Source: a virus (Duplodnaviria; Heunggongvirae; Uroviricota; Caudoviricetes). From it: a stretch of DNA of 64,000 nt. How positions within the stretch are numbered: position 1 is the stretch's first letter; every line of letters starts with the position of its first letter. Under the pieces are notes generated by a model. That model ran no database searches. It was not told where the DNA came from and worked only from the letters and a program-made list of their open reading frames with translations. The position numbers were made by a program, and so were the translations under genes. Positions 1-64,000 of the stretch are shown one piece after another. The stretch is taken from positions 104,076 to 168,075 of the IMG/VR virus record IMGVR_UViG_3300014208_000030; one strand, written 5' to 3'.

Positions 1-178
1 GGAAATTGATACAAATCAATGAGTTATGTAAAGAGCATCATAAGCCTATAAGAATCAATAACTTACAGGCACGGCAATAAATGCGCATAAAATCAGATAC
101 TTACAAGGCGCAAAATTACTGGCTACCAGCATAACACAAAAACCAGAAAAGCAAGCATTTTTATTTCAAAATAAAAAA

Positions 179-208
179 TTGACAATTAATAAAAAAGCCT
201 GATATGCT
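179..208 (+). promoter_or_regulatory. sigma70-like early promoter (TTGACA-18nt-TATGCT)
   Basis: TTGACA 179-184, 18-nt spacer, TATGCT 203-208; followed by leader aggaaccgcagaaATG similar to the conserved early-cassette leader. Confidence 0.45.
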
Positions 209-247
209 TTACCCAGACCAAAAAACAAATTAATAGGAACCGCAGAA

Positions 248-370
248 ATGAAAAACTCAAAAGTCAAGCTTATTAACAAGCAAGAAAAAATTGTTTCTTA
301 TATAGATATCAAGAATCTACCTAGACAAAAGATGATAGAGTTTTTAAGCTTGGGATATAGATTCGAATAA
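248..370 (+). CDS. small hypothetical early protein (40 aa; not in the supplied track, below its size cut-off)
   Basis: ATG 248 preceded by aggaacc SD-like leader; open to TAA 368-370; sits behind a sigma70-like promoter. Confidence 0.35.
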   Translation: MKNSKVKLINKQEKIVSYIDIKNLPRQKMIEFLSLGYRFE

Positions 371-390
371 TTCTTATTTTAAAATAAGAA

Positions 391-428
391 TTGACTTCAA
401 CGGGTTCACTTTGATATATTGAACCCGT
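391..428 (+). promoter_or_regulatory. early promoter cassette (PeSL-like): TTGACT-18-TATATT with 9-bp inverted repeat flanking the -10
   Basis: TTGACT 391-396, TATATT 415-420; acgggttca (400-408) / tgaacccgt (420-428) inverted repeat; conserved leader accaaaaaccac...aaaagg..ATG. Confidence 0.65.
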
Positions 429-468
429 ACCAAAAACCACTAATTAAACCACGTTAAAAGGGACCGTC

Positions 469-660
469 ATGCAAAACGAATATACACAATCCGAATTACT
501 GGCCTTATGGGATGCTTTAGGGGATATAGCTATTGATGATGATGAATGTATTGAAAGTGATTTTATTCATTTTGAGGCTGGTACTGATAGGTATATTATA
601 TGGCATTGGTTCGATGAAAAATATTCGTTAGGTGTTGCTCACTTACAAGGCTTATTTTAA
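469..660 (+). CDS. hypothetical early protein (63 aa)
   Basis: ORF directly downstream of early promoter cassette with SD aaaaggg 8 nt before ATG. Confidence 0.5.
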   Translation: MQNEYTQSELLALWDALGDIAIDDDECIESDFIHFEAGTDRYIIWHWFDEKYSLGVAHLQGLF

Positions 661-668
661 AATAAGAA

Positions 669-696
669 TTGACGCGGCCTAAAAATTCATTATTAT
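669..696 (+). promoter_or_regulatory. early promoter, variant cassette (TTGACG-16-TATTAT) with gcggc/gccgc inverted repeat
   Basis: TTGACG 669-674, TATTAT 691-696; preceded by palindromic ttattttaaaataaga; leader aaaaggaaaattaaccATG. Confidence 0.55.
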
Positions 697-737
697 AGCC
701 GCTCACCACAAAACAAAATTTAAAAGGAAAATTAACC

Positions 738-1247
738 ATGTCAAACATTACTTTTTATTCATTATCCGACTATAACAACGGCGCACTAATTCCATTTACT
801 ATTGAGCTTGACAACATATCAGAGGATGAGTTCAACATTGAAATACAAGAAAATCTAAAGAGAATAACCGAGGAAAAGCACGACGGTGAAGTAAGAGAAG
901 AATTAATTGTATGTGATTATGAGGATATCCCAGAACAGTATGTGAACGAATGGTCACTATCTAGTGAATTTTTTGAATATCAAAGATTAATACAAGATGA
1001 ACAGTTAGAGCCAGAAATGGTGCAAGCTGGCCTATATCTTGGAATACCAATCGAATCAATACAAGATTCATATCAAGGGCAGTTTGATAATGACAAAGAT
1101 TTTGCCTATGACGTGGCTGATTCTATGGGCGCGATAAATGAGAATGCTTCTTGGCCTAATGATTGTATAGACTGGAAAAGCGCTGCACGCGAATTAATGT
1201 GTGACTTCAATGAACACAACGGTTATTATTTTTCTAATAATTATTAA
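738..1247 (+). CDS. hypothetical acidic early protein (169 aa)
   Basis: ORF with SD aaaagga upstream; acidic composition. Confidence 0.55.
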   Translation: MSNITFYSLSDYNNGALIPFTIELDNISEDEFNIEIQENLKRITEEKHDGEVREELIVCDYEDIPEQYVNEWSLSSEFFEYQRLIQDEQLEPEMVQAGLYLGIPIESIQDSYQGQFDNDKDFAYDVADSMGAINENASWPNDCIDWKSAARELMCDFNEHNGYYFSNNY

Positions 1248-1250
1248 TAA

Positions 1251-1279
1251 TTGACACGGCTATAAAAATTCATTATAAT
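1251..1279 (+). promoter_or_regulatory. early promoter, variant cassette (TTGACA-17-TATAAT)
   Basis: TTGACA 1251-1256, TATAAT 1274-1279; near-identical to the 669 cassette incl. hairpin cggctat/ataggccg around -10 and leader aaaaggaaaattgaccATG. Confidence 0.6.
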
Positions 1280-1315
1280 AGGCCGCTTACAAACAATAAT
1301 AATTTAAAAGGAAAA

Positions 1316-1993
1316 TTGACCATGCTACGCTATCATTTAACGCCGTTTTCTGCGAATGCCAAAACGGGCCATATGCCCGTATCAACCTCAAGCGCGTTAA
1401 CGTGCCCACAAGCATGCCCACTAAAAGACAAGGGATGCTATGCAAAGTCTGGGCCGCTTGCTTTACACTGGCAAAAAGTTACCAATGGGGATCGCGGCTT
1501 AACTTTCGATGATTTTTGTACACTGATAAAAAAATTGGCGCGTGGTTCAATCTGGCGTCACAATCAAGCGGGGGACCTATCGGGTTCAAATGATATAATT
1601 GATACTAAAAAACTGGAACAATTAACCCAAGCCAATAAAGGCAAAAAAGGCTTTACATATACACATTATCCAATGAATTGTGAAAACAATATTAATGCGG
1701 TTAAGAATGCCAATAAAAACGGCTTTACAATCAATTTATCAGCCAATAACATTAAAGAAGCTGATACACTGAAAGCCTTGAATATTGCGCCGATTGTCAC
1801 TATCATGCCAATGGATGCAAAAAAAGTGAGCTATACGCCGCAAGGCAATAAAATTGTAATATGCCCAGCTCAAACAAGCGATAAAACCACGTGCAGTAAA
1901 TGCCAATTATGTCAAGTATCAGACCGCGCCTATATAATAGGCTTTTTGGCGCACGGATCAGCAAAAAAACACGTTAACAGTATAGCGGCCTAA
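1316..1993 (+). CDS. hypothetical Cys-rich early protein (225 aa)
   Basis: ORF behind promoter cassette; multiple Cys pairs (CPQACP...C, CSKCQLC). Confidence 0.55.
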   Translation: MTMLRYHLTPFSANAKTGHMPVSTSSALTCPQACPLKDKGCYAKSGPLALHWQKVTNGDRGLTFDDFCTLIKKLARGSIWRHNQAGDLSGSNDIIDTKKLEQLTQANKGKKGFTYTHYPMNCENNINAVKNANKNGFTINLSANNIKEADTLKALNIAPIVTIMPMDAKKVSYTPQGNKIVICPAQTSDKTTCSKCQLCQVSDRAYIIGFLAHGSAKKHVNSIAA

Positions 1994-2002
1994 AATAAAA
2001 GC

Positions 2003-2032
2003 TTGACTTCAACGGTTCTAGTTTGATAGACT
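2003..2032 (+). promoter_or_regulatory. early promoter cassette (PeSL-like), stem variant acggttctagt/actagaaccgt
   Basis: TTGACT 2003-2008; -10 TAGACT 2027-2032 inside hairpin; stem sequence differs from copy at 391 but complementarity is preserved. Confidence 0.6.
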
Positions 2033-2083
2033 AGAACCGTACCAAAAAACCACTTTAACCACGCTTTAAAAGGAACCGCGAAA

Positions 2084-2728
2084 ATGAAAACTCAAAAAGC
2101 CAAAAAAATCACTTTAGCCACTGTTAAAAGCTTTATCCGTAAAAATCAAGGTAAATTGTTTATAAAGACACAATCAAGCTTTTCAGGATATACGGATTGT
2201 GTTGAACAAATAGCGGGCGCAAAATTTGAACCCGCCGTTTTAACATCCGATAATATACAGCATACTATTGGTATTTCCGGCGCGTGGTTCGTGGGTTCGA
2301 GTCGTGATTATTTCAGACCGTTTGAAGACTCATTATATACTGGTATAGAAGTCGTTAATTCTTGCGGCTGTTTTACAATTGCCATTGAAAAGAACCAAAA
2401 AGAGAAGCCTTTTATTAGTTTCTATAGCAATGGAAATGTTATCTATTTTGGCACTAACGATAATAGAACAGGTTCGGAACCATTGACGGAACCATTCAAC
2501 ACGCATATAGAGAAAATAATAAAATCACTTGGGTTAGAAAATCCAGAGGTTGAAGTATTAAACAGACCTTTAATAGATAAAGGCTCAATTGCTGATATCT
2601 ATAACGTGAAACAATCAATTTTAGAGTTTCTCGCAGTCAATCGCATAAAAGACAAAGATAAAAAGAATATAATTGCCGATATTGAGCGCATAGTATATGC
2701 GGCGGTACAGAATGCAAAACAAAAATAA
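2084..2728 (+). CDS. hypothetical early protein (214 aa)
   Basis: ORF behind promoter cassette with conserved leader/SD. Confidence 0.55.
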   Translation: MKTQKAKKITLATVKSFIRKNQGKLFIKTQSSFSGYTDCVEQIAGAKFEPAVLTSDNIQHTIGISGAWFVGSSRDYFRPFEDSLYTGIEVVNSCGCFTIAIEKNQKEKPFISFYSNGNVIYFGTNDNRTGSEPLTEPFNTHIEKIIKSLGLENPEVEVLNRPLIDKGSIADIYNVKQSILEFLAVNRIKDKDKKNIIADIERIVYAAVQNAKQK

Positions 2729-2737
2729 AATAAAAGC

Positions 2738-2766
2738 TTGACTTTTACGGTTCTAGTTTGATATAT
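2738..2766 (+). promoter_or_regulatory. early promoter cassette (PeSL-like)
   Basis: TTGACT 2738-2743, TATATT 2761-2766; hairpin acggttctagt/tagaaccgt. Confidence 0.6.
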
Positions 2767-2816
2767 TAGAACCGTACCAAAAACCACAATCAACCACGTT
2801 AAAAGGAACCGCAAAA

Positions 2817-3011
2817 ATGAAAAACTTAAAATTGATTGAAAACTTTGTTAATGGCAATATCAGCGACGCGAAAAAAGCCGCAAAACGTGTAACCTTTGAA
2901 GCCTTAAAAGAATCATTTACAGAATATGGATTTTCAGATAATAAGGCTCAAGCATCAATGATGTTTTTGAAAAATAAAGGCTCTTTTCAGGATGCTTGCG
3001 ACGCTGAATAA
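2817..3011 (+). CDS. hypothetical early protein (64 aa)
   Basis: ORF behind promoter cassette. Confidence 0.5.
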   Translation: MKNLKLIENFVNGNISDAKKAAKRVTFEALKESFTEYGFSDNKAQASMMFLKNKGSFQDACDAE

Positions 3012-3017
3012 AAAGAC

Positions 3018-3047
3018 TTGACTTCAACGGGTTCACTTTGATATATT
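3018..3047 (+). promoter_or_regulatory. early promoter cassette (PeSL-like)
   Basis: TTGACT 3018-3023, TATATT 3042-3047, hairpin identical to copy at 391. Confidence 0.65.
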
Positions 3048-3094
3048 GAACCCGTACCAAAAAACCACAATCAACCACGTTAAAAGGAACCGTC

Positions 3095-3697
3095 ATGCCT
3101 AGAACAATTACTGAAACTTTTCAAGTTTTCACCATAGCCGAATTATCCGAATCAGCCAAGCAAAAAGCCTATGAAGAATTTTTAGAAAATTGCCTTTTTG
3201 AAGACTGGGCAGAATTCATTATTGCCGACGCCAAAACAATCGGCGCGTTAATCGGCATTAACATAGATAAAGTTTATTTTTCTGGGTTCTCTTCTCAAGG
3301 GGATGGTGCCTGTTTTGAAGGCTCTTATGAGTATAAAAAAGGCTGGAAAAAAGCGCTTAAAGAATACGCGCCAAATTGTAAAGAAGTTCTAGAAATTGCC
3401 CAAGGCTTGCAAGCTTTACAGTCAACAAATTTCTATAAATTGTCGGCTCAAGTAGTTCAGAGCGGCCACTATAACCATTCAGGATGTACAAGTATTGAAG
3501 TAACAGAGAAAGAAACCGGCTATTCTATAGGGGATGATATAGAAGAAGAAATGAAAAGCCTTTTACGTGATTTTATGGATTGGATATATAAGAGCCTTGA
3601 AACTGAATATGAGTATCAGACAAGTGAAAAAGCCTTTTTAGATGATGCCGAAGCAAACGAAAGAGAATACTACGAAAACGGCACCATGTATTTTTAA
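3095..3697 (+). CDS. hypothetical early protein (200 aa)
   Basis: ORF behind promoter cassette. Confidence 0.55.
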   Translation: MPRTITETFQVFTIAELSESAKQKAYEEFLENCLFEDWAEFIIADAKTIGALIGINIDKVYFSGFSSQGDGACFEGSYEYKKGWKKALKEYAPNCKEVLEIAQGLQALQSTNFYKLSAQVVQSGHYNHSGCTSIEVTEKETGYSIGDDIEEEMKSLLRDFMDWIYKSLETEYEYQTSEKAFLDDAEANEREYYENGTMYF

Positions 3698-3703
3698 AAA
3701 AGC

Positions 3704-3733
3704 TTGACTTCAACGGGTTCAGTTTGATGTATT
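3704..3733 (+). promoter_or_regulatory. early promoter cassette (PeSL-like)
   Basis: TTGACT 3704-3709; -10 TGTATT 3728-3733; hairpin acgggttcag/tagaacccgt. Confidence 0.55.
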
Positions 3734-3773
3734 AGAACCCGTACCAAAAACCACGTTAAAAGGAACCGCGAAA

Positions 3774-3980
3774 ATGAATCATTTAAACTATACTGATAAA
3801 GACAATAATAACTTTGTTCTAGTCTTTCATCCTTATGTAAAAGGAAATAGCGCGTGTGCTGGTTGTGCGTTTAAATTCGCTAATAGTTCAGCATGTCAAG
3901 CAGCAAAAACCTGCACGCCGAAAGACAATGACGGGAACCGATTAGTATCGGCAGGTTATGTGTGGAAGCTGGTAGATTAA
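3774..3980 (+). CDS. hypothetical early protein (68 aa, Cys-containing)
   Basis: ORF behind promoter cassette. Confidence 0.5.
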   Translation: MNHLNYTDKDNNNFVLVFHPYVKGNSACAGCAFKFANSSACQAAKTCTPKDNDGNRLVSAGYVWKLVD

Positions 3981-4067
3981 CCCATAAAAATGCATTCTAA
4001 GGCACGAAAACAAAAAACTGATACAATCATAAGCCTAACACCATAAACCACGCATAAAGGAACGAAA

Positions 4068-4277
4068 ATGACCGTTATCTATCAAACTGAAGTGATTAAA
4101 CAGGGAAATGATTTAATCCAAGTGAAAGTCAATTATCAAAAAATTTATTCAGAGTACCAATGCAAAGTCTATGTGAATGGATTAGTGAGAACCCAAGCAA
4201 CATATTATACGCCGGATGAAACCGACGCATTGAGCACGGCAAAAAGAATGCTCTTTGATTATAATCCAGAAAAATAA
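4068..4277 (+). CDS. hypothetical early protein (69 aa)
   Basis: ORF with SD aaagga; only partial cassette upstream. Confidence 0.45.
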   Translation: MTVIYQTEVIKQGNDLIQVKVNYQKIYSEYQCKVYVNGLVRTQATYYTPDETDALSTAKRMLFDYNPEK

Positions 4278-4281
4278 AAGC

Positions 4282-4311
4282 TTGACTTTCGTTAAGGCTC
4301 TTTGATACACT
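4282..4311 (+). promoter_or_regulatory. early promoter cassette (divergent copy)
   Basis: TTGACT 4282-4287, TACACT 4306-4311; conserved leader accaaaaaaccac...aaaggaaccgcgaaaATG. Confidence 0.5.
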
Positions 4312-4352
4312 AGACCCGTACCAAAAAACCACAACCAAAAGGAACCGCGAAA

Positions 4353-4772
4353 ATGTCAAACATAACCATAAGTCTAGCCAGTTTAGTTAAGAACAATAAA
4401 GGATTATTCAAAAGTGAAAAGCAAGCTACGTTCCTATTAAGCATGTGTGATTCTAACCATGAATACTACGCACAGAATTTAGCCGGTAGTACACTTGTCT
4501 ACTTGCTAGATGATAAAGGCATCCTCAAGGTTACTAAAATTACACCTAAAAACAATACAGTGACTTTTGACCGTAACATAAACCCTAATATTGAGATAGG
4601 TAAGAAGTTAAAACGATTAATTAATGCCATTAAGAAAAGTATTGATGAAAGAGAAGCGCAAAAAGATAGCTATAATACGCCAGAACTGTTAGAATTATAT
4701 AATAATTGTGCGGCAATTGAAGCCAAGAACCTTGCAAGCTACGAACAACAATTAAATGAGTTAGAGTTATGA
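4353..4772 (+). CDS. hypothetical early protein (139 aa)
   Basis: ORF behind promoter cassette. Confidence 0.55.
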   Translation: MSNITISLASLVKNNKGLFKSEKQATFLLSMCDSNHEYYAQNLAGSTLVYLLDDKGILKVTKITPKNNTVTFDRNINPNIEIGKKLKRLINAIKKSIDEREAQKDSYNTPELLELYNNCAAIEAKNLASYEQQLNELEL

Positions 4773-4961
4773 TTAGTTATGCATACTGCATTGTTATCCG
4801 CCCTGTTAGACGTTATGAATCTAATCCCAGGGGTACAATATATCACCGATATGCAACATTAGAGCAAGCTAAACAGGACGCCAAAGAGTTAAGCGCTAAT
4901 GATCGCCTAAATGATTACTGGGCAATGTCTGTTAGTGAATTTTAAAAAGGAACCACAAAAA

Positions 4962-5441
4962 ATGAAAATCATACATAATAAATTGTGCTCTTTCGTACAA
5001 GGCAAACCAAGCGAGTCACGCAAAATTAATGAGTGGTGCGCCAATATGAAAAAATTGAATAACGATTTTATGATAATGGTAGATGATAGCGATGATCAGG
5101 AAATAAGCTTGACAATCATAATCAGCCACACTACACAAAAAGAAAGAAGCGAATATGCAGCTAGAGCTAAAGCAATGTTAAAGGAACTCACAAATAAACA
5201 AGAAAAAGAAACCATCAAGCAGATAGAAGAAAGAATTAAAAGTATAAAGTCTATCGCAATACGTACACTAGCATTAACGTTATTAGAAGAAAATAATCTT
5301 GTCGGATTAACATACTATGTGTTAGGCGTATTCAATACCATGTCTAGCCGCAATATTGATGAGTTAACCCTTAATGCAATCATTAAGCTAATGAAAACAC
5401 TAGAGCCATCTAGTACCATATTAAAAAAGCTGAAAACTTGA
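4962..5441 (+). CDS. hypothetical protein (159 aa; start moved to ATG 4962)
   Basis: Internal ATG preceded by aaaaggaaccacaaaaa SD/leader matching other early genes; track start 4911 lacks RBS. Confidence 0.5.
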   Translation: MKIIHNKLCSFVQGKPSESRKINEWCANMKKLNNDFMIMVDDSDDQEISLTIIISHTTQKERSEYAARAKAMLKELTNKQEKETIKQIEERIKSIKSIAIRTLALTLLEENNLVGLTYYVLGVFNTMSSRNIDELTLNAIIKLMKTLEPSSTILKKLKT

Positions 5442-5632
5442 GAATCTAACAGGCAAAAAATGCCTTACATGCCACGTATATTCTCAAGGTATATGATGGC
5501 ATGGCTTTTCTGAATACGTGGCATAGTGAGCCTTATATGATGTTACCAAATAGCATAAAAATGGATGTTATAATATAACATTGCAAAAATTCTGCTATGG
5601 TGTAAAAGTAGGGTTTCTGGCCTTTTATGAAC

Positions 5633-5672
5633 ATATGCCCGTATATGCCCGTATATGCCCGTATATGCCCGT
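5633..5672. repeat. tandem 10-bp repeat ATATGCCCGT x4, followed by atgccc/gggcat hairpin
   Basis: four perfect head-to-tail copies read directly. Confidence 0.9.
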
Positions 5673-5833
5673 AAGGGCATGCTTGCGCCCACGCACATTC
5701 CCAAGGTTTTGTCAACATTTTCCCAAAAACCCGCCAACATTTTCCCAAAATCTACCAATTTTCCACCAAAATCCACTCCAAAGAACCCTCAAAACACATT
5801 TCTAACCATTTGTCAAGGAGTTTTCCCAAAAAC

Positions 5834-5912
5834 CCACTTTTCATAAGTCTTTGATTCTGTTCAACAAAAGTAACTTTTTACCTAATAGGTTTTTTGAAAT
5901 ATTAGCTTGACA
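5834..5912. repeat. ~78-bp direct repeat copy 1 (ccacttttcataagt...cctaataggttttttga)
   Basis: near-identical second copy at 6103-6180. Confidence 0.85.
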
Positions 5913-6102
5913 AAAGCGCGGGAATATGCCTCAAAAACTACCTGTTTGCCATATGTGACACATTATTTTTGCTAAAAGCTTGACAATTGTCTCAAAATCT
6001 GCCTAAGAACCAATTTTTGCATCGCGTGTGTAGTTCTTGAGCATGTTTTTGGTTGTTTGTCAAGCATATTAGCAAGAAATATGGCCTAGGTTACCAAAAA
6101 AG

Positions 6103-6180
6103 CCACTTTTCATAAGTGATTGATTATAAACGATAAAAGTTACTTTTTACCTAATAGGTTTTTTGATATTTTGCTTGTCT
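6103..6180. repeat. ~78-bp direct repeat copy 2
   Basis: matches 5834-5912 with a few substitutions. Confidence 0.85.
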
Positions 6181-6227
6181 TATTTGTAGTTTTGTGTTAT
6201 ACTATTCTGTTAACAAATTTCTAAAAT

Positions 6228-6608
6228 ATGGGAGTATCAATGGCTAAACAAGATTATACAAAATCAAGATGTTACATAGACGGGAGAAGCAACCACAAAA
6301 ATTATGCCATATACATATCAATGATAGCAAGGTGCTACAACAAAGACTGCAAACAATACAAGAACTATGGATGGCGTGGGATAAGGATATGTGACAGCTG
6401 GTTAAATGATTTTTGGGAGTTTGTCAAGGATATGGGAGAAAAGCCATACAAAATGACCTTAGATAGAATAGATAACGATGGCAATTACTGCCCAAGCAAT
6501 TGCAAATGGAGTACACAAAAGGAGCAAGCAAACAACACGAGAACGACTAGCAAAACGAGTGCAAGAAACAGATATAGGCGGCTATTCCCGCAAGTTAAGT
6601 TCAAATGA
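6228..6608 (+). CDS. small basic protein with HNH_3-type homing-endonuclease-associated motif (LDRIDNDGNYCPSNCKWST); catalytic His pair not evident
   Basis: Motif YKNYGWRGI..C..W....F...MG.......LDRIDNDGNY.P.NC.W.T..EQ is common in free-standing phage HNH-family genes; embedded in repeat-rich non-coding DNA. Confidence 0.5.
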   Translation: MGVSMAKQDYTKSRCYIDGRSNHKNYAIYISMIARCYNKDCKQYKNYGWRGIRICDSWLNDFWEFVKDMGEKPYKMTLDRIDNDGNYCPSNCKWSTQKEQANNTRTTSKTSARNRYRRLFPQVKFK

Positions 6609-6609
6609 A

Positions 6610-6870
6610 ATATTAGCTTGACAACCTACTGGCAATATGCTTGCCAGTGATTATTAAGAAAATGCTTGACAAATAGCTTGGGAAATGCTTGAGAATCTGT
6701 TTAGACTAGGCGGGATGCTTGGCAGGTGTTTAGCAAAAAGCTTGCCAAAATGATTTGTCAAGTAATATTTTGAAGCAGGTTGATGCATAGTTTTTATTGT
6801 TTGTCAAGTAGTTTTCGCTTGGGTTATTTGCGGGGAGTGGTTCGAAAAAGCTTGACAAAGTGAGAAAAAA
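6610..6870. repeat. cluster of ~12 GCTTGnnA (mostly GCTTGACA) motifs in both orientations
   Basis: gcttgaca/gcttgcca/gcttggga/gcttgaga/tgtcaagt copies counted by eye in a 260-bp non-coding stretch; more copies at 5906, 5980, 6055. Confidence 0.7.
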
Positions 6871-7037
6871 CAGTATAGGGAGCTTGGATGGAGCGCGTCA
6901 GCGCGAGCCCTAGCTCACGCCAGTCTATCTGTTTGAAAAATTTTTCCGACCAAATATTCTGGCACCAAAAACCATTCCTGTAAAGTCACTTCCAAAATTT
7001 TTTTCTCCAGGATATTCCATACCAAATTTTCAACCCT

Positions 7038-8849
7038 TCAGTATCCCACAGCCTCTTCAAAAGTGCAACCAAAATTATTCCATGACTGTATCTCCAATCG
7101 CATGGTATCCAGCCGCTCAAAATTTGCCATAATATATTCCATATCAGACTCAAAAAATGGTGTAATCTCACCAGTGGTTTCACAGACAGTATATGGCATG
7201 TGATTTCGCTTCTCCCAATTCTTTCCTTTCAATGTCGGGCGAAAATTTGTATAATGATTAAGTGCAAGCACTTGCTCTATAGTCGTCGCGCAAGATACCG
7301 GAAAATAATGATCATAATGCCAGTCTCCTTGATTGTGCCAACCAATACCATCAGTGAATTGACTCTCAATAAACTCATAAAATACTTCCATAGAGCAGCC
7401 CAATATGGCTTCCGTCTTTTCTGTTTTTGGGTGTCCCGTTCGTCTGATACCGGAACTTATTAGTGATCGAACTCGTGTGGTGAACATAGCAACCGGATCA
7501 GATCGTCGTCGCTGGCGCTCTCTAGCATACTTGCGTTTCCTTGCTTCTGGTGATAGGTTTTTATTATTTTCTCTGGCAGTTTCCTTAGCCTCCTGTCGCT
7601 TCTTATCGGCATGCTCGGCGAGTTCATCTGGAGTCATTCCGAGTAGTGGGTTTCTGCAAATTGGACATTTGCCTCCGGCAATATGTGATGCTGGCATCTG
7701 CTCGAACTCTCCATGTACTTTACATACGATAATGACTTTAGCTGTCGCTTTGATTACCACAGACTTCGAGTAGTCATATAACTCTCCATGTTGTGCTGTG
7801 GCTCGCTTGATGAACTCGCCTTGGCTCATCGTCCGTGATGCTAGGGCACACTTTGGGCAGTTTGATCCGGATGAGTGTGCGGAAGCGGTTTGGTTAAACT
7901 CACCGTGTATTTTGCATATGATGGTAATCTGCTGCCCAATAGCTACGTAATCTACTTTTGAGTAATCGTACCGATCGCCATGCGTCAGTTGCGATCGCCT
8001 AATAAACTCTTCACATGCTATTGTCTGTAGCGACATTGAGCAAGCCGCACAACCCTTACCTCGGATATGCGCATTTGCTCGTTGACTGAACTCACCATGA
8101 TCCGGACAAATTATTATTACGTTGGCCTGAGTGTGTTTGTAGTCTACTTTAGAATAATCATATCGGTCGCCGTGCACCTCCTTTGAGCGTGCAATGAAAT
8201 CTTCGTGTGAGAGTTTATTTGGCGGCTCGATCCCAGCGCCGATCCGGCTACCTTCCTTGGCGCACTCGCTACACCCAGCACCTTTGGTGTGGTTTGATGG
8301 TCTCTGCGAAAATACACCATGCGTTTTGCATATGATCTTCACCGGTGTATTGGCATCTACATACACAACATTAGAATAATCGTATCGATCGCCATGCTTT
8401 TTGGTCACTCTCTTAATGAATTCTTCGGTTGATATTGGCTGCACTCTCTTGCAATTTTCTCTTGCGCACTTGCTACACCCAGAACTCTTTATGTGCCCAT
8501 ACATAAGCTGCGAAAAGGCCCCATGCACTTTGCATATAATGGTTACTGGCGTTTTAGCGTCAACGTAATCAACTTGCGAGTAATCGAAGCGATCACCATG
8601 TACGGCAATGGCCTTCTGTACCATAGTTTCCGTCTTCTGCTTCGGTTGTTTCGGCGTGGGTGTCTTCTGTGGCACCTTCGGTACATATCTATAATACCCA
8701 GCAACCTTTTCGCTATTATTTGCGATCCATTCGGTACTATAGGCTTTGGCGCATGTTTTGCACTTATTAGAAATGCCACTTTTCATAGATGGCTGTTTAT
8801 AATACTCACCCAATGACTTCTCAATACCGCATGCTTTACATTTCTTCAT
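7038..8849 (-). CDS. HNH endonuclease with six tandem ~47-aa Cys/His repeat modules (start moved to MKKCKACG)
   Basis: C-terminal DWHYDHYFPVS...NHYTNFRPTLKGKNWEKRNH = HNH motif; six repeats of F..R...HGDRYDYS.V.Y......V.IICK.HG.F.Q....H..G.GC..C. Confidence 0.75.
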   Translation of the reverse strand: MKKCKACGIEKSLGEYYKQPSMKSGISNKCKTCAKAYSTEWIANNSEKVAGYYRYVPKVPQKTPTPKQPKQKTETMVQKAIAVHGDRFDYSQVDYVDAKTPVTIICKVHGAFSQLMYGHIKSSGCSKCARENCKRVQPISTEEFIKRVTKKHGDRYDYSNVVYVDANTPVKIICKTHGVFSQRPSNHTKGAGCSECAKEGSRIGAGIEPPNKLSHEDFIARSKEVHGDRYDYSKVDYKHTQANVIIICPDHGEFSQRANAHIRGKGCAACSMSLQTIACEEFIRRSQLTHGDRYDYSKVDYVAIGQQITIICKIHGEFNQTASAHSSGSNCPKCALASRTMSQGEFIKRATAQHGELYDYSKSVVIKATAKVIIVCKVHGEFEQMPASHIAGGKCPICRNPLLGMTPDELAEHADKKRQEAKETARENNKNLSPEARKRKYARERQRRRSDPVAMFTTRVRSLISSGIRRTGHPKTEKTEAILGCSMEVFYEFIESQFTDGIGWHNQGDWHYDHYFPVSCATTIEQVLALNHYTNFRPTLKGKNWEKRNHMPYTVCETTGEITPFFESDMEYIMANFERLDTMRLEIQSWNNFGCTFEEAVGY

Positions 8850-8891
8850 AATTTCTATTGTTATTTTAAAACAAGACTTCCGCCACATTTA

Positions 8892-9212
8892 CTACATTTC
8901 TTCATAACTTATTCCAAACAACCAAAATGTGAGAAACAGATGTGAGAAACAGATGTGAGAAACACGGGCAAAAATCCGGCAAAGGTTCTCACATCTGTTT
9001 CCATAACTTACTCCTCCGGTTTGACCCCCAACAAGTGCCTCGATATCCAGTTCGATAGTGGCAATGAGGGTGATGGAAAATCCTTCGGCTTGCGCAATCA
9101 GTCCATGCGATTCCATATCATGCAGCAAGTCGCCGTCGAAGGATTCGTAGAACCATTTTTTCATCGCAGCAATCGCCTGATCTTTTGTAATTAATTCAGA
9201 CCCAACGTCCAT
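8892..9212 (-). CDS. hypothetical protein (106 aa); C-terminal part reads through the 13-bp repeat array
   Basis: ORF on the gene-dense - strand; 3' end overlaps iteron-like repeats so the true extent is uncertain. Confidence 0.3.
   Translation of the reverse strand: MDVGSELITKDQAIAAMKKWFYESFDGDLLHDMESHGLIAQAEGFSITLIATIELDIEALVGGQTGGVSYGNRCENLCRIFARVSHICFSHLFLTFWLFGISYEEM
8927..9001. repeat. 13-bp motif ATGTGAGAAACAG x3 direct (8927-8965) plus inverted copy (8987-9001)
   Basis: read directly; located between the HNH gene start and the next - strand gene. Confidence 0.8.
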
Positions 9213-9215
9213 AGA

Positions 9216-9596
9216 TTATTCCAAACCCTCTTCCACAGCACTCTTCTTATGCCACATCAAACCAACATGAGAAACAGGTTCGAAACCAGCTTCGCGCAAC
9301 TCGTTCTCGTCAGATGCATTTGCAAGCAAGTCAGCGAACAGGTTCCCACCCATCGGCTGAATAGAAGCCAACTCAGCCATCATCTTGGGAATATCCACTC
9401 GCCGCAAGTTTGCAACCAGTTCTGCCTCCTTGGAAAATGATGGCGAAGCATAGATTTCATTGAAGTTTTTCATATTCATCTCCTGTTTCAGGTCGTTCCG
9501 GATGCCTTCCCATAGTTTATCCAAGGCGGCTTCGTCGTCATCGTTCAGGTCTTTATTCATAGCTTCATTCCTATTATTTTTTGTTGCGTATTCCAT
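9216..9596 (-). CDS. hypothetical acidic protein (126 aa)
   Basis: ORF, co-directional with neighbours. Confidence 0.5.
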   Translation of the reverse strand: MEYATKNNRNEAMNKDLNDDDEAALDKLWEGIRNDLKQEMNMKNFNEIYASPSFSKEAELVANLRRVDIPKMMAELASIQPMGGNLFADLLANASDENELREAGFEPVSHVGLMWHKKSAVEEGLE

Positions 9597-9757
9597 TTAC
9601 ATATTGCTTTGTGTCTTGTTAAGCATTTTCCCGTGGCCACATGATTTTTATCGCAAATAACTCTATAGAGCATATTAAAATCCCAGTCTATGCAGCTTGC
9701 CCGAGAGCCACATTTGGCGCATTTCTCTATCTCAGGTGTTTTTATTTTTTGATCCAT
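9557..9757 (-). CDS. hypothetical small Cys-rich (Zn-ribbon-like) protein (66 aa)
   Basis: CAKCGS...C...C pattern; overlaps next gene start by 40 nt. Confidence 0.35.
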   Translation of the reverse strand: MDQKIKTPEIEKCAKCGSRASCIDWDFNMLYRVICDKNHVATGKCLTRHKAICKWNTQQKIIGMKL

Positions 9758-9970
9758 ACTGCGCTAGAACTCTACATGGGTTCTTGCTGATGCCCACTCA
9801 ATTTGATCCCCATCACTCATTATTAACTTACCGCTTTCTACTTCTCCCTCAACGTGGTCTACAACTCTAGACAACATTCCTCTGAGAGTATCAATACTAA
9901 GAGACTCCATTTTTATTGTTACGATAACCTTATCTGCTTTCATTTTTAAATTCCTCTTTAGTTTATCTTA

Positions 9971-10783
9971 TTAAATCGCAAATGTCGTTGAGCTAAACCC
10001 AGCCGCATTCTTGTGGCCTCCACCTCCAAACTCCAGCGCTATCTTGGATACATCGAAATCTTCTATAGAGCGCAGAGAGTACAGCCATAAATTACTTGCT
10101 CCATCGAAGCAATAGGTAGCGCCAAATGTCCCAGATTCTTTGGCAAGGACATTGCCAAGTTCAGATGAATATTTTGGCGGAACATTGCAGGCCAGTCCTT
10201 CTATACCGGAAAGAGTTATTTTATGACTGTTCTTGGCAAATCCTTCAATGTCCTGATTGAAAACTTGAAGTAGATCACGCCCTCTATCAGCCAGTTCATT
10301 TGCACCTAATTCACCTAAATTAAAACTCCACGACTCAAACTCCATTGGAATAAATGCTCTCAATGCAGCAGTAAATGCTTTCGTATTATCATGCTTAAAG
10401 AGCCACAAATCACGATCTTGAATAAGCTCAAGACCAACAGGGCAAGGATAGGAGTGAAAATACTCCCAAGCCATTATTGCGCCCGATCTACTCATATCGA
10501 AGATGGCATAATCTAGTCCATCCAAATCTTCCTGAGCAGACTTGTGATGATCCAGAACCAGCAATGACTTAGCACTGGCTTTCATTTCTTCAAGAACGGC
10601 TCTCTTGTAGCTGAAATCGAGTATATATACATCCCTGCCAGTAACAATAGGAGGTGAAATACCATATTGTACGGGAATGTATTCGGCAGAATCACCAAAC
10701 TTTACCCATGCTGCATAGGCGGCTCCAAATCCGTCTAGGCAGTTAGCATGGTATAACACTAAAATATTTTTATTTGCTTTCAT
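9971..10783 (-). CDS. DHH-family phosphoesterase (DHH + DHHA1; NrnA/nanoRNase-like)
   Basis: Motifs HANCLDGFGAA (I), ILDFSY (II), VLDHHK (DHH, III), GGGGHKNAAGF (DHHA1 GGGH); track start is TTG, ATG at 10783. Confidence 0.75.
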   Translation of the reverse strand: MKANKNILVLYHANCLDGFGAAYAAWVKFGDSAEYIPVQYGISPPIVTGRDVYILDFSYKRAVLEEMKASAKSLLVLDHHKSAQEDLDGLDYAIFDMSRSGAIMAWEYFHSYPCPVGLELIQDRDLWLFKHDNTKAFTAALRAFIPMEFESWSFNLGELGANELADRGRDLLQVFNQDIEGFAKNSHKITLSGIEGLACNVPPKYSSELGNVLAKESGTFGATYCFDGASNLWLYSLRSIEDFDVSKIALEFGGGGHKNAAGFSSTTFAI

Positions 10784-10784
10784 T

Positions 10785-11171
10785 TTATTTCTCAATGATC
10801 TTGCGGCCGTGGGTTAAGTTAAAAAATTTTTTGGTTGCTGGTATCCATTCTCGCCAAGTGTCTGCCCAAGGACTTCTTATGGTGAACAGCCACGTCACGC
10901 CGGTAGAATCCACTTTATGAAAATCGGTGCGGCGGGTGATGAACGGGCGAAATGGTTTATATTGCCTTACCTTACCATTAATCATGTGCTCTGTCAAGCT
11001 GCCTTTGATGATGAACGACCAACAATTGAAGGCGTGGGTGTGATAGGCTTGGCGGCTGTTCCCGTCAAACTTGAGCAGGGCAATGGAGAATAAGGATTTA
11101 CTCTCGATGAGCCAATAACCGGTGACGGTGGATTCGGCACCGCCGTCTTTGCCTTTGAATAATAATTTCAT
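10785..11171 (-). CDS. hypothetical protein (start moved to MKLLFKG)
   Basis: ATG 11171 follows the stop of the upstream gene by 1 nt. Confidence 0.45.
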   Translation of the reverse strand: MKLLFKGKDGGAESTVTGYWLIESKSLFSIALLKFDGNSRQAYHTHAFNCWSFIIKGSLTEHMINGKVRQYKPFRPFITRRTDFHKVDSTGVTWLFTIRSPWADTWREWIPATKKFFNLTHGRKIIEK

Positions 11172-11172
11172 G

Positions 11173-11841
11173 CTAGCCCTCGCAGTCTGGGAAGGCACAA
11201 AACGGAAAGCCCATTGTGCATCTACCATCGACCCTGTTGCTGCATGCTTTCTGTTCTGGTGGATCGATCAGCTCAAGTACGTCTAAATTATTGTATCTGG
11301 CAAACTCTGGGAAGATGAAATCCTCCTCGGTATGATTGGAGACAAACCCCATTGTATCGAAGTACGGGTGTTTCACGATCGCATAGAGACCATCGTAAAG
11401 GTAGATGCCAATCGGTGAATCATAGGGTTTAAACTCACGATTAAATCTTCTGGCACCGTCCTCTGTCTCCCGCCCAGCATAGAAATAGATATTGCCATAC
11501 CGGATGTTTGTCCCCCCGCGTCGGGTAACCCGTGCTACATTGTTTCTGGCCCGCTGGATATCCACGATATTACCCACATACACCTTTGGGAGTGTCTTCA
11601 GGATATTGACAACTACCTGATCGAGCTCAGCCTCAGTGTACTTGAAATCAGAGTATTGGATTGGGTATTTTTTGAGCTCAAGCGACATAGAGCCATCCCC
11701 ACCTTGCATCTCAAAAAACCACGCATGCTGGTTTGTATCCGGCAATACGAATGGCTTAAACACATCAGATATTCTCATTCCTCTTTCGGCTCCCAGGTGA
11801 ACTCTTCTTTGGTCATGTATCAGTTCTTTTTCTGCACTCAT
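11173..11841 (-). CDS. hypothetical protein (~222 aa)
   Basis: long ORF; start set to MSAEKEL overlapping upstream stop. Confidence 0.5.
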   Translation of the reverse strand: MSAEKELIHDQRRVHLGAERGMRISDVFKPFVLPDTNQHAWFFEMQGGDGSMSLELKKYPIQYSDFKYTEAELDQVVVNILKTLPKVYVGNIVDIQRARNNVARVTRRGGTNIRYGNIYFYAGRETEDGARRFNREFKPYDSPIGIYLYDGLYAIVKHPYFDTMGFVSNHTEEDFIFPEFARYNNLDVLELIDPPEQKACSNRVDGRCTMGFPFCAFPDCEG

Positions 11842-12227
11842 GCTGTTGGCTCCACATATTTTATGCAATGCTTCCACCCAATTCTTCTCGTCTCATTGTA
11901 GCTTGTTCTGCCATCAGCCCATACCTCCGCCTTTCCTGTCCTGCCCGTTCCGGCAAAGTATGATTTATATTGTCTAGTATCATCCTCCCACACCAGAACT
12001 TTGTCATCGATTTGAAAATCGGCATATGGCGAGACTTCGATTAGGTCATTAGTCGATGCAACTCCGCGCATAGCTTGACCGCCTTCTCCCCATGAAGCCA
12101 GTTGCCAACCAGAAGTTGTTTTGTATGCGCCATGTACAACATTTGTTAATAGCTCGCTTTCATAAACCTCATAAATCTTAACTTCTGTTCCATCAACTAA
12201 CGTGTACTTCTTGTTCTTGTCGATCAT
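11838..12227 (-). CDS. hypothetical protein, member of small paralog family (N-term MIDxNKKYTL, C-term W.HCIKY.E)
   Basis: shares N- and C-terminal blocks with 12511-12903 and C-terminus with 12900-13046. Confidence 0.55.
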   Translation of the reverse strand: MIDKNKKYTLVDGTEVKIYEVYESELLTNVVHGAYKTTSGWQLASWGEGGQAMRGVASTNDLIEVSPYADFQIDDKVLVWEDDTRQYKSYFAGTGRTGKAEVWADGRTSYNETRRIGWKHCIKYVEPTA

Positions 12228-12229
12228 GT

Positions 12230-12514
12230 TTATTCCTGATTGGTTTGTGTTAGTTGATCCTGACGAATATATCCAGATCCACCATTAATTCCGTAACAAT
12301 ATGCATGAGTGTCGTGATCTAATCCAACAACCTGTACGCTAGATCCTTCGGTAATTCTTCTACATATCCCAACTTTAGTAGTATATACGCCCATGTGAAC
12401 AATCTCTTTACCATCTGCATCTATTAGCATATTTGCTCCTGTTTGGTTTAGGTTATGTTGTGGGCTTTTTCGATGGCTCAGTACTTCGTTTATTTCTATT
12501 TCTAGTTTTCTCAT
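12230..12514 (-). CDS. hypothetical protein (~94 aa, start MRKLEIEI)
   Basis: ORF; track start overlaps upstream gene and was trimmed. Confidence 0.45.
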   Translation of the reverse strand: MRKLEIEINEVLSHRKSPQHNLNQTGANMLIDADGKEIVHMGVYTTKVGICRRITEGSSVQVVGLDHDTHAYCYGINGGSGYIRQDQLTQTNQE

Positions 12515-12903
12515 TTTGAGTCCTCTATGTATTTTATGCAATGATCCCAACTATTCTTAACACCATCTTTTGTACTAAATGAGGTTCTCCCATATTCCCA
12601 AGTTTGTGGTCTGCCGTGCTCAGTGACTCCGGCAAAATGCTGCCGGTGCATGCGCTGTGGGAGGTATTCGTCCCACACAATCACTTTGTCGTCGATGACG
12701 AAATCGGCATATGGGCTCACTTCGATCATGTCGAAGTTTGATGTGTCCTTGTTGTTATAAAATGCTCCATCTTCTGCGCAGCATGTTATTGCGCATCTGG
12801 CATTCCTGTGCCTGTATGAGCCAATAACAAACCCATCTAAGATTGCGTGGAGATCAACAGGTATTCCGTTTCTTAGGGTATATTTTTTGTTTAGATCAAT
12901 CAT
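12511..12903 (-). CDS. hypothetical protein, paralog of 11838-12227 (start MIDLNKKYTL)
   Basis: SPYADF.IDDKV.VW and W.HCIKY.E blocks conserved between the paralogs. Confidence 0.55.
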   Translation of the reverse strand: MIDLNKKYTLRNGIPVDLHAILDGFVIGSYRHRNARCAITCCAEDGAFYNNKDTSNFDMIEVSPYADFVIDDKVIVWDEYLPQRMHRQHFAGVTEHGRPQTWEYGRTSFSTKDGVKNSWDHCIKYIEDSK

Positions 12904-13046
12904 GCTTCTGGCTCCACATATTTTTCGCAATGGTTCCAGAGCACTTTATGATTCGCACCATCTCCATCGATACTGAATGATGTGCCTTCGCCCATGTCAA
13001 TTAGTCTCGCAAACTCTCTGAATAAATCACTTCTTTTAATTGTCAT
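12900..13046 (-). CDS. small hypothetical protein (48 aa, below track cut-off) sharing C-terminus ...WNHCEKYVEPEA with the paralog family
   Basis: ATG 13046 preceded by gggaggag SD; stop overlaps next ATG (ATGA). Confidence 0.35.
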   Translation of the reverse strand: MTIKRSDLFREFARLIDMGEGTSFSIDGDGANHKVLWNHCEKYVEPEA

Positions 13047-13081
13047 CGGGTCTCCTCCCGTTGTTTTGTTTTAAAATAAGA

Positions 13082-13456
13082 TTAGGAGCGTAGCCGGTTG
13101 GCCTTTGCTACAGCGGCCTCGATAGCACGGGCGAACTCATATGAGCTGAGCCCCTGCACTGCTAAAATTTCCGACGCGATTTCGCACACTTCGTCTTCGC
13201 TGAGTGGAATCAGTTTTTGTGGTGATGTATAGAGCGGAATTTTATAGCCATCTTTGTGCTCAGGTCTAACAGGGTCAACCCAAACATCTGCTGTTTCATC
13301 ATCAAACCACGCGAATGGGTCAGGTTCTGGTTTCGCCAACTCTGCTCTAATCTCTTCTGCAATATCAATCATTTCGACATGTAGCTCCAGACCATACCCA
13401 AAATATTTTTCTTGGGTATCTAGTACATTCTTTAGTATTTCTCTTTCTTTACTCAT
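13082..13456 (-). CDS. hypothetical protein, copy 2 of tandemly duplicated gene (start MSKEREILK)
   Basis: N-terminus and ~100 nt of upstream DNA near-identical to 13701-14069 copy; shared block IRAELAKPEP. Confidence 0.55.
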   Translation of the reverse strand: MSKEREILKNVLDTQEKYFGYGLELHVEMIDIAEEIRAELAKPEPDPFAWFDDETADVWVDPVRPEHKDGYKIPLYTSPQKLIPLSEDEVCEIASEILAVQGLSSYEFARAIEAAVAKANRLRS

Positions 13457-13585
13457 CTCTTTATCTCCGGTAACGGTAGCCATGCAATAGCTTGAGAAAT
13501 TCCAACAACAGCACCACCTATAGGTGATACGACAGACCACCTTCCAAGTTGATATTCGGCTCTTAAAACATTTCCTGTTGCGCGT

Positions 13586-13786
13586 TTAATTAATATTATC
13601 TTTTCTATCGGCGCTGACTCCATAGGTTGCCACGGTGCAATATCCCACCATTCCTGCCCACTCCACTTGATCCGCTATGGCAATGGTGGGAAATAGATGC
13701 TTATTCAATTCCATGTGCCTTTTCGATAGCTCTTGCAAATAATATTTGTATATTGTCTTTGCTATTAAATTTTGGGATTCCTGCAT
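13586..13786 (-). pseudogene. frameshifted remnant of a duplicated copy of the 3' end of gene 14066-14680
   Basis: nt 13600-13650 match 14225-14285 (ataggttgccacggtgcaatatcccaccattcctgcccactcca) but the reading frame is shifted. Confidence 0.45.
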
Positions 13787-14069
13787 AGATTTTACGTATT
13801 TCGGAATCTGTTAGCGGAATCTGGTTTTGTGGTTCAGCATACAGTCGCACCGTGGTTTCGTCGGCATGCTCCTCATTTATCTGGATGTAGCTGAAGCCTC
13901 CTCGCTTACTTGGATACACATCAAAGTACCCAGACGGTGTTGGTTCTGGTTTTGCTAGCTCTGCTCTGATTTCAGCTAAGTACATCTCAGGAAAATACCA
14001 ATCACCCTCCACCAAATATGTCTCGATGCTGTCCGCTAATCGTTCTAATAATTCTCTTTCTTTGCTCAT
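13701..14069 (-). CDS. hypothetical protein, copy 1 of duplicated gene (start MSKERELLERL)
   Basis: paralog of 13082-13456. Confidence 0.55.
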   Translation of the reverse strand: MSKERELLERLADSIETYLVEGDWYFPEMYLAEIRAELAKPEPTPSGYFDVYPSKRGGFSYIQINEEHADETTVRLYAEPQNQIPLTDSEIRKIYAGIPKFNSKDNIQILFARAIEKAHGIE

Positions 14070-14680
14070 CTCTTTATCTCCGGTAACGGTAGCCACCCAA
14101 TTGGGCTTATGATAATTGTGTTGTCGGGCAGTGCCCAGTGCCCATCCCCAACATTGCGTGCGCCGTGGTAAATATACCCACCCATACTCTTGACCATTAT
14201 AGGTTCCCAATCATCCGGCGCACTATCCATAGGTTGCCACGGTGCAATATCCCACCATTCCTGCCCACTCCACTCTCTCGGCGATGGCGTAAACTCACTA
14301 ATCAACTCATCCAGAATTTGTTCTTTCGATATCAGGTCAGTATGGTCTGTGTTGATTTCTTCCCTGAGTTGCTTGATAGCATCGCTGGCCTCGGTGAGGA
14401 GCCGGTAAAGGCAGTTCTCGCCATGGTAGCGGATATCGGGTGTCTTGGTTAGGCAGGAGCATGCGCCCACCGATGCCAACAATAGTCTAAGTTTTAAGTT
14501 ACTCACTTCGGCATGCTCGCTATTGTGTAGTTCTAGCTCAGGGATTGCCAGCAATTGTGCTATACGATCACTTACTCTGTTCGCCTCGCCCCAGTCCATA
14601 CGCCCAGTCCGCTCGGCTTCTATGAGCTGCCGTGCCTGTTTCAGTAAATCTCTTTCTTCACTCACTTCGGTACTCCCCAT
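14066..14680 (-). CDS. hypothetical protein (~205 aa; start MGSTEVSEERDLL)
   Basis: ORF; its C-terminal coding DNA is partly duplicated at 13586-13680. Confidence 0.5.
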   Translation of the reverse strand: MGSTEVSEERDLLKQARQLIEAERTGRMDWGEANRVSDRIAQLLAIPELELHNSEHAEVSNLKLRLLLASVGACSCLTKTPDIRYHGENCLYRLLTEASDAIKQLREEINTDHTDLISKEQILDELISEFTPSPREWSGQEWWDIAPWQPMDSAPDDWEPIMVKSMGGYIYHGARNVGDGHWALPDNTIIISPIGWLPLPEIKR

Positions 14681-14891
14681 TGCGAAAAATTTGCCAACCA
14701 TATAGGAAGGAATGTATTATATCACCTTCCTCTGGTACTCTTGGTTCATCTGATATGTTTAAAGTATACACCTTCGGCGTGTAATTTGCAATAGGCTGAA
14801 CCCCAAATATTGCATCAGACATACCAGGAAGCCCTTGCATGCCTTTGAATAATGGTACTCGTACTACTGGATATTCCTGATTATTTTGCAT
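14658..14891 (-). CDS. hypothetical protein (77 aa)
   Basis: ORF only. Confidence 0.35.
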   Translation of the reverse strand: MQNNQEYPVVRVPLFKGMQGLPGMSDAIFGVQPIANYTPKVYTLNISDEPRVPEEGDIIHSFLYGWQIFRNGEYRSE

Positions 14892-15099
14892 TCGATTCTT
14901 TCTTTAATAGTTTCCGGTGGGATTTGTATCCACAGTTATCGCACTTTTTGCCAGCATACACCAAATTAGCATCGCAACCACAGCACCAATAGGCACCATG
15001 CTTGACCGGAGTCATTGCGGTCTGCCTATTGGTTTTAGTGAATGGTGTATCTGTTATTGAAGTTGCCATTATATTGATCCAGCGTGACGAATGATACAT
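14881..15099 (-). CDS. hypothetical Zn-ribbon protein (72 aa; CCGC...CDNCG)
   Basis: two Cys pairs. Confidence 0.4.
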   Translation of the reverse strand: MYHSSRWINIMATSITDTPFTKTNRQTAMTPVKHGAYWCCGCDANLVYAGKKCDNCGYKSHRKLLKKESNAK

Positions 15100-15196
15100 A
15101 TCTGTATGGTTATAATCAGAGCAGCAAGATCAAGATTGTACTGATACGACAGAATCCATTCTTCCCATAGGTGATTAAAATTTATTGAGGTTGCCA

Positions 15197-15556
15197 TTAT
15201 GCACCAATAACGCCATGACACATAGCTAGAATAAGCTGTTTTACAAACGCATTAGCTTCTTTGCTATCGTAAGAATTAACACAATCATCTTCGTCAAGTT
15301 CGCCTTTTAAATATCCATGCTTTATTAGCGGAGAAATTAATTCGTAATGCCATCCACTATTCCCAAACGGACGCTTGCCACTAAAGCCATCTTTTTCATA
15401 CCATAGCGTTTCTAGCAAAGATCTTAAGTAATCTCTTACGGTAATGTTGTTACCGGCATCACTATCAAACCGAATATCCAATGCGGATAATAAGCTCTTG
15501 TCCTGTGCCGGTTCAGTGAAGGGAACGTATAAAATACCATCTACTATTATTTCCAT
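15197..15556 (-). CDS. hypothetical protein (119 aa)
   Basis: ORF, overlaps next by 1 nt (operon-like). Confidence 0.5.
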   Translation of the reverse strand: MEIIVDGILYVPFTEPAQDKSLLSALDIRFDSDAGNNITVRDYLRSLLETLWYEKDGFSGKRPFGNSGWHYELISPLIKHGYLKGELDEDDCVNSYDSKEANAFVKQLILAMCHGVIGA

Positions 15557-15801
15557 TATTGTTCGCCTTGTTGCTCCGGAATATTGTTGTTTTTAATTAA
15601 GAGCCCGAATGCGGCCACATTGATGTCTCTCGATACGGTATTCGCCCCATCCATAATCAACCATCGAACTAAGTTTACCAAGTCACGTTTGCTATGTCGC
15701 TCCCCAACCAGTTTCATTGCCATAGAATCAGCATCATATGCCGCATCGCTATCGACCATAGTTGGGTGGCTATTTTCTATTTCTTTTTCGTAGGTCATCA
15801 T
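15556..15801 (-). CDS. hypothetical protein (81 aa)
   Basis: ORF, translationally coupled. Confidence 0.45.
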   Translation of the reverse strand: MMTYEKEIENSHPTMVDSDAAYDADSMAMKLVGERHSKRDLVNLVRWLIMDGANTVSRDINVAAFGLLIKNNNIPEQQGEQ

Positions 15802-16070
15802 TTCACCAAAATCACTTCGAAAAATTCGCGCATAGGGAATTCATAACGCTCAACATCTAAGATTTCGGACAAATATTCGGCAACAGTATCGGTACACAAG
15901 AGATACTTTACATCATCTGAGCTCTCAGATATGTGAAATTGTACTAGATCATATTGATCCGGCGACAGTTCTATAACTACGAATGTGCCATCAGTATAAA
16001 TTTTCATTTCTTTGTTCTCGCTAGTGGATGGTTTCATCATCAAAATCTCTCTTCGCCATAATAACTTCAC
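15798..16070 (-). CDS. hypothetical protein (90 aa)
   Basis: ORF, 4-nt overlap with neighbour. Confidence 0.45.
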   Translation of the reverse strand: MKLLWRREILMMKPSTSENKEMKIYTDGTFVVIELSPDQYDLVQFHISESSDDVKYLLCTDTVAEYLSEILDVERYEFPMREFFEVILVK

Positions 16071-16293
16071 CGGTCAGCTCTTCTTCTGTCCAGCCACACT
16101 CCAGCATGATTCCCAATACGTGCCTGAGCACACTATGGGTACAGACTATAAAATCAAATCCTTCCAGTGAGTTTTCCTCAAGATCAAAAAGGTCATCTAG
16201 TGCTTTTATCGCATGCCTATTGCAGACATCCAAATCTACGTCATATGGCTCGCCGTCATTATCATGCAATATCATAATATTCTTTTCTGTCAT
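16021..16293 (-). CDS. hypothetical acidic protein (90 aa)
   Basis: ORF. Confidence 0.45.
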   Translation of the reverse strand: MTEKNIMILHDNDGEPYDVDLDVCNRHAIKALDDLFDLEENSLEGFDFIVCTHSVLRHVLGIMLECGWTEEELTGEVIMAKRDFDDETIH

Positions 16294-16470
16294 GCTGCTA
16301 CCTCCTTTAAGTGTTTTGTTATTCTTAGCTTTGCAGCCACGATATTCTTAACTTGGTGGACATTATCCCCTATAAACACACGAGTTACTGTCCTAGGAGA
16401 GCCACTCATGCCCAAGTTGATAAAATCTACCTCTATTTTAAAACCTTTGTATTCTCTAACCATATTTTAC

Positions 16471-16740
16471 CTAACTTTTACTGGTGTATTGTTCGAACTC
16501 ACATTTGCCAAGCCTCGATATTACGATGTTTATGCTGTCGGTGAATGTATCGCCAGTTCTGGTATTCTTTAAAGTGACCTTCTGTGCGTATACGTGACCT
16601 CTGCGGCCACCGCTACGAAAAAATGGGGATGTGACTTCTATGATATCCCCAACTTGCAAATTTTTAAATAAATTGAATTTAGAAACACCGATATACGGTG
16701 CTTTTATTATGAGTGTTTGTTCTAAGTTTATTGCAGTCAT
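16471..16740 (-). CDS. hypothetical protein (89 aa)
   Basis: ORF. Confidence 0.45.
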   Translation of the reverse strand: MTAINLEQTLIIKAPYIGVSKFNLFKNLQVGDIIEVTSPFFRSGGRRGHVYAQKVTLKNTRTGDTFTDSINIVISRLGKCEFEQYTSKS

Positions 16741-16807
16741 GGATATACTCCGTCTTAGTGGCGATTAAAGATTAGAGTATATCATGGGGCGTGTTCTGTG
16801 TCAATAC

Positions 16808-17203
16808 TTAAGCATCTGGCAATTCATCCCAAACGGCCAATATGGCTAGTAAGTCCTCTTTTGTATATGCATCTTGCAAATATACCCCATATTGCCCAAG
16901 CTTTGGGCACTTACGGCTTTTCGCGAGCAATTTCCATGCATCTTCTTTGGTGAGTGCTGGGTCTGGTAATAATATAGTCTCATCAGTCTTGCCATAATGT
17001 CCGTCTACAATCCAATCTCTCGCATCAATAAAAGTCGAATTCGTCAGCGTAATTAATTTGCTATCGCCGCTATCGAGAACTATAGAGTAGTGTTCGTCTT
17101 TGACATTTGGTATTGCTTCATATCTTTTTCCGAACGTTAGTTGCGCCTCTCGCCCATGCGGTACCATTGGTGGAGTCACCCATATTGTTTTGTTGTTATT
17201 CAT
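16808..17203 (-). CDS. hypothetical protein (131 aa)
   Basis: ORF. Confidence 0.5.
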   Translation of the reverse strand: MNNNKTIWVTPPMVPHGREAQLTFGKRYEAIPNVKDEHYSIVLDSGDSKLITLTNSTFIDARDWIVDGHYGKTDETILLPDPALTKEDAWKLLAKSRKCPKLGQYGVYLQDAYTKEDLLAILAVWDELPDA

Positions 17204-17426
17204 ACTTATTCTTCTTCGTCCCGCTCAAATTCATCATCAAAAAATCCATCGGAGGAGCCATCGTAAATCTTATTCGCGCAACTTTGCAAGCTACTCTTCA
17301 AGCACTTCACCGGTAACCGCCCAATTCCCAGTAGTCATCTCAATTATATCGGCCGCATCGTTCTGCAGATCAATGGCTAACATTTCTGCTGCAGTTGTGC
17401 AGTCAGGATAACTCTTTGGATTTGCT

Positions 17427-17888
17427 TCATATTCTATGGTGCATGTAACTACTAGTCGCAATTTTGCCATTATCCTTGATCCTCATTGTTGGTGCCAGTA
17501 ACGCTGCCCTGTGCTTCAGTGCATTTTCTTCGGTCAGGTGAATGACTCCAAAATCCAACCACATGTACTCGGCACCAAAGTCCTTCCACTGATATTTTGC
17601 AACCCCAGTATCCATCAATGATGCTACATAATAGGTTTCGCCCAGCTTCAGAGGATTTCTGTGTGGCTCCGGAACTTCTATACCATTGATTGTCACTGTA
17701 TTCATCTTAATCTCAAAATTTCCAAATCCACCTATATCGCTGAATGCCTCACCAGCAAACCCGAATAGTGACTTCACAATAATTATGTTTCCACTTGCAC
17801 CATCATACTTTATTTCTACACCATTAGTCTTGCTCTCCAGCGTGTCGCCATTAAGCAATGCCAGCATAAATTCTTTATGATTTTTCAT
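17427..17888 (-). CDS. hypothetical protein (~153 aa; start MKNHKEF)
   Basis: ORF. Confidence 0.5.
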   Translation of the reverse strand: MKNHKEFMLALLNGDTLESKTNGVEIKYDGASGNIIIVKSLFGFAGEAFSDIGGFGNFEIKMNTVTINGIEVPEPHRNPLKLGETYYVASLMDTGVAKYQWKDFGAEYMWLDFGVIHLTEENALKHRAALLAPTMRIKDNGKIATSSYMHHRI

Positions 17889-17987
17889 ATTAATCCCACG
17901 ATGCTGTAATAATAACAAATTCAACCACAACAAGAAGCCATTCTCCTAGTGCGGCACCACCCCATTTAATCTCTTCCCATATTACCT

Positions 17988-18332
17988 TCATAATTCTGTT
18001 CCTTTAATTTGTCTATACTGCACTTCAGTACCAAAGAATTCATCACACCACATATCCAGTTCTTCTCTAACACTAGTGCTCAGGTGCACTTCGCTAGTAA
18101 TTCTGAACTTTGGCTCGATGCTCTCTATTGCGTCGATCTTTTTTATGAAAATTTTGTTCTTATGGTCTGCTCGGTAGTATTCGGAGCAAAATGGTAGCTC
18201 GTGGCACTCTACACCACTATTGTCGCACTCATCGCTACCAACACACCCAATACATTGCGCATTGGTGCTATCTACAGGTACGTACTGAGTTCCTCTTATT
18301 GTCACGGTACCCATTTCTTTTGTAATATCCAT
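17988..18332 (-). CDS. hypothetical Cys-rich protein (114 aa)
   Basis: ORF; CIGCVGSDECDNSGVECHELPFC. Confidence 0.5.
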   Translation of the reverse strand: MDITKEMGTVTIRGTQYVPVDSTNAQCIGCVGSDECDNSGVECHELPFCSEYYRADHKNKIFIKKIDAIESIEPKFRITSEVHLSTSVREELDMWCDEFFGTEVQYRQIKGTEL

Positions 18333-18391
18333 AATCTTTCTCTCTGTGGTTTGCTTAATGTGCAGAAATTATAGCAGATTAATCGCAAAAG

Positions 18392-18913
18392 TCAATCTTT
18401 AATGTTTGCTGGGCAGCAATTAAATGGGTCGCCAATATCATCTGACCGCCCATCAGACTCAGCAATATCGATAACACCAGCCGATATTAAATGTTGCTCA
18501 AATTCCTTGGTGCTCATTGTATCGGTGGTTGCCTTCGCAATTTCAGCCATCGCATTCATCTGGTTGTGCAAGATTTCCCTAGCCATAACACTTTGATTTT
18601 TGTACGCCGTGCGGTCAAGCCCATTAGCGGCACACCAAACATTATTCATCTGGTGCATAACACCCAGCAAGAAACGGCGCAGATCATTCGGAGTAAGGAT
18701 GTCGCCACAAATCAGGTCTCTACCTTCATGTATGGTTTCTAAGTCAGCAATACATGCATGGATGGTTTCTAGGTTATCATCGGTAAGGTTAAATTCGTTC
18801 ATGTCCGCCAAGATTTTCACTCTATCTTTCATCCCATATCCCATTCGGCAAATGCTGCATTTATTTTGGCCATCAATATCGTTCCGCACGCGGCACCATC
18901 GGTGGTTTCCCAT
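18392..18913 (-). CDS. hypothetical protein (173 aa, start uncertain)
   Basis: ORF. Confidence 0.45.
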   Translation of the reverse strand: MGNHRWCRVRNDIDGQNKCSICRMGYGMKDRVKILADMNEFNLTDDNLETIHACIADLETIHEGRDLICGDILTPNDLRRFLLGVMHQMNNVWCAANGLDRTAYKNQSVMAREILHNQMNAMAEIAKATTDTMSTKEFEQHLISAGVIDIAESDGRSDDIGDPFNCCPANIKD

Positions 18914-19006
18914 AAGCCATCGGGAGACTCGGCCTTCGTCTCATACATTCCACACAAGATATCGTTTATTTCCATTCGGAGGTCTTCTATTAACGGGTTT
19001 GCCATA

Positions 19007-19270
19007 CTAACCTCTCTGATGATCAGGGAAGGAATCCCTAGGAATTGTTAAATAATCTTTCTTAGCTAGTGGTGGCGTTGGGAATGATACGCCAATCTTG
19101 AAATTCGACCCATAACTTTCGTAAAGATTTGTTTCTGTGTTGTACACAGGAGGCACTGAGACGTAAATTGGCTCAAGTGACGACATCTGAATGTGATGCA
19201 ATTCACACAGTGCCTGTAAATCTACCAAAAATCGTTTCTCAACTTCGTTGTGAGTTAGGCATTTAGGCAT
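19007..19270 (-). CDS. hypothetical protein (87 aa)
   Basis: ORF. Confidence 0.4.
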   Translation of the reverse strand: MPKCLTHNEVEKRFLVDLQALCELHHIQMSSLEPIYVSVPPVYNTETNLYESYGSNFKIGVSFPTPPLAKKDYLTIPRDSFPDHQRG

Positions 19271-19360
19271 CTTTCCCCCATTTCGCTAACTTCAATCCAA
19301 ATAAAATTCCGCCAATAAAAATTGCCGATGTATATGAGCAAAATACTATTAGCTCTACCA

Positions 19361-19861
19361 TCATGACGGAAAATCCCCTCGGTCGGTGAGGTGCAAATTG
19401 CGCTTGATCGTCTCTACCTCATATAGGTGAGCTAGCATCATCTGAATACAGTCCGTTGGGGTATTCTTTTTCCAAAGATAGTTACAGTAGAATTCCACAC
19501 CGACAGAATTCTGTACAGCAAGGTAAATCTCAACATCTTTTTTCATAATCGCCTGTATGCAGCCATAGTACATTACCGTATATGTGGTACCATCACCATA
19601 TTCTGCTTCTGATCGTTTACCGGCTGGCATGAATGGGCTATCCTCCGGCTCCGATGTCTCCCCATAATCCTTCGGCCTAAACCCCAATTCTATGAGATAT
19701 TGCACAGTATCTGGGTAAAATTCGGTTACAAAATCAACATCGGTGCCGTCCTCCAGTGGGATCATAACCGGATCGATAGAATTCCAATATCTCGATCCGG
19801 TTAGGTGAAAGCGGCTATCTCCCCATAATTTTGTAACTACATCTCTTTCTTCACTTGTCAT
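19361..19861 (-). CDS. hypothetical protein (166 aa)
   Basis: ORF. Confidence 0.5.
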   Translation of the reverse strand: MTSEERDVVTKLWGDSRFHLTGSRYWNSIDPVMIPLEDGTDVDFVTEFYPDTVQYLIELGFRPKDYGETSEPEDSPFMPAGKRSEAEYGDGTTYTVMYYGCIQAIMKKDVEIYLAVQNSVGVEFYCNYLWKKNTPTDCIQMMLAHLYEVETIKRNLHLTDRGDFPS

Positions 19862-19892
19862 AATAAATTTCTCATTATATAATTGTTAAAGG

Positions 19893-20573
19893 TTAATCCA
19901 AAAATCCTACAGTCGGCGGGATATCATCCGCATATTCTAACTCATCTGACTGCGTAATGTCAATCATTTGTTTCAATTCTTCTGCTGCGATATGTTTCTT
20001 CAGGGCAATTTCTTCCGCTAGCGCTTCATGCTTTGCCTGCATTTTCGCATCATATTCCTCGTATTCATTACCGGACATCTCTTGTAAAATGCCTTTCAAC
20101 TCTTCTGTAAAGTTTTCGGTGTCATGTTCCTGTATATCGACAAACACATCCCAGCTCTGGGCAATATACTTCTGTTTTCGGTACATGACTCGCTTTTCTA
20201 TGCCAATGCGCTTAACAAAGGCTTGACAAATAATTTGCGTAAGGTAGCCGAAGGCACCCGCAGTCTTTTTGCCAGTCCGTTTGGATATGGTGTTTTCATC
20301 GTAATTGTGAAAATAGCGGAAGGCTATTTCGATGCCATCGCTGATCATTTCGTCTTTGAAACTGTAGTTGACAAAGCTTGGCATGTTGGAGGATTTTTGT
20401 GCAATGAGGATGATGCATTCGCCTAGATAGTTCGACATCTGAGGCTTTGGGAGTCCATTAGCCTTACTATCGTTGTATTGGCGCACATACTCCGTTGCTT
20501 CTAGGTTGAGCTTTACTTTGTCTACATAATAACGCTTTTTCTGATCGGTTGGTGTAGTATTGTCCGTCGGCAT
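19893..20573 (-). CDS. 55: late-transcription sigma factor, T4 gp55 homolog
   Basis: Recalled alignment to T4 gp55: LGECIILIAQ...SFKDEMISDGIEIAFRYFHNYDEN...ICQAFVKRIGIEKR vs T4 IGLAIMLIAE...[24 protein letters not shown]...CFNAFVQRIKKERK; RBS gaaggaacag upstream. Confidence 0.7.
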   Translation of the reverse strand: MPTDNTTPTDQKKRYYVDKVKLNLEATEYVRQYNDSKANGLPKPQMSNYLGECIILIAQKSSNMPSFVNYSFKDEMISDGIEIAFRYFHNYDENTISKRTGKKTAGAFGYLTQIICQAFVKRIGIEKRVMYRKQKYIAQSWDVFVDIQEHDTENFTEELKGILQEMSGNEYEEYDAKMQAKHEALAEEIALKKHIAAEELKQMIDITQSDELEYADDIPPTVGFLD

Positions 20574-20589
20574 AGCTGGCTGTTCCTTC

Positions 20590-20640
20590 TTGTTTTAAAA
20601 TAAGAGAGAATTGTGCGCAAGTTTCCTACACGCACAATTC
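20590..20640 (-). terminator. rho-independent terminator (10-bp stem gaattgtgcg/cgcacaattc + U-tract) just upstream of gene 55
   Basis: stem 20608-20617 / 20631-20640, U-run on - strand (ctctcttatttt). Confidence 0.6.
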
Positions 20641-20704
20641 AGAACAACCATTATAACACAATACAAAAAAATGTCAATGATTATTAATCATTTGTCAAGT
20701 CTTT

Positions 20705-20992
20705 TTATGTGTGCATATATAATGAGTCGTAGTCGGCACTGAATACAACACCACAGCGCAGCAGATAGATAACATCATCTTCGGTAGCGACTTCGGCAAA
20801 GTCATCACAGCTGGTTGAGAGATAGATAACATCATGCTCTGCTGCAGTAACCATATCGCCTTTTTCTGGGACTATCTGGTCTAGCTTAATAAACGCACAT
20901 ATATCTGGGCGGTGATGCAGCTTGTCCTCAACTCTATCAAATTCCAGATACTCACTTTCGTGGGTCTCGAATAACGCATATACATCAATCAT
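20705..20992 (-). CDS. hypothetical acidic protein (95 aa)
   Basis: ORF, 4-nt overlap with ligase gene end. Confidence 0.45.
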   Translation of the reverse strand: MIDVYALFETHESEYLEFDRVEDKLHHRPDICAFIKLDQIVPEKGDMVTAAEHDVIYLSTSCDDFAEVATEDDVIYLLRCGVVFSADYDSLYMHT

Positions 20993-22845
20993 TTAATCAT
21001 CTCCAAATATTCATCTTCTGTTAGTACTACCACACCATGTTTTACTGCGGCATTTGTTTTTGCTGCACCTACGTTTGCGCCACAGACCAGATAGTCTGTT
21101 TTACTGCTAACTGAGCTGCCCACATTTGCGCCGAGTGCTTTTGCCTGTCTCGTCATCTCATCACGAGAGCCACGCACCATTGTGCCAGTAAAGCATATGG
21201 ATTTACCGGCTACTGACCCCGATACGACTGTTTCTGATGTGAGTGGCGTTTCCGATAGGTTGAATCCCAGTCTCATCAACCAATCAAACTCTGGCTTGAT
21301 CTTTGCGAGTGAGCTCACCAAATATTCCGCAGTTAACTCAGCGAAGCCATCGATCTTGATGATGTCTTCGACCGTCAATGCAAACACATCTGCGAGTTTG
21401 TGGTGACGTAAAAGCTTTTCGCAGCCACCCTTGCCAATGTTATTCAGAGAAAATGATGCCAAAAACCGCCAGTCTTCAATTTCTCGCAAAATGCTTTGTG
21501 ATAATTCATTAAACAGATTCTCTGACGTCTTCCCACCAAAACCTGCCTCGTCAAAATCATTTACATCCATAGCGTAAATTGATCGTACGGAGTTATATCC
21601 TGCTGAGTTTAGTTGTTCAATTACTTTTGGCCCAAACCCATCGATGTTGCCAAGTGTCTTAAAGAAGAACTCTATGGTGCGCTCTACCTGAGCTGGGCAG
21701 TCAATTGTATTGCTGCAAAAGAGATTATCACCATCTACTTCAGTAGGTGCTCCGCAGCTTGGGCATGCTTCTGGAGGATATACTGCTTCGGCTCCTTTGA
21801 CGACGCCAACAATATAGGGTATTACGAGGCCACTACGACACACTCTGACAATTGCGCCAGCGTCTATCATCTTACTCATAACGTTGCCAAAATTATGCCC
21901 AGTGGCCTTGGAAACTGTTGCACCAGAGATTTCTGTCGGCTCCAGATGCACAACTGGCGTCAGCCTACCAGTTTTTGCCGTTTGCCATATTAAGCCAAGT
22001 ACCGGTATATCAAAAAACTCCTCATTTTTCTTATAGGCAATTTGCCAGCGGTGGTGATGGTTAGTTGCGCCCATTTCTTCTTTAATTGCTGGGTGAACTG
22101 CCTCGATAACAAGACCATCTGTATCGAATTCACAATCGCGCACTACCTCATCCCACATGAGCTCAAGGTCGCGAAGAAGTTCAGTCTTCGTCTTGGTGAA
22201 ACTATGAATTTCTGAGAATGTGCAGAACACGACCGCACCATAGGCCACCGCATTCTTGATGCGCTCATCTAACTCGCCTTCTTTTATAACACCAGCAATG
22301 ATGTTTCTGGTATTTTTGTAGTATGGTGCCAACTCTTCTTCAAAATACTCTTTATTGACAACGATCTCACCGGCACCTTCTCTGCGGATAATTAAGCCGC
22401 GATGGAATGCTCTGGTAATGTCTGTGCCGCGCACACCATTGCCGCGAGTATACAGTGCCTTGCCATCATTATACGCAGCAAATCCGTCGAGCTTTGGCGT
22501 AACGCGAAAAACAACTTCGGACTCACCCATGCGCATCTGGCTGGCGACCGCTAATACATCAGTTGCCCATTTTTCTATTTCGGCAATAGAGTAGGCTTTG
22601 TCTGTAGACAACATCTTCTGTGGCAAGGTTACTGTCTTACCTTCTATTGCCTCTAAGTCAGATTCAACCTCAGACTCGGCGAAGAATTTGTTGTTGGGGA
22701 ATTGCTCTGCGTAAGTGGCTTTCATTGCATCGTATGCTGCATCAGTTACAATAGGATGCCCACCCCTATAGCGTGCATTGAGCTCTCTTGCATAAGCTTC
22801 GGCATCAGCCTCGCTAATATCCACTGCTGTGGTCATTTCAATCAT
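20989..22845 (-). CDS. ligA: NAD+-dependent DNA ligase (LigA family)
   Basis: Adenylation motif VTPKLDGFAAYNDG; C4 zinc finger CPSCGAPTEVDGDNLFCSNTIDCPAQ; C-terminal BRCT (SICFTGTMVRG...LVCGANVGAAK); 618 aa. Confidence 0.9.
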   Translation of the reverse strand: MIEMTTAVDISEADAEAYARELNARYRGGHPIVTDAAYDAMKATYAEQFPNNKFFAESEVESDLEAIEGKTVTLPQKMLSTDKAYSIAEIEKWATDVLAVASQMRMGESEVVFRVTPKLDGFAAYNDGKALYTRGNGVRGTDITRAFHRGLIIRREGAGEIVVNKEYFEEELAPYYKNTRNIIAGVIKEGELDERIKNAVAYGAVVFCTFSEIHSFTKTKTELLRDLELMWDEVVRDCEFDTDGLVIEAVHPAIKEEMGATNHHHRWQIAYKKNEEFFDIPVLGLIWQTAKTGRLTPVVHLEPTEISGATVSKATGHNFGNVMSKMIDAGAIVRVCRSGLVIPYIVGVVKGAEAVYPPEACPSCGAPTEVDGDNLFCSNTIDCPAQVERTIEFFFKTLGNIDGFGPKVIEQLNSAGYNSVRSIYAMDVNDFDEAGFGGKTSENLFNELSQSILREIEDWRFLASFSLNNIGKGGCEKLLRHHKLADVFALTVEDIIKIDGFAELTAEYLVSSLAKIKPEFDWLMRLGFNLSETPLTSETVVSGSVAGKSICFTGTMVRGSRDEMTRQAKALGANVGSSVSSKTDYLVCGANVGAAKTNAAVKHGVVVLTEDEYLEMIK

Positions 22846-22859
22846 AATATATCCCTCTT

Positions 22860-22896
22860 GTTTTAAAATAAGAAGGGTATCGTGACGATACCCTTC
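22860..22896 (-). terminator. rho-independent terminator (11-bp stem gaagggtatcg/cgatacccttc, loop tga, U-tract)
   Basis: perfect hairpin 22872-22896; followed on - strand by cttatttt then the ligase RBS gaggga. Confidence 0.7.
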
Positions 22897-22905
22897 TATG
22901 GTTAC

Positions 22906-23241
22906 TTAGTCACACCCACAGCTACTACTCCCACAATCGCTACTGGATGATGAACTGCAATCACTGCTGCTACCATAATACGATGGTGTATAATCATATG
23001 ATGGTGACTCACTGCGTTTGCTTGGTTCAGCATTGGTAGTGTTGTATGTATCTGGAACATACGTACTGATCGGCACCGGTTTTGGCACATGTCGCGAAGC
23101 GCGACCAACAGCCTGTGGATTTTTACTAGGCGTAGTTGAAGCTTTCGGGACAGCTATCTGTACATTACCACTCCCCAATATACTGACTTGGGTAACCGGT
23201 TTCTTATCGCCAAAAAAGAACGACATAATTCTTTTGAACAT
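22906..23241 (-). CDS. hypothetical Ser/Cys-rich protein (start MFKRIMSFFF)
   Basis: ORF ending just before the terminator hairpin; C-terminal SSSDCSSSSSSDCGSSSCGCD. Confidence 0.4.
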   Translation of the reverse strand: MFKRIMSFFFGDKKPVTQVSILGSGNVQIAVPKASTTPSKNPQAVGRASRHVPKPVPISTYVPDTYNTTNAEPSKRSESPSYDYTPSYYGSSSDCSSSSSSDCGSSSCGCD

Positions 23242-23534
23242 AGATTCTCCTAACAATGGAAGCAATTTGTGTGGGTTCTTTTAATATCCCAAAATAACCA
23301 AAAAAGGTCGATTGACAAAAGATACTGCTGACCAGTATCGTACGAGGCGCATTGGACTATCTGCTATGTCGCAGTCCGCAAGGGTAGCGCGGTGTTTAAG
23401 GTGACCCAAAATAATGGCTCCTTCATCCAAAAACTATTCCCAATATCTTTCTTTAGCGTGTGCCCTCTGTCGTTCAGTACCGCTGCTGTAACTGAAATGA
23501 TAGTATATCAGCTTTACCATATTGTGTCAATGTG

Positions 23535-24557
23535 TTATTTCTCTTTTAGCAAAAATTCGTTGTTAATAATCTTGAAGCTGAACTCACCATCGAGACGCTT
23601 AAGGACAATTCCTTCTCGCACGGGATGGCGCAATGATGCACCCTCAGCAAGTTTCAGGAGCTCATCGATATTATCCGTTGGAAGCACAAACTCATAATCT
23701 AACACCGGAACATGGTGCCCATTGTATCCAAGATCAAATAGGGCATCTAAGACCGCATGGCGCTCCATCGGTGCCAAATACTTTTGCGCATCAATATCCC
23801 AAATTTTGTAGGTGAATAGCGTATGATCTTCCAAATTTTCTCGGTTTGATTGCACACCAATTCCCATCAACTCACTCTGAACAGCAATATTCCTACCAAA
23901 TGCAGTTAGTGCTTGGATTAGGCCAGATGTATGCGCAGCAGTTACAAATGCATTACCTTCCTGCTCAACAACCAGCTCAATATTTCTGCTACAAACACCA
24001 TTAGCACCATCTTTGTGGTATACGGTGCATGAGCTACCATCAAGCTTCAGAGTCATTTCGAAAACATCACCATTGGCAAACGCTTGGGTAATTTCTTTCT
24101 TGATGTTCTGGATGCGCTCTTCGTCAGTCTTCCTGATGAAATACGGAAAATTCCCACGCTGCTTGCCAGCAAGCTGTGCATTAACTGGTGCTTCCCATTT
24201 CATGATGCCAAGCACATCGGTTAGATCATCGCCACCGGCAACTTCCCCAAAATCAAACTGGCTCAGTGGGAATAGCAAGCCCTGGGAAAGCTGTTTCTTA
24301 AGCTTGATGCTTCTCAGCTTCTCACCCTTAACACCAAGATATTCCCTTGGTTCTTTGCCTTTTGACAAGAACGGTGCCATCTCGGTGGGAATCCAGCTGT
24401 CAGGCTCCGCATACACTACTAACTCGCCGACCGCGTATTTCCCAACCGAGTCAATAACCCACCACCCATCTACTCGGTAGGCACATATTCTGTCTGCGCC
24501 ATCAATTGCCTTAATTTCTGCAATGGTTCTTACCGTAACTAATTTTCTATCACTCAT
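23535..24557 (-). CDS. ATP-dependent RNA ligase, Rnl5/DraRnl-like (N-terminal OB-like domain + nucleotidyltransferase)
   Basis: KxDG adenylation motif KLDGSSCTVYHKDG at ~aa 172 after a ~170-aa N-terminal domain, as in Deinococcus/Naegleria Rnl5; 340 aa. Confidence 0.6.
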   Translation of the reverse strand: MSDRKLVTVRTIAEIKAIDGADRICAYRVDGWWVIDSVGKYAVGELVVYAEPDSWIPTEMAPFLSKGKEPREYLGVKGEKLRSIKLKKQLSQGLLFPLSQFDFGEVAGGDDLTDVLGIMKWEAPVNAQLAGKQRGNFPYFIRKTDEERIQNIKKEITQAFANGDVFEMTLKLDGSSCTVYHKDGANGVCSRNIELVVEQEGNAFVTAAHTSGLIQALTAFGRNIAVQSELMGIGVQSNRENLEDHTLFTYKIWDIDAQKYLAPMERHAVLDALFDLGYNGHHVPVLDYEFVLPTDNIDELLKLAEGASLRHPVREGIVLKRLDGEFSFKIINNEFLLKEK

Positions 24558-24571
24558 TAAACCTCCAATTA

Positions 24572-24778
24572 TTATAAAGACCTTCCCAACAACCTAGCCA
24601 AATTAAGCCAGTAATCATATCCCTGTGGAGTATCAGGCCACACAAATGCAAATGCCAGTATGTTTGTCTCTTCGAAAGTAGCAAGTAGCCTTGCATCGCC
24701 ACGCATATACAATGCCGCATAGACATCAAGTTCGGCAACTTGTCCGATCAAGTTTAAATACTGCTCAGATGTGCCCAT
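24572..24778 (-). CDS. hypothetical small protein, tandem paralog (start MGTSEQYLNL)
   Basis: shares ..LIG.VA..DV.AALYMRG....FVW...PQG.DYW with 24765-25007. Confidence 0.4.
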   Translation of the reverse strand: MGTSEQYLNLIGQVAELDVYAALYMRGDARLLATFEETNILAFAFVWPDTPQGYDYWLNLARLLGRSL

Positions 24779-25007
24779 GTTCTCTCCGATATAGTTCTTC
24801 CGAAATGGATTCCCAGTAATCCCGCCCTTGGGGAGCCATATACCATACAAATGCTCCAGCTAAGCAGTCACTATAGCAGAAGCTGATACTGTATCTGCTG
24901 GAATAGGACTCGGCATCGAGTGCCACACCACGCATATATAGAGCCGCCACGACATCAACTTTAGCGACTCGACCAATTAGGTCGTAGTACCCTTCAACAC
25001 CAATCAT
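24765..25007 (-). CDS. hypothetical small protein, tandem paralog
   Basis: paralog of 24572-24778. Confidence 0.4.
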   Translation of the reverse strand: MIGVEGYYDLIGRVAKVDVVAALYMRGVALDAESYSSRYSISFCYSDCLAGAFVWYMAPQGRDYWESISEELYRREHGHI

Positions 25008-25038
25008 ATTTCTCTCTCTTATTTTAGAATAAAAACGG

Positions 25039-25302
25039 CTACCACAAGTCTAGGGTGGTTAGCTCGCGTGGTTGCCAGCGCACCTGACCGGCTCGATAGG
25101 CAATCTCTGCTGCGTCTGCCCGATTAACAAAGACGCCTTCGTTGGTGAGGAATCCCTCAACAGCAGGAGCCGCGTTATCTGCATATATCATTGACCTGAT
25201 AGCAGTGTGTCGTGCCGGTTGTTCTCTGGTTCGTAATACATCATTGGAATCTATGATAGCCGCAGCTACAATAAATGGCTCTACTATTTTTGGTGTAGTC
25301 AT
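25039..25302 (-). CDS. hypothetical protein (87 aa)
   Basis: ORF. Confidence 0.45.
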   Translation of the reverse strand: MTTPKIVEPFIVAAAIIDSNDVLRTREQPARHTAIRSMIYADNAAPAVEGFLTNEGVFVNRADAAEIAYRAGQVRWQPRELTTLDLW

Positions 25303-25535
25303 AGCACTATCTCATCTGCTGTGATGCAATCGTTGTTGAATTGCGAAAGCTCATGGCAATATTTTGCTTTGGTGCGCTTTCTCTCTCGCTTGGCGACAGC
25401 TTTTGCCAATCGTTCTGGATCATCTTTCCAGTCGGATACCGATGGCTCTCCAACAATGGCATCCATACTGATACCCATAGATGCGGAAATTAATGCCATA
25501 GTGGCTACGCTCGGTTTAATGTTTGGTGCATTCAT
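25299..25535 (-). CDS. hypothetical protein (78 aa)
   Basis: ORF, 4-nt overlap. Confidence 0.45.
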   Translation of the reverse strand: MNAPNIKPSVATMALISASMGISMDAIVGEPSVSDWKDDPERLAKAVAKRERKRTKAKYCHELSQFNNDCITADEIVL

Positions 25536-25621
25536 ATATTATGTCCTCTGTATTGTTGTAATCTCTTTAGGTGAAGTCGACATTATACATTATTTCTGGC
25601 TATTGTCAATATTTGCAGAAG

Positions 25622-25629
25622 TATAAATA
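25622..25629 (+). promoter_or_regulatory. T4-type late promoter TATAAATA
   Basis: gTATAAATAaaggatacacaaccaatataaaggactactaaATG; identical cassette upstream of 31766 and 37271. Confidence 0.75.
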
Positions 25630-25661
25630 AAGGATACACAACCAATATAAAGGACTACTAA

Positions 25662-27593
25662 ATGCCTATTTCTGCCCACGAACGCCACCTGATGAACGGT
25701 GGCTTGTTGCGCCCTGTCTCAAAGTCACTTGCAGACACCACAATTCACCCATTCGCAACCCTTGCCGCAAGACCGACTGCGTCGGAATTCGGAGTTGGTC
25801 ATGCGAGTATTGTTACAGCAACATACCGCATCAACTGTTCATCGGATGGCGTTAGCTGGGATAGTCACGGATCGAGTAGCTCAATTGCGGACAGGCCGAG
25901 TGCTGCTGCGCTTGGGAAAGGGAGTTGGCAGGATGGAGCGAATATTTATAGCTGCGATGGAGTAGGCTATGCATTAGTTGGTAGTGCAGACCCATCTACT
26001 TTTACAAATATTTTAGTAAATGGTGATAGCACATCAGTTAGGAATATTTTGGACGGTTGGTGGAAAACATCGGGCGGAGGAACGATAGCGATCAATGTCA
26101 CGGTAGGTGATATTCAGCAGTCATGTCACGCTGATTTAACGGCTGGCTCAGTAGGATATTTAAACTTCCGTGCATCAGACCAGAGCTACCAGTGGAGAGC
26201 GCCAGGCGATGACAGTTACGGCCCGTGGGTTGCTACTGTGCCAAACACGCGAGTAAGACTGGAGTCATCAAGCGCCAATAAATCGTGTTTTGTGGGTGTT
26301 ACTGGACTATCTGCTATTGACGTAAATGCACAAGCCATCACGATATCTTCAGGTTCTCCAACTATAACTGTGTCGGACGATGGCCTTGAGTCTATTCTAA
26401 GATATTTTAGGATTGACTTATCAAATGTCGCGAAACACGGAGTGGGCGGAACAACTATAGCGACTATGCTGCAATCACTGCCCTATATCAACTTAAATTA
26501 CGGCGGAGCTGGGCTAGATATAACCAGTTTAGGAATAAATGATGGCGCCACGACAACCGACGAAGCAACCACAAAATTAGCGCAGTATGCAGCATATATC
26601 GATTCAAGACTTGCGAATGGCAGGACTATTATATGGGTTGGAGTTAAGGGAAGAACTACGGGGGCAGGTGCTGCATATAACGCTTGGGGGACTACATTCC
26701 TAACTTCCTTCAATCTTGAATTTCAGCGTAGATTACATGGATTATTGCTAGAATACGCAAGAAACTTTCCGAGCACATTTAAGTATGTAAATACACTAAG
26801 TGATTTCATGGATGCGGGGTATTTGGATTTCAGACCTAAGGTATCAACCGATAACTGGGTTACTACAGATACTGTACACCAATCAGCACTCGGAGGACAG
26901 TTGATTGCTATTAATGCAGTAACCACAGCTAAGGACATCATTAAATACGGCGATGATTACTCCGATAATAGTAATAATTTACTCGGCACAATGGGTATTT
27001 ATACTGGCACAACAGCCGTAGTATCGGCGGCATCGGGACAGTCGGGTGTATTGCCAACTGGGATAATCGCCAATCCTGGCGGCTCGATTGATGGGACATG
27101 CGTTTATAGTGTAGTGCAAAGATCAACTAATATTGCCAGTTATGCGGCTATAACCGGGAAGAAACAGTTCAATGCTATAAAAATGGTTATGTCAAATGGA
27201 GTTGCAGCGCCACTTGGATTCTATGGGATAAAGGGAAGCACTGCATCGTGGACAGGTACGCTTATTGGGTTAGCAGCTGGAGATTTAATCAGGGTTGGTG
27301 TTTATCTCGACTCACTAAGCGCTGAAGTTCATGGTATTGCATTTAAGTGGAATTATGTTGGTGTAACTCCGCAAAATAATATATATACTCCAGACCAAGG
27401 TGGACAGACTAACTCACCCGGTATGCTGGCCTTCTCTGATACAAGATTATATGTTAGTCCATGGTTTGCTGTTTCTGCTAATTTTCTAGCAACAAATAGT
27501 TTTTTACCTGATTTTAGAGTATATCCAAAAGCTGGTGCAACTGGGGTAGAGTTAAATATTGGGCCTATGTTTATTGAAAAATACCCCGTATAA
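25662..27593 (+). CDS. receptor-binding / tail-fibre-like protein, paralog 1 (643 aa)
   Basis: N-terminal ~90 aa (MPISAHERHLMNGGLLRPVSKSLADTTIHPF...GKGSWQ) near-identical to two other genes; divergent Gly/Thr/Ser-rich C-terminus; late promoter. Confidence 0.65.
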   Translation: MPISAHERHLMNGGLLRPVSKSLADTTIHPFATLAARPTASEFGVGHASIVTATYRINCSSDGVSWDSHGSSSSIADRPSAAALGKGSWQDGANIYSCDGVGYALVGSADPSTFTNILVNGDSTSVRNILDGWWKTSGGGTIAINVTVGDIQQSCHADLTAGSVGYLNFRASDQSYQWRAPGDDSYGPWVATVPNTRVRLESSSANKSCFVGVTGLSAIDVNAQAITISSGSPTITVSDDGLESILRYFRIDLSNVAKHGVGGTTIATMLQSLPYINLNYGGAGLDITSLGINDGATTTDEATTKLAQYAAYIDSRLANGRTIIWVGVKGRTTGAGAAYNAWGTTFLTSFNLEFQRRLHGLLLEYARNFPSTFKYVNTLSDFMDAGYLDFRPKVSTDNWVTTDTVHQSALGGQLIAINAVTTAKDIIKYGDDYSDNSNNLLGTMGIYTGTTAVVSAASGQSGVLPTGIIANPGGSIDGTCVYSVVQRSTNIASYAAITGKKQFNAIKMVMSNGVAAPLGFYGIKGSTASWTGTLIGLAAGDLIRVGVYLDSLSAEVHGIAFKWNYVGVTPQNNIYTPDQGGQTNSPGMLAFSDTRLYVSPWFAVSANFLATNSFLPDFRVYPKAGATGVELNIGPMFIEKYPV

Positions 27594-27614
27594 GCGCTTA
27601 TGTAATGAAATAAA

Positions 27615-27716
27615 TTGCTGCTAGTCGCCCGATTAGCAGCAAGCTTTCAAACTCGGAAAACCCAGCAAATTCACAGTTCGGCAAGGCTTAGAATTAACAA
27701 CATCCGGAAACAAAGC
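27615..27716. repeat. ~100-bp conserved 3' flank of RBP cassette (hairpin ttgctgcta/tagcagcaa + tttcaaactcggaaaacccagcaaattc...agaattaacaacatccgg), copy 1
   Basis: second copy at 38723-38812 downstream of paralog 3. Confidence 0.8.
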
Positions 27717-27724
27717 TCCCAACA

Positions 27725-30160
27725 CTATTTTAAATTGTAGCTTATGACTTTATAATCGAATTGATCTTTTGCATAATATCCTACTCGTTTCTCGAAATGG
27801 TCTAGGGTATGATTTTTGTAAGATTTATACGACATATCGTCCGCCAAATCGAACAGGTTACAAACATATTTCCCATTCCCCTTTCGCAGACCACGCCCAA
27901 CTGACTGCAAAACTTTTATCTTGCTCTTGTATGGTGATGCAAAAATAATATTGTCAATCCGCTTGATCGAAACACCGGTAGAAAATGTGCCATATGATGC
28001 AACTATCGTACAGTCATCTGTAGTCTCGGCAATCTGCCTAACAGCATCTCTGGACTCAACATCAACCTTGCCATGTATAAAGTGACAGTTACCAGCATCT
28101 TTTAGCAAATTGTAGATAGGCAGACCCTGCTTCCCGACGAATGTGAACAGTATTAGCGTATTACCTTTCAGAGAGTTCGCCAATCCGGCAATGAAGGCAT
28201 TTCTGCGCTCACTGGTGCATAGATAATCCATTTCTTGAGCATACGTAGCCTTGCTCCGAGCCATTGCCTTAGCAACTTCCTCGCGGTGCTTAATCAGGAT
28301 GCAGCTGATCTTCAGATTAGCGGCCTGACCGTTATCAATCAGTTCTCTGGTAGTTATAGTCTTAAATGCTTTCCCAAACAAACCCTCGATGACCAACCGG
28401 TTACATTTGCTGTCCTGCAAACTTCCGGTGAACCCGACTCGATAGGCGACATTGTGAGCCCTCTCCATAATATCGGTAATTGACTTAGATTTTGCAGTGT
28501 GGCAATTGCCTACTACAACAACAAAACCTTTTCTACGGACAATAATATTCCCAGACGGCACAGTAACGCAATGCACATTACCAGAATATTGGACGCGCTC
28601 TTTTTGCATCCCTTGCGTCCCTATGATATTGGTCTTCCGGATATATAATCTATGCACATCGGAAAACTTATCGCTCCTGCTATCTATCTGAATAGTTTTT
28701 CTTGCTATATATCCCGCTAGTACAGCAACGGTCTGATAAAAATCAACCGAGCACTCGGATGTGTTCGAATAGTAGTATCGATTCTCGCTGGATATGCTGC
28801 CATCCCAAATAACCATATACTCTATGATTTCTTTCGCCGTTTCGCTAGATAGTGTTGATACGTCAAAAAATGTAGATACATCCTTTGTCGCATAATCAAT
28901 ATTATATATACTAAACCGACGTTTTTCTTTGGTTTTCCCGTATGCTGGTATACTCTTCAGCTCATTATATGAAAACCCACCCTCAGCCATCAGTGCTAGG
29001 AACTCAGTTATTTTTCTTTCTTTAGAAAACTTAAACTGTAATACTTGTTTTCCGCCATCCCGACCAACAATACATCCGTCTGCTTGGAGTGCAATCATAA
29101 GCTTTTGTTTTGGTGTAAGTGGTCCAGAATCGCCTACGGCAAGCCCAGCCCCATATAGATTACATAAGGCATTAAAATTAACTTCTGCCGCAGTTACTTT
29201 TTTGTCAACATAGCCGTGCTTCTGTGTTCGCCTAATTAGCATATCATGGTTTGGAGTTACTAAAAGGTCTATTCTACTATCACTACTTATATGTACTAGC
29301 TCACCATCATAGTGCTTAGTGATATATCTAAGTGGCTTAACGAATGATATATTACCACAATCGTACTGAGCAACATCCGCAACCTCGCTCAATTCATCGA
29401 ATCGAACAAATCCTCTGTTTGTCAATATTTCTGTATCTGGAGAGAAGCACTCATCCTGAACAATCATATCGAACTGCTCATAATATGAGATTGGCATTTT
29501 TGCCATCGATTGGTAGGTAGTGAAGGTCAGTTGCTTATCGGTCTGCTTCTCCTGCCCAGAGTAGATCATGTGGCTTCTACCCTCAACATCCCATCCGCTT
29601 ACGCTAGAATAGTCAATGAAATCGGACTTCATTTGCGCCACCAGACCGACGGTTGGGAATATCAATAATACACGCTTCACTTCACCGATAGCTATCAGAT
29701 ATCTGATTGTGCTAAAGATAATCAGAGATTTCCCCGACGAAGTGGGGCTCTCGATGGTCGCCCTACGGTTGTCTAGAATATGTTTTATGGCGTCGACTTG
29801 GTAGTCATATACTGTGATAGGGTTTCCGGCAGAGTGCAACCGAAGAACATCGGCAATGTATTTTTCGATGATGGCTCTATCGTTGTCCACGACAGGATGT
29901 ACATCCTCATCATACTCTACTGTATAGCCAGCCTGCGCAGCGAATTCGAGAATGTGATAGAACAGGCCAGCATAAATGTTGCGAGTACCGGCGTTGAGGA
30001 GCCTGATTGTGCCATTCCACAACCCATGCTTATATGCCGGTGTAAACTTTGCACCTTCAACATCAAACGTGAAATGCGCAGCCATTTCGACAATAACACA
30101 TTTCTCGGCATCAATGTGCACATATACTTCGTTAAGTTTTCGAATTCGGATATCAGCCAT
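27725..30160 (-). CDS. uvsW: UvsW-like DExH (SF2) DNA helicase interrupted by an in-frame intein
   Basis: Walker A SPTSSGKS; extein blocks recalled to match T4 UvsW (KCNRLVIEGLFGKAFKTITTRELIDNGQAANLKI, TIVASYGTFSTGVSIKRI, VLQSVGRGLRK); motif II reads IVQDE|C...N|CHTAKS. Confidence 0.9.
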   Translation of the reverse strand: MADIRIRKLNEVYVHIDAEKCVIVEMAAHFTFDVEGAKFTPAYKHGLWNGTIRLLNAGTRNIYAGLFYHILEFAAQAGYTVEYDEDVHPVVDNDRAIIEKYIADVLRLHSAGNPITVYDYQVDAIKHILDNRRATIESPTSSGKSLIIFSTIRYLIAIGEVKRVLLIFPTVGLVAQMKSDFIDYSSVSGWDVEGRSHMIYSGQEKQTDKQLTFTTYQSMAKMPISYYEQFDMIVQDECFSPDTEILTNRGFVRFDELSEVADVAQYDCGNISFVKPLRYITKHYDGELVHISSDSRIDLLVTPNHDMLIRRTQKHGYVDKKVTAAEVNFNALCNLYGAGLAVGDSGPLTPKQKLMIALQADGCIVGRDGGKQVLQFKFSKERKITEFLALMAEGGFSYNELKSIPAYGKTKEKRRFSIYNIDYATKDVSTFFDVSTLSSETAKEIIEYMVIWDGSISSENRYYYSNTSECSVDFYQTVAVLAGYIARKTIQIDSRSDKFSDVHRLYIRKTNIIGTQGMQKERVQYSGNVHCVTVPSGNIIVRRKGFVVVVGNCHTAKSKSITDIMERAHNVAYRVGFTGSLQDSKCNRLVIEGLFGKAFKTITTRELIDNGQAANLKISCILIKHREEVAKAMARSKATYAQEMDYLCTSERRNAFIAGLANSLKGNTLILFTFVGKQGLPIYNLLKDAGNCHFIHGKVDVESRDAVRQIAETTDDCTIVASYGTFSTGVSIKRIDNIIFASPYKSKIKVLQSVGRGLRKGNGKYVCNLFDLADDMSYKSYKNHTLDHFEKRVGYYAKDQFDYKVISYNLK
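28505..29449 (-). mobile_element. intein (~315 aa) with LAGLIDADG-like homing endonuclease domain, inserted in helicase motif II (DE^CH)
   Basis: starts CFSPDTEILTNRGFV, ends ...GFVVVVGN followed by extein Cys; internal LYGAGLAVGDSG LAGLIDADG-like motif; extein junction rebuilds DECH. Confidence 0.8.
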
Positions 30161-30191
30161 AATATAAATAGTCTCTCGGTTTGATTATCTA

Positions 30192-30656
30192 CTATTTATA
30201 CTGGCCTGCTGCCTCATCTATAATAATAACGTGGTTGCTGTGCGAGACTAGCTCATAATTCACATAACCTATTGCGCCGTCGTGGCTGCGAATGGCTGCG
30301 ATCATAGCTTGGTCATTCGGCACTTCGTGCACGCCAACATGACCGGTATATCGAGTGGATACGCTAAGTTCTCGCAAGTACCTATATAAGGTCATACCCA
30401 AAGTACTCGACACAAACAATTTATGTTCTGGTGAATTAAGTGGCTTGGTGTACACAATAATTGCTTGCCCATCATCCCACACGACATCTTGCCGAGTAAA
30501 AATTCGCTGAATATCTACCCTATCCAGAAACATGGTATTATCTGAGTTATATCTGGAGTACATTATCTGCGGCTTGAAAGTTTCCCGTGATGTTAGCGTC
30601 GGTGCAGCTACTAACAACATGATGCAGAATAATGAGATGATCAGGCACTTTTTCAT
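30192..30656 (-). CDS. hypothetical secreted protein (signal peptide MKKCLIISLFCIMLLVAAPT)
   Basis: N-terminal signal sequence; last gene of a late operon. Confidence 0.5.
   Translation of the reverse strand: MKKCLIISLFCIMLLVAAPTLTSRETFKPQIMYSRYNSDNTMFLDRVDIQRIFTRQDVVWDDGQAIIVYTKPLNSPEHKLFVSSTLGMTLYRYLRELSVSTRYTGHVGVHEVPNDQAMIAAIRSHDGAIGYVNYELVSHSNHVIIIDEAAGQYK
30193..30200 (-). promoter_or_regulatory. late promoter TATAAATA upstream of uvsW
   Basis: - strand agTATAAATAgtag ~32 nt before ATG; T4 uvsW is late-transcribed. Confidence 0.6.
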
Positions 30657-30661
30657 TGTGG

Positions 30662-31111
30662 CTATTTATTTACTCGATTGTAAATTTGGTTAATGGAGTT
30701 ATCCAGTTGCTCAACGTGCTGCATGAGCTCTTTAAATGATGATGCAATCTCTACTTTCGTATCTGCGATGCTTTTTTCGGTATCTTTTGTCGCAGTTTTT
30801 TGCGATTCCAAGTCCTTTTTCATCTGGTCTATAATCAACTCGGTACTCACTTTTTGTGTGGCTAACTGATTATTTATGCTAACCCATGCGCCGATCAGTG
30901 AGCCGCTCAGGGTGATGATGACCACCAGACCCGATAATATTTGGGTTATCGTATAGGTTCCGCTATTCTTTGTTGGTGTCGCATCCACTTGCGGTGTCGA
31001 TGAGCTCATATGCAAGGTAGTTAGATGATCTAGTCTGGCTAGCACTACATCGATCAACTCGTCATTGGTGTTAGGATTACAGGCAGAAGGTGGCTGGTGT
31101 CGTCTGGTCAT
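30662..31111 (-). CDS. hypothetical type-II membrane protein with periplasmic coiled coil (spanin/antiholin-like?)
   Basis: single TM ITQILSGLVVIITLSGSLIGAWVSI, then heptad-like polar C-terminus. Confidence 0.45.
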   Translation of the reverse strand: MTRRHQPPSACNPNTNDELIDVVLARLDHLTTLHMSSSTPQVDATPTKNSGTYTITQILSGLVVIITLSGSLIGAWVSINNQLATQKVSTELIIDQMKKDLESQKTATKDTEKSIADTKVEIASSFKELMQHVEQLDNSINQIYNRVNK

Positions 31112-31123
31112 GGTGGATGTCCG

Positions 31124-31657
31124 TTAAATAAACTTGAAATTAGAATACTTGAACACTGCTGTGCAGGTCAGGTAGCTAATATCATTTATGGTGGTTGAAA
31201 ACTTTAACCCCGATAGCTTGACTGGAAACATGTCGACAAAATTTATTGTGTTGTGGTTCAGATTACTGTTATTAGTAAGGATTGCTAATGTGCCGTCGGA
31301 GTAAAGCGAGGAATGGTTTTGTGGATTGTATGAGGCCAGAAGACGATGACTTTCGAGTTGATGGAATTCTGCATACTGATCGAGTGATTCTGGGTGCCCT
31401 ACGCCAACCATCCACGAGAAAATTTCTTTATATGACTTCATATCTTCGTCAACAACGAAATTCAGGACGAATTCGCCGAAATCCAATTTATCACCAAGCA
31501 CCGGTATATCCAGCATGGGTGTATTCTGCGCAGCACTCCCGAATGATACGGATGGTAGCTCAACTTCCTGTGCGAAAAATACCGTCGTAGGGAGTTTCTC
31601 GATAGTTAATTGGAAGCCAGTTGGCGATAGAAAATTGATGTTAGTTGGTGTTGCCAT
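31124..31657 (-). CDS. hypothetical late (probably structural) protein (177 aa)
   Basis: ORF preceded on - strand by cTATATAAATAcaac late promoter (31688-31695). Confidence 0.55.
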   Translation of the reverse strand: MATPTNINFLSPTGFQLTIEKLPTTVFFAQEVELPSVSFGSAAQNTPMLDIPVLGDKLDFGEFVLNFVVDEDMKSYKEIFSWMVGVGHPESLDQYAEFHQLESHRLLASYNPQNHSSLYSDGTLAILTNNSNLNHNTINFVDMFPVKLSGLKFSTTINDISYLTCTAVFKYSNFKFI

Positions 31658-31687
31658 AGGTGATTCCAGTTATTTTTGCTGTTGTTG

Positions 31688-31695
31688 TATTTATA
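31688..31695 (-). promoter_or_regulatory. late promoter TATAAATA (- strand)
   Basis: seen in sequence. Confidence 0.6.
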
Positions 31696-31725
31696 TAGAT
31701 GGGTTAATTGTAATTTTCTTTAAAG

Positions 31726-31733
31726 TATAAATA
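31726..31733 (+). promoter_or_regulatory. late promoter TATAAATA (RBP cassette copy 2)
   Basis: same 40-nt promoter-leader as at 25622. Confidence 0.75.
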
Positions 31734-31765
31734 AAGGATACACAACCCATATAAAGGACTAATAA

Positions 31766-33324
31766 ATGCCTATTTCTGCCCACGAACGCCACCTGATGAA
31801 CGGTGGCCTGTTGCGCCCTGTCTCAAAGTCACTTGCAGACACCACAATTCACCCATTCGCAACCCTTGCCGCAAGACCGACTGCGTCGGAATTCGGAGTT
31901 GGTCATGCGAGTATTGTTACTGCAACATACCGCATCAACTGTTCATCAGATGGCGTTAGCTGGGATAGTCACGGATCGAGTGATTCAATTGCAGATAGGC
32001 CAAGTGCTGCTGCGCTTGGGAAAGGGAGTTGGCAGGTAGGTGATTTATTATACCATTCCGCTGGCGCATCATGGAAAACAGAAAAACTAGCAAAAAGAAC
32101 AAATGTATTAACCCGTTGCCCTACTGGAACTACACAAAACTACACTGGTAAAGGTGGTTTCACATTTAATATTCAGGCTGAGTTGGCTGGCGTTCCAATG
32201 GCGGTGCGTATTGCCATTCCAAATCACACAGCGGGAACACCAACTATTGCTGGTAGTTTTGGTTTTGATACTGCTATGGGTGATATTAATTCTGTGCAAT
32301 CGCGGGGGGCAATGTAGCTACATGGTATCCACTGACATTTGGTGGTGCTGCTTCTGGGACACATGCTGCAAGAGTTAGTGCTACCGAACCATCGTGGTTA
32401 TGGTCTGATTTAATTCCTTGCTCTGCATTACCTCGCGTGGACAGTGAAAGTGGGGCAATTATTCATACTAGGCTTATACAAGGCACAGCTGGTGGTGATG
32501 CCACTTCGTGGTCTGCAATGTGGGCACCTCACGCACTTGTTGCAGATATTATTAAGCATCAATGGAGGGGATGTGCTTCTGCTGCTGCTGTTGACTATGC
32601 AACAACTAACCAAGCAGCTTTTACTACAGGCTCAAACTCTGGAACGGCTAATACAACACACTTACCCTGTATGATTCAATATGTTTCGCTCACACAAGGG
32701 CAGACATTATTAACAATTGGTGATTCCATAACTGCTGGGTTAAATACAGGTACGGGTGGAGCCGCAGCAAATGGTTATGGGTGGACGGCTAAGTTACGTG
32801 ATCTATTATCTACTCCAGAAGTTCCAGTTGAATTATGTAATCTTGGGTATTCTGGGGCAACTATGGCTATGATAACTGGAATATACACTAGAAATGCTAG
32901 TGAACTAAAGAATTGCTTATTACTACATACTATGTATACACCAAATAGTATAGATGTAGTATTGGCCAAAAAAGAGCTAGTAAAATCATTAGCCATTATG
33001 GATAGTATGGGTCATGTTCCTATTTACTGGACAGGGTTGCCTAGAAATGCAACTGTAGCTGGTGGAGGTTTAGGTGGTACTAGTGCAGCTAATCTAGGCG
33101 CGTATGAGGCACAACGAGTAGAATATAATATAGAAATTTTAAGTGCTAATGAAAATGTACTGGATTTATCATCGGCTGTATCTGGCTCAGTTGTTGCTAG
33201 TGGTACAGCGGCAGGCCAAATGGAATATGCGATAGGAAATAGTGATGATGGATTACATCCTAATAATACAGCGCATGATGATATTGCCAATTACGCATAC
33301 CCGTACTTACTTAACAGAATATAA
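31766..33324 (+). CDS. receptor-binding/tail-fibre paralog 2 with C-terminal SGNH/GDSL esterase domain, split by a frameshift in a G6 tract (parts 31766-32317 and 32290-33324)
   Basis: N-terminal 183 aa identical family domain ends at TAG 32315; frame +1 is open from 32290 and encodes LLTIGDSITAGL (GDSL motif) to 33324; adding one G at 32304-32309 (cgcGGGGGGc) fuses the two. Confidence 0.6.
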
Positions 33325-33387
33325 TTCGAATAGTGGCGGCGTCATTAGGCCAAGGGCATTACCAGCAACAGTATTATCATTTGCCAC

Positions 33388-33416
33388 TTGACAAACAACC
33401 ACCAAGGTGGTATACT
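33388..33416 (+). promoter_or_regulatory. strong sigma70 promoter TTGACA-17-TATACT
   Basis: perfect -35, 17-nt spacer, TATACT; points into a 730-bp region with no ORF. Confidence 0.6.
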
Positions 33417-33599
33417 AGTCAATTAATCGCATCAGCTGACAGGAAGTTAGCGAAAGCGTCTGGAGAATTCACTCCGGCAAAGAGCGCACCTCTATCATAG
33501 CCTAGTATGGCAGTTAGAGTCACCAACGATGAAGCTATATGCCTCTGTAGTGTTGAGCATGCACCCCGTGGAATCTTTTGATTCATTATTGAGTTCGGC

Positions 33600-34147
33600 A
33601 ATAATGTTAATTCCCAAATAACCGTTCATGATGCACCCTAGAGGTGCAGCCAGTTGCAGTTAGTGATTCCGTTTTGCAACTGGTGCCGCTATGATACCAG
33701 CAAACAGATGTAAAGGCAACCGCATAGCCATGCCTACCTCATTATATGGGGTTTTCTCGGAATATCTTACGACAGTCTTTTCTGTAATAAGATTTTGTCT
33801 GCAAGGCAAAATCTTTCTCTTGTCTTTTTAAAATCTTTTATAAAAGCTTTTTTAAAAAATATCTTTATGGCCTTCGGCGGTGCTACGCACCAGTACCTTA
33901 ATGGCTTTTATAAAAATAGCTTTTCTTATTTAAACAACATTGAACCGCGCGAAGCGCCGCCGTAGGCGTTTCTATAATAACTTTTTATAAAAGATTTTAT
34001 ATTAACTGCTATAACAGTGGTTATAGAAAGCCTCCGGCGGTGCTGCGCACCAGTCATAATATGTTGTTATTTAAAAATAATACATGAACCACACGAAGCG
34101 AAGCGACGTAGGAGCTTCCTATAACCACTGCTATAAAAGCTTTTATA
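33600..34147 (+). ncRNA. candidate structured non-coding RNA region: two tandem ~130-nt repeat units (33870-33990, 34000-34140) plus upstream hairpins
   Basis: units share cggcggtgct[ag]cgcaccagt...tgaacc..gaagcg..cgtagg...ataaaag.tttt; internal inverted repeats ccttcggcgg/ccgccgtagg, ggtgc/gcacc; 12-bp imperfect IR gcagccagttgca/tgcaactggtgc at 33640-33690; no ORF >60 aa on +. Confidence 0.35.
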
Positions 34148-34155
34148 TATAAATA
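34148..34155 (+). promoter_or_regulatory. late promoter TATAAATA
   Basis: tatTATAAATAaaggatacagaaccaatataaagggctataaaATG. Confidence 0.7.
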
Positions 34156-34187
34156 AAGGATACAGAACCAATATAAAGGGCTATAAA

Positions 34188-34565
34188 ATGTCACAAAAAG
34201 AGTATCCAGTATCAAGCACTTCTCTAAGCGGTGGGACTATACCGGCTGTTGTTATTATGCAGCTAGATGGTGACGGAAATCCTCAGCCAGCCGCTATTGG
34301 GGCATCGGTCACATCAACGCCATATACATTAATAGCAACAACACTAATAATAGCTGTAGGTACAAAAAACCCGCCATTCACGGTGACATTAAAATCGGCA
34401 GATGCAACTAGAAAGATTGAATTTTCTACGGATGGCGGCACTGAATATTTTATACCGGCAATCGATATAACAAGCGCAACCATGCTAATCACTTATGCAT
34501 CGGCACCAATTACCCATATAAAAGTAACTGGTCTTATTAATGATACCCTGATAATAGTTGGTTAA
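34188..34565 (+). CDS. hypothetical late/structural protein (125 aa, Thr/Ala/Ile-rich)
   Basis: ORF behind late promoter. Confidence 0.5.
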   Translation: MSQKEYPVSSTSLSGGTIPAVVIMQLDGDGNPQPAAIGASVTSTPYTLIATTLIIAVGTKNPPFTVTLKSADATRKIEFSTDGGTEYFIPAIDITSATMLITYASAPITHIKVTGLINDTLIIVG

Positions 34566-34566
34566 T

Positions 34567-35373
34567 ATGGGATTTCCAGATAGAAGCAAACTAAGACATA
34601 CATTATGGGCAAATAGAGGTCCAGCTGATGCTCAGGGTTCACAGATTCTAATTACAGACATTGGAGAATATGGTGCAGTCTATACTAGTAATGGTATTGA
34701 GTGGGCACATAGTGGCGAGATAGAGATTATACAAAAAGCCAAAGGCTGGTTATGCCCATCTCTCGCAGCAGCAAATGCAGCATCATATGCTCAATCTGGT
34801 AATGTAATTACGGTCACATCGACTGGGCATAATATTCCAGATGTTGTTTATAACTCTAAGGATGTTTACCTGAACATGGGCGCAGCGGCTACCGGAGCAA
34901 CTATATCGGCAGGGTGGTTTAGCAACTTTCAATATGTTAGCGCAGATTCATTCACTTGCACATCTACATTGTCTCAAACCAGCACCGGAACGGTCAATAC
35001 CAACACAGCTGAAACTGTTGTTGGCGACTTAAGTGCTACTATTTTAGGTGGATTGCTGGACTTAAATGGGAAATTAAGCTTCTCTTTCTTATCATCAAAT
35101 AATAACAGCGTAAATAACAAAACTGTTAGGTTTAAGTTTGGTACTAATCCTATAAACTATAACAATACGACTGTGCTGTTTAGAAGCTTGAAGTCAGAAC
35201 CAATTAGCAATAGAAACAGTCAGACAAGTCAAGTGCTTGAATATGGTGGTGCCCCATATGTTTATTCAGTAGACACCTCAGCCGATTTTAGCTGTGGATT
35301 TGCTTTATTATGTGATGCCGCAAATAATTATGTAGCTATACATTCCGCCTCTTTTTACATATCGCCGAGTTGA
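34567..35373 (+). CDS. structural (fibre-associated?) protein, paralog of 39550-40290
   Basis: shared blocks ASYAQSGNVITVTSTGHNIP / TLSQTSTGTVNTNTAETVVGDL / SSNNNS.NNKTV; track start is TTG, ATG at 34567. Confidence 0.55.
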   Translation: MGFPDRSKLRHTLWANRGPADAQGSQILITDIGEYGAVYTSNGIEWAHSGEIEIIQKAKGWLCPSLAAANAASYAQSGNVITVTSTGHNIPDVVYNSKDVYLNMGAAATGATISAGWFSNFQYVSADSFTCTSTLSQTSTGTVNTNTAETVVGDLSATILGGLLDLNGKLSFSFLSSNNNSVNNKTVRFKFGTNPINYNNTTVLFRSLKSEPISNRNSQTSQVLEYGGAPYVYSVDTSADFSCGFALLCDAANNYVAIHSASFYISPS

Positions 35374-35389
35374 TATGATGCGCGTAATG

Positions 35390-35397
35390 TATAAATA
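35390..35397 (+). promoter_or_regulatory. late promoter TATAAATA
   Basis: gTATAAATAaaggatatacaacc...ATG. Confidence 0.7.
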
Positions 35398-35425
35398 AAG
35401 GATATACAACCATTCGGGAATACCC

Positions 35426-36307
35426 ATGAAAATAACTTTTAAGCAACTGGTTGAGAGTCACTACGGTGTGCTTACAGAGGAGCTACATCAGGAGCTGAAA
35501 GATGTACTAAATGCACCGGAAACAGATCGTAGCGGTACTTCCGGTAAGCTTTACCAGCGCAAATTGACCAACTTTTCGGCGAAGGTAAAGGATTTATCCA
35601 AGCGTGGCGAAGATACTGGCCTAGAGGGTGGTACACCAAAACGTGGCAGCAGCCGCGCAGTATACTTTCCAACAGAACCAAAACACATCACAATCGATGG
35701 TGCACCAGCACAGCAACATACTGCGGTAAAAGTGGCTTTTGCCGGTGCTCTCGACAAACATACTGGCGACTCACATTTACTAGGTGAGCACCAGAACATA
35801 ATTGAGTCTGATCATTTTACCCGCGACAATCACTCTATGTTGAGGCATACCAATGATCACCATTACGAATATAACCCAGATGGAGTTACTGCTCCAGTAT
35901 TGGACCACCATGAGGACGGGCATTGGCTAGAGATGGCTCATGCCGACAAATTAACCGGTAAGAAATTTACAGAACTGACAAAAACAGAATCTCACCCAAA
36001 AGGTCTGAAGTTTGACCACTTTCATGAGGCGCTGAAAAATGATCATGCTGCTGCACATGGAGAACATAGCGGTACCGATGATCATGATCATTTACGGGAA
36101 CACCCACTATATCAGAACACACAAGACTTCATTTATAACACAGGAAATCATCCTGTTGACTTGAGGTTGCAGAGCATGGGCGTCTGGCGGCATCCGGTGA
36201 CGGGCAAAGAGCATCCTGTTATTCGCGATTATGGCTATAGCAACGATATCGCCAAACTATATTCAAAGGGCGGACAGAACTCAATGAAAGCCAATCGTGG
36301 CTGGTAA
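35426..36307 (+). CDS. hypothetical His-rich late protein (293 aa)
   Basis: ORF behind late promoter; many HH/DH pairs. Confidence 0.5.
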   Translation: MKITFKQLVESHYGVLTEELHQELKDVLNAPETDRSGTSGKLYQRKLTNFSAKVKDLSKRGEDTGLEGGTPKRGSSRAVYFPTEPKHITIDGAPAQQHTAVKVAFAGALDKHTGDSHLLGEHQNIIESDHFTRDNHSMLRHTNDHHYEYNPDGVTAPVLDHHEDGHWLEMAHADKLTGKKFTELTKTESHPKGLKFDHFHEALKNDHAAAHGEHSGTDDHDHLREHPLYQNTQDFIYNTGNHPVDLRLQSMGVWRHPVTGKEHPVIRDYGYSNDIAKLYSKGGQNSMKANRGW

Positions 36308-36340
36308 TTTTGGTCTTAATTTAAAATAAGAGGAGCAGTA

Positions 36341-36790
36341 ATGGAGTATTTAATACCATTAGCATATATAGTATTGGGATTGATTGGTGGAAGTTTCCAC
36401 TACATCAAAAAACGCTATATCGATGAGACGACTCAACAAAGTTTTTGGGCATACCTAAAAAATGATTTCCGCGCAACAAAGAGAGCAACATTCACCATCA
36501 TCACTACCGAAATTGCGCTTGCAGCGGCATCCGGAGGTGTTTTGGGTATGAATGGCATAATTGGTGCGCTGACATTAGGGTACTCTGCAGACAGTGCGAC
36601 GAACATTGCTTCGGATGCAGAATTAGTCGCAGCAGCAAAGGCAGCAGGAGAAATATTCTCAAAACCAGCTGCTCCGGAGTCAGCACAACCAGTTGTTATT
36701 TTAAAACAAGAGCATAAGATAGAGGAAATTGTCAACCATGATAAAAAAACGAGTATTGCTGATTTGCTTTCTGCTGATAAGTCTCTGTAG
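36341..36790 (+). CDS. hypothetical membrane protein (149 aa, two hydrophobic segments)
   Basis: TM-like LIPLAYIVLGLIGGSF and AAASGGVLGMNGIIGALTLGY; RBS aagaggag. Confidence 0.5.
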   Translation: MEYLIPLAYIVLGLIGGSFHYIKKRYIDETTQQSFWAYLKNDFRATKRATFTIITTEIALAAASGGVLGMNGIIGALTLGYSADSATNIASDAELVAAAKAAGEIFSKPAAPESAQPVVILKQEHKIEEIVNHDKKTSIADLLSADKSL

Positions 36791-37040
36791 TTGCGCACCA
36801 GCATTAGTAAATTTTCAAGGTGTTGCCAGACCGGCAGCGAAAGACTGCCCAACCCTAACACCAAAGCCTATCTGCCAAACTGTTACGTGCCCCGCTCTGG
36901 ACATCCCATCACGGGTACCAGATAACGTAGTTATTGAGATTGCTGACGGCAAAATCGTCACACTGAATACCGGTGGCGAGGAACTACTGCGCAATTATAT
37001 GGCAACACGAAAAGCTATTTCAGAGTCGTGGAAAAAGTAA
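36729..37040 (+). CDS. putative lipoprotein overlapping the 3' end of the upstream membrane-protein gene (spanin-like arrangement?)
   Basis: MIKKRVLLICFLLISLCSCAP signal with Cys; 62-nt out-of-frame overlap with 36341-36790. Confidence 0.4.
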   Translation: MSTMIKKRVLLICFLLISLCSCAPALVNFQGVARPAAKDCPTLTPKPICQTVTCPALDIPSRVPDNVVIEIADGKIVTLNTGGEELLRNYMATRKAISESWKK

Positions 37041-37216
37041 TATTTCTGGTAATGTCCCTTTATGGCTGCACTTATACGGCACATGAAGGGAGCCCACCAG
37101 ATTTTTCGTGCTCACCAACGCTGATACCAATGATTGCATCACCACCACAACAACAGCAGAAAATTCCAAAACAGCGACTCGATGGTGTCATTGTTGGAAT
37201 AGACTGCGAATACTAG
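37028..37216 (+). CDS. hypothetical small protein (62 aa)
   Basis: ORF only. Confidence 0.3.
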   Translation: MEKVIFLVMSLYGCTYTAHEGSPPDFSCSPTLIPMIASPPQQQQKIPKQRLDGVIVGIDCEY

Positions 37217-37230
37217 GAATTTTCTAGAAG

Positions 37231-37238
37231 TATAAATA
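37231..37238 (+). promoter_or_regulatory. late promoter TATAAATA (RBP cassette copy 3)
   Basis: same promoter-leader as 25622 and 31726. Confidence 0.75.
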
Positions 37239-37270
37239 AAGGATACACAACCCATATAAAGGACTACTAA

Positions 37271-38653
37271 ATGCCTATTTCTGCACATGAACGCCACCTG
37301 ATGAACGGTGGCCTGTTGCGCCCTGTCTCAAAGACACTGACCGACACCACAATTCATCCCTTCGCATCCCTTGCCGCTAGACCGACTGCGTCGGAATTCG
37401 GAATTGGGCATGCGAGTATTGTTACTGCAACATACAGAATCAATTGTTCATCGGATGGTGTTAGCTGGGATAGTCACGGGTCGAGTGACAGCATTGCAGA
37501 TAGGCCGAGTGCGGCTGCATTGGGGAAAGGGAGTTGGCAGGTTGGCAATTCGGTTGAATATAGTGACGGAGTTGCTTATGTAAATCCAGCAAACACAAAG
37601 CAACCGACCTTAGTATGGGACGCTGCTAAAGCTAAAGCATCTTCTGGGTTTGGAAATGCTAAAGTTTTATTCCTTGGCGATAGCATTACGGCAGGCGCAT
37701 TTGCAACCAACGGAACGAGTTACGCTAATGCAAAAATAAACGCAACGCCAGCACACATAGCAGCAAAAATGGCAGCAAATGGGTTTGCAACATCAAAAAG
37801 CAGCTGGTTTGGCATGCAAAATCAAGGTACTGTTGCTGCCTTAGCTACATACGACCCACGTTTATCTTTCGGGGCAGATTGGGCTTCTATTAATGGCACA
37901 AAGAGCCTTGGCGGAGATCTTGTAGTAAATGCGGCAAGTGCGTCTACAACGGCTCTTTCGTTTACTCCCACCGAAGCATTCGACACTATCGACATATATT
38001 ATGTAAGAAACACCTCGTACGGTAGTTTTACAGTCGATATTGGAGCAGGAGTAATAGCAACTCAGTCAGCAACAGGATCAACAGGAGTACTTGTTTTAAG
38101 TCTTACTGTTGCTAGTGGACTGCATACTGTTAATATTTCTCACGTTGCCGGGACTGGATCTGCAGCAATAGTTGGGATGAGTTGCTATACAAATAACTCA
38201 GAAGTGCAAGTTATAAATGCTGGCTTGCCTGGCGCACTCGCTACCACACTTTTCACTGGTACTGGATTTTCTCCGGAAGCGGCTATTAATACATTAAACC
38301 CTGATTTAACAGTTATAAATCTTACTACTAATGACGCTCAAGCTTTGATAGCTACAGCAACTGCAATGGCAAGCTTGCAAGTAATAATTGATAGATGCTT
38401 ATTATCAGGAGATGTTGTACTGTGCGTCCCTAATCCAGTCAGTTCGAACGTAGCGACAGCAGAAGAATATTATACTGCTATTCGCTTGCTTGGTTCAGAA
38501 AACTCATTAAATGTTTTTGATTACTCTACTGGTCTTGGCGTTGACTGGGCCGTGGTTAACGCCAATGGACTGATGAAAGATGCTTTACATCCAAAACAAG
38601 CAGGTTATAAGGCAATTGCTGATATAGCTGGGAGCTATGGTGTTTTATATTAA
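37271..38653 (+). CDS. receptor-binding/tail-fibre paralog 3 with SGNH/GDSL esterase domain (460 aa)
   Basis: conserved N-terminal 90 aa; KVLFLGDSITAGAF GDSL motif; C-terminal ...DALHP(K) block as in paralog 2. Confidence 0.7.
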   Translation: MPISAHERHLMNGGLLRPVSKTLTDTTIHPFASLAARPTASEFGIGHASIVTATYRINCSSDGVSWDSHGSSDSIADRPSAAALGKGSWQVGNSVEYSDGVAYVNPANTKQPTLVWDAAKAKASSGFGNAKVLFLGDSITAGAFATNGTSYANAKINATPAHIAAKMAANGFATSKSSWFGMQNQGTVAALATYDPRLSFGADWASINGTKSLGGDLVVNAASASTTALSFTPTEAFDTIDIYYVRNTSYGSFTVDIGAGVIATQSATGSTGVLVLSLTVASGLHTVNISHVAGTGSAAIVGMSCYTNNSEVQVINAGLPGALATTLFTGTGFSPEAAINTLNPDLTVINLTTNDAQALIATATAMASLQVIIDRCLLSGDVVLCVPNPVSSNVATAEEYYTAIRLLGSENSLNVFDYSTGLGVDWAVVNANGLMKDALHPKQAGYKAIADIAGSYGVLY

Positions 38654-38722
38654 TAAAATTCATTACTTTGCACGTATTAGAATTAACAATACTAATAGTT
38701 TATAGTTTTAATATCTACATCC

Positions 38723-38812
38723 TTGCTGCCAGTCACCCTCTAGCAGCAATTTCAAACTCGGAAAACCCAGCAAATTCGCATTTGTCCAAGTCTCAGAATT
38801 AACAACATCCGG
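38723..38812. repeat. conserved 3' flank of RBP cassette, copy 2
   Basis: matches 27615-27716. Confidence 0.8.
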
Positions 38813-38828
38813 TCAGGCCGGAACAAAC

Positions 38829-39119
38829 ATGGGAATAATTATGAATTCAGAAAGATTTTGCTATTGGTTACGGGGATTTGCTGAACTATCTCAGGAACGC
38901 CCAACTCCAGAACAGTGGAAATCTATACATGAGCACCTCAACTTAGTTTTTGAAAAGGTAACTCCACCAGCACTAACATCAAAAAAGCTCAGTGATATTT
39001 TTGATCAGCCGAGCTGTGCGCCACCAGTGCACATACCACCGATGCCGAACCCAGAGCCAATATATATACCAAGACCGAACCCAATTCCACCATACACCCA
39101 ACCCACAATCACTTGCTAA
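38829..39119 (+). CDS. hypothetical protein with Pro-rich C-terminus (96 aa)
   Basis: ORF. Confidence 0.45.
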   Translation: MGIIMNSERFCYWLRGFAELSQERPTPEQWKSIHEHLNLVFEKVTPPALTSKKLSDIFDQPSCAPPVHIPPMPNPEPIYIPRPNPIPPYTQPTITC

Positions 39120-39433
39120 AGGACTATATGAACATCAATATCAACATTAAGAAATACGCAATTGAAGCGGCATCAAAACTGCTGATCTCATCACATCTTT
39201 GGAAAACTGTAAAGAAACTCTGTATCGATGCTGCCAATGATGCAAATTTAGACAATGCTGCCAAACAAGCTGCAGTCAAGGCCGACTTGAAGATAATTTT
39301 CTCGGATACTGCATCAATCGTTTTGAATCTGGCTATTGAGCTGGGTGCATTATATGTGAATATCGTATTCCCACAATTCGCCGCCATTGCCAATGCCGCT
39401 GCTGCCGCACTGAAGGATGAGCCAACCAAATAA
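39113..39433 (+). CDS. hypothetical Ala-rich protein (106 aa)
   Basis: ORF; an almost co-extensive - strand ORF exists, + chosen for co-direction. Confidence 0.35.
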   Translation: MLKDYMNININIKKYAIEAASKLLISSHLWKTVKKLCIDAANDANLDNAAKQAAVKADLKIIFSDTASIVLNLAIELGALYVNIVFPQFAAIANAAAAALKDEPTK

Positions 39434-39549
39434 TTTGTCTAAATATAAGGCAATGAGAAATGGATTCCACTAAAGGAATTTGTGTAAATTAGCTTACAGA
39501 TCGCCGGTAGAAATGCCGGTAACCATTATCAAATTAAGGATATCATAAG

Positions 39550-40290
39550 ATGGGCACAAAAGCAAAAAATTCAGCTGTTCGTAACTTCCTGCATGTTGGG
39601 TTGTCATGGGCACAAGCCAGCGAATTGGCAAAATCTCCGTATGTAGAGCTAAAAAATGCTGGCGGCTATATCGTTCCAGCACATCAAGCCGGTAACGCAG
39701 CCACTTGGTCGCAGTCTGGTACTGTTGTTACTGTCACTTCAACAGCACACACAATCCCAGCAACAACATATGATGGCTATAAAGTTTATTTCTCATCTGC
39801 GACAACAACTGGCATGCCACTGGCTGCTGGTCTGTATGAGAATTTTACTCGCACAGGCACAGGCACATACACATTTACAGTACCGGCAACATTGTCGCAA
39901 ACAGCGACTGGAACTGCTACTACAAACACTACGGAAACAGTTATTCCTGACCTGACTGCAGCAATGCCAGCCAATACAATGGGCGTAACCAGCAAGCTGA
40001 AATATACCGTAGCATCGTCAAACAACAACAACGCTGGCACAAAGACTGTGAAGTTGTACGTCAGCACTGCTGTTCTTGGCACCATTACCACAACAACTGC
40101 TATATTCGGTAATATGGTAACAGATTACTGGTTCAATAGAAACAGCTTGGCGAAAAACGTTGTGCAATCTACTGGTGTATCGACAACAATCAATATGGGT
40201 GCTGCCCAGAACATTACGGTATCGGTCACAAACTCAGCTGCCGATCAGTTTGTCGCAGTGGATTCCGTCATAGTTGAATTGTTAGTCTAA
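39550..40290 (+). CDS. structural protein, paralog of 34567-35373 (246 aa)
   Basis: shared sequence blocks (see 34567). Confidence 0.55.
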   Translation: MGTKAKNSAVRNFLHVGLSWAQASELAKSPYVELKNAGGYIVPAHQAGNAATWSQSGTVVTVTSTAHTIPATTYDGYKVYFSSATTTGMPLAAGLYENFTRTGTGTYTFTVPATLSQTATGTATTNTTETVIPDLTAAMPANTMGVTSKLKYTVASSNNNNAGTKTVKLYVSTAVLGTITTTTAIFGNMVTDYWFNRNSLAKNVVQSTGVSTTINMGAAQNITVSVTNSAADQFVAVDSVIVELLV

Positions 40291-40305
40291 TCACTGAATT
40301 TTTTA

Positions 40306-40345
40306 GCAACCAAAAAATGCTGCGCCCCGTAAGGGTGTGGCATTT
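40306..40345 (+). terminator. putative rho-independent terminator
   Basis: imperfect GC-rich hairpin tgcgcccc-gtaa-gggtgtggca followed by TTTTTT. Confidence 0.45.
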
Positions 40346-40365
40346 TTTATATAGGAGAATAAATT

Positions 40366-40908
40366 ATGAGCTCTCGTAGAGTAAAACCGATGGTTCGCCG
40401 CCTAAATGTGGTTTCATCAACATATGCCTCTGGGGTGACAACAGTGGTAGCTGACGCAACGCACTACCTTGTAAGTGGTGATCTGGTCACGTTGCGCCTC
40501 CCAAACAATCCATGCCTGCTGACCGATGTGGCAGTTACGGTAGTTTCGGCAACGAGCTTTTCCGTGCTTACGCCAATGGATTACAGACTAGATGAAAAGG
40601 CCGAGGTTGAGATTAAATATTTCCGTACAGGACTTACCGGTGGAATGCCTTGGATCACGCTGGCAAACGCCACCGGCGCTCCAACAGTATTACAAAGCTG
40701 GGTTAGTGGTTCTGGTGGCGCAAGCTACACCGTCGAGGGGAGTTTGGATAAACTGCACCCTACGCCGGACGCCGGTGGCACAGTGACACATGCTGCTGCC
40801 GATGGGGATACTCAGGCAGTCATAATCGTACCAGCCTGGACATGGGTCAGAATCAATATAATTTCCGTAGGTGCCGGAACCAAACTACATGTGAACGTAG
40901 CATCATAA
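40366..40908 (+). CDS. hypothetical protein (180 aa)
   Basis: ORF, SD aggaga. Confidence 0.5.
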   Translation: MSSRRVKPMVRRLNVVSSTYASGVTTVVADATHYLVSGDLVTLRLPNNPCLLTDVAVTVVSATSFSVLTPMDYRLDEKAEVEIKYFRTGLTGGMPWITLANATGAPTVLQSWVSGSGGASYTVEGSLDKLHPTPDAGGTVTHAAADGDTQAVIIVPAWTWVRINIISVGAGTKLHVNVAS

Positions 40909-41007
40909 ACACCTTGACATACACATCCTAATGTTGTATAGTATGCCTTCATGAAATTGGAGGCATAACATGCAAAACATCAAAACATCACCCCAACCAG
41001 ACTCTTT

Positions 41008-41448
41008 ATGCTGACATTAGCTGAGCTAAAAGCAGAATGGTCAATAGATTGCAATATAAACAAAGATGATATCGGGCTTGAATCTATCAAGACGGCATCT
41101 CTGCACGCCAAATATATCAACGAATGGGCATCGTATAAATCTAGGCAAGTAAAGCTTGCATCAGATTTTGCTGCAATGAGAAAGTTGCGTACAAGATATT
41201 ACCGTGGGGAACTGACTCAGGCCGAACTCATCGAAAATAATTGGGAGCAGTATCAGGGCGTTAAATTGCCAAAGACTGAAACCGAAACGTTTCTGGCTGG
41301 CGATGCCCACCTAATCGATTTAAACAACAAACTGGAATATTGCAGATTAACGATAGGCTATTTGGATCAAGTGCTTAAGCTGATCTATAACCGGTCTTTC
41401 TTAATCCGTGATTATATCGAAGACAGAAAATTTCAAATGGGATATTAA
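41008..41448 (+). CDS. hypothetical protein (146 aa)
   Basis: ORF. Confidence 0.5.
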   Translation: MLTLAELKAEWSIDCNINKDDIGLESIKTASLHAKYINEWASYKSRQVKLASDFAAMRKLRTRYYRGELTQAELIENNWEQYQGVKLPKTETETFLAGDAHLIDLNNKLEYCRLTIGYLDQVLKLIYNRSFLIRDYIEDRKFQMGY

Positions 41449-41634
41449 ATGCACGAAGAATTTGATTTTACTGATGCTGGCTACCGGTCGGCATTTGAAT
41501 GGCTGAGCCAAATTGGTGAAGTTGCTAAAGATACACACAAATACCAAACAATGGATCGCATCCAGCTTATTGTAGAAGCCAATAACATAAAGGCCAGACA
41601 AGTTATTCTGAATGGCTGATTTAAAAATTACCGG

Positions 41635-41662
41635 TTGACATATACGTAAAAGTACGTATAAT
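41635..41662 (+). promoter_or_regulatory. sigma70 promoter TTGACA-16-TATAAT with 8-bp inverted repeat (tatacgta/tacgtata) in the spacer
   Basis: perfect consensus hexamers. Confidence 0.6.
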
Positions 41663-41706
41663 TTACCACTCTAACAACAACAACAAAACGGATAAAATAA
41701 CAACAT

Positions 41707-41964
41707 ATGCCACACGCTAAAAAAAGATTTGAAGTAGAATTACAAATAAATGATCTCTCTACACAACGTGGCGCAATACTGGCGCATGCATCTATGCTGT
41801 ACCGAGAGCTTGACGATGTCTGCGCAGAATATTCGATGCTGATGGAGCGAATGGAAGATTTAGAAGATGCCATCGAGTATTTTGATTTCTGTGCCACCAG
41901 AGCAATGGTTAGCGAAGAAAAACTGATCAGCGGTATCGTAAAGCTTTGCCAAACCGGTAAATAA
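41707..41964 (+). CDS. hypothetical protein (85 aa)
   Basis: ORF downstream of the 41635 promoter. Confidence 0.45.
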   Translation: MPHAKKRFEVELQINDLSTQRGAILAHASMLYRELDDVCAEYSMLMERMEDLEDAIEYFDFCATRAMVSEEKLISGIVKLCQTGK

Positions 41965-42000
41965 GAACCTTTTAATAATGTATACGGTGAGAAAACAATA

Positions 42001-42501
42001 ATGAATAATGAATACACATTTTTTTGGCGAGGCGTGTTCTCGCAGTGGAGCCCATCAAGATTCGTCTTTGAGGCGAAAGAATTTAACTGCGCCGAACAGG
42101 CAATGATGTACCATAAGGCAGTACTCTTTGGTGACTTCAATACTGCTGGCAAAATCATGGCAACACCATCCCCAAAAGACCAACAGGCACTTGGCCGCGA
42201 AGTAGCCAATTTCTGCCAAGCTACTTGGAATGCATTTGCCAGACAGCTAGTTGTCGACATCAGCGTTGCCAAATTTTCACAGAACAAAGGCTTGTGGGAA
42301 ATACTGGATGCTACCGGTAACACCACCTTGGTAGAAGCATCTCCAAAAGACAAAATCTGGGGAATTGGGTTGGCAGAAGAAGTTGCGAAGAAAACTCCTG
42401 CAGATCAGTGGGTCGGTACTAACTGGCTTGGTCTGGCGTTGACGGAAGCTAGAGAGATCATTCGCGAAAACAATTCGCAACAAAGCGATGGTATGAGCTA
42501 A
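42001..42501 (+). CDS. NADAR-domain (YbiA/DUF1768) protein
   Basis: FFWRGVFSQWSPS.F.......F...EQAMMYHKA.LFGD......I......P...K.LGREV..F....W.......V.......KF.QN..LWE.L..TG...LVEASP.D.IWGIGL matches the NADAR signature. Confidence 0.7.
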   Translation: MNNEYTFFWRGVFSQWSPSRFVFEAKEFNCAEQAMMYHKAVLFGDFNTAGKIMATPSPKDQQALGREVANFCQATWNAFARQLVVDISVAKFSQNKGLWEILDATGNTTLVEASPKDKIWGIGLAEEVAKKTPADQWVGTNWLGLALTEAREIIRENNSQQSDGMS

Positions 42502-43439
42502 TGGCGGATATCCATTACGGACGAAAACGTAAGGGCATGGTGAGAGAGCTTAATAGCAAGCTCTCTGCTTGGATCGATACTATCGATGATGAGGATGTCG
42601 TAGCTGCTGTTAAGCGTGATACTATCGTTACCGGTGGTTCCATCGCATCAATGTTGCTTGGCGAACCTATCAACGATTTTGATATCTATTTTCGCACTAA
42701 AGAGACAACATTGTTAGTTGCTCATTATTATGTCCGAAAATTCAATGATGCAATAGCGGAGAAGGCTGTGGTAATGCATAAGCCTTATGTTACCGAAAAA
42801 CCTATTATCAACTGCAAGGGTGTCGAGGAAGATCGGGTACTGATCTATATCAAGTCCGCTGGTGTTGCTGCCGAAGAGCAAAATACATACCAGTATTTTG
42901 AGATGCAGCCAAAGGAAATGGCAGAGGAATTTGCCAAATCGTTGGAAGAAAATAAAGCATCTGGTAAGGCACCATATCGCCCAGTGTTTCTGTCGGCTAA
43001 TGCAATAACATTGAGCAATGATGTTCAGCTAATTATCCGATTCTTTGGCGAGCCAGATAAGATTCATGATAACTTTGACTTCATGCATGCAATGTCCTAT
43101 TACGATTACGCTGCGCGAAACTTAGTGTTGCCAGCATCTGCATTAGAATGTTTGCTATCGCGCACTCTGGTATATGCTGGGTCACTATATCCAATGTGCT
43201 CAATATTCCGAATGAGGAAGTTTCTCGACCGAGGGTGGCGAATTAGTGCTGGTGAAATATTGAAGATCATGTGGCAAATCTCTGAACTTGATTTAAAAGA
43301 TCAAGCTGTTCTCCATGAACAGCTCACCGGTGTCGACGCAGCATACATGCACGAATTGCTCGATGCACTGAAGGATGTTGATGCAGATAAAATAAACTCT
43401 ACCTACGTGGCAGAGATAATTGACCGTATATTTAATTGA
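42501..43439 (+). CDS. Pol-beta superfamily nucleotidyltransferase-domain protein (312 aa)
   Basis: TGGSIASMLLGEPINDFDIYF = [GS]-x10-D-x-D NTase motif; no further assignment possible by eye. Confidence 0.5.
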   Translation: MADIHYGRKRKGMVRELNSKLSAWIDTIDDEDVVAAVKRDTIVTGGSIASMLLGEPINDFDIYFRTKETTLLVAHYYVRKFNDAIAEKAVVMHKPYVTEKPIINCKGVEEDRVLIYIKSAGVAAEEQNTYQYFEMQPKEMAEEFAKSLEENKASGKAPYRPVFLSANAITLSNDVQLIIRFFGEPDKIHDNFDFMHAMSYYDYAARNLVLPASALECLLSRTLVYAGSLYPMCSIFRMRKFLDRGWRISAGEILKIMWQISELDLKDQAVLHEQLTGVDAAYMHELLDALKDVDADKINSTYVAEIIDRIFN

Positions 43440-43446
43440 GGGGAAT

Positions 43447-43620
43447 ATGAAGATTTATTTCAAGTTTATTGGTCTGCTGTTGTTTTTGTTCGTCGATTGC
43501 GGCCTACTTATGCCATATCTATTCTCTCAGGAATCTGATATGGCGGTGATGCTTGGGGTGGTAGTTGCTATAGTCAACCCAGTAATTGTTTATTTGTATA
43601 TTAAATGGAGTCTTAAGTGA
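43447..43620 (+). CDS. small two-TM membrane protein (57 aa; start moved to MKIYFKF)
   Basis: SD gagggg before ATG 43447; overlaps SPFH gene start. Confidence 0.4.
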   Translation: MKIYFKFIGLLLFLFVDCGLLMPYLFSQESDMAVMLGVVVAIVNPVIVYLYIKWSLK

Positions 43621-44468
43621 AAAAAATATTATTAGTGATTATGGTAACGTTTCTGGCAGCATGCTCTTATGTAGAACCAGGATACGTCGGCATTAAAGTA
43701 AACAAATTGGGTGGCGACAAGGGCGTCAATTCTCAAGAGTTGGGCGTAGGCAGATATTGGATTGGTATGAACGAAGAGCTGTACACATTCCCAACATTTT
43801 CACAGAGTCAGATGTGGACTAAGGCTAAGACAGACGGCTCACCCAATGACGATTCATTCACATTTCAGACGAGAGAAGGCTTAAGCGTTAATGCTGATCT
43901 TGGTATCACATATGCAATTGATCCATCTAAGGTAACCGTTATCTTCCAGAAATATCGGAAAGGTATCGATGAAATTACCCATGTATACTTACGCAATATG
44001 GTTCGGGATGCTATTGTTACCGAGGCATCCAGCAGACCGATTGAGAGTGTGTATGGTGCCGGTAAAGCTGAGCTGATCGAATCAGTCCAGCGCCGAGTTG
44101 TCGCCGAAACACAATCTATCGGAATCATCATTGAGAAGATTTATCTCGTGGGTGATCTTAGACTTCCCGATGTAGTTACTGACGCTATCAATGCTAAGAT
44201 TGGCGCAACCCAGAAAGCAGCCCAGCGCGAAAACGAGGTTGCTCAATCTAGAGCCGAGGCAGAAAAGAAAATTGCAGAAGCCAAAGGTGAGGCAGACTCT
44301 AAACTCTTAGTGGCCGAAGCAGAAGCCAAAGCGATTAAGATCAAGGGTGATGCATTAAGCCAAAATCCTAAACTTGTAGAGCTCAGTGCTGTCGAAAAGT
44401 GGAATGGTGTATTACCAACATATATGATGGGGAACTCAACTCCTTTCGTAAATATCAAGCAGCAGTAA
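43617..44468 (+). CDS. SPFH/band-7 (stomatin/prohibitin-like) domain lipoprotein (GTG start)
   Basis: signal + lipobox LAACS; SPFH core YVGIKVNKLGG...; C-terminal Ala/Glu/Lys coiled coil. Confidence 0.65.
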   Translation: MKKILLVIMVTFLAACSYVEPGYVGIKVNKLGGDKGVNSQELGVGRYWIGMNEELYTFPTFSQSQMWTKAKTDGSPNDDSFTFQTREGLSVNADLGITYAIDPSKVTVIFQKYRKGIDEITHVYLRNMVRDAIVTEASSRPIESVYGAGKAELIESVQRRVVAETQSIGIIIEKIYLVGDLRLPDVVTDAINAKIGATQKAAQRENEVAQSRAEAEKKIAEAKGEADSKLLVAEAEAKAIKIKGDALSQNPKLVELSAVEKWNGVLPTYMMGNSTPFVNIKQQ

Positions 44469-44478
44469 CCAACCAAAA

Positions 44479-44505
44479 AGAGCCCGTTACGGGCTCTTTT
44501 CTTTT
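44479..44505 (+). terminator. rho-independent terminator (8-bp stem agagcccg/cgggctct, loop tta, U-tract)
   Basis: perfect hairpin followed by ttttctttt. Confidence 0.8.
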
Positions 44506-44521
44506 ATCCAAGAGGCATACA

Positions 44522-45070
44522 TTGAGAATTACAACAATATTAATTGCAATTTATTTTGCCATTATCAGTTCATGTGGTATTGTACAGGCAAATACAGATC
44601 GCCCACAGATGCATCCAGTAAATGCGGCAATTGACGGTACCAAACACGGAGCGCGAAACCCAGCAGTAACACAGGCAAATATAGATAGAACTATATGCAT
44701 ACCAAACTGGAGCGATTCGGTCAGGCCACCAACCAGCTACACAAATGGCCTAAAGCGCAAAGAGATGCTGTCTCTTAATATTGATTGGGATAGTCGGAAA
44801 CTATTTGAAGAAGATCACTGGATTTCTATTGGCATTGGCGGCGACCCAGCCGACCCACACAATTTAGTCCTGATGTCCTTTCTTGGCGCATGCAATGCCC
44901 ACAACAAAGACAGCCTAGAAGGAACTTTACATCGCATGGTATGCGCCAAACCGAAACCAAAGATTACTCTTGCTCAAGCACAGTACGAGATGAAAGCGGA
45001 TTGGGTGGCCTCATATAATTTGCATGTGGCCTCAGCAAAGTACCATAGACCAAAACTGGTTTGTAAATAA
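44522..45070 (+). CDS. putative lipoprotein (TTG start; signal ...IAIYFAIISSCG)
   Basis: SD aagagg 7 nt before TTG 44522; track start 44399 would run through the terminator. Confidence 0.4.
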   Translation: MRITTILIAIYFAIISSCGIVQANTDRPQMHPVNAAIDGTKHGARNPAVTQANIDRTICIPNWSDSVRPPTSYTNGLKRKEMLSLNIDWDSRKLFEEDHWISIGIGGDPADPHNLVLMSFLGACNAHNKDSLEGTLHRMVCAKPKPKITLAQAQYEMKADWVASYNLHVASAKYHRPKLVCK

Positions 45071-45072
45071 CT

Positions 45073-45687
45073 ATGCGAAAAGAATCGAGTAACCACATAT
45101 CGCCAATTCAAGGGTATAAACTCGACAAATCCATAAAGCTTATGTTTTGCTCCCCCAAATATAACATGTTCAAAAATGGACTTGTTAAGATCAAGGGAGA
45201 TACCTTTGACAAGCGCAAAGATGCCAAAGTTTATGCAGTAGTTACTACCAAACTTGCTGGCAAGGAGGTTCTCTATTATTTTCTTGGGAATACTCTTGCC
45301 GGTAACTATGGGAGCATATTCAATTTTGGCTACGAAGGCACCCAAATCTACAAAGACTATACGCGTAAACTCGCGTCAATCAGCCATATATTCTACGATG
45401 AACTGACGACCATCTCGTATGAGATTGACCACATCGAGCAGTTATATATCCCAGCCGGTGGAAGACCGCCACCCATTGTGCAGTTTCTCCTTGGAGGGCT
45501 CTTGTCTATCGAGACAGTAATGCTTATCCACCTGCATTGCCGCGATCTGTTTGCAATACCTTATTCGGATTATATCTGGGATCAGAAAAAAGAGCTGATC
45601 GAGAAATATACATGGTTCTTTATCAACAATTATATCAAATACAATGAAGCCAATATTTCGAAGCAATATGCCAAGATATTTTCTTGA
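45073..45687 (+). CDS. hypothetical protein (204 aa)
   Basis: ORF. Confidence 0.45.
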   Translation: MRKESSNHISPIQGYKLDKSIKLMFCSPKYNMFKNGLVKIKGDTFDKRKDAKVYAVVTTKLAGKEVLYYFLGNTLAGNYGSIFNFGYEGTQIYKDYTRKLASISHIFYDELTTISYEIDHIEQLYIPAGGRPPPIVQFLLGGLLSIETVMLIHLHCRDLFAIPYSDYIWDQKKELIEKYTWFFINNYIKYNEANISKQYAKIFS

Positions 45688-45741
45688 CAAAACATGACTT
45701 TACCTATACAATAATCAAATCATTCACTTAGGAGAAAATGG

Positions 45742-45960
45742 TTGAATACAGTAATAATGCAAGAAAAAGATATACCGCCATTGTTTATGGCAGCAGGAGA
45801 CAAAATAGTGGTCAGTCACACCGATGGCAGTGGCGAAACTACACAACTTATCGAGGCAACAATCGAAGAAGATTGTTTGTTTGATACCGTAAAGATAGTT
45901 AAATTTGAGGATGAGTTTGGACTTAAGTTTGGATATGCTGGAGTCATCGGTAAGAAATAA
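45742..45960 (+). CDS. hypothetical protein (72 aa)
   Basis: ORF, SD aggaga. Confidence 0.4.
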   Translation: MNTVIMQEKDIPPLFMAAGDKIVVSHTDGSGETTQLIEATIEEDCLFDTVKIVKFEDEFGLKFGYAGVIGKK

Positions 45961-45980
45961 TTTTAACAAGAGAATAGGAC

Positions 45981-46208
45981 ATGAGCAATATTAGTCGGAG
46001 AGATTGGCTGGTGCTGGAGCATGGCACCTTAGTTACTGTAAATACAAATGGTTATATTGCCTGTTGTGGTGACGTTAAACCATTTATTGGTACGCGGTGC
46101 CGGTTCGATAAGGTAACAAAAGCTGGTTTGGTAAGTATTTACATCGATGGTGATGTGAGAAAGAAAATAAGTGTTGCGAAAAGCAATGTTAATTTAATAA
46201 TGCAATAA
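45981..46208 (+). CDS. hypothetical protein (75 aa)
   Basis: ORF. Confidence 0.4.
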   Translation: MSNISRRDWLVLEHGTLVTVNTNGYIACCGDVKPFIGTRCRFDKVTKAGLVSIYIDGDVRKKISVAKSNVNLIMQ

Positions 46209-46223
46209 GGTGAAATTAAAATA

Positions 46224-46580
46224 ATGGAAACCACACAAGAAAAAACATTTGAGATACTGGATGTTGGTAATTCTCAGCACAGGCTTACTATTACGCCAAG
46301 CAGAATTACTATTAAATTCAAAAAAGATACACTGCGCGAAGAACGAGACGAAGTCATCAGTTTCTTTATCGCAGTCTCACAGGATGAAGATATGCAAAAC
46401 TGTGAGTGCTCATTCCGAGGTTCGGCGACAGTAACCGGTACCGGTAAGCTGCATATTATTATGCACGATGGTAGTCATGGTCGCAGTACGATGAACTATC
46501 ACTATTACTATGATAATGTTAATAAAAAATTAGACGATAGTCTGTTATTTAAAAATAAGAAAGCGAGGATTGCAGCATGA
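46224..46580 (+). CDS. hypothetical protein (118 aa)
   Basis: ORF, 4-nt overlap with next gene. Confidence 0.45.
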   Translation: METTQEKTFEILDVGNSQHRLTITPSRITIKFKKDTLREERDEVISFFIAVSQDEDMQNCECSFRGSATVTGTGKLHIIMHDGSHGRSTMNYHYYYDNVNKKLDDSLLFKNKKARIAA

Positions 46581-47848
46581 TTACAATTAATTACCCTACC
46601 AACAGTGACTTAGGCACCGATGAAGTAGTAACATTCCACACATTTTCTGGTGGCGAAGAGCACGTTAACTTGAAGCGCAGAGAGTTCGACACAGAACCAA
46701 CTATCATCATTATTGCTCAGATACTAAATTCTGCAGATGTAATGCGCCTCCTACTAACAACAGATGCGCTACGTCGCCTATACACCAACGATATTGCTCT
46801 GGTTATGCCATATCTGCCATATGCCCGTCAGGATAGAGCCTGTGTTGAAGGAGATGCGTTCAGTTTGCAAGTATTTGCTAAACTGATTAATGCACAAGAT
46901 TATGATCAGGTGACCGTAGTAGATGCTCATAGTAGTGTTGCTGGCGATCTGTTCCGCAACTTCAATAGTATCCCGCAGGCGTCAGTGCTAGCAAATGTGC
47001 GTATTGGAATTGATGAGCGCATTGCCTTTATTGTTGCGCCCGATGCTGGTGCTGCCAAAAAGGCGGTTGATTGGCAGACACAGTGGAACAATATCCCATC
47101 AAATTATGCACCAACATTCTTCCTACAAGCAACCAAGAAACGGGACGAAACTGGAAACATAGTGGCGACAGAACTTAATGGTGTTAGCGAAGGCGCACTG
47201 AATGGTGCAACATGCCTGATTGTCGATGACATAATTGACGGCGGTCGCACCTACATTGAGCTGGCTAAAGTTTTGAAATGGGCGGGTGCCGGTAATATCT
47301 ACCTATATGCAACGCATGGCATTTTTAGCCGAGGCATCCAAGTACTCCTAGATGCCGGTATTACGAAAGTATTCACTACCGACTCATTCCCAGAAAAGGA
47401 TGATGGGCGAGTTATTGTTAAACGATTTTCAACTGAGAGAAGTAACTATATTATGCAATCAACAAAGAAAAAAGTATTTCTGGGTGGTACCTGTAATGGC
47501 AGCACATGGCGAGATACACTGATCCCACTACTCAATATCGATTTCTTCAATCCGGTCGTTGCCGATTGGACAGAGGCAGCTTACGAAGAAGAGCTCAAAC
47601 AAAGGGAAGAGTGTGACTTCTGTCTATATGTAATCACGGCAGAATCGAGCAGCATATATTCCATTGCCGAAGTAGTTGATGGCAGCAATAAACGCCCAAC
47701 AAAGACGGTATTCTGCTTTCTTGAAGATATGTATACCGACCACGAAGTTAGCGCACTTGGTAGAGTTGCTAAGATGGTAGCAGAAAATGGCGGACAGTCT
47801 TTCAATACATTAGGTAGTGTCGCAAGATACTTAAACGGAGCAGCGTAA
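46577..47848 (+). CDS. ribose-phosphate pyrophosphokinase (Prs)-like protein with extra C-terminal Rossmann-like domain; candidate ADPR-pyrophosphate synthetase (Adps)
   Basis: Prs motifs LVMPYLPYARQDR and CLIVDDIIDGGRT; 423 aa, C-terminal ~120 aa (VFLGGTCNGSTW...) unlike canonical Prs. Confidence 0.7.
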   Translation: MITINYPTNSDLGTDEVVTFHTFSGGEEHVNLKRREFDTEPTIIIIAQILNSADVMRLLLTTDALRRLYTNDIALVMPYLPYARQDRACVEGDAFSLQVFAKLINAQDYDQVTVVDAHSSVAGDLFRNFNSIPQASVLANVRIGIDERIAFIVAPDAGAAKKAVDWQTQWNNIPSNYAPTFFLQATKKRDETGNIVATELNGVSEGALNGATCLIVDDIIDGGRTYIELAKVLKWAGAGNIYLYATHGIFSRGIQVLLDAGITKVFTTDSFPEKDDGRVIVKRFSTERSNYIMQSTKKKVFLGGTCNGSTWRDTLIPLLNIDFFNPVVADWTEAAYEEELKQREECDFCLYVITAESSSIYSIAEVVDGSNKRPTKTVFCFLEDMYTDHEVSALGRVAKMVAENGGQSFNTLGSVARYLNGAA

Positions 47849-47850
47849 TC

Positions 47851-49653
47851 ATGCAATCAACAGCAATAAACCAAAAAGACGGCTATAAAATTGGTCACAA
47901 ACCATTTTACCCAGACCTGACAGAAGAAATTTATGGCAATCTTACTGCACGGTCGGGTCGACTGTCAAATATCAAGGGCACCAAAGGCGTCTATTTTGTC
48001 GGTTTACAGGCTCTATTAGCCGAATATTTTGTCAAAGAATGGAATGAAACATTTTTCCAGCGACCAAAAGAAGAAGTACTCGAAAAATATCAACGTCGGG
48101 TATCGAATTTCTTTGGGTATGAGATCGATATTTCGCACATTGCCGCACTACATGATTTGGGTTTCTTGCCAATACAGGTGAAGGCGATCCCAGAAGGCTC
48201 TTTCGTTCCATATGGTGTCCCAATGGTCACCTACAAAAACACGGTCAAGAACTTTGGCTGGGTTGCGCAGATGTGTGAAACCGTATTGTCATCAGAAACA
48301 TGGCAGGGGATCACATCGGCAACGACCTATATGGAGTTCAAAAAACTCTTTACCAAATTTGCCCTGAAAACAGGCACCCATTTGGCGTTTGTCCCGTACC
48401 AAGGTCATGACTTCAGTTTCCGAGGAATGGCTGGCAGACACGCTGCAGCGAAGTCTGGTTATGCAATATTAGCCTGTGGTAGCTTCGGAACCGATTGTTT
48501 ACCGGCAATTGACTTGGCGGAAGACTATTATTATGCAGATGTTACAAAAGAGATTGTCGGGCTGTCAATTACGGGAACTGAACACTCGGTAGCATCGGCA
48601 AACATCATCACTATTGAGGAGGCTTTCCGCAAAACTGGTGAGTGGGGTGGGCTTAGGTTTGAAGACCTTATTGATGATAGTTCGGATACAGATTATAAAA
48701 ACATCGCCGAAACAGCATTTATCCATCGTGTCATATCACAGGTTGCCCCAAGCGGCAAGGTAGCGTTAGTGTGTGACACATATAATTTTTGGAACGTAGT
48801 GACAAACAGCTTGCCAATACTCAAGGGAGAAATTATGGCAAGAGATGGTCAGGTGGTTATTCGCCCGGATTCTGGCGACCCAGTTCGCATGATCTGCGGT
48901 GGCGATTACGAAGTTATACGCCATGCTGATAATATAGAACAAGCAAAGCGGTATGCCTTAGATTCATTGGAAGAGTATGTTCGTGAAGATGCCGGTCATG
49001 GCGAATGTGGAATGATAGATTACGGTGACATCTTCAACTGGAATGGAAAATACTACCGAGCTGAGGCCGAATTTGAGTGGAACCGGTACGGCAAACAGTA
49101 CTACTTCATTGACGGCAGCAAGTTGCTATCATTTGAAGAAGTTGAGCTAAGTGCTGACCAGAAAGGTCTGATCGAATGTTTGTGGGAAACTTTTGGCGGC
49201 ACATTGACCGAAACAGGCCACAGAATGCTCGATTCACATATAGGTGCTATCTACGGTGATTCAATCACATATGAACGCGCCACTGAGATTCTGACGCGAC
49301 TAGAGGCCAAAAACTTTGCCAGTGGTAACATAGTTCTAGGCTTGGGCTCCTATTTGTTTCAGCTAGTGACGCGGGACACGCACGGTATGGCAATTAAAGG
49401 CACCCACATTGTAGTGGATGGCAAAGACGTACCGATTTTCAAAGACCCAATCACTGATGACGGTACTAAAAAGTCCGCAAAAGGATATATGGTCGTGGAG
49501 ACCGATGAGAATGGCGAATATTGCATGCGCGACATGGTATCCAGAAAAGAAGAGAAATATGGTGCATTACGAGTTGTATTCCGTGATGGCATACTGTATA
49601 ATGAAACAACCTTAGCAGAAACAAGAAAATTAACCGAGTTGAAACTATCATGA
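47851..49653 (+). CDS. nicotinamide phosphoribosyltransferase (Nampt/NadV)-like protein; candidate Namat
   Basis: N-terminal DGYKIGHKPFYP resembles the Nampt DSYK.tHy block; length 600 aa; immediately follows the Prs-like gene with 2-nt spacing. Confidence 0.65.
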   Translation: MQSTAINQKDGYKIGHKPFYPDLTEEIYGNLTARSGRLSNIKGTKGVYFVGLQALLAEYFVKEWNETFFQRPKEEVLEKYQRRVSNFFGYEIDISHIAALHDLGFLPIQVKAIPEGSFVPYGVPMVTYKNTVKNFGWVAQMCETVLSSETWQGITSATTYMEFKKLFTKFALKTGTHLAFVPYQGHDFSFRGMAGRHAAAKSGYAILACGSFGTDCLPAIDLAEDYYYADVTKEIVGLSITGTEHSVASANIITIEEAFRKTGEWGGLRFEDLIDDSSDTDYKNIAETAFIHRVISQVAPSGKVALVCDTYNFWNVVTNSLPILKGEIMARDGQVVIRPDSGDPVRMICGGDYEVIRHADNIEQAKRYALDSLEEYVREDAGHGECGMIDYGDIFNWNGKYYRAEAEFEWNRYGKQYYFIDGSKLLSFEEVELSADQKGLIECLWETFGGTLTETGHRMLDSHIGAIYGDSITYERATEILTRLEAKNFASGNIVLGLGSYLFQLVTRDTHGMAIKGTHIVVDGKDVPIFKDPITDDGTKKSAKGYMVVETDENGEYCMRDMVSRKEEKYGALRVVFRDGILYNETTLAETRKLTELKLS

Positions 49654-49812
49654 TTATATTCGTAAGTATATCGACAGCTATTTTCTTTCTTCTTGCCATC
49701 ATGCTGCCTACTGGGAGTAGTATGGTGAATGTTGTGTGGAAGGTTATCTTTTCCGTATTGGCTGTATCTGGAGTGTTCCTGCTCGGTACATATTTTGGCT
49801 ACATTATCAAGG

Positions 49813-49820
49813 TATAAATA
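49813..49820 (+). promoter_or_regulatory. late promoter TATAAATA
   Basis: ggTATAAATAaaaATGgaagatATG. Confidence 0.6.
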
Positions 49821-49832
49821 AAAATGGAAGAT

Positions 49833-50066
49833 ATGTACTTGAACGAGCTAATCAAATATATTGACGATACAACAGTATTCGTTGGGGCTGGTAAAAAACA
49901 CAAAATTAAAAACATAACCAGAGAGCTCTATGTTTATTGCGGGACACTTAAGATCGATGGCTTGCTTGGAACTTATGTCATTTTTGATGATCTACCTTGT
50001 GGCATCTATCGTGGTGAGAACTGGATCATCGGCAGTATTAGTTCCATTATTAGTATAAATAAATAA
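49833..50066 (+). CDS. hypothetical late protein (77 aa; second ATG used)
   Basis: first ATG lies 3 nt after TATAAATA and would precede the transcript 5' end; ATG 49833 has SD ggaaga. Confidence 0.4.
   Translation: MYLNELIKYIDDTTVFVGAGKKHKIKNITRELYVYCGTLKIDGLLGTYVIFDDLPCGIYRGENWIIGSISSIISINK
50054..50061 (+). promoter_or_regulatory. late promoter TATAAATA
   Basis: tagTATAAATAaataaATGagagaagtgATG. Confidence 0.6.
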
Positions 50067-50078
50067 ATGAGAGAAGTG

Positions 50079-50303
50079 ATGACAAAGAAAGAAAGCTATG
50101 CTATATTGGTCGAGCAGATTAATGCTAAGTACCATTATACATGGACAGATATTTTTTACAGCAGGGAGGAATTTGATGATGTTATTGAAATCCTCGGTAT
50201 CCATGATATTGGCGATGAGTGGCATGAGTTCGGATACACACTTATTGAGGTGACCGATAATGAGGGCAGAGTTGGCTGTGCAGCCATCACTTCAAGTTTC
50301 TGA
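50079..50303 (+). CDS. hypothetical late protein (74 aa; start MTKKESYAIL)
   Basis: second ATG with SD gagaag, same reasoning as 49833. Confidence 0.45.
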   Translation: MTKKESYAILVEQINAKYHYTWTDIFYSREEFDDVIEILGIHDIGDEWHEFGYTLIEVTDNEGRVGCAAITSSF

Positions 50304-50312
50304 AAATAAAGC

Positions 50313-50340
50313 TTGACACATTTTAAAAATGCTGTATACT
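50313..50340 (+). promoter_or_regulatory. sigma70 promoter aaagcTTGACA-16-TATACT
   Basis: consensus hexamers; upstream of tRNA cluster. Confidence 0.6.
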
Positions 50341-50470
50341 GTATCACAAGTTAAGCAGTAAGGCGGTAAAGAAGTAAATCAGTATAGTTGTTCCTTTGTG
50401 GTGGTTTCTAGGATGCTGGGAAAGGTTTTGTGGTTATTACCTACTCAGTGATCCTAGCTTTTTTGGTGGG

Positions 50471-50515
50471 GTACCGTTGGTTGTGGTGATTATTGGTACC
50501 CCACTCTTTTTTAAA
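50471..50515 (+). terminator. hairpin (8-bp stem ggggtacc/ggtacccc, 19-nt loop) followed by ctctttttt
   Basis: seen in sequence; loop large so terminator call is tentative. Confidence 0.4.
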
Positions 50516-50606
50516 TTTGTCTAAATGGTTATAACGGGGTACTCATTATATGCCGATTTTGGTTCGATTCCAAATACGACAAATTTAAAAAAGATTAAAG
50601 AATAAT

Positions 50607-50680
50607 GCGGGTATAGCAAAACGGTTATGCAACTGGCTTCCACCCAGTTCACGGGAGTTCGACCCTCCCTACCCGCTCCA
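50607..50680 (+). tRNA. tRNA-Gly (anticodon TCC)
   Basis: hand-folded cloverleaf: acceptor gcgggta/tacccgc, anticodon stem actgg/ccagt loop cTTCCAc, T-arm gggag-ttcgacc-ctccc, 3' CCA encoded. Confidence 0.8.
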
Positions 50681-50702
50681 AATAACATAGGGAAGCATAA
50701 TA

Positions 50703-50936
50703 ATGGCAGTAGAAGTGAGAGTATTTGAACCTGATCCGGCACACATCTGCATTAGGAATGCTGGGAAGTGGTCACTGAGTATGAATCCAAATATGTTTGG
50801 TCGCGTAACTCATATTAGATATTTGAATGAGTTTGAGTGTGACCTCATCAATGGAGCAATAAAAGCCGCGCAGCGTGCAATGGATATAGCATCTGGAGTA
50901 CCTTCTGAAGCTGATCCTAACCGGATAGATAATTAA
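50703..50936 (+). CDS. hypothetical small protein between tRNA genes (77 aa)
   Basis: ORF only. Confidence 0.3.
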   Translation: MAVEVRVFEPDPAHICIRNAGKWSLSMNPNMFGRVTHIRYLNEFECDLINGAIKAAQRAMDIASGVPSEADPNRIDN

Positions 50937-50945
50937 AAAGTTTTT

Positions 50946-51021
50946 GCGCCAGTAGCTCAATGGTAGAGCGTTCCCCTCATAAGGGATTGGTTTTTGGTTC
51001 GAATCCAAACTCGGCGCACCA
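50946..51021 (+). tRNA. tRNA-Met/Ile2-like (anticodon CAT), acceptor stem with one bulged C
   Basis: D-arm gctc-aatggta-gagc, anticodon loop cuCAUaa, T-arm tttgg-ttcgaat-ccaaa, CCA encoded; acceptor gcgccag pairs with ct(c)ggcgc only if one C is bulged. Confidence 0.55.
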
Positions 51022-51027
51022 AATAAT

Positions 51028-51101
51028 AAGTCATTAGCTCAACGATAGAGCGGCTAGGTGCACTAGTAGATGGTGGGTTTAACTCCCATCATGGCTTGCC
51101 A
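51028..51101 (+). tRNA. tRNA-like element (anticodon arm unresolved)
   Basis: acceptor aagtcat/atggctt + g + CCA, D-arm gctc-aacgata-gagc, T-arm-like gtggg-tttaact-cccat; central region ctaggtgcactag is palindromic and gives no canonical 7-nt loop. Confidence 0.35.
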
Positions 51102-51426
51102 AATTAAGACTAAGTAGAAGCCTTTCCCTACGCACTAAGGAGAGGCAACAAATAATACGATTAGCTTGTCAGACTTAGAACTGTATATTCAACTCTCGAA
51201 CATGGTTGCTTCTAGTCGTATTTTTTGTTAGTGAATGCGTAGGCTGATACGCTGAGATTTGTCTCTCGTCGCAATCCATTTAATTGTGGCTCTAGCAACA
51301 GACATTAACTGAAATGATAAGCATGGGATCAGTACATGCCACCAACTTCAAATACCGTAAGAGGATAGTATTGTGTCTAAATTTAAAATAAGAGGACGGT
51401 GCAATTTTCATTAGTATATTTAACTA

Positions 51427-51960
51427 ATGGAGGTAGCAATGTTAATCGTAACACAAAGAAGCTTCACAACAAAGCACGATCAGGTTATTGGGTATTTTCA
51501 GGACATTCGTGCCATCTACGACCACTTTAGTGGTTTGTTTGGCAAATATGGTTTAGAGAACAGATTCTCCCATAACCAATTTGAGGTCGTAGTAACCGGT
51601 AGATACTGGTTATCTTGGCGAGAAGATATTACCGGCACCGAGCATGCAATGGTTATTACTAACCGGCAGGGTATCCGGTATAGCAAAGAGTTTGTTGCTG
51701 GGATATTTGCAAAGTACCGTAAAACGAAGTTCCAGTGGGGCTGGATACGTGGTACGAAAAGAAATTACCGGTGCTGCTATCGTAGTATAAGAACAACCCA
51801 AGAAATAAGACTTTCAGTGGGTGTTCTGAAAGAAGAAGGTGAACCAGTTTGGCGAACATCTAGAAATTATCATAACTTACCCAACAAATGGGATGAGATA
51901 CAGCATTTGGATGTTTGCAACCGGAACTGGAAGCGGTTTAGAAAAACACAATATAAATAG
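51427..51960 (+). CDS. hypothetical protein (177 aa)
   Basis: ORF; SD ggagg. Confidence 0.45.
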   Translation: MEVAMLIVTQRSFTTKHDQVIGYFQDIRAIYDHFSGLFGKYGLENRFSHNQFEVVVTGRYWLSWREDITGTEHAMVITNRQGIRYSKEFVAGIFAKYRKTKFQWGWIRGTKRNYRCCYRSIRTTQEIRLSVGVLKEEGEPVWRTSRNYHNLPNKWDEIQHLDVCNRNWKRFRKTQYK

Positions 51961-51979
51961 TATATAATGAGGCAGTGAA

Positions 51980-52168
51980 ATGAAAACCCTTTTCGTATGG
52001 ATGAAGTATTCTTGGCAAATCGTGGGACAATCCCTCGCAACTAAGAAGCATCGCAGACCAATAGTAAATGAGGCAGGATTCGTGGCACCGATTATCGTAC
52101 CACTTGGGTATATTGGTGTTATTTTGCAGATAGTTGTTGCGGCATATGTATTAAAAGTTATTTTTTGA
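51980..52168 (+). CDS. hypothetical small membrane protein (62 aa)
   Basis: hydrophobic C-terminus. Confidence 0.35.
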   Translation: MKTLFVWMKYSWQIVGQSLATKKHRRPIVNEAGFVAPIIVPLGYIGVILQIVVAAYVLKVIF

Positions 52169-52177
52169 AAATAAAGC

Positions 52178-52205
52178 TTGACAAGATGTAAAAAGTGTGT
52201 ATAAT
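52178..52205 (+). promoter_or_regulatory. sigma70 promoter aaagcTTGACA-16-TATAAT
   Basis: perfect hexamers upstream of tRNA-Ser. Confidence 0.65.
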
Positions 52206-52283
52206 GGTTGAATAGTTTGCATCACATATAAAGACGGCAATCTTTGTGGTGCGAGCCTTAGTTAAAAAATGATTTGATACGTG

Positions 52284-52291
52284 TATAAATA
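52284..52291 (+). promoter_or_regulatory. late promoter TATAAATA upstream of tRNA-Ser
   Basis: gtgTATAAATAaaag 12 nt before tRNA 5' end. Confidence 0.5.
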
Positions 52292-52302
52292 AAAGTAGAT
52301 AT

Positions 52303-52392
52303 GGAAATGTGGCAGAGCGGTTTATTGCACTGGTCTTGAAAACCAGCGGGGCTTAATCGCCTCCCAGAGTTCGAATCTCTGCGTTTCCGCCA
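52303..52392 (+). tRNA. tRNA-Ser (anticodon TGA), long variable arm
   Basis: acceptor ggaaatg/cgtttcc, anticodon stem ctggt/accag loop cuUGAaa, variable arm, T-arm cagag-ttcgaat-ctctg, CCA; similar in layout to E. coli tRNA-Ser. Confidence 0.8.
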
Positions 52393-52450
52393 TACAATGG
52401 CACGGTTTGTCAGTTTCTAGGTCTAAAAATGAGAAACTTCCACGAATAAT

Positions 52451-52525
52451 TGCGGTGTACATCAGAGGTAGATGAACTGGCTCATAACCAGAAAGACGGG
52501 AGTTCGAGTCTCTCCACCGCTACCA
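52451..52525 (+). tRNA. tRNA (anticodon CAT; Met or Ile-lysidine), U1-U72 mismatch
   Basis: acceptor tgcggtg/caccgct, D-arm catc-agaggta-gatg, anticodon loop cuCAUaa, T-arm gggag-ttcgagt-ctctc, CCA encoded. Confidence 0.6.
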
Positions 52526-52544
52526 GTTTTAAAGTAGTAAATTT

Positions 52545-52621
52545 CGGAATGTATTTCAGTCTGGTAGAATGAACCGTTTGGGGCGGTTCGGTCGTGGGTT
52601 CAAATCCCTCCATTCCGACCA
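52545..52621 (+). tRNA. tRNA-Pro (anticodon TGG)
   Basis: acceptor cggaatg/cattccg perfect, anticodon stem aaccg/cggtt loop uuUGGgg (G37), T-arm gtggg-ttcaaat-ccctc, CCA. Confidence 0.75.
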
Positions 52622-52639
52622 AACAAGGGATATCACGCT

Positions 52640-52735
52640 TAGTTACGTGCCATTTGGCATCGCGCACCCAGATATCCCACCAAATAAGTGTTATCACGCC
52701 TATTGCCAAATGGCTCGCGCACCATGATAGCACGA
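52640..52735. repeat. two ~35-bp direct repeats each containing palindrome tgccatttggca / tgccaaatggc + cgcgcac
   Basis: gatatcacgcttagttacgtgccatttggcatcgcgcaccc vs gttatcacgcctattgccaaatggctcgcgcacc. Confidence 0.6.
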
Positions 52736-53042
52736 TTAACACCAGCCATTACTCTTGGGCGTTATAATTAAGAGAGGTCTTAAGCTCATACCAGAATGAG
52801 AATTGGTACATATCGCATACCAGACAAACATCCGTGTAGAGGAGAGGTTACAAAATCGATATCGTGCCTGTATGTGTACGTAAACATCCCACTGGCTAGC
52901 AAATAGGGCTCTTGGGTGAAGCATACTAGACGGAGAATAAACAGCCTAGATGGGGGAGCGTTGGTGACGTTTAGCCCATCACTCTTATTTTAAAATAAGA
53001 GATAAATATAGCAAAATGAGTGAAGTATTTTCTCCAGCTAAG

Positions 53043-53114
53043 GCACAAGGTGTGCCGCCATCCTGTTAAGATGTGTGAGTTTGGTCCGATTCCAAAAGCT
53101 GGAGAAAATACTTT
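53043..53114 (+). tRNA. tRNA-Asn-like (anticodon GTT) embedded in a 16-bp extended inverted repeat; no CCA
   Basis: acceptor tccagct/agctgga, D-arm ggca-caaggtg-tgcc, anticodon loop cuGUUaa, T-arm tttgg-tccgatt-ccaaa; flanks gaagtattttctccagc / gctggagaaaatactt extend pairing. Confidence 0.5.
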
Positions 53115-53126
53115 ATATACAAAGAG

Positions 53127-54002
53127 TTACGGGTTAATATAATTCTCAACGAGTTTCACTAATTCTGAGTACTCGATACTAGATATTGTTTTCTTTTTAT
53201 TATTTTCTGTGTGCTGCATCAATTCACAATTTAGTGGGTGTGTGATATAAAATGCATCATAGTTATATTTTAGTGCATCATGCACGGATACTCTATGGTC
53301 TCTCGATATCCCATCTGGGTTCCACTTTTGGCCTTTGAAATTATTCGGCGAGAACCACCCGAATTTATCTATTAAGGTCAGATCGAACAGGTCTGGATAG
53401 TGGTACACATTGAATGTAAACTTATATCGTTGCTTTTCTGCTGGTGAATATATGGTAACGCACTTTGTACAGTATTTCGTCGCCCTCCTTTGGGATATGA
53501 TAATGCCACAGTGCTGACATTTGCACATATATAACTTAGAAAATACACCAGATGCGGTTTTGTTAGTTTCTCGGTTTCGTACTGGACTGCGGCGTTGCGC
53601 TACTCGCTTACGTACAGGCTTTGGTAATTTAGCTTTGCGTTCTGGCTTGCTCTTGATTTTGTGTGCAGATTTATGATAGGCCGATACGCTTTTAGATACT
53701 TTATCCTTGTGGGCATCAGTAATAACATAGCCATGTTTTATTCTGTCGGTATTATTAAATGTAGCTGCACATGATGCATTACAAAATTTTCGATTAGAAT
53801 CTAATGGCATATTACAATGAATGCAGTATTTAATATTAGATTGAAATCTAGGAAGCCGATCGACCGATATCTCTTTCTTAGTAATAATACAGCAGCATCT
53901 TAGTTGTGGAAGTTTACCAGCTGATATGCCGTGAATACGAGAATGCCCATTAAGAGAGCGAATTGATGGAAATATTTTACTACAGTGTTCGCATTTGAAC
54001 AT
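53127..54002 (-). CDS. HNH endonuclease with N-terminal C2H2 zinc finger (homing-endonuclease-like) in the tRNA region
   Basis: FKCEHCSKIFPSIRSLNGHSRIH = C2H2; C-terminal GISRDHRVSVHDA...HPLNCELMQHTENNKK = HNH; basic KxK-rich linker. Confidence 0.7.
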   Translation of the reverse strand: MFKCEHCSKIFPSIRSLNGHSRIHGISAGKLPQLRCCCIITKKEISVDRLPRFQSNIKYCIHCNMPLDSNRKFCNASCAATFNNTDRIKHGYVITDAHKDKVSKSVSAYHKSAHKIKSKPERKAKLPKPVRKRVAQRRSPVRNRETNKTASGVFSKLYMCKCQHCGIIISQRRATKYCTKCVTIYSPAEKQRYKFTFNVYHYPDLFDLTLIDKFGWFSPNNFKGQKWNPDGISRDHRVSVHDALKYNYDAFYITHPLNCELMQHTENNKKKTISSIEYSELVKLVENYINP

Positions 54003-54108
54003 TGGATACCCGATATAAATAATATTGTGTAGGACAGTTCAGTTACCCGATACTGAATTGATTAATATTGGTCGTATTAATCTAACTGCATATATTTATA
54101 TAAATATG

Positions 54109-54137
54109 TTGACAATATATCGAATATGGTATATACT
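54109..54137 (+). promoter_or_regulatory. sigma70 promoter TTGACA-17-TATACT (overlapping TATAAATA boxes on both strands at 54095-54106)
   Basis: seen in sequence. Confidence 0.55.
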
Positions 54138-54203
54138 CTTAAAAGTTAACAATATACCGGACAAGCATGCGAAAGCTGCTCAAATCGTTCCGGTTTTTAT
54201 TAT

Positions 54204-54284
54204 TGTCATGTAGCTCAGTGGTAGAGCAGTGGCGTAGTCGCACTACGCTTCCGTACGGTGGGTCAACACCACCCATGACAGCCC
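54204..54284 (+). tRNA. tRNA-like element (perfect acceptor stem tgtcatg/catgaca, canonical D-arm), anticodon arm atypical
   Basis: D-arm gctc-agtggta-gagc; T-arm ggtgg-gtcaaca-ccacc; 29 nt between D- and T-arms form gcgtag-tcgca-ctacgc hairpin; anticodon not assignable by hand. Confidence 0.4.
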
Positions 54285-54300
54285 AATTTAGCGAAATAAC

Positions 54301-54373
54301 AATTGCATGTCGGACGCAAGAACCGTATATTCAATTTTCAAATATGATTGCATCAGTTGTTATTTCGGTAAAT
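54301..54373 (+). ncRNA. candidate stable RNA: 11-bp inverted repeat cgaaataacaa/ttgttatttcg enclosing ~50 nt
   Basis: between two tRNA genes, as for T4 small stable RNAs in its tRNA cluster. Confidence 0.25.
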
Positions 54374-54431
54374 CGCCACGCAAGTGGTCTTACAGATAGT
54401 GGATATCCAAGATGAACCCACTTAAAACAAT

Positions 54432-54506
54432 TCTTGGAATTGCTGGTGAAGCATAAGTGGCGATGCACATGACTTGTAATCATGAGAACGCGGGTCGGAA
54501 CCGCGC
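54432..54506 (+). tRNA. tRNA-Thr (anticodon TGT)
   Basis: acceptor gctggtg/caccagc, D-arm gcat-aagtggcg-atgc, anticodon stem catga/tcatg loop cuUGUaa, T-arm cgcgg-gtcggaa-ccgcg, CCA. Confidence 0.8.
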
Positions 54507-54580
54507 ACCAGCTCCAACCTTTAAATGTGTCTTAAATCATGTTTTAAATCAAACTTAAATCAAAACGGAATCAAAATTAT
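54507..54580 (+). promoter_or_regulatory. AU-rich repetitive leader of gene 32 (UUAAAUC(A) x4): candidate gp32 translational autoregulation site
   Basis: ctttaaatg / cttaaatca / tttaaatca / cttaaatca repeats between tRNA-Thr and ATG 54581. Confidence 0.45.
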
Positions 54581-55606
54581 ATGACAGGATCAGCATCATC
54601 TTTTCAAGCATTAAGAAATCGCGCATTAACATCTCCATTGTCTGGCGCAAAGACTCTCAGTGACCAATCCGGCGAATCTACTACCAAAAATTACGACGAC
54701 GAACGGTATTGGAAACTAGCTCGCAGTGCGGATGGCAACGGTGCCGCAGTAATTCGTTTTCTTGATGTTGGCGAAAAAGACTCTGGTGACAAAAACAATC
54801 TTCCATTTGTTAAAATCTATGATCACGCTTTCGCTGTTCTTGGCGGCAAAGTAGTACCGGCAAAAACAGCTGGCGCAAAATGGTACATCGAGAAATCATT
54901 GTCAACATTTGGCTTTGCAGAACAGGATATCGTAGGCATCAAGAATTCTGAGTTGTGGAACAGTGGCCTTGAATCGGACAAAGAGATTGCCCGTTCACGC
55001 AAACGTCGACTGAGATTCACATCAAACATTTTGGTCATCAACGATCCAGCAAATCCAGAAAACAACGGCAAATGCTTCCTGTTCGAGTACGGCAAACAAA
55101 TTGCCGACATGATCGACGAAGTGAAATGCCCAGCAGAAGACCCACTGGCTCTTGAGCCTGTTGTTGGATATGATCCATTCTGTTTCTGGAAAGGTGCAAA
55201 CTTTACGCTTAAAATCCGTAACAAAGAAGGCACCGGCAAGGACGTCTACCCATCATACGACAAGTCTGCATTCCAAGCACCCACCCCATTATTCGGCGGT
55301 GATGATGCAAAGATTGAGGCATTATGGAGCGAGTTATATTCTCTACAAGAATTACTCGACCGGAAGCATTTCAAGACTCAAGAGGAATTGAAAAAGCGCT
55401 TCGAGTACGTATATGGAATTACATCTGCTGCTCCGGCAGAAGCACCGGCTCCGACACAGGAAGCTGCTGACGAAGATGTACCGATGTTTGCCGACAAGAC
55501 TGCACCAAAGCCAAAGAAAGAAGAAGCTGCAGCACCGTTTAGTCTCGATGACGATGACGATGACCTGAAGTTTTTCGCTGACTTAGCTGGCGGTTCTGAC
55601 GAGTAA
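54581..55606 (+). CDS. 32: single-stranded DNA-binding protein gp32
   Basis: Recalled alignment to T4 gp32: WKLARSADGNGAAVIRFL vs WKLKLDNAGNGQAVIRFL; ILVINDPANPENNGKCFLFEYGKQI vs [25 protein letters not shown]; acidic C-terminal tail DDDDDDL. Confidence 0.9.
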   Translation: MTGSASSFQALRNRALTSPLSGAKTLSDQSGESTTKNYDDERYWKLARSADGNGAAVIRFLDVGEKDSGDKNNLPFVKIYDHAFAVLGGKVVPAKTAGAKWYIEKSLSTFGFAEQDIVGIKNSELWNSGLESDKEIARSRKRRLRFTSNILVINDPANPENNGKCFLFEYGKQIADMIDEVKCPAEDPLALEPVVGYDPFCFWKGANFTLKIRNKEGTGKDVYPSYDKSAFQAPTPLFGGDDAKIEALWSELYSLQELLDRKHFKTQEELKKRFEYVYGITSAAPAEAPAPTQEAADEDVPMFADKTAPKPKKEEAAAPFSLDDDDDDLKFFADLAGGSDE

Positions 55607-55677
55607 AACTTCTTTTGTATAAATAGAAGTAGGATATAGGAATTGGAACAAGGAAGTTCCGTAACATGGAAGTTAAA

Positions 55678-55712
55678 AGCCTCACAATTAAAAACTGTGA
55701 GGCTTTTTTTTG
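55678..55712. terminator. bidirectional rho-independent terminator (9-bp stem agcctcaca/tgtgaggct, T8 / A-rich)
   Basis: between convergent genes 32 and 55714-57633. Confidence 0.8.
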
Positions 55713-55713
55713 A

Positions 55714-57633
55714 CTAATTTATGACGAACCCTTGGCCGATCATTGTGCTTGATAGGCTAAGTCTGCGCAGGAACTCTGCTGTGGTATCCGGATTCCGTGT
55801 TGATAGCCGTATACCAGAATCGCCTCCACCGGCCTGAATGTTGTTGGTTGTGCTAGATGACTGAACAACAGTTGCTGCATCATCTTGTTTCTTCTCTCTC
55901 AATGTGCGCACTTCCTCATTTCTTTCTTGTGATGCTTCCAGCTGTCTGGTCATAGGTGTTACACCAGTTTTGGCAACCTTGAGCTTGGTCTGTCGCGCAA
56001 TATCAATATCATGCTTAATGAGCCATGCATCTGCACCAATAGAGGCTGCTGTGCCAATACCAGGTACTGTAGAAGCCAAACCAGAACCAACCTCTGCGGC
56101 AGCACCTTTATAGTCGCCGTGCATGGCTCTGTTTATGCCAAAACCAATACCGGCAGCCGCCCCAATAAACGGCACCTTCTTGAGTATGGATTTGCCTAAT
56201 GTTTTGGCAATACCTTTCGAACCAGCCTTTGCGCCAACTTTGGCGGCAATTTTGGATGCTGCACCTTTTGTCACATCCTTTGCAGTATCGGCAGCAGCGC
56301 CAACATAGGGCGCAGCTTTCTTCATTGCTGTGCCAACAGAGGCAACAAGCACTTTAGAAGATGCTGCCGCGGCCTTGGCTACAGGCAGTAGTGCATTCCG
56401 CGCCTTTGCCGTAGCCTGTGCGCCAGCGTTGATTAGTGCCATCGCCTTCGGTGATTTGGCGACAAACGATTTTAGTTTTGCAACATCCCGAGGAACCTGA
56501 TTCTTCAATGCAGCAGTAACAATTTGACCAGCGGCCTTGGCCTTAGCAATATCCCTCGGAACCTGTGCTCGCAAGGCCTTTCCGACAATACCAGAGCCAG
56601 CCTTAACTGCTTTTGCTGCAGCCGCAAGCATTGGTCTAGTCTTTGCCGCAACAACCTTACCAATAGACTTGGCAACGAGTGCACTTTTGGCAGCAGTTAC
56701 TGCAGCCTTTGCTTGGGTTGCCTTGGCACCGGCAGCAACCACCGGCTTCACTTTAGACACAACCTTGGCAGCTTCCTTGACAACTGTTTTGCCCACATCG
56801 GCGGCTTTGGCGCCAGCACCTTTTAGGAAGTCCATTGCGCCAACAGCCAGCTTAGACATCCCAGTGCCCAATGTAGTTGCCACAGATTTGCCGATATTCA
56901 AAATAACCGATGCAATACCACCCAATAGTTTTGTTGCGCCACTAACAAGACCAACAACAGCTAATTTTCCTACTGTCAGAATAGCGCCAGCAACACCACC
57001 CAGTATCGACTTGGTAGCACCAACAACTGAGGCAACCAACCCACCAACCAGTGCTCCGGCAGTAACGCCAAGCAATCCTGTTGCCAGATGCTTTGCCAAG
57101 TCTGATGTGAACCCTTTGCCGCTAGCCATTGATCTTGATGATCGCTTGCGAGTAGGTGCATTAACTCCTTGTTTAAGTGCAAGTTTTTTAAGCAACCTGA
57201 CGACTTCGGATTGCCATGCTGCAGTAGATGAGAGATGTCTCTGGGAGACAATCTTCTCTTTTGAGTCACCAGCAACCGCCAACATCGGGGATGCCTTTGG
57301 TACTGCTGTGGTACCAACTGGTTTTGTCGCTTTGTCCAGTTTCTTCGCAATAGACTTCAAATGCTTCTCTGAGTGTATCGCAATCCCCTTTACGATGGAT
57401 TGGATAGTTTTCAGTGAAGCATTCATCTCGCGCAGATTTTTGTTATCTGTACTTCCGGAGCTCTTTCCTTCTGGCTTTTCTTTGGCGGCAGATTCCTCCG
57501 TAGCCGCGCCACGCGCCAGCCGCTGCTGTACCTGATGGGCAAGATATTCAGAACGAGATTTGAATTCGTTTTCGCGAACTCCCTCGTTTATAGTTTTCAT
57601 TTTGCCCGATGCGGCACTCAGCCCTTCTGCCAT
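55714..57633 (-). CDS. Ala/Lys/Gly-rich low-complexity protein with Gly-zipper hydrophobic core (tape-measure / gp29-like?)
   Basis: 639 aa; repeats AAKAVKAGSGIVGKALRAQVPRDIAKAKAAGQIVTAALKNQVPRDVAKLK; hydrophobic GLLGVTAGALVGGLVASVVGA...; assignment to gp29 is tentative. Confidence 0.45.
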   Translation of the reverse strand: MAEGLSAASGKMKTINEGVRENEFKSRSEYLAHQVQQRLARGAATEESAAKEKPEGKSSGSTDNKNLREMNASLKTIQSIVKGIAIHSEKHLKSIAKKLDKATKPVGTTAVPKASPMLAVAGDSKEKIVSQRHLSSTAAWQSEVVRLLKKLALKQGVNAPTRKRSSRSMASGKGFTSDLAKHLATGLLGVTAGALVGGLVASVVGATKSILGGVAGAILTVGKLAVVGLVSGATKLLGGIASVILNIGKSVATTLGTGMSKLAVGAMDFLKGAGAKAADVGKTVVKEAAKVVSKVKPVVAAGAKATQAKAAVTAAKSALVAKSIGKVVAAKTRPMLAAAAKAVKAGSGIVGKALRAQVPRDIAKAKAAGQIVTAALKNQVPRDVAKLKSFVAKSPKAMALINAGAQATAKARNALLPVAKAAAASSKVLVASVGTAMKKAAPYVGAAADTAKDVTKGAASKIAAKVGAKAGSKGIAKTLGKSILKKVPFIGAAAGIGFGINRAMHGDYKGAAAEVGSGLASTVPGIGTAASIGADAWLIKHDIDIARQTKLKVAKTGVTPMTRQLEASQERNEEVRTLREKKQDDAATVVQSSSTTNNIQAGGGDSGIRLSTRNPDTTAEFLRRLSLSSTMIGQGFVIN

Positions 57634-57840
57634 GTCAATTCCTTAGTTATAAATTAGATTGTTGCCGTCATTGCTCATTTCGTCTATTGTCCTGCTCAAT
57701 GTGTTCTATTAGGAGAGCGACATATACATCTCTCTCCCAAGGTGCGAGATTTTCTATCGCATCCAGATTCCAGCCATGTGCATGCATTAAGTTAAAATTT
57801 AATTTGTAAAAATTAGATAGACTGTTATAACTTAATGCTA

Positions 57841-58560
57841 CTAAAAAAGTTCCTGTATTCCTTTTACGAGGTACTTGTTCTCATGTTGGCAATGTGGGCA
57901 TGTAAACTCGATGGTTTCGCTGATAGTTGGCATCTCGGTAAAGAACTCCTTGATATCACCCAGTTGCTTACCGGTAAGGCTATCGAAGAAGTCATAGATT
58001 TCTTCCTTGGTCTGGTCTTTCAGGTAATAGACACCATCTTCGTCATAGATGTATTCGGCATGCATCGCAATAGCATCATAGATAGCATTCGCCTCAGCGG
58101 TACCATCTGCATCCTCAATGACTGCGACGTAGTCGTAGGTACCAATAGTTGGGTATGTCAGCTTGATACCAATCGTATCGGAAAACTTCACCACATCGGC
58201 ACCCTTAACAACAACAGGTACGGCAATGTCATAGATGTTGGTTTTGTAGGCAATCTCTTCTTGGCAGTTTTCGCACATCACATCCAGATTAAGGATTTCG
58301 CCGACAGATTTTGCGATTATATTTAAAAATAAGAACTCAACATCATATATGGGTGCTGTCTCAGCATTGACCGTGCCTTCTGTGCAGTTTGCGATGATCT
58401 GCTTCAGCGACATGTTAATCTGGGCTGGGTCTTCCGACTGCATTGCCAGCAACAATATTTTCTCTTCCTTGCCCAGAAATCCTCTGTATGTTGCCATTTT
58501 GCCGGTAGACGGCAGGGCAATTTCATATAAAGGAACTGCGACGCGGGGTAATTTGCTCAT
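57841..58560 (-). CDS. hypothetical virion/assembly protein (239 aa) with C-terminal CPHCQHEN Zn motif
   Basis: ORF in the baseplate/head-completion cluster. Confidence 0.45.
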   Translation of the reverse strand: MSKLPRVAVPLYEIALPSTGKMATYRGFLGKEEKILLLAMQSEDPAQINMSLKQIIANCTEGTVNAETAPIYDVEFLFLNIIAKSVGEILNLDVMCENCQEEIAYKTNIYDIAVPVVVKGADVVKFSDTIGIKLTYPTIGTYDYVAVIEDADGTAEANAIYDAIAMHAEYIYDEDGVYYLKDQTKEEIYDFFDSLTGKQLGDIKEFFTEMPTISETIEFTCPHCQHENKYLVKGIQELF

Positions 58561-58598
58561 AATATTTCTCTCTGTTAATAATATTAATATTTAGTCGA

Positions 58599-59336
58599 TT
58601 ATTGTGCGTTTTTATTTGATATGGCGCCCAGGACAACAGGCAAAACCTTGTTGATTGCGCCCATAGTCTCGCTTGAAAGAATATCACCCAAAAGGTTGTC
58701 TTGGCCTTCTGCCGAGTACTGGAAGTCGAGTCTATGCCAGAAACGGTAGGTGAATGATACCGGCAACCTATGCGCAGTTGAGCCATGATAGGAGAGCTGC
58801 AGAGGATAGGTAGAATTCGGGAAACATTCCAGCACCTGAATGCCATAGGTTTCTATATCATTCCGGTCAAGCTGGAATATAGATATTGATGTAGAATATT
58901 GGTCTCTAAAATTTACGGCACCGGTATGTGGATTAATAATGGATGCGGCCCAGTCATCAAAGAATTTTTTTGCCGTCATCTCTTGCTCCAACAAGAAGAA
59001 CAGGAACAGTTCTCCAAATTGGACGCGTGTTGGCGCATTGACTTTGGCACCAGTTATATAGGTGCTCTTGACTTCAAATTTAGATGATGGGAATTCCGCA
59101 GATTCGCACAATAGCGACAGGGTTTTACCATACCCAGAATAGGCATTGCGCAAGGATATCGGAATCTTTATATCCACTCGGTAGCGATTATGAGTCGCAA
59201 CGCTGTGCTCTTTTATGTGGGCAATGAAATCGCTCAATCCTTGGCGTTTCGGTTTATTATCTTCCCCAAATGAGAATAGTACTTTGTTATCTAGTTTTAC
59301 TTGCATTATGCTCCATGCCCCATCGAATCTGACCAA
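58599..59336 (-). CDS. hypothetical structural protein (245 aa)
   Basis: ORF. Confidence 0.45.
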   Translation of the reverse strand: MVRFDGAWSIMQVKLDNKVLFSFGEDNKPKRQGLSDFIAHIKEHSVATHNRYRVDIKIPISLRNAYSGYGKTLSLLCESAEFPSSKFEVKSTYITGAKVNAPTRVQFGELFLFFLLEQEMTAKKFFDDWAASIINPHTGAVNFRDQYSTSISIFQLDRNDIETYGIQVLECFPNSTYPLQLSYHGSTAHRLPVSFTYRFWHRLDFQYSAEGQDNLLGDILSSETMGAINKVLPVVLGAISNKNAQ

Positions 59337-59923
59337 ACTTTGCTTGCAGAGAAGCCACGACCTTTCGATCTGAAATCCTGAACCGGTAACATAACACTCA
59401 GTAGCCAGTCGGAAGGATGAATTTTTAGAAACGTACCACCATTAAGCGGCATCACATGCCCATAGAGGTATTTGTGAATCGTCGGCTTCAGCAATGTAAA
59501 CTGAGCCGCACCTTTCAGTGATTGATAATCCATAGACAGTTTAGTGTCCTTGCTGAGCCTCCTAGCGGTCGATATCTCATCATTGCGCATAAGTTCCTTG
59601 AGTAATGCCCAACGTGCCTCTGGTGGCAGATAATGGAGGTTAAAACCGGTATATGAAGTGTTATCCCAACCAAATGGAAGCACGATTGGAAATGCATCCC
59701 AGTATGGGAGAGTATCCTTGAATTTTGCGTCATATACGAACATGTACATCGAACCAATCTCCAGCCTTGGTGTGATCATGCTCTTGTACTGAGTCAGTTT
59801 ATTCTTGGTTAACAGACCACGGCTTTTGACAATATTGATCTGATCTTTATACCACTGCATGCTTCTGATACGGCTCCCAGCGTTATTACTGATCTCCGTA
59901 AATATGTCTATCCGTTTAGTCAT
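59306..59923 (-). CDS. hypothetical structural protein (205 aa), possibly gp2/gp3-family
   Basis: position between gp4-like and other late genes mirrors T4 3-2-4 order; sequence evidence weak. Confidence 0.4.
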   Translation of the reverse strand: MTKRIDIFTEISNNAGSRIRSMQWYKDQINIVKSRGLLTKNKLTQYKSMITPRLEIGSMYMFVYDAKFKDTLPYWDAFPIVLPFGWDNTSYTGFNLHYLPPEARWALLKELMRNDEISTARRLSKDTKLSMDYQSLKGAAQFTLLKPTIHKYLYGHVMPLNGGTFLKIHPSDWLLSVMLPVQDFRSKGRGFSASKVWSDSMGHGA

Positions 59924-60357
59924 ATTATTTTTAGTCCTAGGGCTCTTAGTTCGTGTTCAGTCCAAATTTCAAATATCATGCCATTCTTTGCGCATAGTTC
60001 TCTGGCAGCAGCCCATTTGGATGTGTTCTTGATATATGCAAAACACTCGTTCACATATCGTTTAGTTTTTCGTTTCGGCACCTTTGGCTCACTACATTGG
60101 CGTTTTGGTTTCACTTCTACCAACATTTTGTGCCCAGTTCGCCAGAGGATATAGAAATCGACTAGGTATCTGTGTTCTCTCCCATCGGTGCCGCAGACAT
60201 ATTTGATCGGTACTTCAGATGCCCATTGAGTGACTGCAGCATTGCTGTCTAGCCAGCGCATCAATTGCCTTTCCCATAATGATAAAAATCTGATCTTATC
60301 CGGATTACCAAGATATTTCGAGAGGTTTCTCGGATAAAATTTTCCCTTATATGCCAT
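59920..60357 (-). CDS. 4: head completion protein gp4-like (145 aa)
   Basis: size, position divergent from gp53-gp5 cluster, and blocks SLWERQLM / VEVKP / IWTEHEL resemble T4 gp4 family as recalled. Confidence 0.5.
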   Translation of the reverse strand: MAYKGKFYPRNLSKYLGNPDKIRFLSLWERQLMRWLDSNAAVTQWASEVPIKYVCGTDGREHRYLVDFYILWRTGHKMLVEVKPKRQCSEPKVPKRKTKRYVNECFAYIKNTSKWAAARELCAKNGMIFEIWTEHELRALGLKII

Positions 60358-60365
60358 TAGATGAG

Positions 60366-60398
60366 TATAAATATAGAAAAGTAATACTACTATTTATA
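60366..60398. promoter_or_regulatory. divergent pair of late promoters: TATAAATA 60366-60373 (+) and TATAAATA on - strand 60391-60398
   Basis: both boxes within the 53-bp gap between gene 4-like (-) and 60411 (+). Confidence 0.65.
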
Positions 60399-60410
60399 TA
60401 GGGATAGGCA

Positions 60411-61517
60411 ATGGCGGGAAATCTGGGAAATACCATACTGGACGCGGTAACTGGTCGTGGCAGTAATGATGCGGTTGGCGTTTTGGTATATCCACCGCGC
60501 CTCAATGAAAGCAATCAGGTAAACACCATCCACTTCTATATTAATGGCATCGAGGATGTTGGTTTTGAGGCTGGCAACACAGGCTCCCAGCGCATGGCAA
60601 CAAAAGGTGCCGCTATAGCCAAGCGGACAATGGGCGGTGCACGGGAACTTACCGATGATGTGCATGATTCACTTAGCAGCCTGAGCGGCAGTAGCTTAGG
60701 TGCCGCAACCAATAAATTCTTTGGTGCTGTTGGAGATTCATTTAGCGGACTGGGTAGTGCCGCTACTGGGGCTGCGCATGCCATCGGCGATGATGTGACT
60801 TCATTTATGGAGAATGCTGGCAGCGCAGCAAACTTAAAGAATAAAGTTACCAGATTAAAGACCCATATTGTCTTACCTATGCCAGAGCATGGTGTGTCGG
60901 CAAAATATGGGATCAGCTATGATAGCACAGACATGGGATTGTTGGGTGCACTGGGTAATGCCGTAGCATCAGGCCAGAGTGTATCTGACTTTGCCAAGAA
61001 CAGTACAAGTGCACTTACCCGTGCTGCACTGGGCGGTGTTACCGAATTTGTTGGCGACAGGCATATTGGTGGGGTGAAGGCTGTTGGTGATCCGAATGGT
61101 TTCTTGAATGCTACTACCAGACAGACACTGAATCCACGCAAAGAGCAGTTGTTTACAGGTGTTGATTACCGACAGTTCTCGTACGAGTTCACAATGACTC
61201 CGGCCACGCCGGAAGAGTGTGTAACGGTGCGAAACATCATCTACACATTCAAGAAACATGCCCATCCCAGTTTGGAACTTAACGGCTTCTATTACAAATA
61301 CCCGAGTGAATTCCAAATTGAATATAACTTCGAGGGAAGTAAGAATCCGTGGCTGAACAATATCTCACCATGTGCACTGACGCACATTCATGTCAGCTAT
61401 GGTCACGGTGGGTGGTCAACGCTGGTCAACGGCTCGCCCACTGTTATCAGTCTCCGGCTACACTTCTTAGAGCTGCAACCACTAACGCGTCAGTTGGTAG
61501 AGCAAAACAAATATTAA
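60411..61517 (+). CDS. baseplate / tail-tube-associated structural protein (368 aa; gp48/gp54-like?)
   Basis: late promoter; Gly/Ala/Ser-rich N-half, beta-rich C-half; located upstream of gp53-gp27-gp5. Confidence 0.45.
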   Translation: MAGNLGNTILDAVTGRGSNDAVGVLVYPPRLNESNQVNTIHFYINGIEDVGFEAGNTGSQRMATKGAAIAKRTMGGARELTDDVHDSLSSLSGSSLGAATNKFFGAVGDSFSGLGSAATGAAHAIGDDVTSFMENAGSAANLKNKVTRLKTHIVLPMPEHGVSAKYGISYDSTDMGLLGALGNAVASGQSVSDFAKNSTSALTRAALGGVTEFVGDRHIGGVKAVGDPNGFLNATTRQTLNPRKEQLFTGVDYRQFSYEFTMTPATPEECVTVRNIIYTFKKHAHPSLELNGFYYKYPSEFQIEYNFEGSKNPWLNNISPCALTHIHVSYGHGGWSTLVNGSPTVISLRLHFLELQPLTRQLVEQNKY

Positions 61518-61526
61518 GGAAGAATA

Positions 61527-62096
61527 ATGTCAGAGTATTTTCAAAAGTTTCCGCTGGTCAAATATAACTTCGCAATAGCGGGCGAGGCAACGAGAGAGTA
61601 TCTAGTTACGGATATACTCCGACGCGTCAAGATATCCAATATGGACATCAGGGCGGCAGGTGCATTTGACATATATACAATAACAGAGGGAGATACTCCG
61701 GAGATAGTGTCGGACAAATATTACGGCACACCCTATTACCATTGGTTAATCCTTATGGTTAATGATGTTATCTATGGGCTGGATGGATTCCCGAAGGCAC
61801 AGTATGACCTTGAGCAGTATTGCATAGCCAAGTATGGCGAAATCGGTATGTATGGCACCCACCACTACGAAGATGCAGCTGGCAGTCAGGTTAATGCAAT
61901 TGTGGTTGGTGAGAGCCTCAATGTATTTGATCCGGTAACGATGACTTGGGTGCTGTCGCCAATCAGCACATATACTAATGTGAGTAACTATGAATATGAA
62001 GAACATTTGAATGAGAACAAGCGCATGATATATTTACTGAAGCCCGTGTTTGTTTCGGCTGTTGTTGACGAAGTATCAAGGCTAATGGCACTATAA
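61527..62096 (+). CDS. 53: baseplate wedge protein gp53
   Basis: GTPYYHWLILMVNDVIYGLDGFPKAQ vs T4 gp53 GNPQLYWVLLMCNDNYDPYYGWITSQ (recalled). Confidence 0.65.
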   Translation: MSEYFQKFPLVKYNFAIAGEATREYLVTDILRRVKISNMDIRAAGAFDIYTITEGDTPEIVSDKYYGTPYYHWLILMVNDVIYGLDGFPKAQYDLEQYCIAKYGEIGMYGTHHYEDAAGSQVNAIVVGESLNVFDPVTMTWVLSPISTYTNVSNYEYEEHLNENKRMIYLLKPVFVSAVVDEVSRLMAL

Positions 62097-63385
62097 TGGA
62101 AACCTTAGAGTTTGTAGGTCAGGTATTATTCAAGAAAGTAGTAATAACATCTGCTATCACCGATTTGTCTATAGATATTACCAGTATGATATTGGAGATG
62201 AATATCTATGAGGATTTGTTTTCGAATTATATGACCGGTACTATTACGGTATCGGATAGTATCGATTTAATAAACTATGTTCCTCTAGTTGGCGAAGAGA
62301 AATTAGAAATAGAATATAAGACACCCACTATGTCGGATGGTATTGGTCTGGTTAACAACAGGTTTTATATCCATAAAATATCAGACCGGATGCTCACCAA
62401 AGAAAATGCCCAAGTCTATATCATTCACTTTATGGCAGAAGAGGCATTTTCTGATTTGCATATGCGAATTGGGAAAGCATATAAAGGCCAGTATTCTGAG
62501 ATTGTTAAGAGACTGTTTTCCGAAGAGGATGCGCTCGGTGCTGCTGAGGATGTTATTAAAAAGTTTCGCGTAGAAGCAACATCCAATGCATTCAAGTTTG
62601 TAGTACCTGGGTGGTCACCACTGAAATGTATTAACTGGGTGGCATCGCGAAGCATATCGAATAAGTATAAGACAGCAAATTATGTGTTCTATCAGGATAC
62701 CCTTAAATATAATTTTGTCTCTCTCGATAGCCTGATGGATCAGGAGCCCTATATTACCTATATCAACAAAACGGTAAATACTCGCACCCTAGAAAATTCG
62801 GCAGACCTTAAGGGTGTTGCTGGGCTCCCATCGAAATACAGTATAGTCCGCAAAGCATCCGATGATGTATTGTTTGATACTGCAGACAGAATGATAAATG
62901 GTATGTATGCCGGTAAGATGATCAGTTATGATATTGTTGGCAAAAAAGTCAATATACAGTCATTTGACTATACTACTGAATTCGAAAAGACAAAACATTT
63001 AAACCCATACCCAGTAAATTCACCAAAATTTTTGCGAAACCCAAATAGCTTCGTCACCTATTATCCGACGCATTATTATATGCATGATGAATTTGATACC
63101 GATGATCCGGCAGCATGGGTACTACAAAGACGATCGCTGATGCAGCAATTAGACACCTATAAGGCAGAGATTGTGGTACCTGGGAGAACAGATATTCACG
63201 TAGGTCAAGTAATAACATATGAGTTCAATACTGTTCGTAGCCATAGCAATGATGAAGAGGCGGTAGAGACATTACATAAAGGTAATTATCTCATCACCGC
63301 AATAAATCATAGGTTCAGTGCCGGTGAGCATGAAATGTTACTAAGTATAGCTAAAGACTCAATTATAACCAAGTTAGGTAGATAA
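62096..63385 (+). CDS. 27: baseplate hub protein gp27
   Basis: YVFYQDTLKYNFVSLDSLMDQEPY vs T4 gp27 [25 protein letters not shown] (recalled); 429 aa; immediately upstream of gp5. Confidence 0.65.
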   Translation: METLEFVGQVLFKKVVITSAITDLSIDITSMILEMNIYEDLFSNYMTGTITVSDSIDLINYVPLVGEEKLEIEYKTPTMSDGIGLVNNRFYIHKISDRMLTKENAQVYIIHFMAEEAFSDLHMRIGKAYKGQYSEIVKRLFSEEDALGAAEDVIKKFRVEATSNAFKFVVPGWSPLKCINWVASRSISNKYKTANYVFYQDTLKYNFVSLDSLMDQEPYITYINKTVNTRTLENSADLKGVAGLPSKYSIVRKASDDVLFDTADRMINGMYAGKMISYDIVGKKVNIQSFDYTTEFEKTKHLNPYPVNSPKFLRNPNSFVTYYPTHYYMHDEFDTDDPAAWVLQRRSLMQQLDTYKAEIVVPGRTDIHVGQVITYEFNTVRSHSNDEEAVETLHKGNYLITAINHRFSAGEHEMLLSIAKDSIITKLGR

Positions 63386-63387
63386 AC

Positions 63388-64000
63388 ATGGCGGCAGCGA
63401 ATATATACATAGGCGTAGTTGAAGACAGGCACGACCCATTGATGCTAGGGAGGGTCAGAGTCAGGGTTATTGGCATCCATACAGATGACAAAACTACACT
63501 GCCAACTACAGATTTGCCGTGGGCGACAGTTATGGGTACCGTTACCAGTGCGGCACTATCTGGGGTCGGCGTTTCCCCGACCGGCATATTAGCTGGATCG
63601 TGGTGCGTAATCACGTTCCTGGATGGAAATTCATGTCAGATGCCGCTGATTCTCGGCACCTTCGGTGGTATTCCACAAGGTGGTGCCGCCCAAGACGCCA
63701 TAGGCGACACTACACCACAACCATTTTATAAGATCGGCGATAATGACTCTCCACTACCATCTACACCAGAGGAAGTCGCCAAATCAATACCACAAGATCA
63801 GGGTGGCGGTCAGATACCAGCAGTTCCGGATACCGACGCAGCAAAGGCAATTGGTCCGCTCGATGAGGACGATTACCTGAAATTAAGGGAAGCAATTGCC
63901 GCCCATGAGTCTAAGGGCAGTGGCGATTATCATGCGCTGAACAGGCTCGGCTACATCGGCAGATATCAGTTTGGCGCACCTGCGCTAGCCGATCAGGGAT
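63388..64000 (+). CDS. 5: baseplate central spike gp5-like, N-terminal OB domain + lytic transglycosylase/lysozyme-like domain (partial, runs off window)
   Basis: VGVVEDRHDPLMLGRVRVRVIGIHT OB-domain signature; ...HESKGSGDYHALNRLGYIGRYQFG resembles SLT ES...GxxGxxQ; frame open to window end. Confidence 0.65.
   Translation, partial: MAAANIYIGVVEDRHDPLMLGRVRVRVIGIHTDDKTTLPTTDLPWATVMGTVTSAALSGVGVSPTGILAGSWCVITFLDGNSCQMPLILGTFGGIPQGGAAQDAIGDTTPQPFYKIGDNDSPLPSTPEEVAKSIPQDQGGGQIPAVPDTDAAKAIGPLDEDDYLKLREAIAAHESKGSGDYHALNRLGYIGRYQFGAPALADQG

Follow-up and report, generated by a model that had tools for sequence, protein, structure and literature searches.

A probable mobile intein with a LAGLIDADG-type endonuclease domain in the DECH box of a T4-like phage UvsW helicase

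The uvsW gene of a roughly 168-kb T4-like phage is interrupted by a 945-bp insert within the codons of helicase motif II, which raises the questions of whether the insert removes itself from the encoded protein, by what chemistry it would do so, and whether it is mobile. We examined a 64,000-nucleotide stretch of the phage genome (the window); all features described below lie on its minus strand. Our analysis indicates that the insert is very probably a bifunctional, mobile intein.

An in-frame insert between DE and CH of UvsW motif II

The uvsW precursor gene (27725–30160; 811 codons and a stop), identified from the open reading frame list, Pfam and a match to T4 UvsW (PDB 2oca), contains one intein. 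The precursor matched Pfam UvsW_N at 61.2 bits (cut-off, 25.3) as well as ResIII, DEAD and Helicase_C. According to Pfam and the alignment with T4 UvsW, the N-extein (aa 1–237; 29450–30160) contains the UvsW_N domain; it also contains the Walker A motif SPTSSGKS (29726–29749) and ends with VQDE, part of motif II (29450–29461). By the same evidence, the C-extein (aa 553–811; 27728–28504) carries the C-terminal helicase lobe. It starts with Cys+1 and His, the CH of DECH (28499–28504), and contains Helicase_C (Pfam; precursor aa 665–761; 27878–28168) and QSVGRGLR, which we read as motif VI. Judged from its sequence, the host protein is a UvsW-type SF2 helicase composed of the UvsW N-terminal domain and two RecA-like lobes.

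The intein (315 aa; precursor aa 238–552; 28505–29449) was delimited using its junctions, homologues, structural model and profile matches. Its 945 nt form 315 in-frame, stop-free codons, and the reading frame runs ...FDMIVQDE/CFSPDTEILT...(315 aa)...GFVVVVGN/CHTAKSKS (slashes mark junctions), with TGC (Cys) as the first codon of the insert (29447–29449), AAT (Asn) as the last (28505–28507), and Cys immediately after it. The 496-aa spliced product aligned end to end with T4 UvsW (aa 3–495; E = 2.2e-81); at the junction, mivqDECHtaksKSI was aligned without gaps to T4 mmmnDECHlatgKSI, and DECH was restored. The motifs checked in the spliced helicase (Walker A, the restored DECH and Helicase_C) were all intact. 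An initial annotation of this DNA had placed an intein at 28505–29449, inside UvsW motif II, and had proposed that removal of the Cys-to-Asn block regenerates DECH. These coordinates proved exact to the Cys and Asn codons, the site lies precisely between DE and CH, and the gap-free alignment with T4 UvsW bore out the regeneration of the motif. The identification as an intein likewise agrees with Cys1, TxxH (Thr-65 and His-68), Asn-315, Cys+1, an above-cut-off match to TIGR01445 and a predicted Hint fold.

When searched alone, the insert gave full-length matches (30–36% identity; E down to 1e-46) within inserts of unrelated phage proteins, and it scored 408 bits against the family profile. These results, together with the alignment of the exteins with T4 UvsW, indicate that the insert is not a chance feature. 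An identical precursor protein was found in four independent assemblies (JGI, ENA and two Logan runs), showing that the insert is not an assembly artefact.

The predicted Hint domain and its probable splicing chemistry

The splicing domain comprises 146 residues (intein aa 1–105 and 275–315) that enclose the endonuclease. The N-lobe (aa 1–105; 29135–29449), defined by family conservation, TIGR01445 on aa 1–71 and a profile match to PDB 6zgq, contains block A, CFSPDTEILTNRG (29411–29449), with the invariant Cys1, and block B, RIDLLVTPNHDMLI (29234–29275), with the invariant Thr-65 and His-68 and with Met-70 at B:12. The C-lobe (aa ~275–315; 28505–28627), defined by profile alignment and family conservation, contains block F, NVHCVTVPSGNIIVRR (28532–28579), with Cys-294 at F:4 and Pro-298, and block G, VVVVGN (28505–28522), with Gly-314 and Asn-315. 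In the profile alignment, the family consensus VYCVtVp fell on VYDITTE and VYDLSVE of solved inteins.

NCBIfam TIGR01445 (intein_Nterm) was matched by intein aa 1–71 with a score of 28.3 (cut-off, 24.5), and the NCBIfam scan of the intein gave no match to the C-terminal model TIGR01443. The intein scored below the Pfam gathering thresholds for Intein_splicing (18.1 vs 35.8) and Hint_2 (17.1 vs 28.4), and a phmmer search of the insert against the PDB gave only a marginal match, so that a family profile and structure prediction were needed; among 35 relatives, 17 matched Intein_splicing at E ≤ 0.01 (best, 4e-10). The AlphaFold (AF2) model of the intein (pLDDT 96.8; pTM 0.93) displayed a Hint fold and two copies of an alpha-beta-beta-alpha-beta-beta fold. 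Foldseek searches with this model matched intein structures at E values of 1e-15 to 1e-5 (TM 0.73 on the target for 6zgq). The best hits were TliVMA (1.3e-15) and PI-SceI (9e-12), and PI-PfuI, I-DmoI and I-SceI were also matched. The splicing domain is thus predicted to have the Hint fold.

Conservation was counted in 62 non-identical relatives and, for Cys1, also in a wider set of 206. Cys1, Thr-65, His-68 and Gly-314 were present in 62/62 and Asn-315 in 61/62, the +1 residue was Cys, Ser or Thr in all 62, and Cys1 was kept in 203 of the 206. Cys was found at F:4 in 59/62, and G:5, which is Val-313 in the window intein, was Cys, Thr or Ser in 43/62. The conservation of splicing blocks A, B, F and G, on which the initial annotation had staked its reading, was seen in part: Cys1, Thr-65, His-68 and Asn-315 are conserved, whereas the Asp at F:4 and the His residues at F:13 and G:6 are absent. 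The intein departs from the canonical pattern: its penultimate residue is Gly, neither block F nor block G contains a His, and F:4 is occupied by Cys rather than Asp. Since the AceL NrdHF intein (PMC7891396) and the Bethlehem RDF intein (PMC5050341) splice with Gly at G:6, the missing G:6 and F:13 His residues are not disqualifying; a phage class-1 intein with a penultimate Gly splices well (PMC5050341).

From these features, we infer that the insert splices. The gene would be translated as an 811-aa precursor with motif II (Walker B, DE/CH) split by 315 residues and, judging from the T4 UvsW structure, the precursor would be ATPase-dead because of this split. The Hint domain (aa 1–105 and 275–315) would then excise itself, the N–S acyl shift being carried out most likely by Cys1, positioned by Thr-65 and His-68. 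Cys+1, the DECH cysteine, would receive the N-extein, Asn-315 would cyclise, and an S–N shift would follow, yielding a 496-aa UvsW with native DECH and a free 36-kDa intein.

Assignment to class 3 was considered and rejected, as two of the three residues of the triplet are absent and a position-1 nucleophile is present. [quoted passage not shown] Class-3 inteins by definition lack a nucleophile at position 1 (PMC7891396, PMC2807308, PMC6195587), whereas Cys1 is invariant here, and they mostly lack the Thr of TxxH (PMC6195587, PMC7891396). The class-1 features Cys1 and TxxH are both present in the window intein, with Cys at F:4, where class 1 has Asp or Trp.

The same element might still follow a class-3-type route or a two-cysteine relay, in which Cys-294 would attack the N-terminal junction, or take the N-extein from Cys1, to form a branched thioester at block F before transfer to Cys+1. 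The Cys at F:4 in 59/62 relatives, aligned to the F:4 Asp of solved inteins, would fit such a route, as would the residues at G:5 (Cys, Thr or Ser in 43/62). In addition, no solved structure matches the sequence better than the class-3 AceL NrdHF intein (7e-11), in which His-68, Met-70, the CxxxP kink and the terminal Gly-Asn are likewise present and Cys-124 at F:4 acts as the nucleophile (PMC7891396). However, the retention of Cys1 (62/62; 203/206) and of the class-1 TxxH Thr departs from the class-3 definition, and without a Trp at B:12 in any member and with Val at G:5 here, there is no WCT triplet. We therefore regard first attack by Cys-294 as possible but the less probable course, and Cys1 as the likely first nucleophile.

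Among relatives of solved structure, the nearest by sequence is the AceL NrdHF split intein (PDB 6zgq; Hoffmann et al. 2020, PMC7891396; profile E = 7e-11). It has in common with the window intein a 146-residue Hint domain with the same numbering of Ser/Thr-65, His-68 and Met-70, an F:4 Cys followed by Pro at +4, no F:13 or G:6 His, a Gly-Asn terminus and a phage-like origin, and it splices rapidly although both C-terminal His residues are missing (PMC7891396). In contrast, it is a proven class-3 intein with Ala1 and Thr at G:5, resides in the RNR protein NrdF, and occurs naturally as two halves separated by a free-standing GIY-YIG gene, whereas the window intein has Cys1, TxxH and Val at G:5, is contiguous, carries a LAGLIDADG domain and resides in UvsW.

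The family thus shows an unusual mix, in which the class-1 Cys1 and TxxH, both invariant, occur together with Cys at the class-3 nucleophile position F:4 (~95%), an invariant Gly-Asn end and no assisting His. A doubtful but conceivable reading of these traits is that the family stands between class 1 and class 3 and uses both cysteines, class 3 (AceL NrdHF) having arisen by loss of Cys1. One variant of this reading is that a thioester may be relayed from Cys1 to the F:4 Cys and on to Cys+1; another is that Cys1 and Cys-294 may form a redox switch gating activation of a recombination helicase.

The predicted endonuclease domain and the question of mobility

The region enclosed by the Hint lobes (aa ~110–272; 28634–29122) was assigned as a LAGLIDADG homing-endonuclease domain from the secondary structure of the model, Foldseek, profile alignment and conservation. 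Motif 1, KLMIALQADG (aa 116–125; 29075–29104), contains Asp-124, and motif 2, IIEYMVIWDG (aa 208–217; 28799–28828), contains Asp-216; each motif ends in Asp-Gly, and the two Asp residues are spaced 92 residues apart, within the distance of about 90–100 residues expected for two-motif LAGLIDADG enzymes. A conserved Lys, Lys-146, lies in FSKERKI (29009–29029). Asp or Glu was found at motif 1 in 62/62 relatives and at motif 2 in 59/62, and Lys-146 in 52/62. In the profile alignment, LialqADG and elvewDG of the family were placed opposite the LAGLIDADG motifs of two inteins, TliVMA (LGYLIADG and AYIVCDG) and PI-PkoII. DSSP of the AF2 model gave H113–124/E/E/H144–157/E/E and H202–216/E/E/H232–244/E/E, with a pLDDT above 92 throughout the domain, and I-DmoI and I-SceI were matched at 3e-5 to 2e-4 in the Foldseek search. 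The intein scored below the gathering threshold for Pfam LAGLIDADG_3 (15.2 vs 22.5), which was matched at E ≤ 0.01 by 6/35 relatives (best, 7.6e-9). The initial annotation was right that a LAGLIDADG-like endonuclease is present, but the sequence it cited as the motif, LYGAGLAVGDSG (aa 98–109; 29123–29158), is a variable strand/loop joining the Hint lobe to the endonuclease, with 10–40% column conservation and modelled strands (E96–99 and E103–105) but no helix. By sequence and model, the intein is predicted to carry a monomeric, two-motif LAGLIDADG-type homing endonuclease.

The family comprises 9,711 clusters at 50% identity (E ≤ 1e-30). Among the copies examined, the commonest junction is DE/CH of diverse SF2 helicases; the family is abundant at this junction in metagenomic phage helicases and is present in at least five UvsW lineages. 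The same intein clade (31–56% identity) occurs at DE/C[HQ] in helicases whose exteins are 19–27% identical or unalignable, while close UvsW relatives (P0004, 62% identity, with DEVH; and P0008) have no intein. Within the DE/CH clade, conservation of the endonuclease (46–58% identity) is on a par with that of the Hint domain (43–53%), whereas in inteins at other sites the endonuclease is much the less conserved of the two (28–32% vs 38–47%). This spread across dissimilar helicases, the intein-less relatives and the conservation of the endonuclease together constitute evidence for mobility.

We infer endonuclease activity and its target from these observations. The free intein or the precursor, through Asp-124, Asp-216 and Lys-146, would cut intein-less uvsW at the motif-II DNA in co-infecting relatives, and recombinational repair would copy the intein into the cut allele (homing). 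Megablast of the uvsW gene against 50,697 phage records gave no match, in a tblastn search with the precursor no phage record covered 80% or more of its length, and no close relatives turned up when IMG/VR was scanned. None of these searches yielded an intein-free allele nearly identical to that of this phage, so that recent homing is conjectural. Related loci were sought with a degenerate DNA pattern for DE/C[FY]xxDTEILT, which fixes GAYGAR, so that upstream conservation among the loci found is partly by construction; only ~11 nt (GAYGAR/TGYCAY) are shared at the DNA level, too few to deduce a common homing site from. Base composition was rejected as a sign of recent transfer: GC3 is 0.33 in the intein and 0.51 and 0.47 in the exteins, and 7% of equal-length segments in the window's other genes are as low. 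Synechococcus phage BUCT-ZZ01 was discarded as a junction-spanning match because its helicase is a contiguous, intein-free 503-aa gene.

Decayed endonucleases are common among inteins, and the element could be a splicing-competent but immobile intein that is inherited only vertically and keeps its endonuclease as a scaffold. Such a history would be in line with the lack of an intein-free twin genome in our searches and with the sub-threshold LAGLIDADG_3 score of the window copy. We consider it unlikely, as Asp-124, Asp-216 and Lys-146 are intact and conserved in the family, and the endonuclease is confidently modelled (pLDDT above 92) and, among DE/CH inteins, conserved to the same degree as the splicing domain. 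That the insert has no intein function at all, being a retained inserted domain or part of a dead uvsW pseudogene or an assembly chimera, would accord with the sub-threshold Pfam scores but is highly improbable, given the nucleophiles at both junctions and the predicted Hint fold, the cut in Walker B between the catalytic Glu and the His, which would make a retained insert costly to helicase function, the intact helicase motifs and end-to-end T4 UvsW alignment, the identical protein in four assemblies, and the 811 codons free of stops.

Related inteins and other mobile elements at uvsW

Inteins of the same family are found in the RNR beta subunit of Tenacibaculum phage PTm1 (35.8% identity), thymidylate synthase of Corynebacterium phage P1201, RNR and NAPRT of Staphylococcus Twort-like phages (Romulus/Remus), and the TOPRIM primase of cluster A1 mycobacteriophages (Kelley et al. 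2016, PMC5050341). They are homologous to the window intein over all 315 residues, Hint domain and endonuclease included, and share the C[FY]xxDTEILT start and GN end (in the protein set examined), but differ in host gene and insertion site and are 25–36% identical. No UvsW occurs among the ~100 phage records listed as intein homologues. Inteins of the PI-SceI, TliVMA and PI-PfuI type are built alike, with a monomeric LAGLIDADG nuclease of two motifs inserted into the Hint domain (Foldseek 1e-15 to 1e-10), but are only 8–14% identical, are longer (430–540 aa vs 315) and end in His-Asn rather than Gly-Asn. The UvsW copy is therefore a further example of a large, already sampled phage intein family and not a new kind.

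In the literature surveyed, some of it represented by titles and abstracts, we found no description of a UvsW intein, and none of inteins at motif II of phage helicases. Novikova 2016 reports inteins in SNF2/HepA, Ski2, RecG and UvrD helicases, with UvsW not among them, and the fractured genes of Dassa et al. 2009 (PMC2677866) do not include UvsW. The present case adds UvsW to the ATPases of phage replication and repair into which inteins have inserted, with the Walker B DE/CH codons as a recurrent landing site, and the current understanding of inteins and of UvsW is not overturned. In this family, thousands of natural sequences pair an N-terminus of class 1 with the nucleophile position of class 3 and lack C-terminal His residues, which makes the family a convenient test bed for class interconversion and might make it a source of compact splicing domains that need no His.

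Among cultured T4-like phages, Salmonella phages S16 (gp114/gp114.1/gp115), STP4-a and SEA1 and Proteus phage PM2 (gp180/181/182) have a split intein at UvsW DE/CH. It occupies the same host gene and junction (...LMNDE/CFDGDTLIK ... ALAHN/CHLATGKS) and is associated with a mobile endonuclease-like ORF. However, it belongs to an unrelated family with a canonical His-Asn end and no LAGLIDADG domain, and is encoded by two genes that flank a free-standing ORF of 291 aa, the 'fractured gene' arrangement of Dassa et al. 2009 (PMC2677866). The S16 and PM2 GenBank records carry no intein annotation, the pieces being labelled 'DNA helicase' and 'hypothetical'; these labels and the sub-threshold Pfam scores explain why annotators miss uvsW inteins.

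T4 SegE is a free-standing GIY-YIG homing endonuclease that targets uvsW (Edgell et al. 2010, PMC2988022). Although it belongs to another nuclease family and involves no protein splicing, its example establishes that homing elements target uvsW in T4-like phages. The intein-less uvsW of contig L005, which is related and comes from the same sample, reads GATGAA/GTGCAC at the corresponding site and is followed by a SegE-like GIY-YIG/NUMOD3 gene. Mobile elements of three independent kinds target uvsW or DE/CH: the contiguous LAGLIDADG intein, the S16/PM2 split intein and adjoining SegE-type nucleases.

Context of the uvsW insertion

The uvsW gene of the window (27725..30160, minus strand) encodes an 811-codon precursor, P0001, that is interrupted by a stop-free insert of 945 nt and 315 codons (28505..29449, minus strand). 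DNA reading and translation defined the precursor junctions as ...FDMIVQDE/CFSPDTEILT...GFVVVVGN/CHTAKSKS and showed that the insert opens with a Cys codon at 29447-29449 and closes with an Asn codon at 28505-28507, so that the boundaries proposed in the initial annotation proved exact. The flanks of the insert matched Pfam UvsW_N (61.2 bits; cut-off 25.3), ResIII, DEAD, and Helicase_C, and both Walker A (SPTSSGKS) and the C-terminal helicase lobe (Helicase_C) were intact. The insert-free 496-aa product aligned over its whole length with the T4 UvsW crystal-structure sequence (2oca; E 2.2e-81) with a gap-free junction ('mivqDECHtaksKSI' opposite T4 'mmmnDECHlatgKSI'), bearing out the earlier claim that the insertion lies within the DECH box. 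An assembly chimera was excluded because independent assemblies, four in all, contain the identical protein: JGI and ENA contigs of 168 kb each and two assemblies of Logan read sets.

The source is a large metagenomic myovirus of the T4-like type. Cyanomyovirus proteins were its best phage UvsW matches (~43% identity), and searches of phage records and IMG/VR found no close sequenced relative. Other window genes encode NAD-dependent DNA ligase, RNA ligase, PRPP synthetase, NAPRT, baseplate/tail proteins, and seven tRNAs (Gly-TCC, Met x2, Ser-TGA, Pro-TGG, Asn-GTT, and Ala-CGC; 50607-54285, plus strand). Convergent with uvsW is a 643-aa ORF (25662-27593, plus strand) without a match in Pfam or PHROG; at the homologous position, L005, a locus in the related 169.5-kb phage contig Ga0376277_0000679 from the same sample (JGI 3300037810), encodes a 615-aa GDSL-lipase-like protein.

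Intein signatures and splicing route

The insert alone, used as a query, gave full-length matches (30-36% identity, E to 1e-46) inside genes of many phages, including those for ribonucleotide reductase (RNR), NAPRT, DNA polymerase, primase, thymidylate synthase, and PhoH, and it matched PHROG 12229 (3.5e-30). Among 62 non-identical relatives taken from a search of 5.8 billion proteins, Cys1, T10, G13, T65 and H68 (block B TxxH), D124-G125, K146, W215-D216-G217, C294, R305, G314, and N315 were invariant or nearly so, and residue +1 was Cys, Ser, or Thr in all. The NCBIfam intein N-terminal model scored 28.3, above its curated cut-off of 24.5; all Pfam models were below threshold on the window intein, and Intein_splicing was matched at E<=0.01 by 17/35 relatives. 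The insert is thus an intein, as initially annotated, on the basis of the conserved Cys1, TxxH, Asn315, and +1 residue together with the NCBIfam match.

Since the family consensus 'VYCVtVp' lay opposite 'VYDITTE' and 'VYDLSVE' in a profile alignment with solved inteins, Cys294 corresponds to block F position 4 (F:4), which is Asp in standard inteins and the initiating nucleophile in class-3 inteins (PMC2807308; PMC4031507). The family ends in Gly-Asn (Gly in 62/62), and the block-F His is absent from these 62 relatives. Of the solved structures, the AceL NrdHF split intein (6zgq) matched best in sequence (7e-11). It has Ala1, S65, H68, M70, T144, and G145-N146, with Cys124 as its F:4 residue and, four positions on, a Pro-Gly kink; it is without both histidines and undergoes class-3 splicing within minutes, which is abolished by G145H (PMC7891396). 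The window intein (C1, T65, H68, M70, C294, P298, V313, and G314-N315) has the same Hint scaffold but adds the invariant Cys1 and a class-1 Thr. Kelley et al. described a phage class-1 intein with a penultimate Gly that splices well and is slowed by a Gly-to-His change (PMC5050341). As both of these inteins splice with comparable residues, the constellation in the window intein is judged splice-competent by precedent.

Class 1 is the most likely route, because Cys1 and TxxH are invariant (Cys1 also in 203/206 full-length copies from a wider HMMER scan) and two members of the WCT triplet (Trp B:12, Cys F:4, and Thr G:5) are missing. The conserved Cys294 raises the alternative of splicing via this residue, by class-3 chemistry or a relay, which we regard as possible though less probable. 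It is more speculative still that the family with Cys1 and Cys(F:4) bridges class 1 and class 3 functionally, or places a recombination helicase under the control of a redox-gated switch. The class-1 assignment is itself less certain than the reading of the insert as a functional intein with an endonuclease domain.

Endonuclease domain and proposed homing

A very high-confidence AlphaFold2 model of the intein built on a 35-sequence alignment (pLDDT 96.8, pTM 0.93) showed a Hint domain of beta strands at aa 1-105 and 275-315, between which lay two alpha-beta-beta-alpha-beta-beta units (H113-124...E176-184 and H202-216...E265-271). The first Foldseek matches in the PDB were the intein-endonucleases TliVMA (1.3e-15), PI-SceI (9e-12), and PI-PfuI (1e-10), followed by the free-standing LAGLIDADG enzymes I-SceI and I-DmoI. 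Because a profile alignment against the PDB placed both segments on TliVMA motifs ('LialqADGs' on 'LGYLIADGT' and 'elvewDGh' on 'AYIVCDGY'), KLMIALQADG (aa 116-125) and IIEYMVIWDG (aa 208-217) can be assigned as the true LAGLIDADG motifs. Their acidic residues are kept in 62/62 and 59/62 relatives, respectively, and K146 in 52/62. Fold and profile alignment therefore confirmed the LAGLIDADG endonuclease domain of the initial annotation, but the segment it cited as the motif, LYGAGLAVGDSG (aa 98-109), was rejected, as it forms weakly conserved strands and no helix.

Within the DE/CH clade, the endonuclease domain was 46-58% identical and the splicing domain 43-53%, versus 28-32% and 38-47%, respectively, for RNR and NAPRT inteins. 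This pattern is consistent with selection acting on a nuclease adapted to its target; a decayed nuclease, the competing explanation, appears unlikely. That the insert does not splice or is an artefact is scarcely credible beside its conserved splice junctions and its recurrence in independent assemblies. We consider it very probable that the insert functions as an intein and carries an endonuclease domain, with endonuclease activity being less certain. In the mechanism that has the best support, uvsW would be translated as an inactive precursor, autocatalytic splicing would recreate DECH, and, when phages co-infect a cell, the LAGLIDADG nuclease would drive homing into alleles that lack the intein. 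Inteins in ATPase motifs of phage replication/repair proteins, phage inteins without a penultimate His, and the family of the window intein are already known; in the literature on UvsW, inteins, and phage helicases, we identified no report of an intein in UvsW.

Insertion sites and homing elements at uvsW

At E<=1e-30, a full HMMER scan over 1.84 billion cluster representatives yielded 9,711 proteins, a figure that rises to 18,127 at E<=1e-10. The best 136 new proteins contained 206 full-length intein copies, 190 of which end in GN; DE/CH (56, plus three DE/CQ) far outnumbered every other junction, the runner-up occurring four times, a ranking biased by the predominance of helicase inteins in the profile. 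A degenerate DNA pattern for DE/C[FY]xxDTEILT matched 19 IMG/VR viral contigs: 16 had helicase-type DE/...GN/[CS][HQ] junctions, one was truncated before the intein end, and two were in RNR beta at 'RDE/xxH'. The window intein was 31-56% identical to inteins of helicases whose exteins were only 19-27% identical to the window UvsW or not alignable; the clade tracks the motif rather than the gene. The RNR beta junction, seen at IMG/VR loci L011 and L020 and in P0051 and P0070, resembles DE/CH in its preceding Asp-Glu pair and following His. Giant precursors among the cluster representatives (P0111, 2602 aa; P0124, 3308 aa; P0108, P0121, and P0123) had many stretches matching the intein profile, up to 10 per protein. 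The window NAPRT (47851-49653, plus strand; 600 aa, ~100 aa longer than the PHROG profile) is uninterrupted at 'VVIRPD-SGDPV', an empty site where Staphylococcus phage and metagenomic NAPRTs hold the same intein family ('IRPD/...GN/SG').

UvsW-type carriers comprised P0001, P0002 (extein 76%, intein 56% identity), P0003 with three IMG/VR contigs (38% and 47%), P0151, P0233, and perhaps P0160. The nearest UvsW relatives, P0004 (62% identity, same sample) and P0008, lack this intein and read 'DEVH' and 'DECQ'; motif II, recognised in 15 intein-less homologues, was DEVH in five, DECH in four, DEAH in four, and DECQ and DETH in one each. P0002 (1167 aa) and P0008 (853 aa), both metagenomic, carry an unrelated intein in Walker A ('SPTS/CHKKGDKV...ITHN/SGKSL'; Pfam Hom_end/Hom_end_hint and LAGLIDADG_3, His-Asn end); P0002 has both inteins. 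The window Walker A is uninterrupted.

Matches to PHROGs 16259 (330 aa) and 9690 (306 aa) lay in the N- and C-terminal portions of the precursor and extended a few residues into the intein. A query across the junction pointed to Proteus phage PM2, whose uvsW consists of three ORFs (L026 2431-5163, NC_055727). The first (327 aa; Pfam UvsW_N and Intein_splicing, 38.2 > 35.8) ends '...LMNDE/CFDGDTLIK...', the second (291 aa) has a weak TnsA-like nuclease match, and the third (306 aa) starts 'MRLKS...VYNLHV...ALAHN/CHLATGKS'. The arrangement is shared by Salmonella phage S16 (gp114, gp114.1, and gp115; L028 2865-5591, NC_020416), STP4-a, SEA1, CF-SP2, and others: uvsW is broken at precisely this DE/CH by a split intein from another, canonical His-Asn family, with the 291-aa ORF lying between its halves. 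The layout resembles the 'fractured genes' that Dassa et al. described (PMC2677866), and the PM2 and S16 records label the pieces only 'DNA helicase' and 'hypothetical protein'. In L005, a free-standing GIY-YIG/NUMOD3 endonuclease gene (4503-5246) directly follows an intein-less uvsW (62% identity, 'DEVH'), reminiscent of T4 segE adjoining uvsW, the target of the free-standing SegE nuclease (PMC2988022). The uvsW gene stands out as a hotspot of homing elements, above all at motif II. Elsewhere in the window, a 616-aa ORF (7038-8888, minus strand) with repeated HNH-endonuclease-family and zinc-finger-like segments (phrog_559 in three stretches, phrog_4605 in five; Pfam DUF723 and DUF4379) and an endonuclease VII-like N-terminus may be another mobile nuclease.

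Follow-up and report, generated by a model that had tools for sequence, protein, structure and literature searches.

A G tract of variable length in the gene for a putative virion esterase: an uncultured T4-like phage from groundwater

Three genes built on one N-terminal module

The 64-kb stretch of DNA analysed here (the window) comes from groundwater and belongs to an uncultured, distant T4-like phage with a G+C content of 42% and a UvsW protein that is ~43% identical to cyanomyovirus UvsW. Three of its genes encode proteins that are related at their N-termini, here called paralogs 1, 2, and 3 (Table 1). They sit among replication genes (uvsW, uvsY), and the products encoded nearby include UvsY, an RNA ligase, and a tail-tube-like protein. 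The UvsW-like helicase gene itself (27725-30160, minus strand, 811 aa) matches phage UvsW in two pieces with ~62% coverage and appears to be interrupted by an intein-like insert (CFSPDTEILT ... VVGNCHT). Downstream of uvsY, at 41008-49653, Pfam marks NADAR, Gad2 (anti-Gabija-like, 42501-43439), Band_7, PRPP-synthetase-like, and NAPRTase domains in what looks like an NAD-salvage and counter-defence cluster, and an ArdA-like gene is found near 1173-1250.

Table 1. Features of the paralog 2 gene, its promoter, and the two related genes (positions in the window).
Feature	Position	Strand	Remarks
Late promoter box, T4-type, TATAAATA	31726-31733	+	40 nt upstream of the paralog 2 ATG
Paralog 2, putative virion esterase, whole gene	31766-33324	+	Frameshifted in the window (OFF allele); 519 aa with G7
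Upstream ORF, G6 form	31766-32317	+	183-aa truncated product ending ...SVQSRGAM*
N-terminal module, ~92 aa	31766-32041	+	Common to all three paralogs (87-100% amino acid identity); presumably attaches the protein to the virion
Beta-sandwich domain, ~residues 120-310 of the fusion	32123-32694	+	Alignment A1; AlphaFold pLDDT 60-75 in this region; interrupted by the tract
Open -1 frame	32290-33324	+	Rest of the beta-sandwich and SGNH esterase
Poly-G tract	32304-32309	+	G6 in the window; assemblies with G7 and with G8 also exist for this phage
SGNH/GDSL esterase domain	32695-33321	+	PF00657, alignment A1, fold matches; GDS at 32719-32727 (S321)
Paralog 1, 643 aa	25662-27593	+	Same promoter, leader, and N-terminal module; unrelated C-terminal part with no family match
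Paralog 3, 460 aa	37271-38653	+	Same promoter, leader, and N-terminal module; different SGNH esterase (PF13472, 3.6e-13)

The three genes have in common a late promoter, an identical leader, and the first ~92-100 residues of their products; the C-terminal parts are unrelated in sequence. The promoter box of paralog 2 recurs ahead of paralogs 1 (25622) and 3 (37231), with precisely the same spacing of 40 nt to the ATG. In the whole window the box has 20 matches against 5.4 expected, and these are often placed 36-40 nt upstream of plus-strand start codons, e.g., at 25622, 31726, 34148, 35390, and 37231. An earlier reading of the DNA from its letters alone (the sequence-only reading) had proposed that paralog 2, if fused across its frameshift, would match the architecture of paralogs 1 and 3. 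This is true of the N-terminal module but does not extend to the remainder of the proteins, and paralog 1 has no recognizable esterase. A search for an esterase domain in paralog 1 by Pfam, PDB sequences, and BLASTP found none, and its classification as an SGNH protein was therefore rejected.

The arrangement of three paralogs on one N-terminal module suggests three specificities that use a common attachment site. The product of paralog 2 may be a virion-borne enzyme, although its gene lies among replication genes, and the receptor-binding role (RBP) named in the sequence-only reading is a candidate one. A virion location would fit the late promoter, the weak PHROG matches to tail-fibre and tail proteins (tail fibre 5e-5 and 6e-3), and structural-gene neighbourhoods elsewhere: the homolog in Pseudomonas phage ZQG1 is located in the tail module, and a protein with the same N-terminal module and an unrelated C-terminal domain (P0017) is encoded on another contig, where sheath and tube genes follow ~1.8 kb downstream. 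Exchange of the module between unrelated phages seems to take place. It also heads proteins of two phage-like contigs from IMG 3300037810 at 58-69% identity (L009 10001-11257; L011 126-1805). One of these is a 76-kb contig bearing Rep3, TrfA, ParA, and giant LPD-domain proteins; in the other, an 87-kb myovirus-like contig, the module is fused to a CE4 polysaccharide deacetylase ~1.8 kb ahead of the sheath and tube genes.

The tract and the protein that it interrupts

In the window, the paralog 2 gene is broken at a run of six G residues, which occupies codons 180-182 and thus lies within the coding sequence (tcgcGGGGGGcaatgTAG). The zero frame within 32290-32317 reads tct gtg caa tcg cGG GGG Gca atg TAG and stops at 32315-32317. 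The -1 frame opens at 32290, right behind a TAA at 32287-32289, and its closing stop ends at 33324. When the sequence was re-read, the coordinates and frame geometry given in the sequence-only reading (G6, TAG at 32315, open frame 32290-33324) were found to be correct. Insertion of one G converts the tract to CGG GGG GGC (R-G-G) and yields a protein reading ...SVQSRGGNVATWYPLTFGG... across the junction. A single extra G thus fuses the two frames as had been proposed, the product being 519 aa rather than the ~528 aa estimated earlier. By tract length, the predicted products are 519 aa for G7, 183 aa for G6, and 204 aa for G8.

The plus strand of the window has no other G run of six or more, and C6 occurs once, at 11512-11517. 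Counted on both strands, GGGGGG is observed twice against 11.4 ± 4.4 in dinucleotide shuffles, i.e., it is depleted ~5-fold. The number of such tracts is therefore no more than expected by chance, and the significance of the one in paralog 2 comes from its position and its polymorphism. The use of CGG-GGG-GGN for R-G-G has a probability of ~0.017 given the codon usage of the genome itself. As to shorter runs, two of the four G5 runs on the plus strand fall in paralog 1 (26660-26664 and 26686-26690, 26 bases apart), and three of the 10 G/C runs of at least five bases in the window are within the three paralog genes, which make up ~8% of the sequence.

The fused protein belongs to the SGNH/GDSL family. 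It scores 25.6 bits against PF00657, above the cut-off of 23.6 (its score against PF13472, 24.8, is below the cut-off of 32.9), and it has the GDS, oxyanion Gly/Asn, and Asp-x-x-His blocks. The domain starts at around residue 311, with the GDS at residues 319-321. In an alignment with ten homologs (alignment A1), S321, N394, D495, and H498 are invariant, and G319, D320, and G361 nearly so. An AlphaFold model of the fusion has a beta-sandwich at ~120-310 and an SGNH fold behind it. The confidence of the model is low to moderate, the mean pLDDT being 58, with 60-85 for the greater part of residues 120-519. Over the full length, the best fold matches are esterases that combine these same two domains (9kr0, YxiM 2o14, and CE2 2waa), and many SGNH structures are matched with E down to 2e-11.

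The frameshift falls at residue 181/182, in the most conserved block of the beta-sandwich (GSFGFD...S.QS+G..V.TW), where G181 is invariant and W187 nearly invariant. The split had been thought to separate the N-terminal domain from the SGNH domain; it actually lies inside the beta-sandwich, so that the frameshifted (OFF) allele would lose half of that domain in addition to the entire catalytic domain. Separate expression of the esterase part from the downstream frame is unlikely, because neither GTG 32437 nor the in-frame starts after it have a Shine-Dalgarno-like motif in front of them, and independent translation of this frame was rejected on the same grounds.

Nine homologs with 38-53% identity are single ORFs covering 76-86% of the fused protein, and the SGNH hydrolase of the tailed phage ZQG1 aligns across the junction in one piece. 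Judged from these sequences, the ancestral gene was unsplit. The two closest homologs encode the corresponding S-K/R-G-G as AAA GGT GGT and CGC GGC GGT, i.e., with no G run, and conservation of poly-G at this site was consequently rejected. Another homolog (P0003, 52% identity, on a contig of 37% G+C) has an in-frame G6 of its own, GCG GGG GGA ('AGG'), at L007 1396-1401 in a gene spanning 950-2248. It is found at a different site in the same beta-sandwich domain and is the only G/C run of at least six bases in that 5-kb contig. The P0003 run could be due to chance or be a recurrent feature of the family.

Tract length in other assemblies of the phage

Other public assemblies of this phage were recovered by exact-protein look-ups. 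Comparison with sister genomes, which the sequence-only reading had already envisaged, revealed G6, G7, and G8 alleles in otherwise identical assemblies. G6 is found in a 168,088-nt contig of ENA ERZ27249449 (100% identity to the window over 20,888 bases) and in Logan SRR6484324 (identical to the window across its 1,666 bases). It is also implied at the protein level for a JGI contig of 168,075 nt, which has the identical 183-aa and 295-aa products. G7 is found in JGI 3300037810 (contig Ga0376277_0000688, 168,353 nt), which aligns to the window over 21,353 + 20,669 bases. Among the 42,022 bases compared there are 0 mismatches, and the only difference is one gap of 1 base at the tract. In this contig, the gene is called as one intact 519-aa protein (L003 4465-6024; P0020). 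The allele with one more G, anticipated as the form that would fuse the frames, thus exists in a public contig. G8 is found in Logan SRR18595301, with 0 mismatches to the window over 1,661 bases. The locus accordingly has an intragenic repeat, the length of which differs among otherwise identical genomes and toggles the frame between intact and truncated.

In the G8 assembly, the gene caller joined a spurious frame-3 ORF to the esterase frame, giving a 390-aa protein (P0001). We rejected this ORF (32154-32378), and P0001 built on it, as the real N-terminus and regard them as a gene-calling artefact of the G8 form. In both Logan contigs with the gene, the start is at 32007 or 32014, the end of the paralog-shared sequence, and the stop at 33672, and the G7 JGI contig begins inside paralog 1; evidently, assemblies break at the paralog repeat. 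A search of a phage collection for near-identical DNA gave no match to the window, and no further alleles were obtained by protein-based locus searches of viral and metagenome contigs or by exact-pattern scans of metagenome, viral, and genome collections.

IMG 3300037810 is a sample taken in October 2017 from groundwater well GW1 next to a Southern Ontario landfill. It shares an unrelated contig with SRR18595301 (100% over 8,915 bases), and the two are therefore very likely the same sample. If so, G7 and G8 would coexist there, as suggested by two assemblies that disagree. Well GW1 was also sampled in July 2016, and from accession ranges and sequence identity we infer that the G6 data stem from this earlier sampling. 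The alleles thus come from five assemblies, probably two samples, and one site, which amounts to few independent events.

Homopolymers are classic sites of error, and G7 and G8 are reported by two assemblies of what is probably one read set. This raises the question of whether the tract has a single true length that was miscounted by assemblers. We consider this improbable on several counts. First, the published metagenomes of the site are Illumina short reads. JGI used a HiSeq 2500 (2x150), and three of the 2017 samples went to a different sequencing centre, with assembly by metaSPAdes. Second, three assemblies (megahit, JGI, and Logan) agree on G6 for one data source. Third, comparable tracts do not vary. 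The only other coding-sense G6 in the window, at 11512-11517, is an in-frame GGG GGG in a minus-strand gene (11176-11841) for a 222-aa protein. It is G6 in the G7 JGI contig and in both Logan runs, and its length is constant across the four assemblies that include this position; the protein cluster of this gene has a single member common to JGI, Logan, and ENA. A second control, a G6 in an unrelated contig, does not differ between the assemblies from JGI and Logan. The same pipelines also agree on all A/T runs within the 42 kb. Because the control G6 tracts are invariant and the site metagenomes are Illumina short reads, a generic homopolymer or assembly error is an unlikely source of the length differences.

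The homologs and the allele series also bear on the possibility of programmed recoding, in which G6 would be the functional form and the 183-aa and 519-aa proteins would be made in constant proportion through -1 ribosomal frameshifting or slippage of RNA polymerase. A P-site glycine tRNA on GGG re-pairs perfectly one base back, and the shifted product (…SRGGNVATW…) would be identical to that of G7. However, the zero frame cgG GGG GCA does not conform to the canonical slippery heptamer (X XXY YYZ), and the A-site GCA cannot re-pair. A stimulatory RNA structure was sought in the 91 nt at 32310-32400 and rejected: the predicted fold of -28.1 kcal/mol is no better than that of shuffled sequences (z = -1.19; 27 of 200 shuffles fold as well). 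Moreover, the split arrangement is not kept among the homologs, all of which are single ORFs, the two closest being devoid of a G run. Finally, an intact G7 allele exists, and G8 would need the opposite shift and is not rescued by -1. Programmed recoding is thus very improbable as an explanation of the locus, although low-level leakiness through P-site slippage or RNA-polymerase stuttering may occur.

Probable slippage at the tract and comparison with known systems

The explanation that we consider probable is that the tract is a hypermutable poly-G, the slippage-based length variation of which switches a late-expressed esterase gene ON and OFF, the window representing an OFF allele. This reading is favoured because G6, G7, and G8 occur in otherwise identical genomes. 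Of the four explanations offered in the sequence-only reading, slippage-based variation in length is thus supported by the finding of three alleles, while a plain sequencing error and a programmed frameshift are argued against. The simplest mechanism would be as follows. While the phage DNA is being replicated, polymerase slippage on the G run (slipped-strand mispairing) would add or remove G residues, presumably in a reversible manner. With G7, the frame would be kept and the full 519-aa protein made, comprising the N-terminal module, the beta-sandwich, and the SGNH esterase (ON). With G6 and G8, the frame would be shifted, leaving stubs of 183 aa and 204 aa (OFF). A phage population would in this way be a mixture of ON and OFF variants for one member of a trio of putative surface proteins with related N-termini. 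With one of three specificities turned off, the mix on the virion would change, and switching would plausibly alter which acetylated surface polysaccharide the virion binds or strips and, by extension, its host range.

A non-adaptive hot spot would leave much the same trace. Here, the esterase would be dispensable, the gene on its way to becoming a pseudogene, and the frameshifted alleles would be subject to drift without serving as a switch. In line with this, four of the five assemblies have an OFF allele as their consensus, the tract is short and not conserved in homologs, and the loss could be made good by the two paralogs, which carry the same N-terminal module. Indeed, inactivation of a dispensable gene at a mutational hot spot would produce the same picture, and the 64 kb contain a single tract of this kind. 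Nevertheless, the tract has three lengths, one of which leaves the gene intact, in genomes that differ nowhere else in 42 kb. The gene also shows no secondary damage, and its catalytic residues S321, D495, and H498 are intact. Furthermore, the genome avoids G runs, yet this gene makes one through an unlikely choice of codons. Taken together, we regard mere decay at a hot spot as unlikely, if less so than a miscounted tract.

Slippage as a switch and selection for the switch are separate questions. Maintenance of the tract by selection is favoured by the avoidance of G runs, by the unlikely codon choice, by the intact catalytic residues, and by the existence of three alleles without other change. 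It is counted against by the shortness of the tract (6-8), its absence from homologs, and the small number of independent samples. One possibility, which we put forward tentatively, is that a selected contingency locus has been caught switching in situ, with G6 (OFF) at one sampling of the well and a mixture of G7 (ON) and G8 (OFF) at the next. The OFF product need not be inert in such a system. The 183-aa stub retains the N-terminal module and might compete with the two paralogs for sites on the virion. In that case, switching would shift the balance among the three enzymes and not simply take one of them away.

Virion SGNH esterases remove acetyl groups from host surface polysaccharides, and the tailspike gp63.1 of phage G7C is a virion-borne SGNH esterase that deacetylates O-antigen. 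Paralog 2 resembles gp63.1 and the two-domain esterases 2waa, 9kr0, and 2o14 in having a Ser/Asp/His triad behind a beta-sandwich and homologs in a structural-gene context. It differs in that it is not a member, at the sequence level, of the families of G7C gp63.1, CE2 2waa, 9kr0, or YxiM 2o14, and the likeness in fold is seen in a model with a mean pLDDT of 58.

In its layout, the locus is reminiscent of the poly-G/C contingency loci of Campylobacter, Neisseria, and Haemophilus, where slippage at an intragenic homopolymer toggles a gene for surface interactions, except that here it is in a virus genome. Bacterial contingency tracts usually have at least eight bases and are numerous per genome. 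Among phages, poly-G phase variation of receptor-binding proteins has been described in Campylobacter phages (Fletchervirus; Sorensen et al., 2021, Cell Rep 35:109214, as cited in PMC10579305 and PMC10877375). The two cases would have in common a G homopolymer inside the gene for one of several receptor-binding-type proteins of a large myovirus, changes in length that toggle the protein, and populations with mixed alleles. Unlike those phages, the present one is a distant T4-like phage of 42% G+C from groundwater with one tract in 64 kb, and the case for switching is built on natural alleles. Its paralog 2 is an SGNH esterase, for which no relation in sequence to the Campylobacter phage receptor-binding proteins was detected, and the G tracts of the latter are presumably longer than the one described here.

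Homopolymer contingency loci have also been reported in coliphages T2 and T4 (Gomez, Barrick and Waters, 2025, bioRxiv 10.1101/2025.10.21.683753). These share with our case the T4-type phage, +/-1 frameshifts at single-base repeats of at least six, which would be reversible here too, and an interpretation as bet-hedging. The loci studied in detail in that work are A runs in agt and rIIA that are tied to escape from host defence, in contrast to the G run in a putative surface protein gene described here. Also, the T2 and T4 loci were shown by plating and deep sequencing, whereas the present case consists of alleles in environmental assemblies. The phenomenon as such is thus already known from Campylobacter and T-even phages, and what is new is a natural allele series in an environmental T4-like phage.

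For this one gene, the gene callers gave 183 + 295 aa, 390 aa, or 519 aa, depending on the assembly. Genes with poly-G tracts of this kind are split or mis-fused by gene callers and can therefore be missed in catalogues of phage host-recognition proteins. If the locus is indeed a selected one, it would be among the few records from natural populations of phase variation in a virion surface enzyme outside the Campylobacter phages. Confirmation at the level of reads would extend poly-G switching of surface proteins past Campylobacter phages and laboratory stocks of T-even phages, and would make it possible to follow such switching in environmental T4-like phages through time series of metagenomes.

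Follow-up and report, generated by a model that had tools for sequence, protein, structure and literature searches.

We identified a structured non-coding RNA of ∼405 nt, here termed type A, in an uncultured T4-like myovirus, and we consider it very probable that the region encoding it is a genuine structured RNA gene. The RNA represents a new family within T4-like phages, and in relatives its genomic slot is shared with an unrelated structured RNA. The window (the whole 64,000-nt stretch of DNA that was analyzed) carries a tRNA cluster and codes for an RNA ligase, UvsW, UvsY, and the tail-completion protein gp3; no isolated phage has a gp3 more than ∼40% identical to this one, and the top matches come from cyanomyoviruses. 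A preliminary description of this region had concentrated on two tandem repeat units, which proved to be its least conserved part, whereas the strongly conserved structured RNA lies in the ∼405 nt upstream of them. The features of the locus are listed in Table 1.

Table 1. Features of the RNA cassette and of the genes on either side (positions in the window)
Feature	Positions	Strand	Remarks
Upstream late gene, C-terminal part of SGNH/GDSL-esterase, tail-fibre-like protein	32437..33324	+	Pfam Lipase_GDSL 3e-6; PHROG tail fiber; context only
Early, host sigma70-type promoter, TTGACA-17-TATACT, TG extended -10	33388..33416	+	11/12; predicted start near 33423
Core structured non-coding RNA, type A, ∼405 nt	33423..33829	+	18 predicted helices; homology, covariation, no conserved ORF
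Helix 14, 11-bp hairpin	33649..33659 / 33674..33684 (33649..33684)	+	6/11 pairs compensatory; 97% of cells paired
GCAAACAGATGTAAAG, longest block identical in all three homologues	33700..33715	+	mostly unpaired in predicted fold
Conserved 3' hairpin, 10 bp	33791..33813	+	9/10 pairs sequence-invariant
Palindromic unit 1	33829..34000	.	AT-rich outer arms 33829-33859 / 33969-33999; GC-rich inverted arms 33870-33890 / 33947-33967
Palindromic unit 2, tandem duplicate of unit 1	33998..34147	.	arms 33998-34031 / 34114-34147; GC core 34030-34050, 34085-34110
T4-type late promoter TATAAATA plus conserved leader	34148..34187	+	serves downstream gene
Downstream late gene, 125 aa, no assigned function	34188..34565	+	ATG at 34188; context only

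Searching with the neighbouring gp3 protein located homologous loci in two related metagenomic T4-like phages, one on a 169.5-kb contig (L014; gp3 73% identical to that of the window) and one on a 1.3-kb contig (L021; 70%). Two metagenomic contigs of ∼168 kb, L007 from ENA and L008 from JGI, were 100% identical to the window across the region and thus held no comparative information, and the comparative set for the core RNA consisted of three sequences (window, L014, and L021) from a single narrow clade. With nhmmer, window positions 33422 to 33830 matched L014 at E = 7e-61 and L021 at E = 4e-54. The core RNA was 66 to 72% identical at the nucleotide level between these phages, similar to the gp3 gene (64 to 68%), whereas third codon positions of gp3 were only 40 to 44% identical. 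Together with the covariation described below, this level of conservation indicates a real structured RNA under purifying selection.

No ORF longer than 60 amino acids was present on either strand of positions 33325 to 34187 (863 bp), in agreement with the ORF-free stretch first described, although the final ∼40 nt of that stretch (34148-34187) are an ordinary late promoter plus leader. Each of the three stop codons occurred in every frame, a search of the homologous loci of L014 and L021 yielded no conserved ORF, and the indels that distinguish the core RNAs of the homologues were not multiples of three. Given the lack of a conserved ORF and the presence of all three stops in every frame, we rejected a coding explanation of the region. 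Gene callers nevertheless place a spurious 55-aa ORF on the strand opposite the real RNA gene.

The promoter that the preliminary description had placed at 33388 was present as described, and it was the top-scoring site of a 4-kb scan. Its canonical -35 hexamer, TTGACA, assigns it to the early type rather than to the MotA-box promoters. Sites of the form TTGACA-N15-19-TAWAMT were 25-fold enriched in the 64 kb (10 found, 0.4 expected) and were also located upstream of tRNA clusters. The homologues in L014 and L021 each possessed a TTGACA-16/17-TG-TATACT promoter of their own, again scoring 11/12, at a position ∼55 nt further upstream of the core than in the window. As judged by these motif matches, both homologous loci keep the function of the promoter but not its position. 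Homology with L014 sets in at 33422, i.e., at the predicted transcription start.

The fold of the core was derived by aligning the three sequences with MAFFT, which is blind to structure, and applying RNAalifold to the alignment. The resulting consensus comprised 98 pairs in 18 helices, with standard pairs in 95.5% of cells (n = 3 sequences). Compensatory double changes were observed at 35 pairs, compared to 13 ± 2.8 in shuffled alignments, none of which (0 of 500) reached the observed value; in controls in which every 3' partner was slid by 1 to 3 columns, only 3 to 6 compensatory pairs were obtained. At least one compensatory pair was found in 12 helices. On comparative grounds, this covariation proves the RNA fold of the core. 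G-U pairs made up 32 of the 292 paired cells and several of them were invariant, indicating that the fold belongs to the plus strand, which is the strand read by the promoter. The G-U count of the consensus was used for this assignment since comparison of sense and antisense minimum free energies (MFE) of the core was uninformative; the MFE of the window core alone was modest (z = -1.9). The locus thus combines its own promoter, no coding potential, and compensatory structure on the transcribed strand, the features by which a structured non-coding RNA gene is generally recognized.

An imperfect 12-bp inverted repeat previously noted between 33640 and 33690 corresponds to helix 14, whose pairs covary in the relatives (Table 1). 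Eight blocks were identical in all three homologues. The longest of them, GCAAACAGATGTAAAG, is predicted to contain only the 3-bp helix 15 (33700-33702 / 33709-33711) and the two pairs that open helix 16, and no site complementary to it was found elsewhere in the window. A candidate pseudoknot would join the invariant UUCGGC loop (33593-33598) to the invariant GCCG at 33687-33690. The reading as an antisense sRNA that base-pairs with phage genes gained no support within the window, as none of the conserved blocks had a complementary site in these 64 kb with up to 3 mismatches. At the 3' end, the conserved hairpin is followed by a T-rich tract (33814-33829) in the window only, which makes it terminator-like there. 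Consistently, a terminator scan gave a match in the window (12 pairs, 3 of them G-C, with a T-rich tail) and none in L014 or L021, where the hairpin is kept without the T-tract. Termination at this hairpin is therefore not conserved, and transcription may continue past it to include the units. The tail at 33821-33828 is predicted to pair back with 33480-33486, forming helix 4.

We compared the locus with the 4227 models of Rfam 15, which include 6S RNA, tmRNA, RNase P, group I and II introns, GOLLD, ROOL, HEARO, and cyanophage motifs. At the gathering threshold, only tRNAs passed in the window. At E <= 10, the region gave eight matches of 12 to 22 bits, far from the respective gathering values of 42 to 140 bits and all noise; nothing was obtained for L015 and L021 at E <= 10, or for L014, L016, L018, and L023 at E <= 0.1. 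The covariance search proposed along with the first description thus returned no credible family match. A blastn search of the region against 50,697 phage records produced no match, and a search with the 7.7-kb flank matched only uvsW of cyanophages. In collections of viral, metagenome, and genome contigs, exact or degenerate DNA patterns representing the units and the conserved RNA blocks gave nothing but chance matches; we discarded these matches, which included ones in a high-GC actinophage, in coding regions, and at the start of a protein gene in Rhizobiaceae MAGs. This phage clade is evidently absent from the three contig collections. When 224 kb of related loci were searched with a covariance model built on the central domain (R1), just the three known copies came up, nhmmer profiles detected no copies beyond these three, and a literature search found no description of such an RNA. 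By the measure of these searches, the core RNA matches no known RNA family and is a previously undescribed one.

The two tandem units and their shared blocks were present as first described, unique within the window, and above chance expectation. CGGCGGTGCTRCGCACCAGT occurred at 33875 and 34035 and TGAACCNCNCGAAGCG at 33941 and 34085 and nowhere else in the window (at most 0.13 matches expected), and the four copies of TATAAAAGCTTTTATA-like blocks were likewise confined to this stretch, compared to 0.1 expected. The units also fold strongly (z = -6.1 for both together), but their description required correction. The repeat size is not ∼130 nt, since the start-to-start spacing is 144 to 160 nt, and the units are palindromic, exceeding all other inverted repeats of the whole window in length, with unit 2 being the longest. 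In unit 1, the 3' arm is an inverted copy of the 5' arm (GC-rich arm GCCTTCGGCGGTGCTACGCAC, inverted copy GCCTACGGCGGCGCTTCGCGC). The GC arms enclose an AT-rich centre of ∼50 nt per unit (∼55 nt in unit 1), hold mini-palindromes with 3-nt centres, among them GCGAAGC, and are flanked on the outside by AT-rich inverted repeats. The predicted stem of unit 1 has 18 AU-rich base pairs, and that of unit 2 has 12 bp above further paired segments. Mean column identity between the two units was 78% (alignment A1), reaching 88 to 92% in the conserved arm blocks. The stretch following the core RNA has a GC content of 33%, compared to 42% for the genome, and Tandem Repeats Finder (TRF) reported ∼3 copies of an 11- to 12-nt AT-rich repeat in it that is not conserved in L014.

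Conservation of the units in relatives, which had been put forward as a check, was found only in part. L014 contains a single unit, with an alignment gap in place of unit 2; this unit is homologous to unit 1, its GC arms are conserved, and a GCGCC-ATC-GGCGC hairpin comes after it. The GC arms and a GUGC-NNN-GCAC mini-hairpin are common to the window and L014, with one compensatory change from G-C to A-U. Past this first unit the homology to L014 fades, and beyond the GC arms identity drops to ∼45%. In L021, we observed only a loosely similar succession of GC hairpin, AT-rich stretch, and GC hairpin and no confidently recognizable unit. Across the three units (two from the window and one from L014), only 1 or 2 pairs covaried. 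In each of the three, folding of the antisense strand was 5 to 8 kcal/mol more favourable than that of the sense strand, which is unexpected if the units act solely as sense-strand RNA hairpins. The remainder of the 64-kb window and 20 kb of L014 contained no further unit motif. We also rejected classification as a MITE or dispersed palindromic repeat: the inverted arms are present, yet all copies in the window and in the relatives examined lie in this one cassette. As far as these comparisons reach, the units are real, tied to the RNA cassette, and fast-evolving, and the evidence does not demonstrate an action as sense-strand RNA. Their variable number, sparse covariation, and low identity beyond the GC arms make them look accessory.

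The late promoter motif TATAAATA occurred 20 times in the window, compared to 5.4 expected, typically ∼40 nt ahead of start codons. The same late promoter and leader precede the genes at 25662, 31766, 35426, and 37271, and because of this repetition before four other late genes we placed 34148-34187 outside the element. The gene following the cassette differs between phages, encoding the 125-aa protein in the window and a 666-aa SASA-domain protein in L014; homologues of the 125-aa protein were found in unrelated podoviruses and in compact contigs, all without the RNA. On the upstream side, L008 carries positions 32437-33324 fused with 31766-32317 as one 519-aa gene. The cassette follows the SGNH gene in the window and lies immediately beside gp3 in L014 and L021, where it coincides with the point from which late transcription diverges; in the window, that point is 1.7 kb away. 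The genes uvsW and uvsY are found within 3.5 kb and 8 kb of the cassette, respectively, and the neighbourhood as a whole is a rearranged tail-fibre region.

Type A was absent from more distant relatives, namely, L017 and L018 (gp3 63% identical), L037 (61%), and L038 and L039 (57%). In the place of type A, these relatives carry a different structured RNA, termed type B (L017, ∼8090-7790; L037, ∼362-40; also L038), which adjoins gp3 on its upstream side, is oriented divergently to it, and is preceded by a consensus sigma70 promoter. Its fold in L017 had a z score of -7.9, and 20 of its 53 predicted pairs showed compensatory changes; the core is succeeded by a long AT-rich hairpin with covariation at 7 of its 23 pairs. 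Homology between types A and B could not be shown with nhmmer profiles or with a covariance model. Since two RNAs with no demonstrable homology occupy the same slot, it appears to be the position, and not one sequence, that is conserved.

From these features we infer that the RNA is expressed early and acts in trans, and we would give about an even chance to the reading in which it is a stand-alone, early-expressed structured RNA with the units serving as a module for termination, processing, or insulation. Our confidence in any specific function of the RNA is low. Host RNA polymerase would transcribe it from the near-consensus sigma70-type promoter once phage DNA enters the cell, and the RNA is predicted to fold into ∼18 helices that surround a small number of invariant blocks, for the most part single-stranded. 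So folded, it may act as a protein-binding scaffold or decoy, possibly as a catalyst; it resembles neither an antisense RNA that works by base pairing nor a cis leader. Its 3' end would lie at or just after the conserved 3' hairpin. The one or two GC-clamped AT-rich palindromes that come next would form long hairpins; through termination or RNase III-type cleavage, these would halt or process read-through and presumably keep the early RNA gene insulated from the TATAAATA late promoter that serves the following gene. The reading as a trans-acting gene draws on the selection acting on the 18 helices, the invariance of single-stranded blocks, the varying neighbours, and the separate late promoter downstream. 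The phage sRNA suggested in the preliminary description is in line with the promoter and the structured non-coding RNA, but the locus of that RNA is the core upstream and not the units. The decoy or anti-defence function envisaged there is no more than a candidate for it.

A role in replication is a live rival, while nothing points to packaging, the other element proposed at the outset. The cassette could be a replication origin in which the early promoter yields a structured pre-primer RNA, akin to ColE1 RNA II or to origin transcripts of T4, that extends through the weak 3' hairpin into the palindromes; these would serve as the DNA unwinding element, and the persistent R-loop formed there would prime the leading strand before being removed by UvsW. 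We regard this as improbable, though with a substantial residual chance. An early-type promoter is followed here by the RNA and then by the GC-poor stretch with its short AT repeats and the two longest palindromes of the window, and the 3' hairpin of L014 and L021 is not a canonical terminator. Furthermore, the units lack a sense-strand bias, as would be expected of a DNA-level element, and distant relatives fill the slot with an unrelated structured RNA and long AT-rich hairpins. The AT-rich palindromes, the location at the late divergence point beside gp3 in L014 and L021, and the proximity of uvsW and uvsY fit an origin at least as well as they fit an insulator. The oriE, oriF, and oriG origins of T4 likewise lie at points of transcription divergence (PMC3016281), and in the T4 genome 3.4 kb separate oriE from gene 3, with oriE situated shortly beyond the 3-2-4 / 53-5 divergence (NC_000866). 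Against an origin, the R-loop origins of T4 do not require a particular transcript sequence or fold (PMC3016281), whereas 400 nt of structure are strongly selected here. In origins of the oriF/oriG type, a middle-mode (MotA) promoter is followed directly, within ∼100 bp, by an A+T-rich unwinding element (PMC3016281); we rejected this architecture for the cassette, which has an early-type promoter and AT-rich DNA only ∼400 nt downstream. Of the features of oriE, an early promoter is present in the cassette; the AT-rich repeats number only ∼3 copies and are not shared by the window and L014, and the cassette runs in the opposite direction to the oriE primer. Moreover, the cassette of the window is off the divergence point and carries a terminator-like hairpin with a T-tract between the RNA and the AT-rich DNA, and GC skew merely tracks gene orientation.

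We consider it unlikely that, as first envisaged, a single RNA of ∼730 nt is made in which the tandem hairpin units are the functional modules (e.g., decoy sites) and the upstream 400 nt a leader. The strong folding of the units, the retention of the GC arms and the GUGC-NNN-GCAC motif in L014 with one compensatory change, and the lack of a canonical terminator ahead of the units in L014 and L021 all argue for this arrangement. The covariation in the hairpin downstream of type B further indicates that such hairpins can belong to these transcripts. It is, however, in the upstream 400 nt that conservation and covariation are concentrated, the units differ in number between phages and have only a vague counterpart in L021, a terminator-like hairpin precedes the units in the window, and all three units fold better in antisense.

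It is very unlikely that the RNA controls the downstream late genes in cis, as a leader of the riboswitch or attenuator type. In the window as in L014, the RNA does precede late structural genes that are read in its own direction, and its terminal hairpin in the window looks like a terminator. Nevertheless, the genes downstream are different ones in the two phages, each is served by a TATAAATA late promoter of its own, located after the RNA and ahead of the start codon, 150 to 320 nt of palindromes separate RNA and gene, and the promoter of the RNA is early whereas the genes are late. Functionless debris of a decayed protein gene or mobile element (MITE-like palindromes), which the rearranged tail-fibre neighbourhood and the resemblance of the units to terminal inverted repeats around AT-rich DNA might suggest, is the least probable explanation and for the core is largely refuted, as the core is as conserved as gp3 while neutral third-codon sites are near saturation, contains the 35 compensatory pairs, and preserves no reading frame, and the unit motifs are confined to the cassette.

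The occurrence of type B in the same slot allows a broader, speculative reading, which we consider rather doubtful, that this clade keeps an "RNA slot" beside gp3, where late transcription diverges, in which unrelated large structured RNAs, each with long AT-rich hairpins after it, have taken one another's place, either as structure-dependent replication initiators or as a new early class of RNP or ribozyme that takes over a host process. If true, either version (an initiator comparable to ColE1 RNA II or an RNP/ribozyme) would be a new mechanism in a very well studied phage group. Non-tRNA non-coding RNAs of T4-like phages are few and poorly understood, and several replication origins in this phage group are mechanistically undefined (PMC3016281). 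With its compact and delimited makeup (promoter, 405-nt core, palindromes, and late promoter) and with type B available from the same slot, the element makes the choice between origin primer and trans-acting RNA addressable with synthetic constructs even though the phages are uncultured.

Several known systems share individual traits with the cassette. PeSL (promoter-early stem-loop) cassettes, reportedly described in T4-type phages by Arbiol et al. in 2010, are said to be short and to occur in many copies per genome. They resemble our cassette in combining an early sigma70-type promoter with stem-loops in plastic regions of T4-type genomes and in that both can be located where genes are shuffled; here, in contrast, the palindromic units are found at one locus and the promoter drives a conserved 400-nt RNA. 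Early transcripts of phages such as T7 carry intrinsic terminators and RNase III processing hairpins between transcription units. The units, as long imperfect hairpins between transcription units, are similar, but they are far longer and lack a canonical U-tract, and cleavage is putative in the present case.

RNA II of ColE1 is a pre-primer of several hundred nucleotides that is transcribed from a sigma70 promoter toward a downstream site and whose specific fold is functionally required. The RNA described here is also several hundred nucleotides long, with a sigma70 promoter and a downstream site, a resemblance that is purely conceptual; unlike for RNA II, no RNA I-like antisense partner, Rom-like gene, or G-rich/C-rich hybrid anchor was identified. 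In T4, oriF and oriG consist of a promoter and an A+T-rich unwinding element (PMC3016281). With these origins and oriE, the cassette has in common a host-type or early promoter, an untranslated transcript, AT-rich DNA with short repeats, and a location near the gene 3 side of the late divergence point with uvsW and uvsY in the neighbourhood. No sequence similarity connects the two, however; the unwinding element of oriF and oriG directly follows the promoter, and no conserved fold is known to be required of the origin transcripts of T4. Furthermore, the oriE primer is antisense to gene 5, whereas the present RNA is non-coding, intergenic, and co-oriented with late genes.

Large multi-helix covarying non-coding RNAs are rare in bacteria and phages, and earlier cases have repeatedly opened up new biochemistry. 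GOLLD and ROOL are large structured phage-associated RNAs that form Rfam families, have no known target, and have been studied by cryo-EM (PMC12286853). The type A RNA differs from them in lacking any similarity of sequence or structure that Rfam covariance models could pick up even at E <= 10, in its smaller size of ∼405 nt, in adjoining tail genes rather than tRNA genes, and in being known from only three uncultured T4-like phages. Like GOLLD and ROOL, it is a stand-alone, phage-carried, multi-helix non-coding RNA of several hundred nucleotides that is recognized by covariation.

The slot upstream of gp3, and divergent from it, is occupied by a second structured RNA (type B) in the more distant relatives that carry no type A RNA (L017, L018, L037 and L038/L039). 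Consensus sigma70 promoters precede this RNA, for example TTGACAAAGTTTTTTGCTGTGATATAAT in L037, and its predicted fold in L017 has a z score of -7.9. Compensatory changes were observed in 20 of the 53 predicted pairs, and a long AT-rich hairpin that comes after the RNA likewise showed covariation. Type B had no match in Rfam and is apparently unrelated to the type A RNA.

Publicly available gene calls include a 55-aa ORF antisense to the type A RNA gene itself. Since this ORF lacks conservation in L021 and is retained only in part in L014, two related T4-like phage contigs with a type A homologue beside gp3, it is almost certainly spurious. In L014, a late-promoter motif, TATAAATA, lies immediately 5' of the early -35 box of the RNA and in the same orientation (∼9935-9950, minus strand); no motif of this type was present at the equivalent place in the window. 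Given the motif's position directly upstream, the L014 RNA might also be transcribed late.

Features of the window and type B RNA loci in relatives
Feature	Location	Strand	Remarks
Inverted repeats (two, 27-30 nt)	window 5809-5914 and 6656-6771		
UvsW helicase gene	window 27725-30160	-	811 aa
SGNH/GDSL tail-fibre-like gene	window 31766-33324; L008 4794-6353	+	
Repeated late promoter, leader and gene start	window ~25619-25930, ~31712-32037, ~37218-37542		genes starting at 25662, 31766, 37271
55-aa ORF	window 33419-33586 = L007 9232-9399	-	public gene calls; antisense to RNA gene
NADAR, Gad2 (PF26128) and Band_7 domain genes	window ~42001-44468 = L007 17814-20281	+	precomputed Pfam matches; downstream of uvsY
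Type B RNA	L017 ~8090-7790	-	L018 has the same sequence
Type B RNA	L037 ~362-40	-	
Type B RNA	L038 ~165-1	-	also L039

Three late genes, with starts at 25662, 31766 and 37271, share 90 to 96% identity across their late promoters, leaders and initial ∼100 codons. This pattern suggests that they encode paralogous fibre or spike proteins in which a common N-terminal anchor domain is joined to differing C-terminal domains. Before the genes at 34188 (34141-34187) and 35426 (35387-35412), only the promoter and leader recur. The SGNH/GDSL gene is split into two ORFs (183 and 295 aa) in the window and in contig L007, whereas the otherwise identical contig L008 carries it as a single 519-aa gene; the sole difference there is a 1-nt indel, which reflects either a frameshift or a mistake in assembly.

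UvsW is longer in the window (811 aa) than in relatives (494 to 502 aa), with a ∼300-aa insertion between its DEAD/ResIII part (to residue 238) and its C-terminal helicase part (∼538 onward). The insertion may be an intein, as suggested by PHROG matches to RNR and thymidylate-synthase families that bear inteins. The UvsW homologue of another contig, L023 (848 aa), contains Hom_end_hint and LAGLIDADG_3 domains. The NADAR, Gad2 and Band_7 genes may form an anti-defence or accessory cluster.

Within the tRNA cluster (50607-54513), ARAGORN and Rfam calls were discordant: tRNA-Asn (53032-53105) and tRNA-Ala (54203-54285) were called by ARAGORN only, and a tRNA at 54442-54513 by Rfam only. Three consensus early promoters (50313, 52178 and 54109) fall within this cluster. 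The two inverted repeats lie in AT-rich intergenic sequence of the early region, and their arms contain (C)TTGACAAA, -35-like sequences arranged face to face, similar to the promoter/stem-loop cassettes of T4-type phages.
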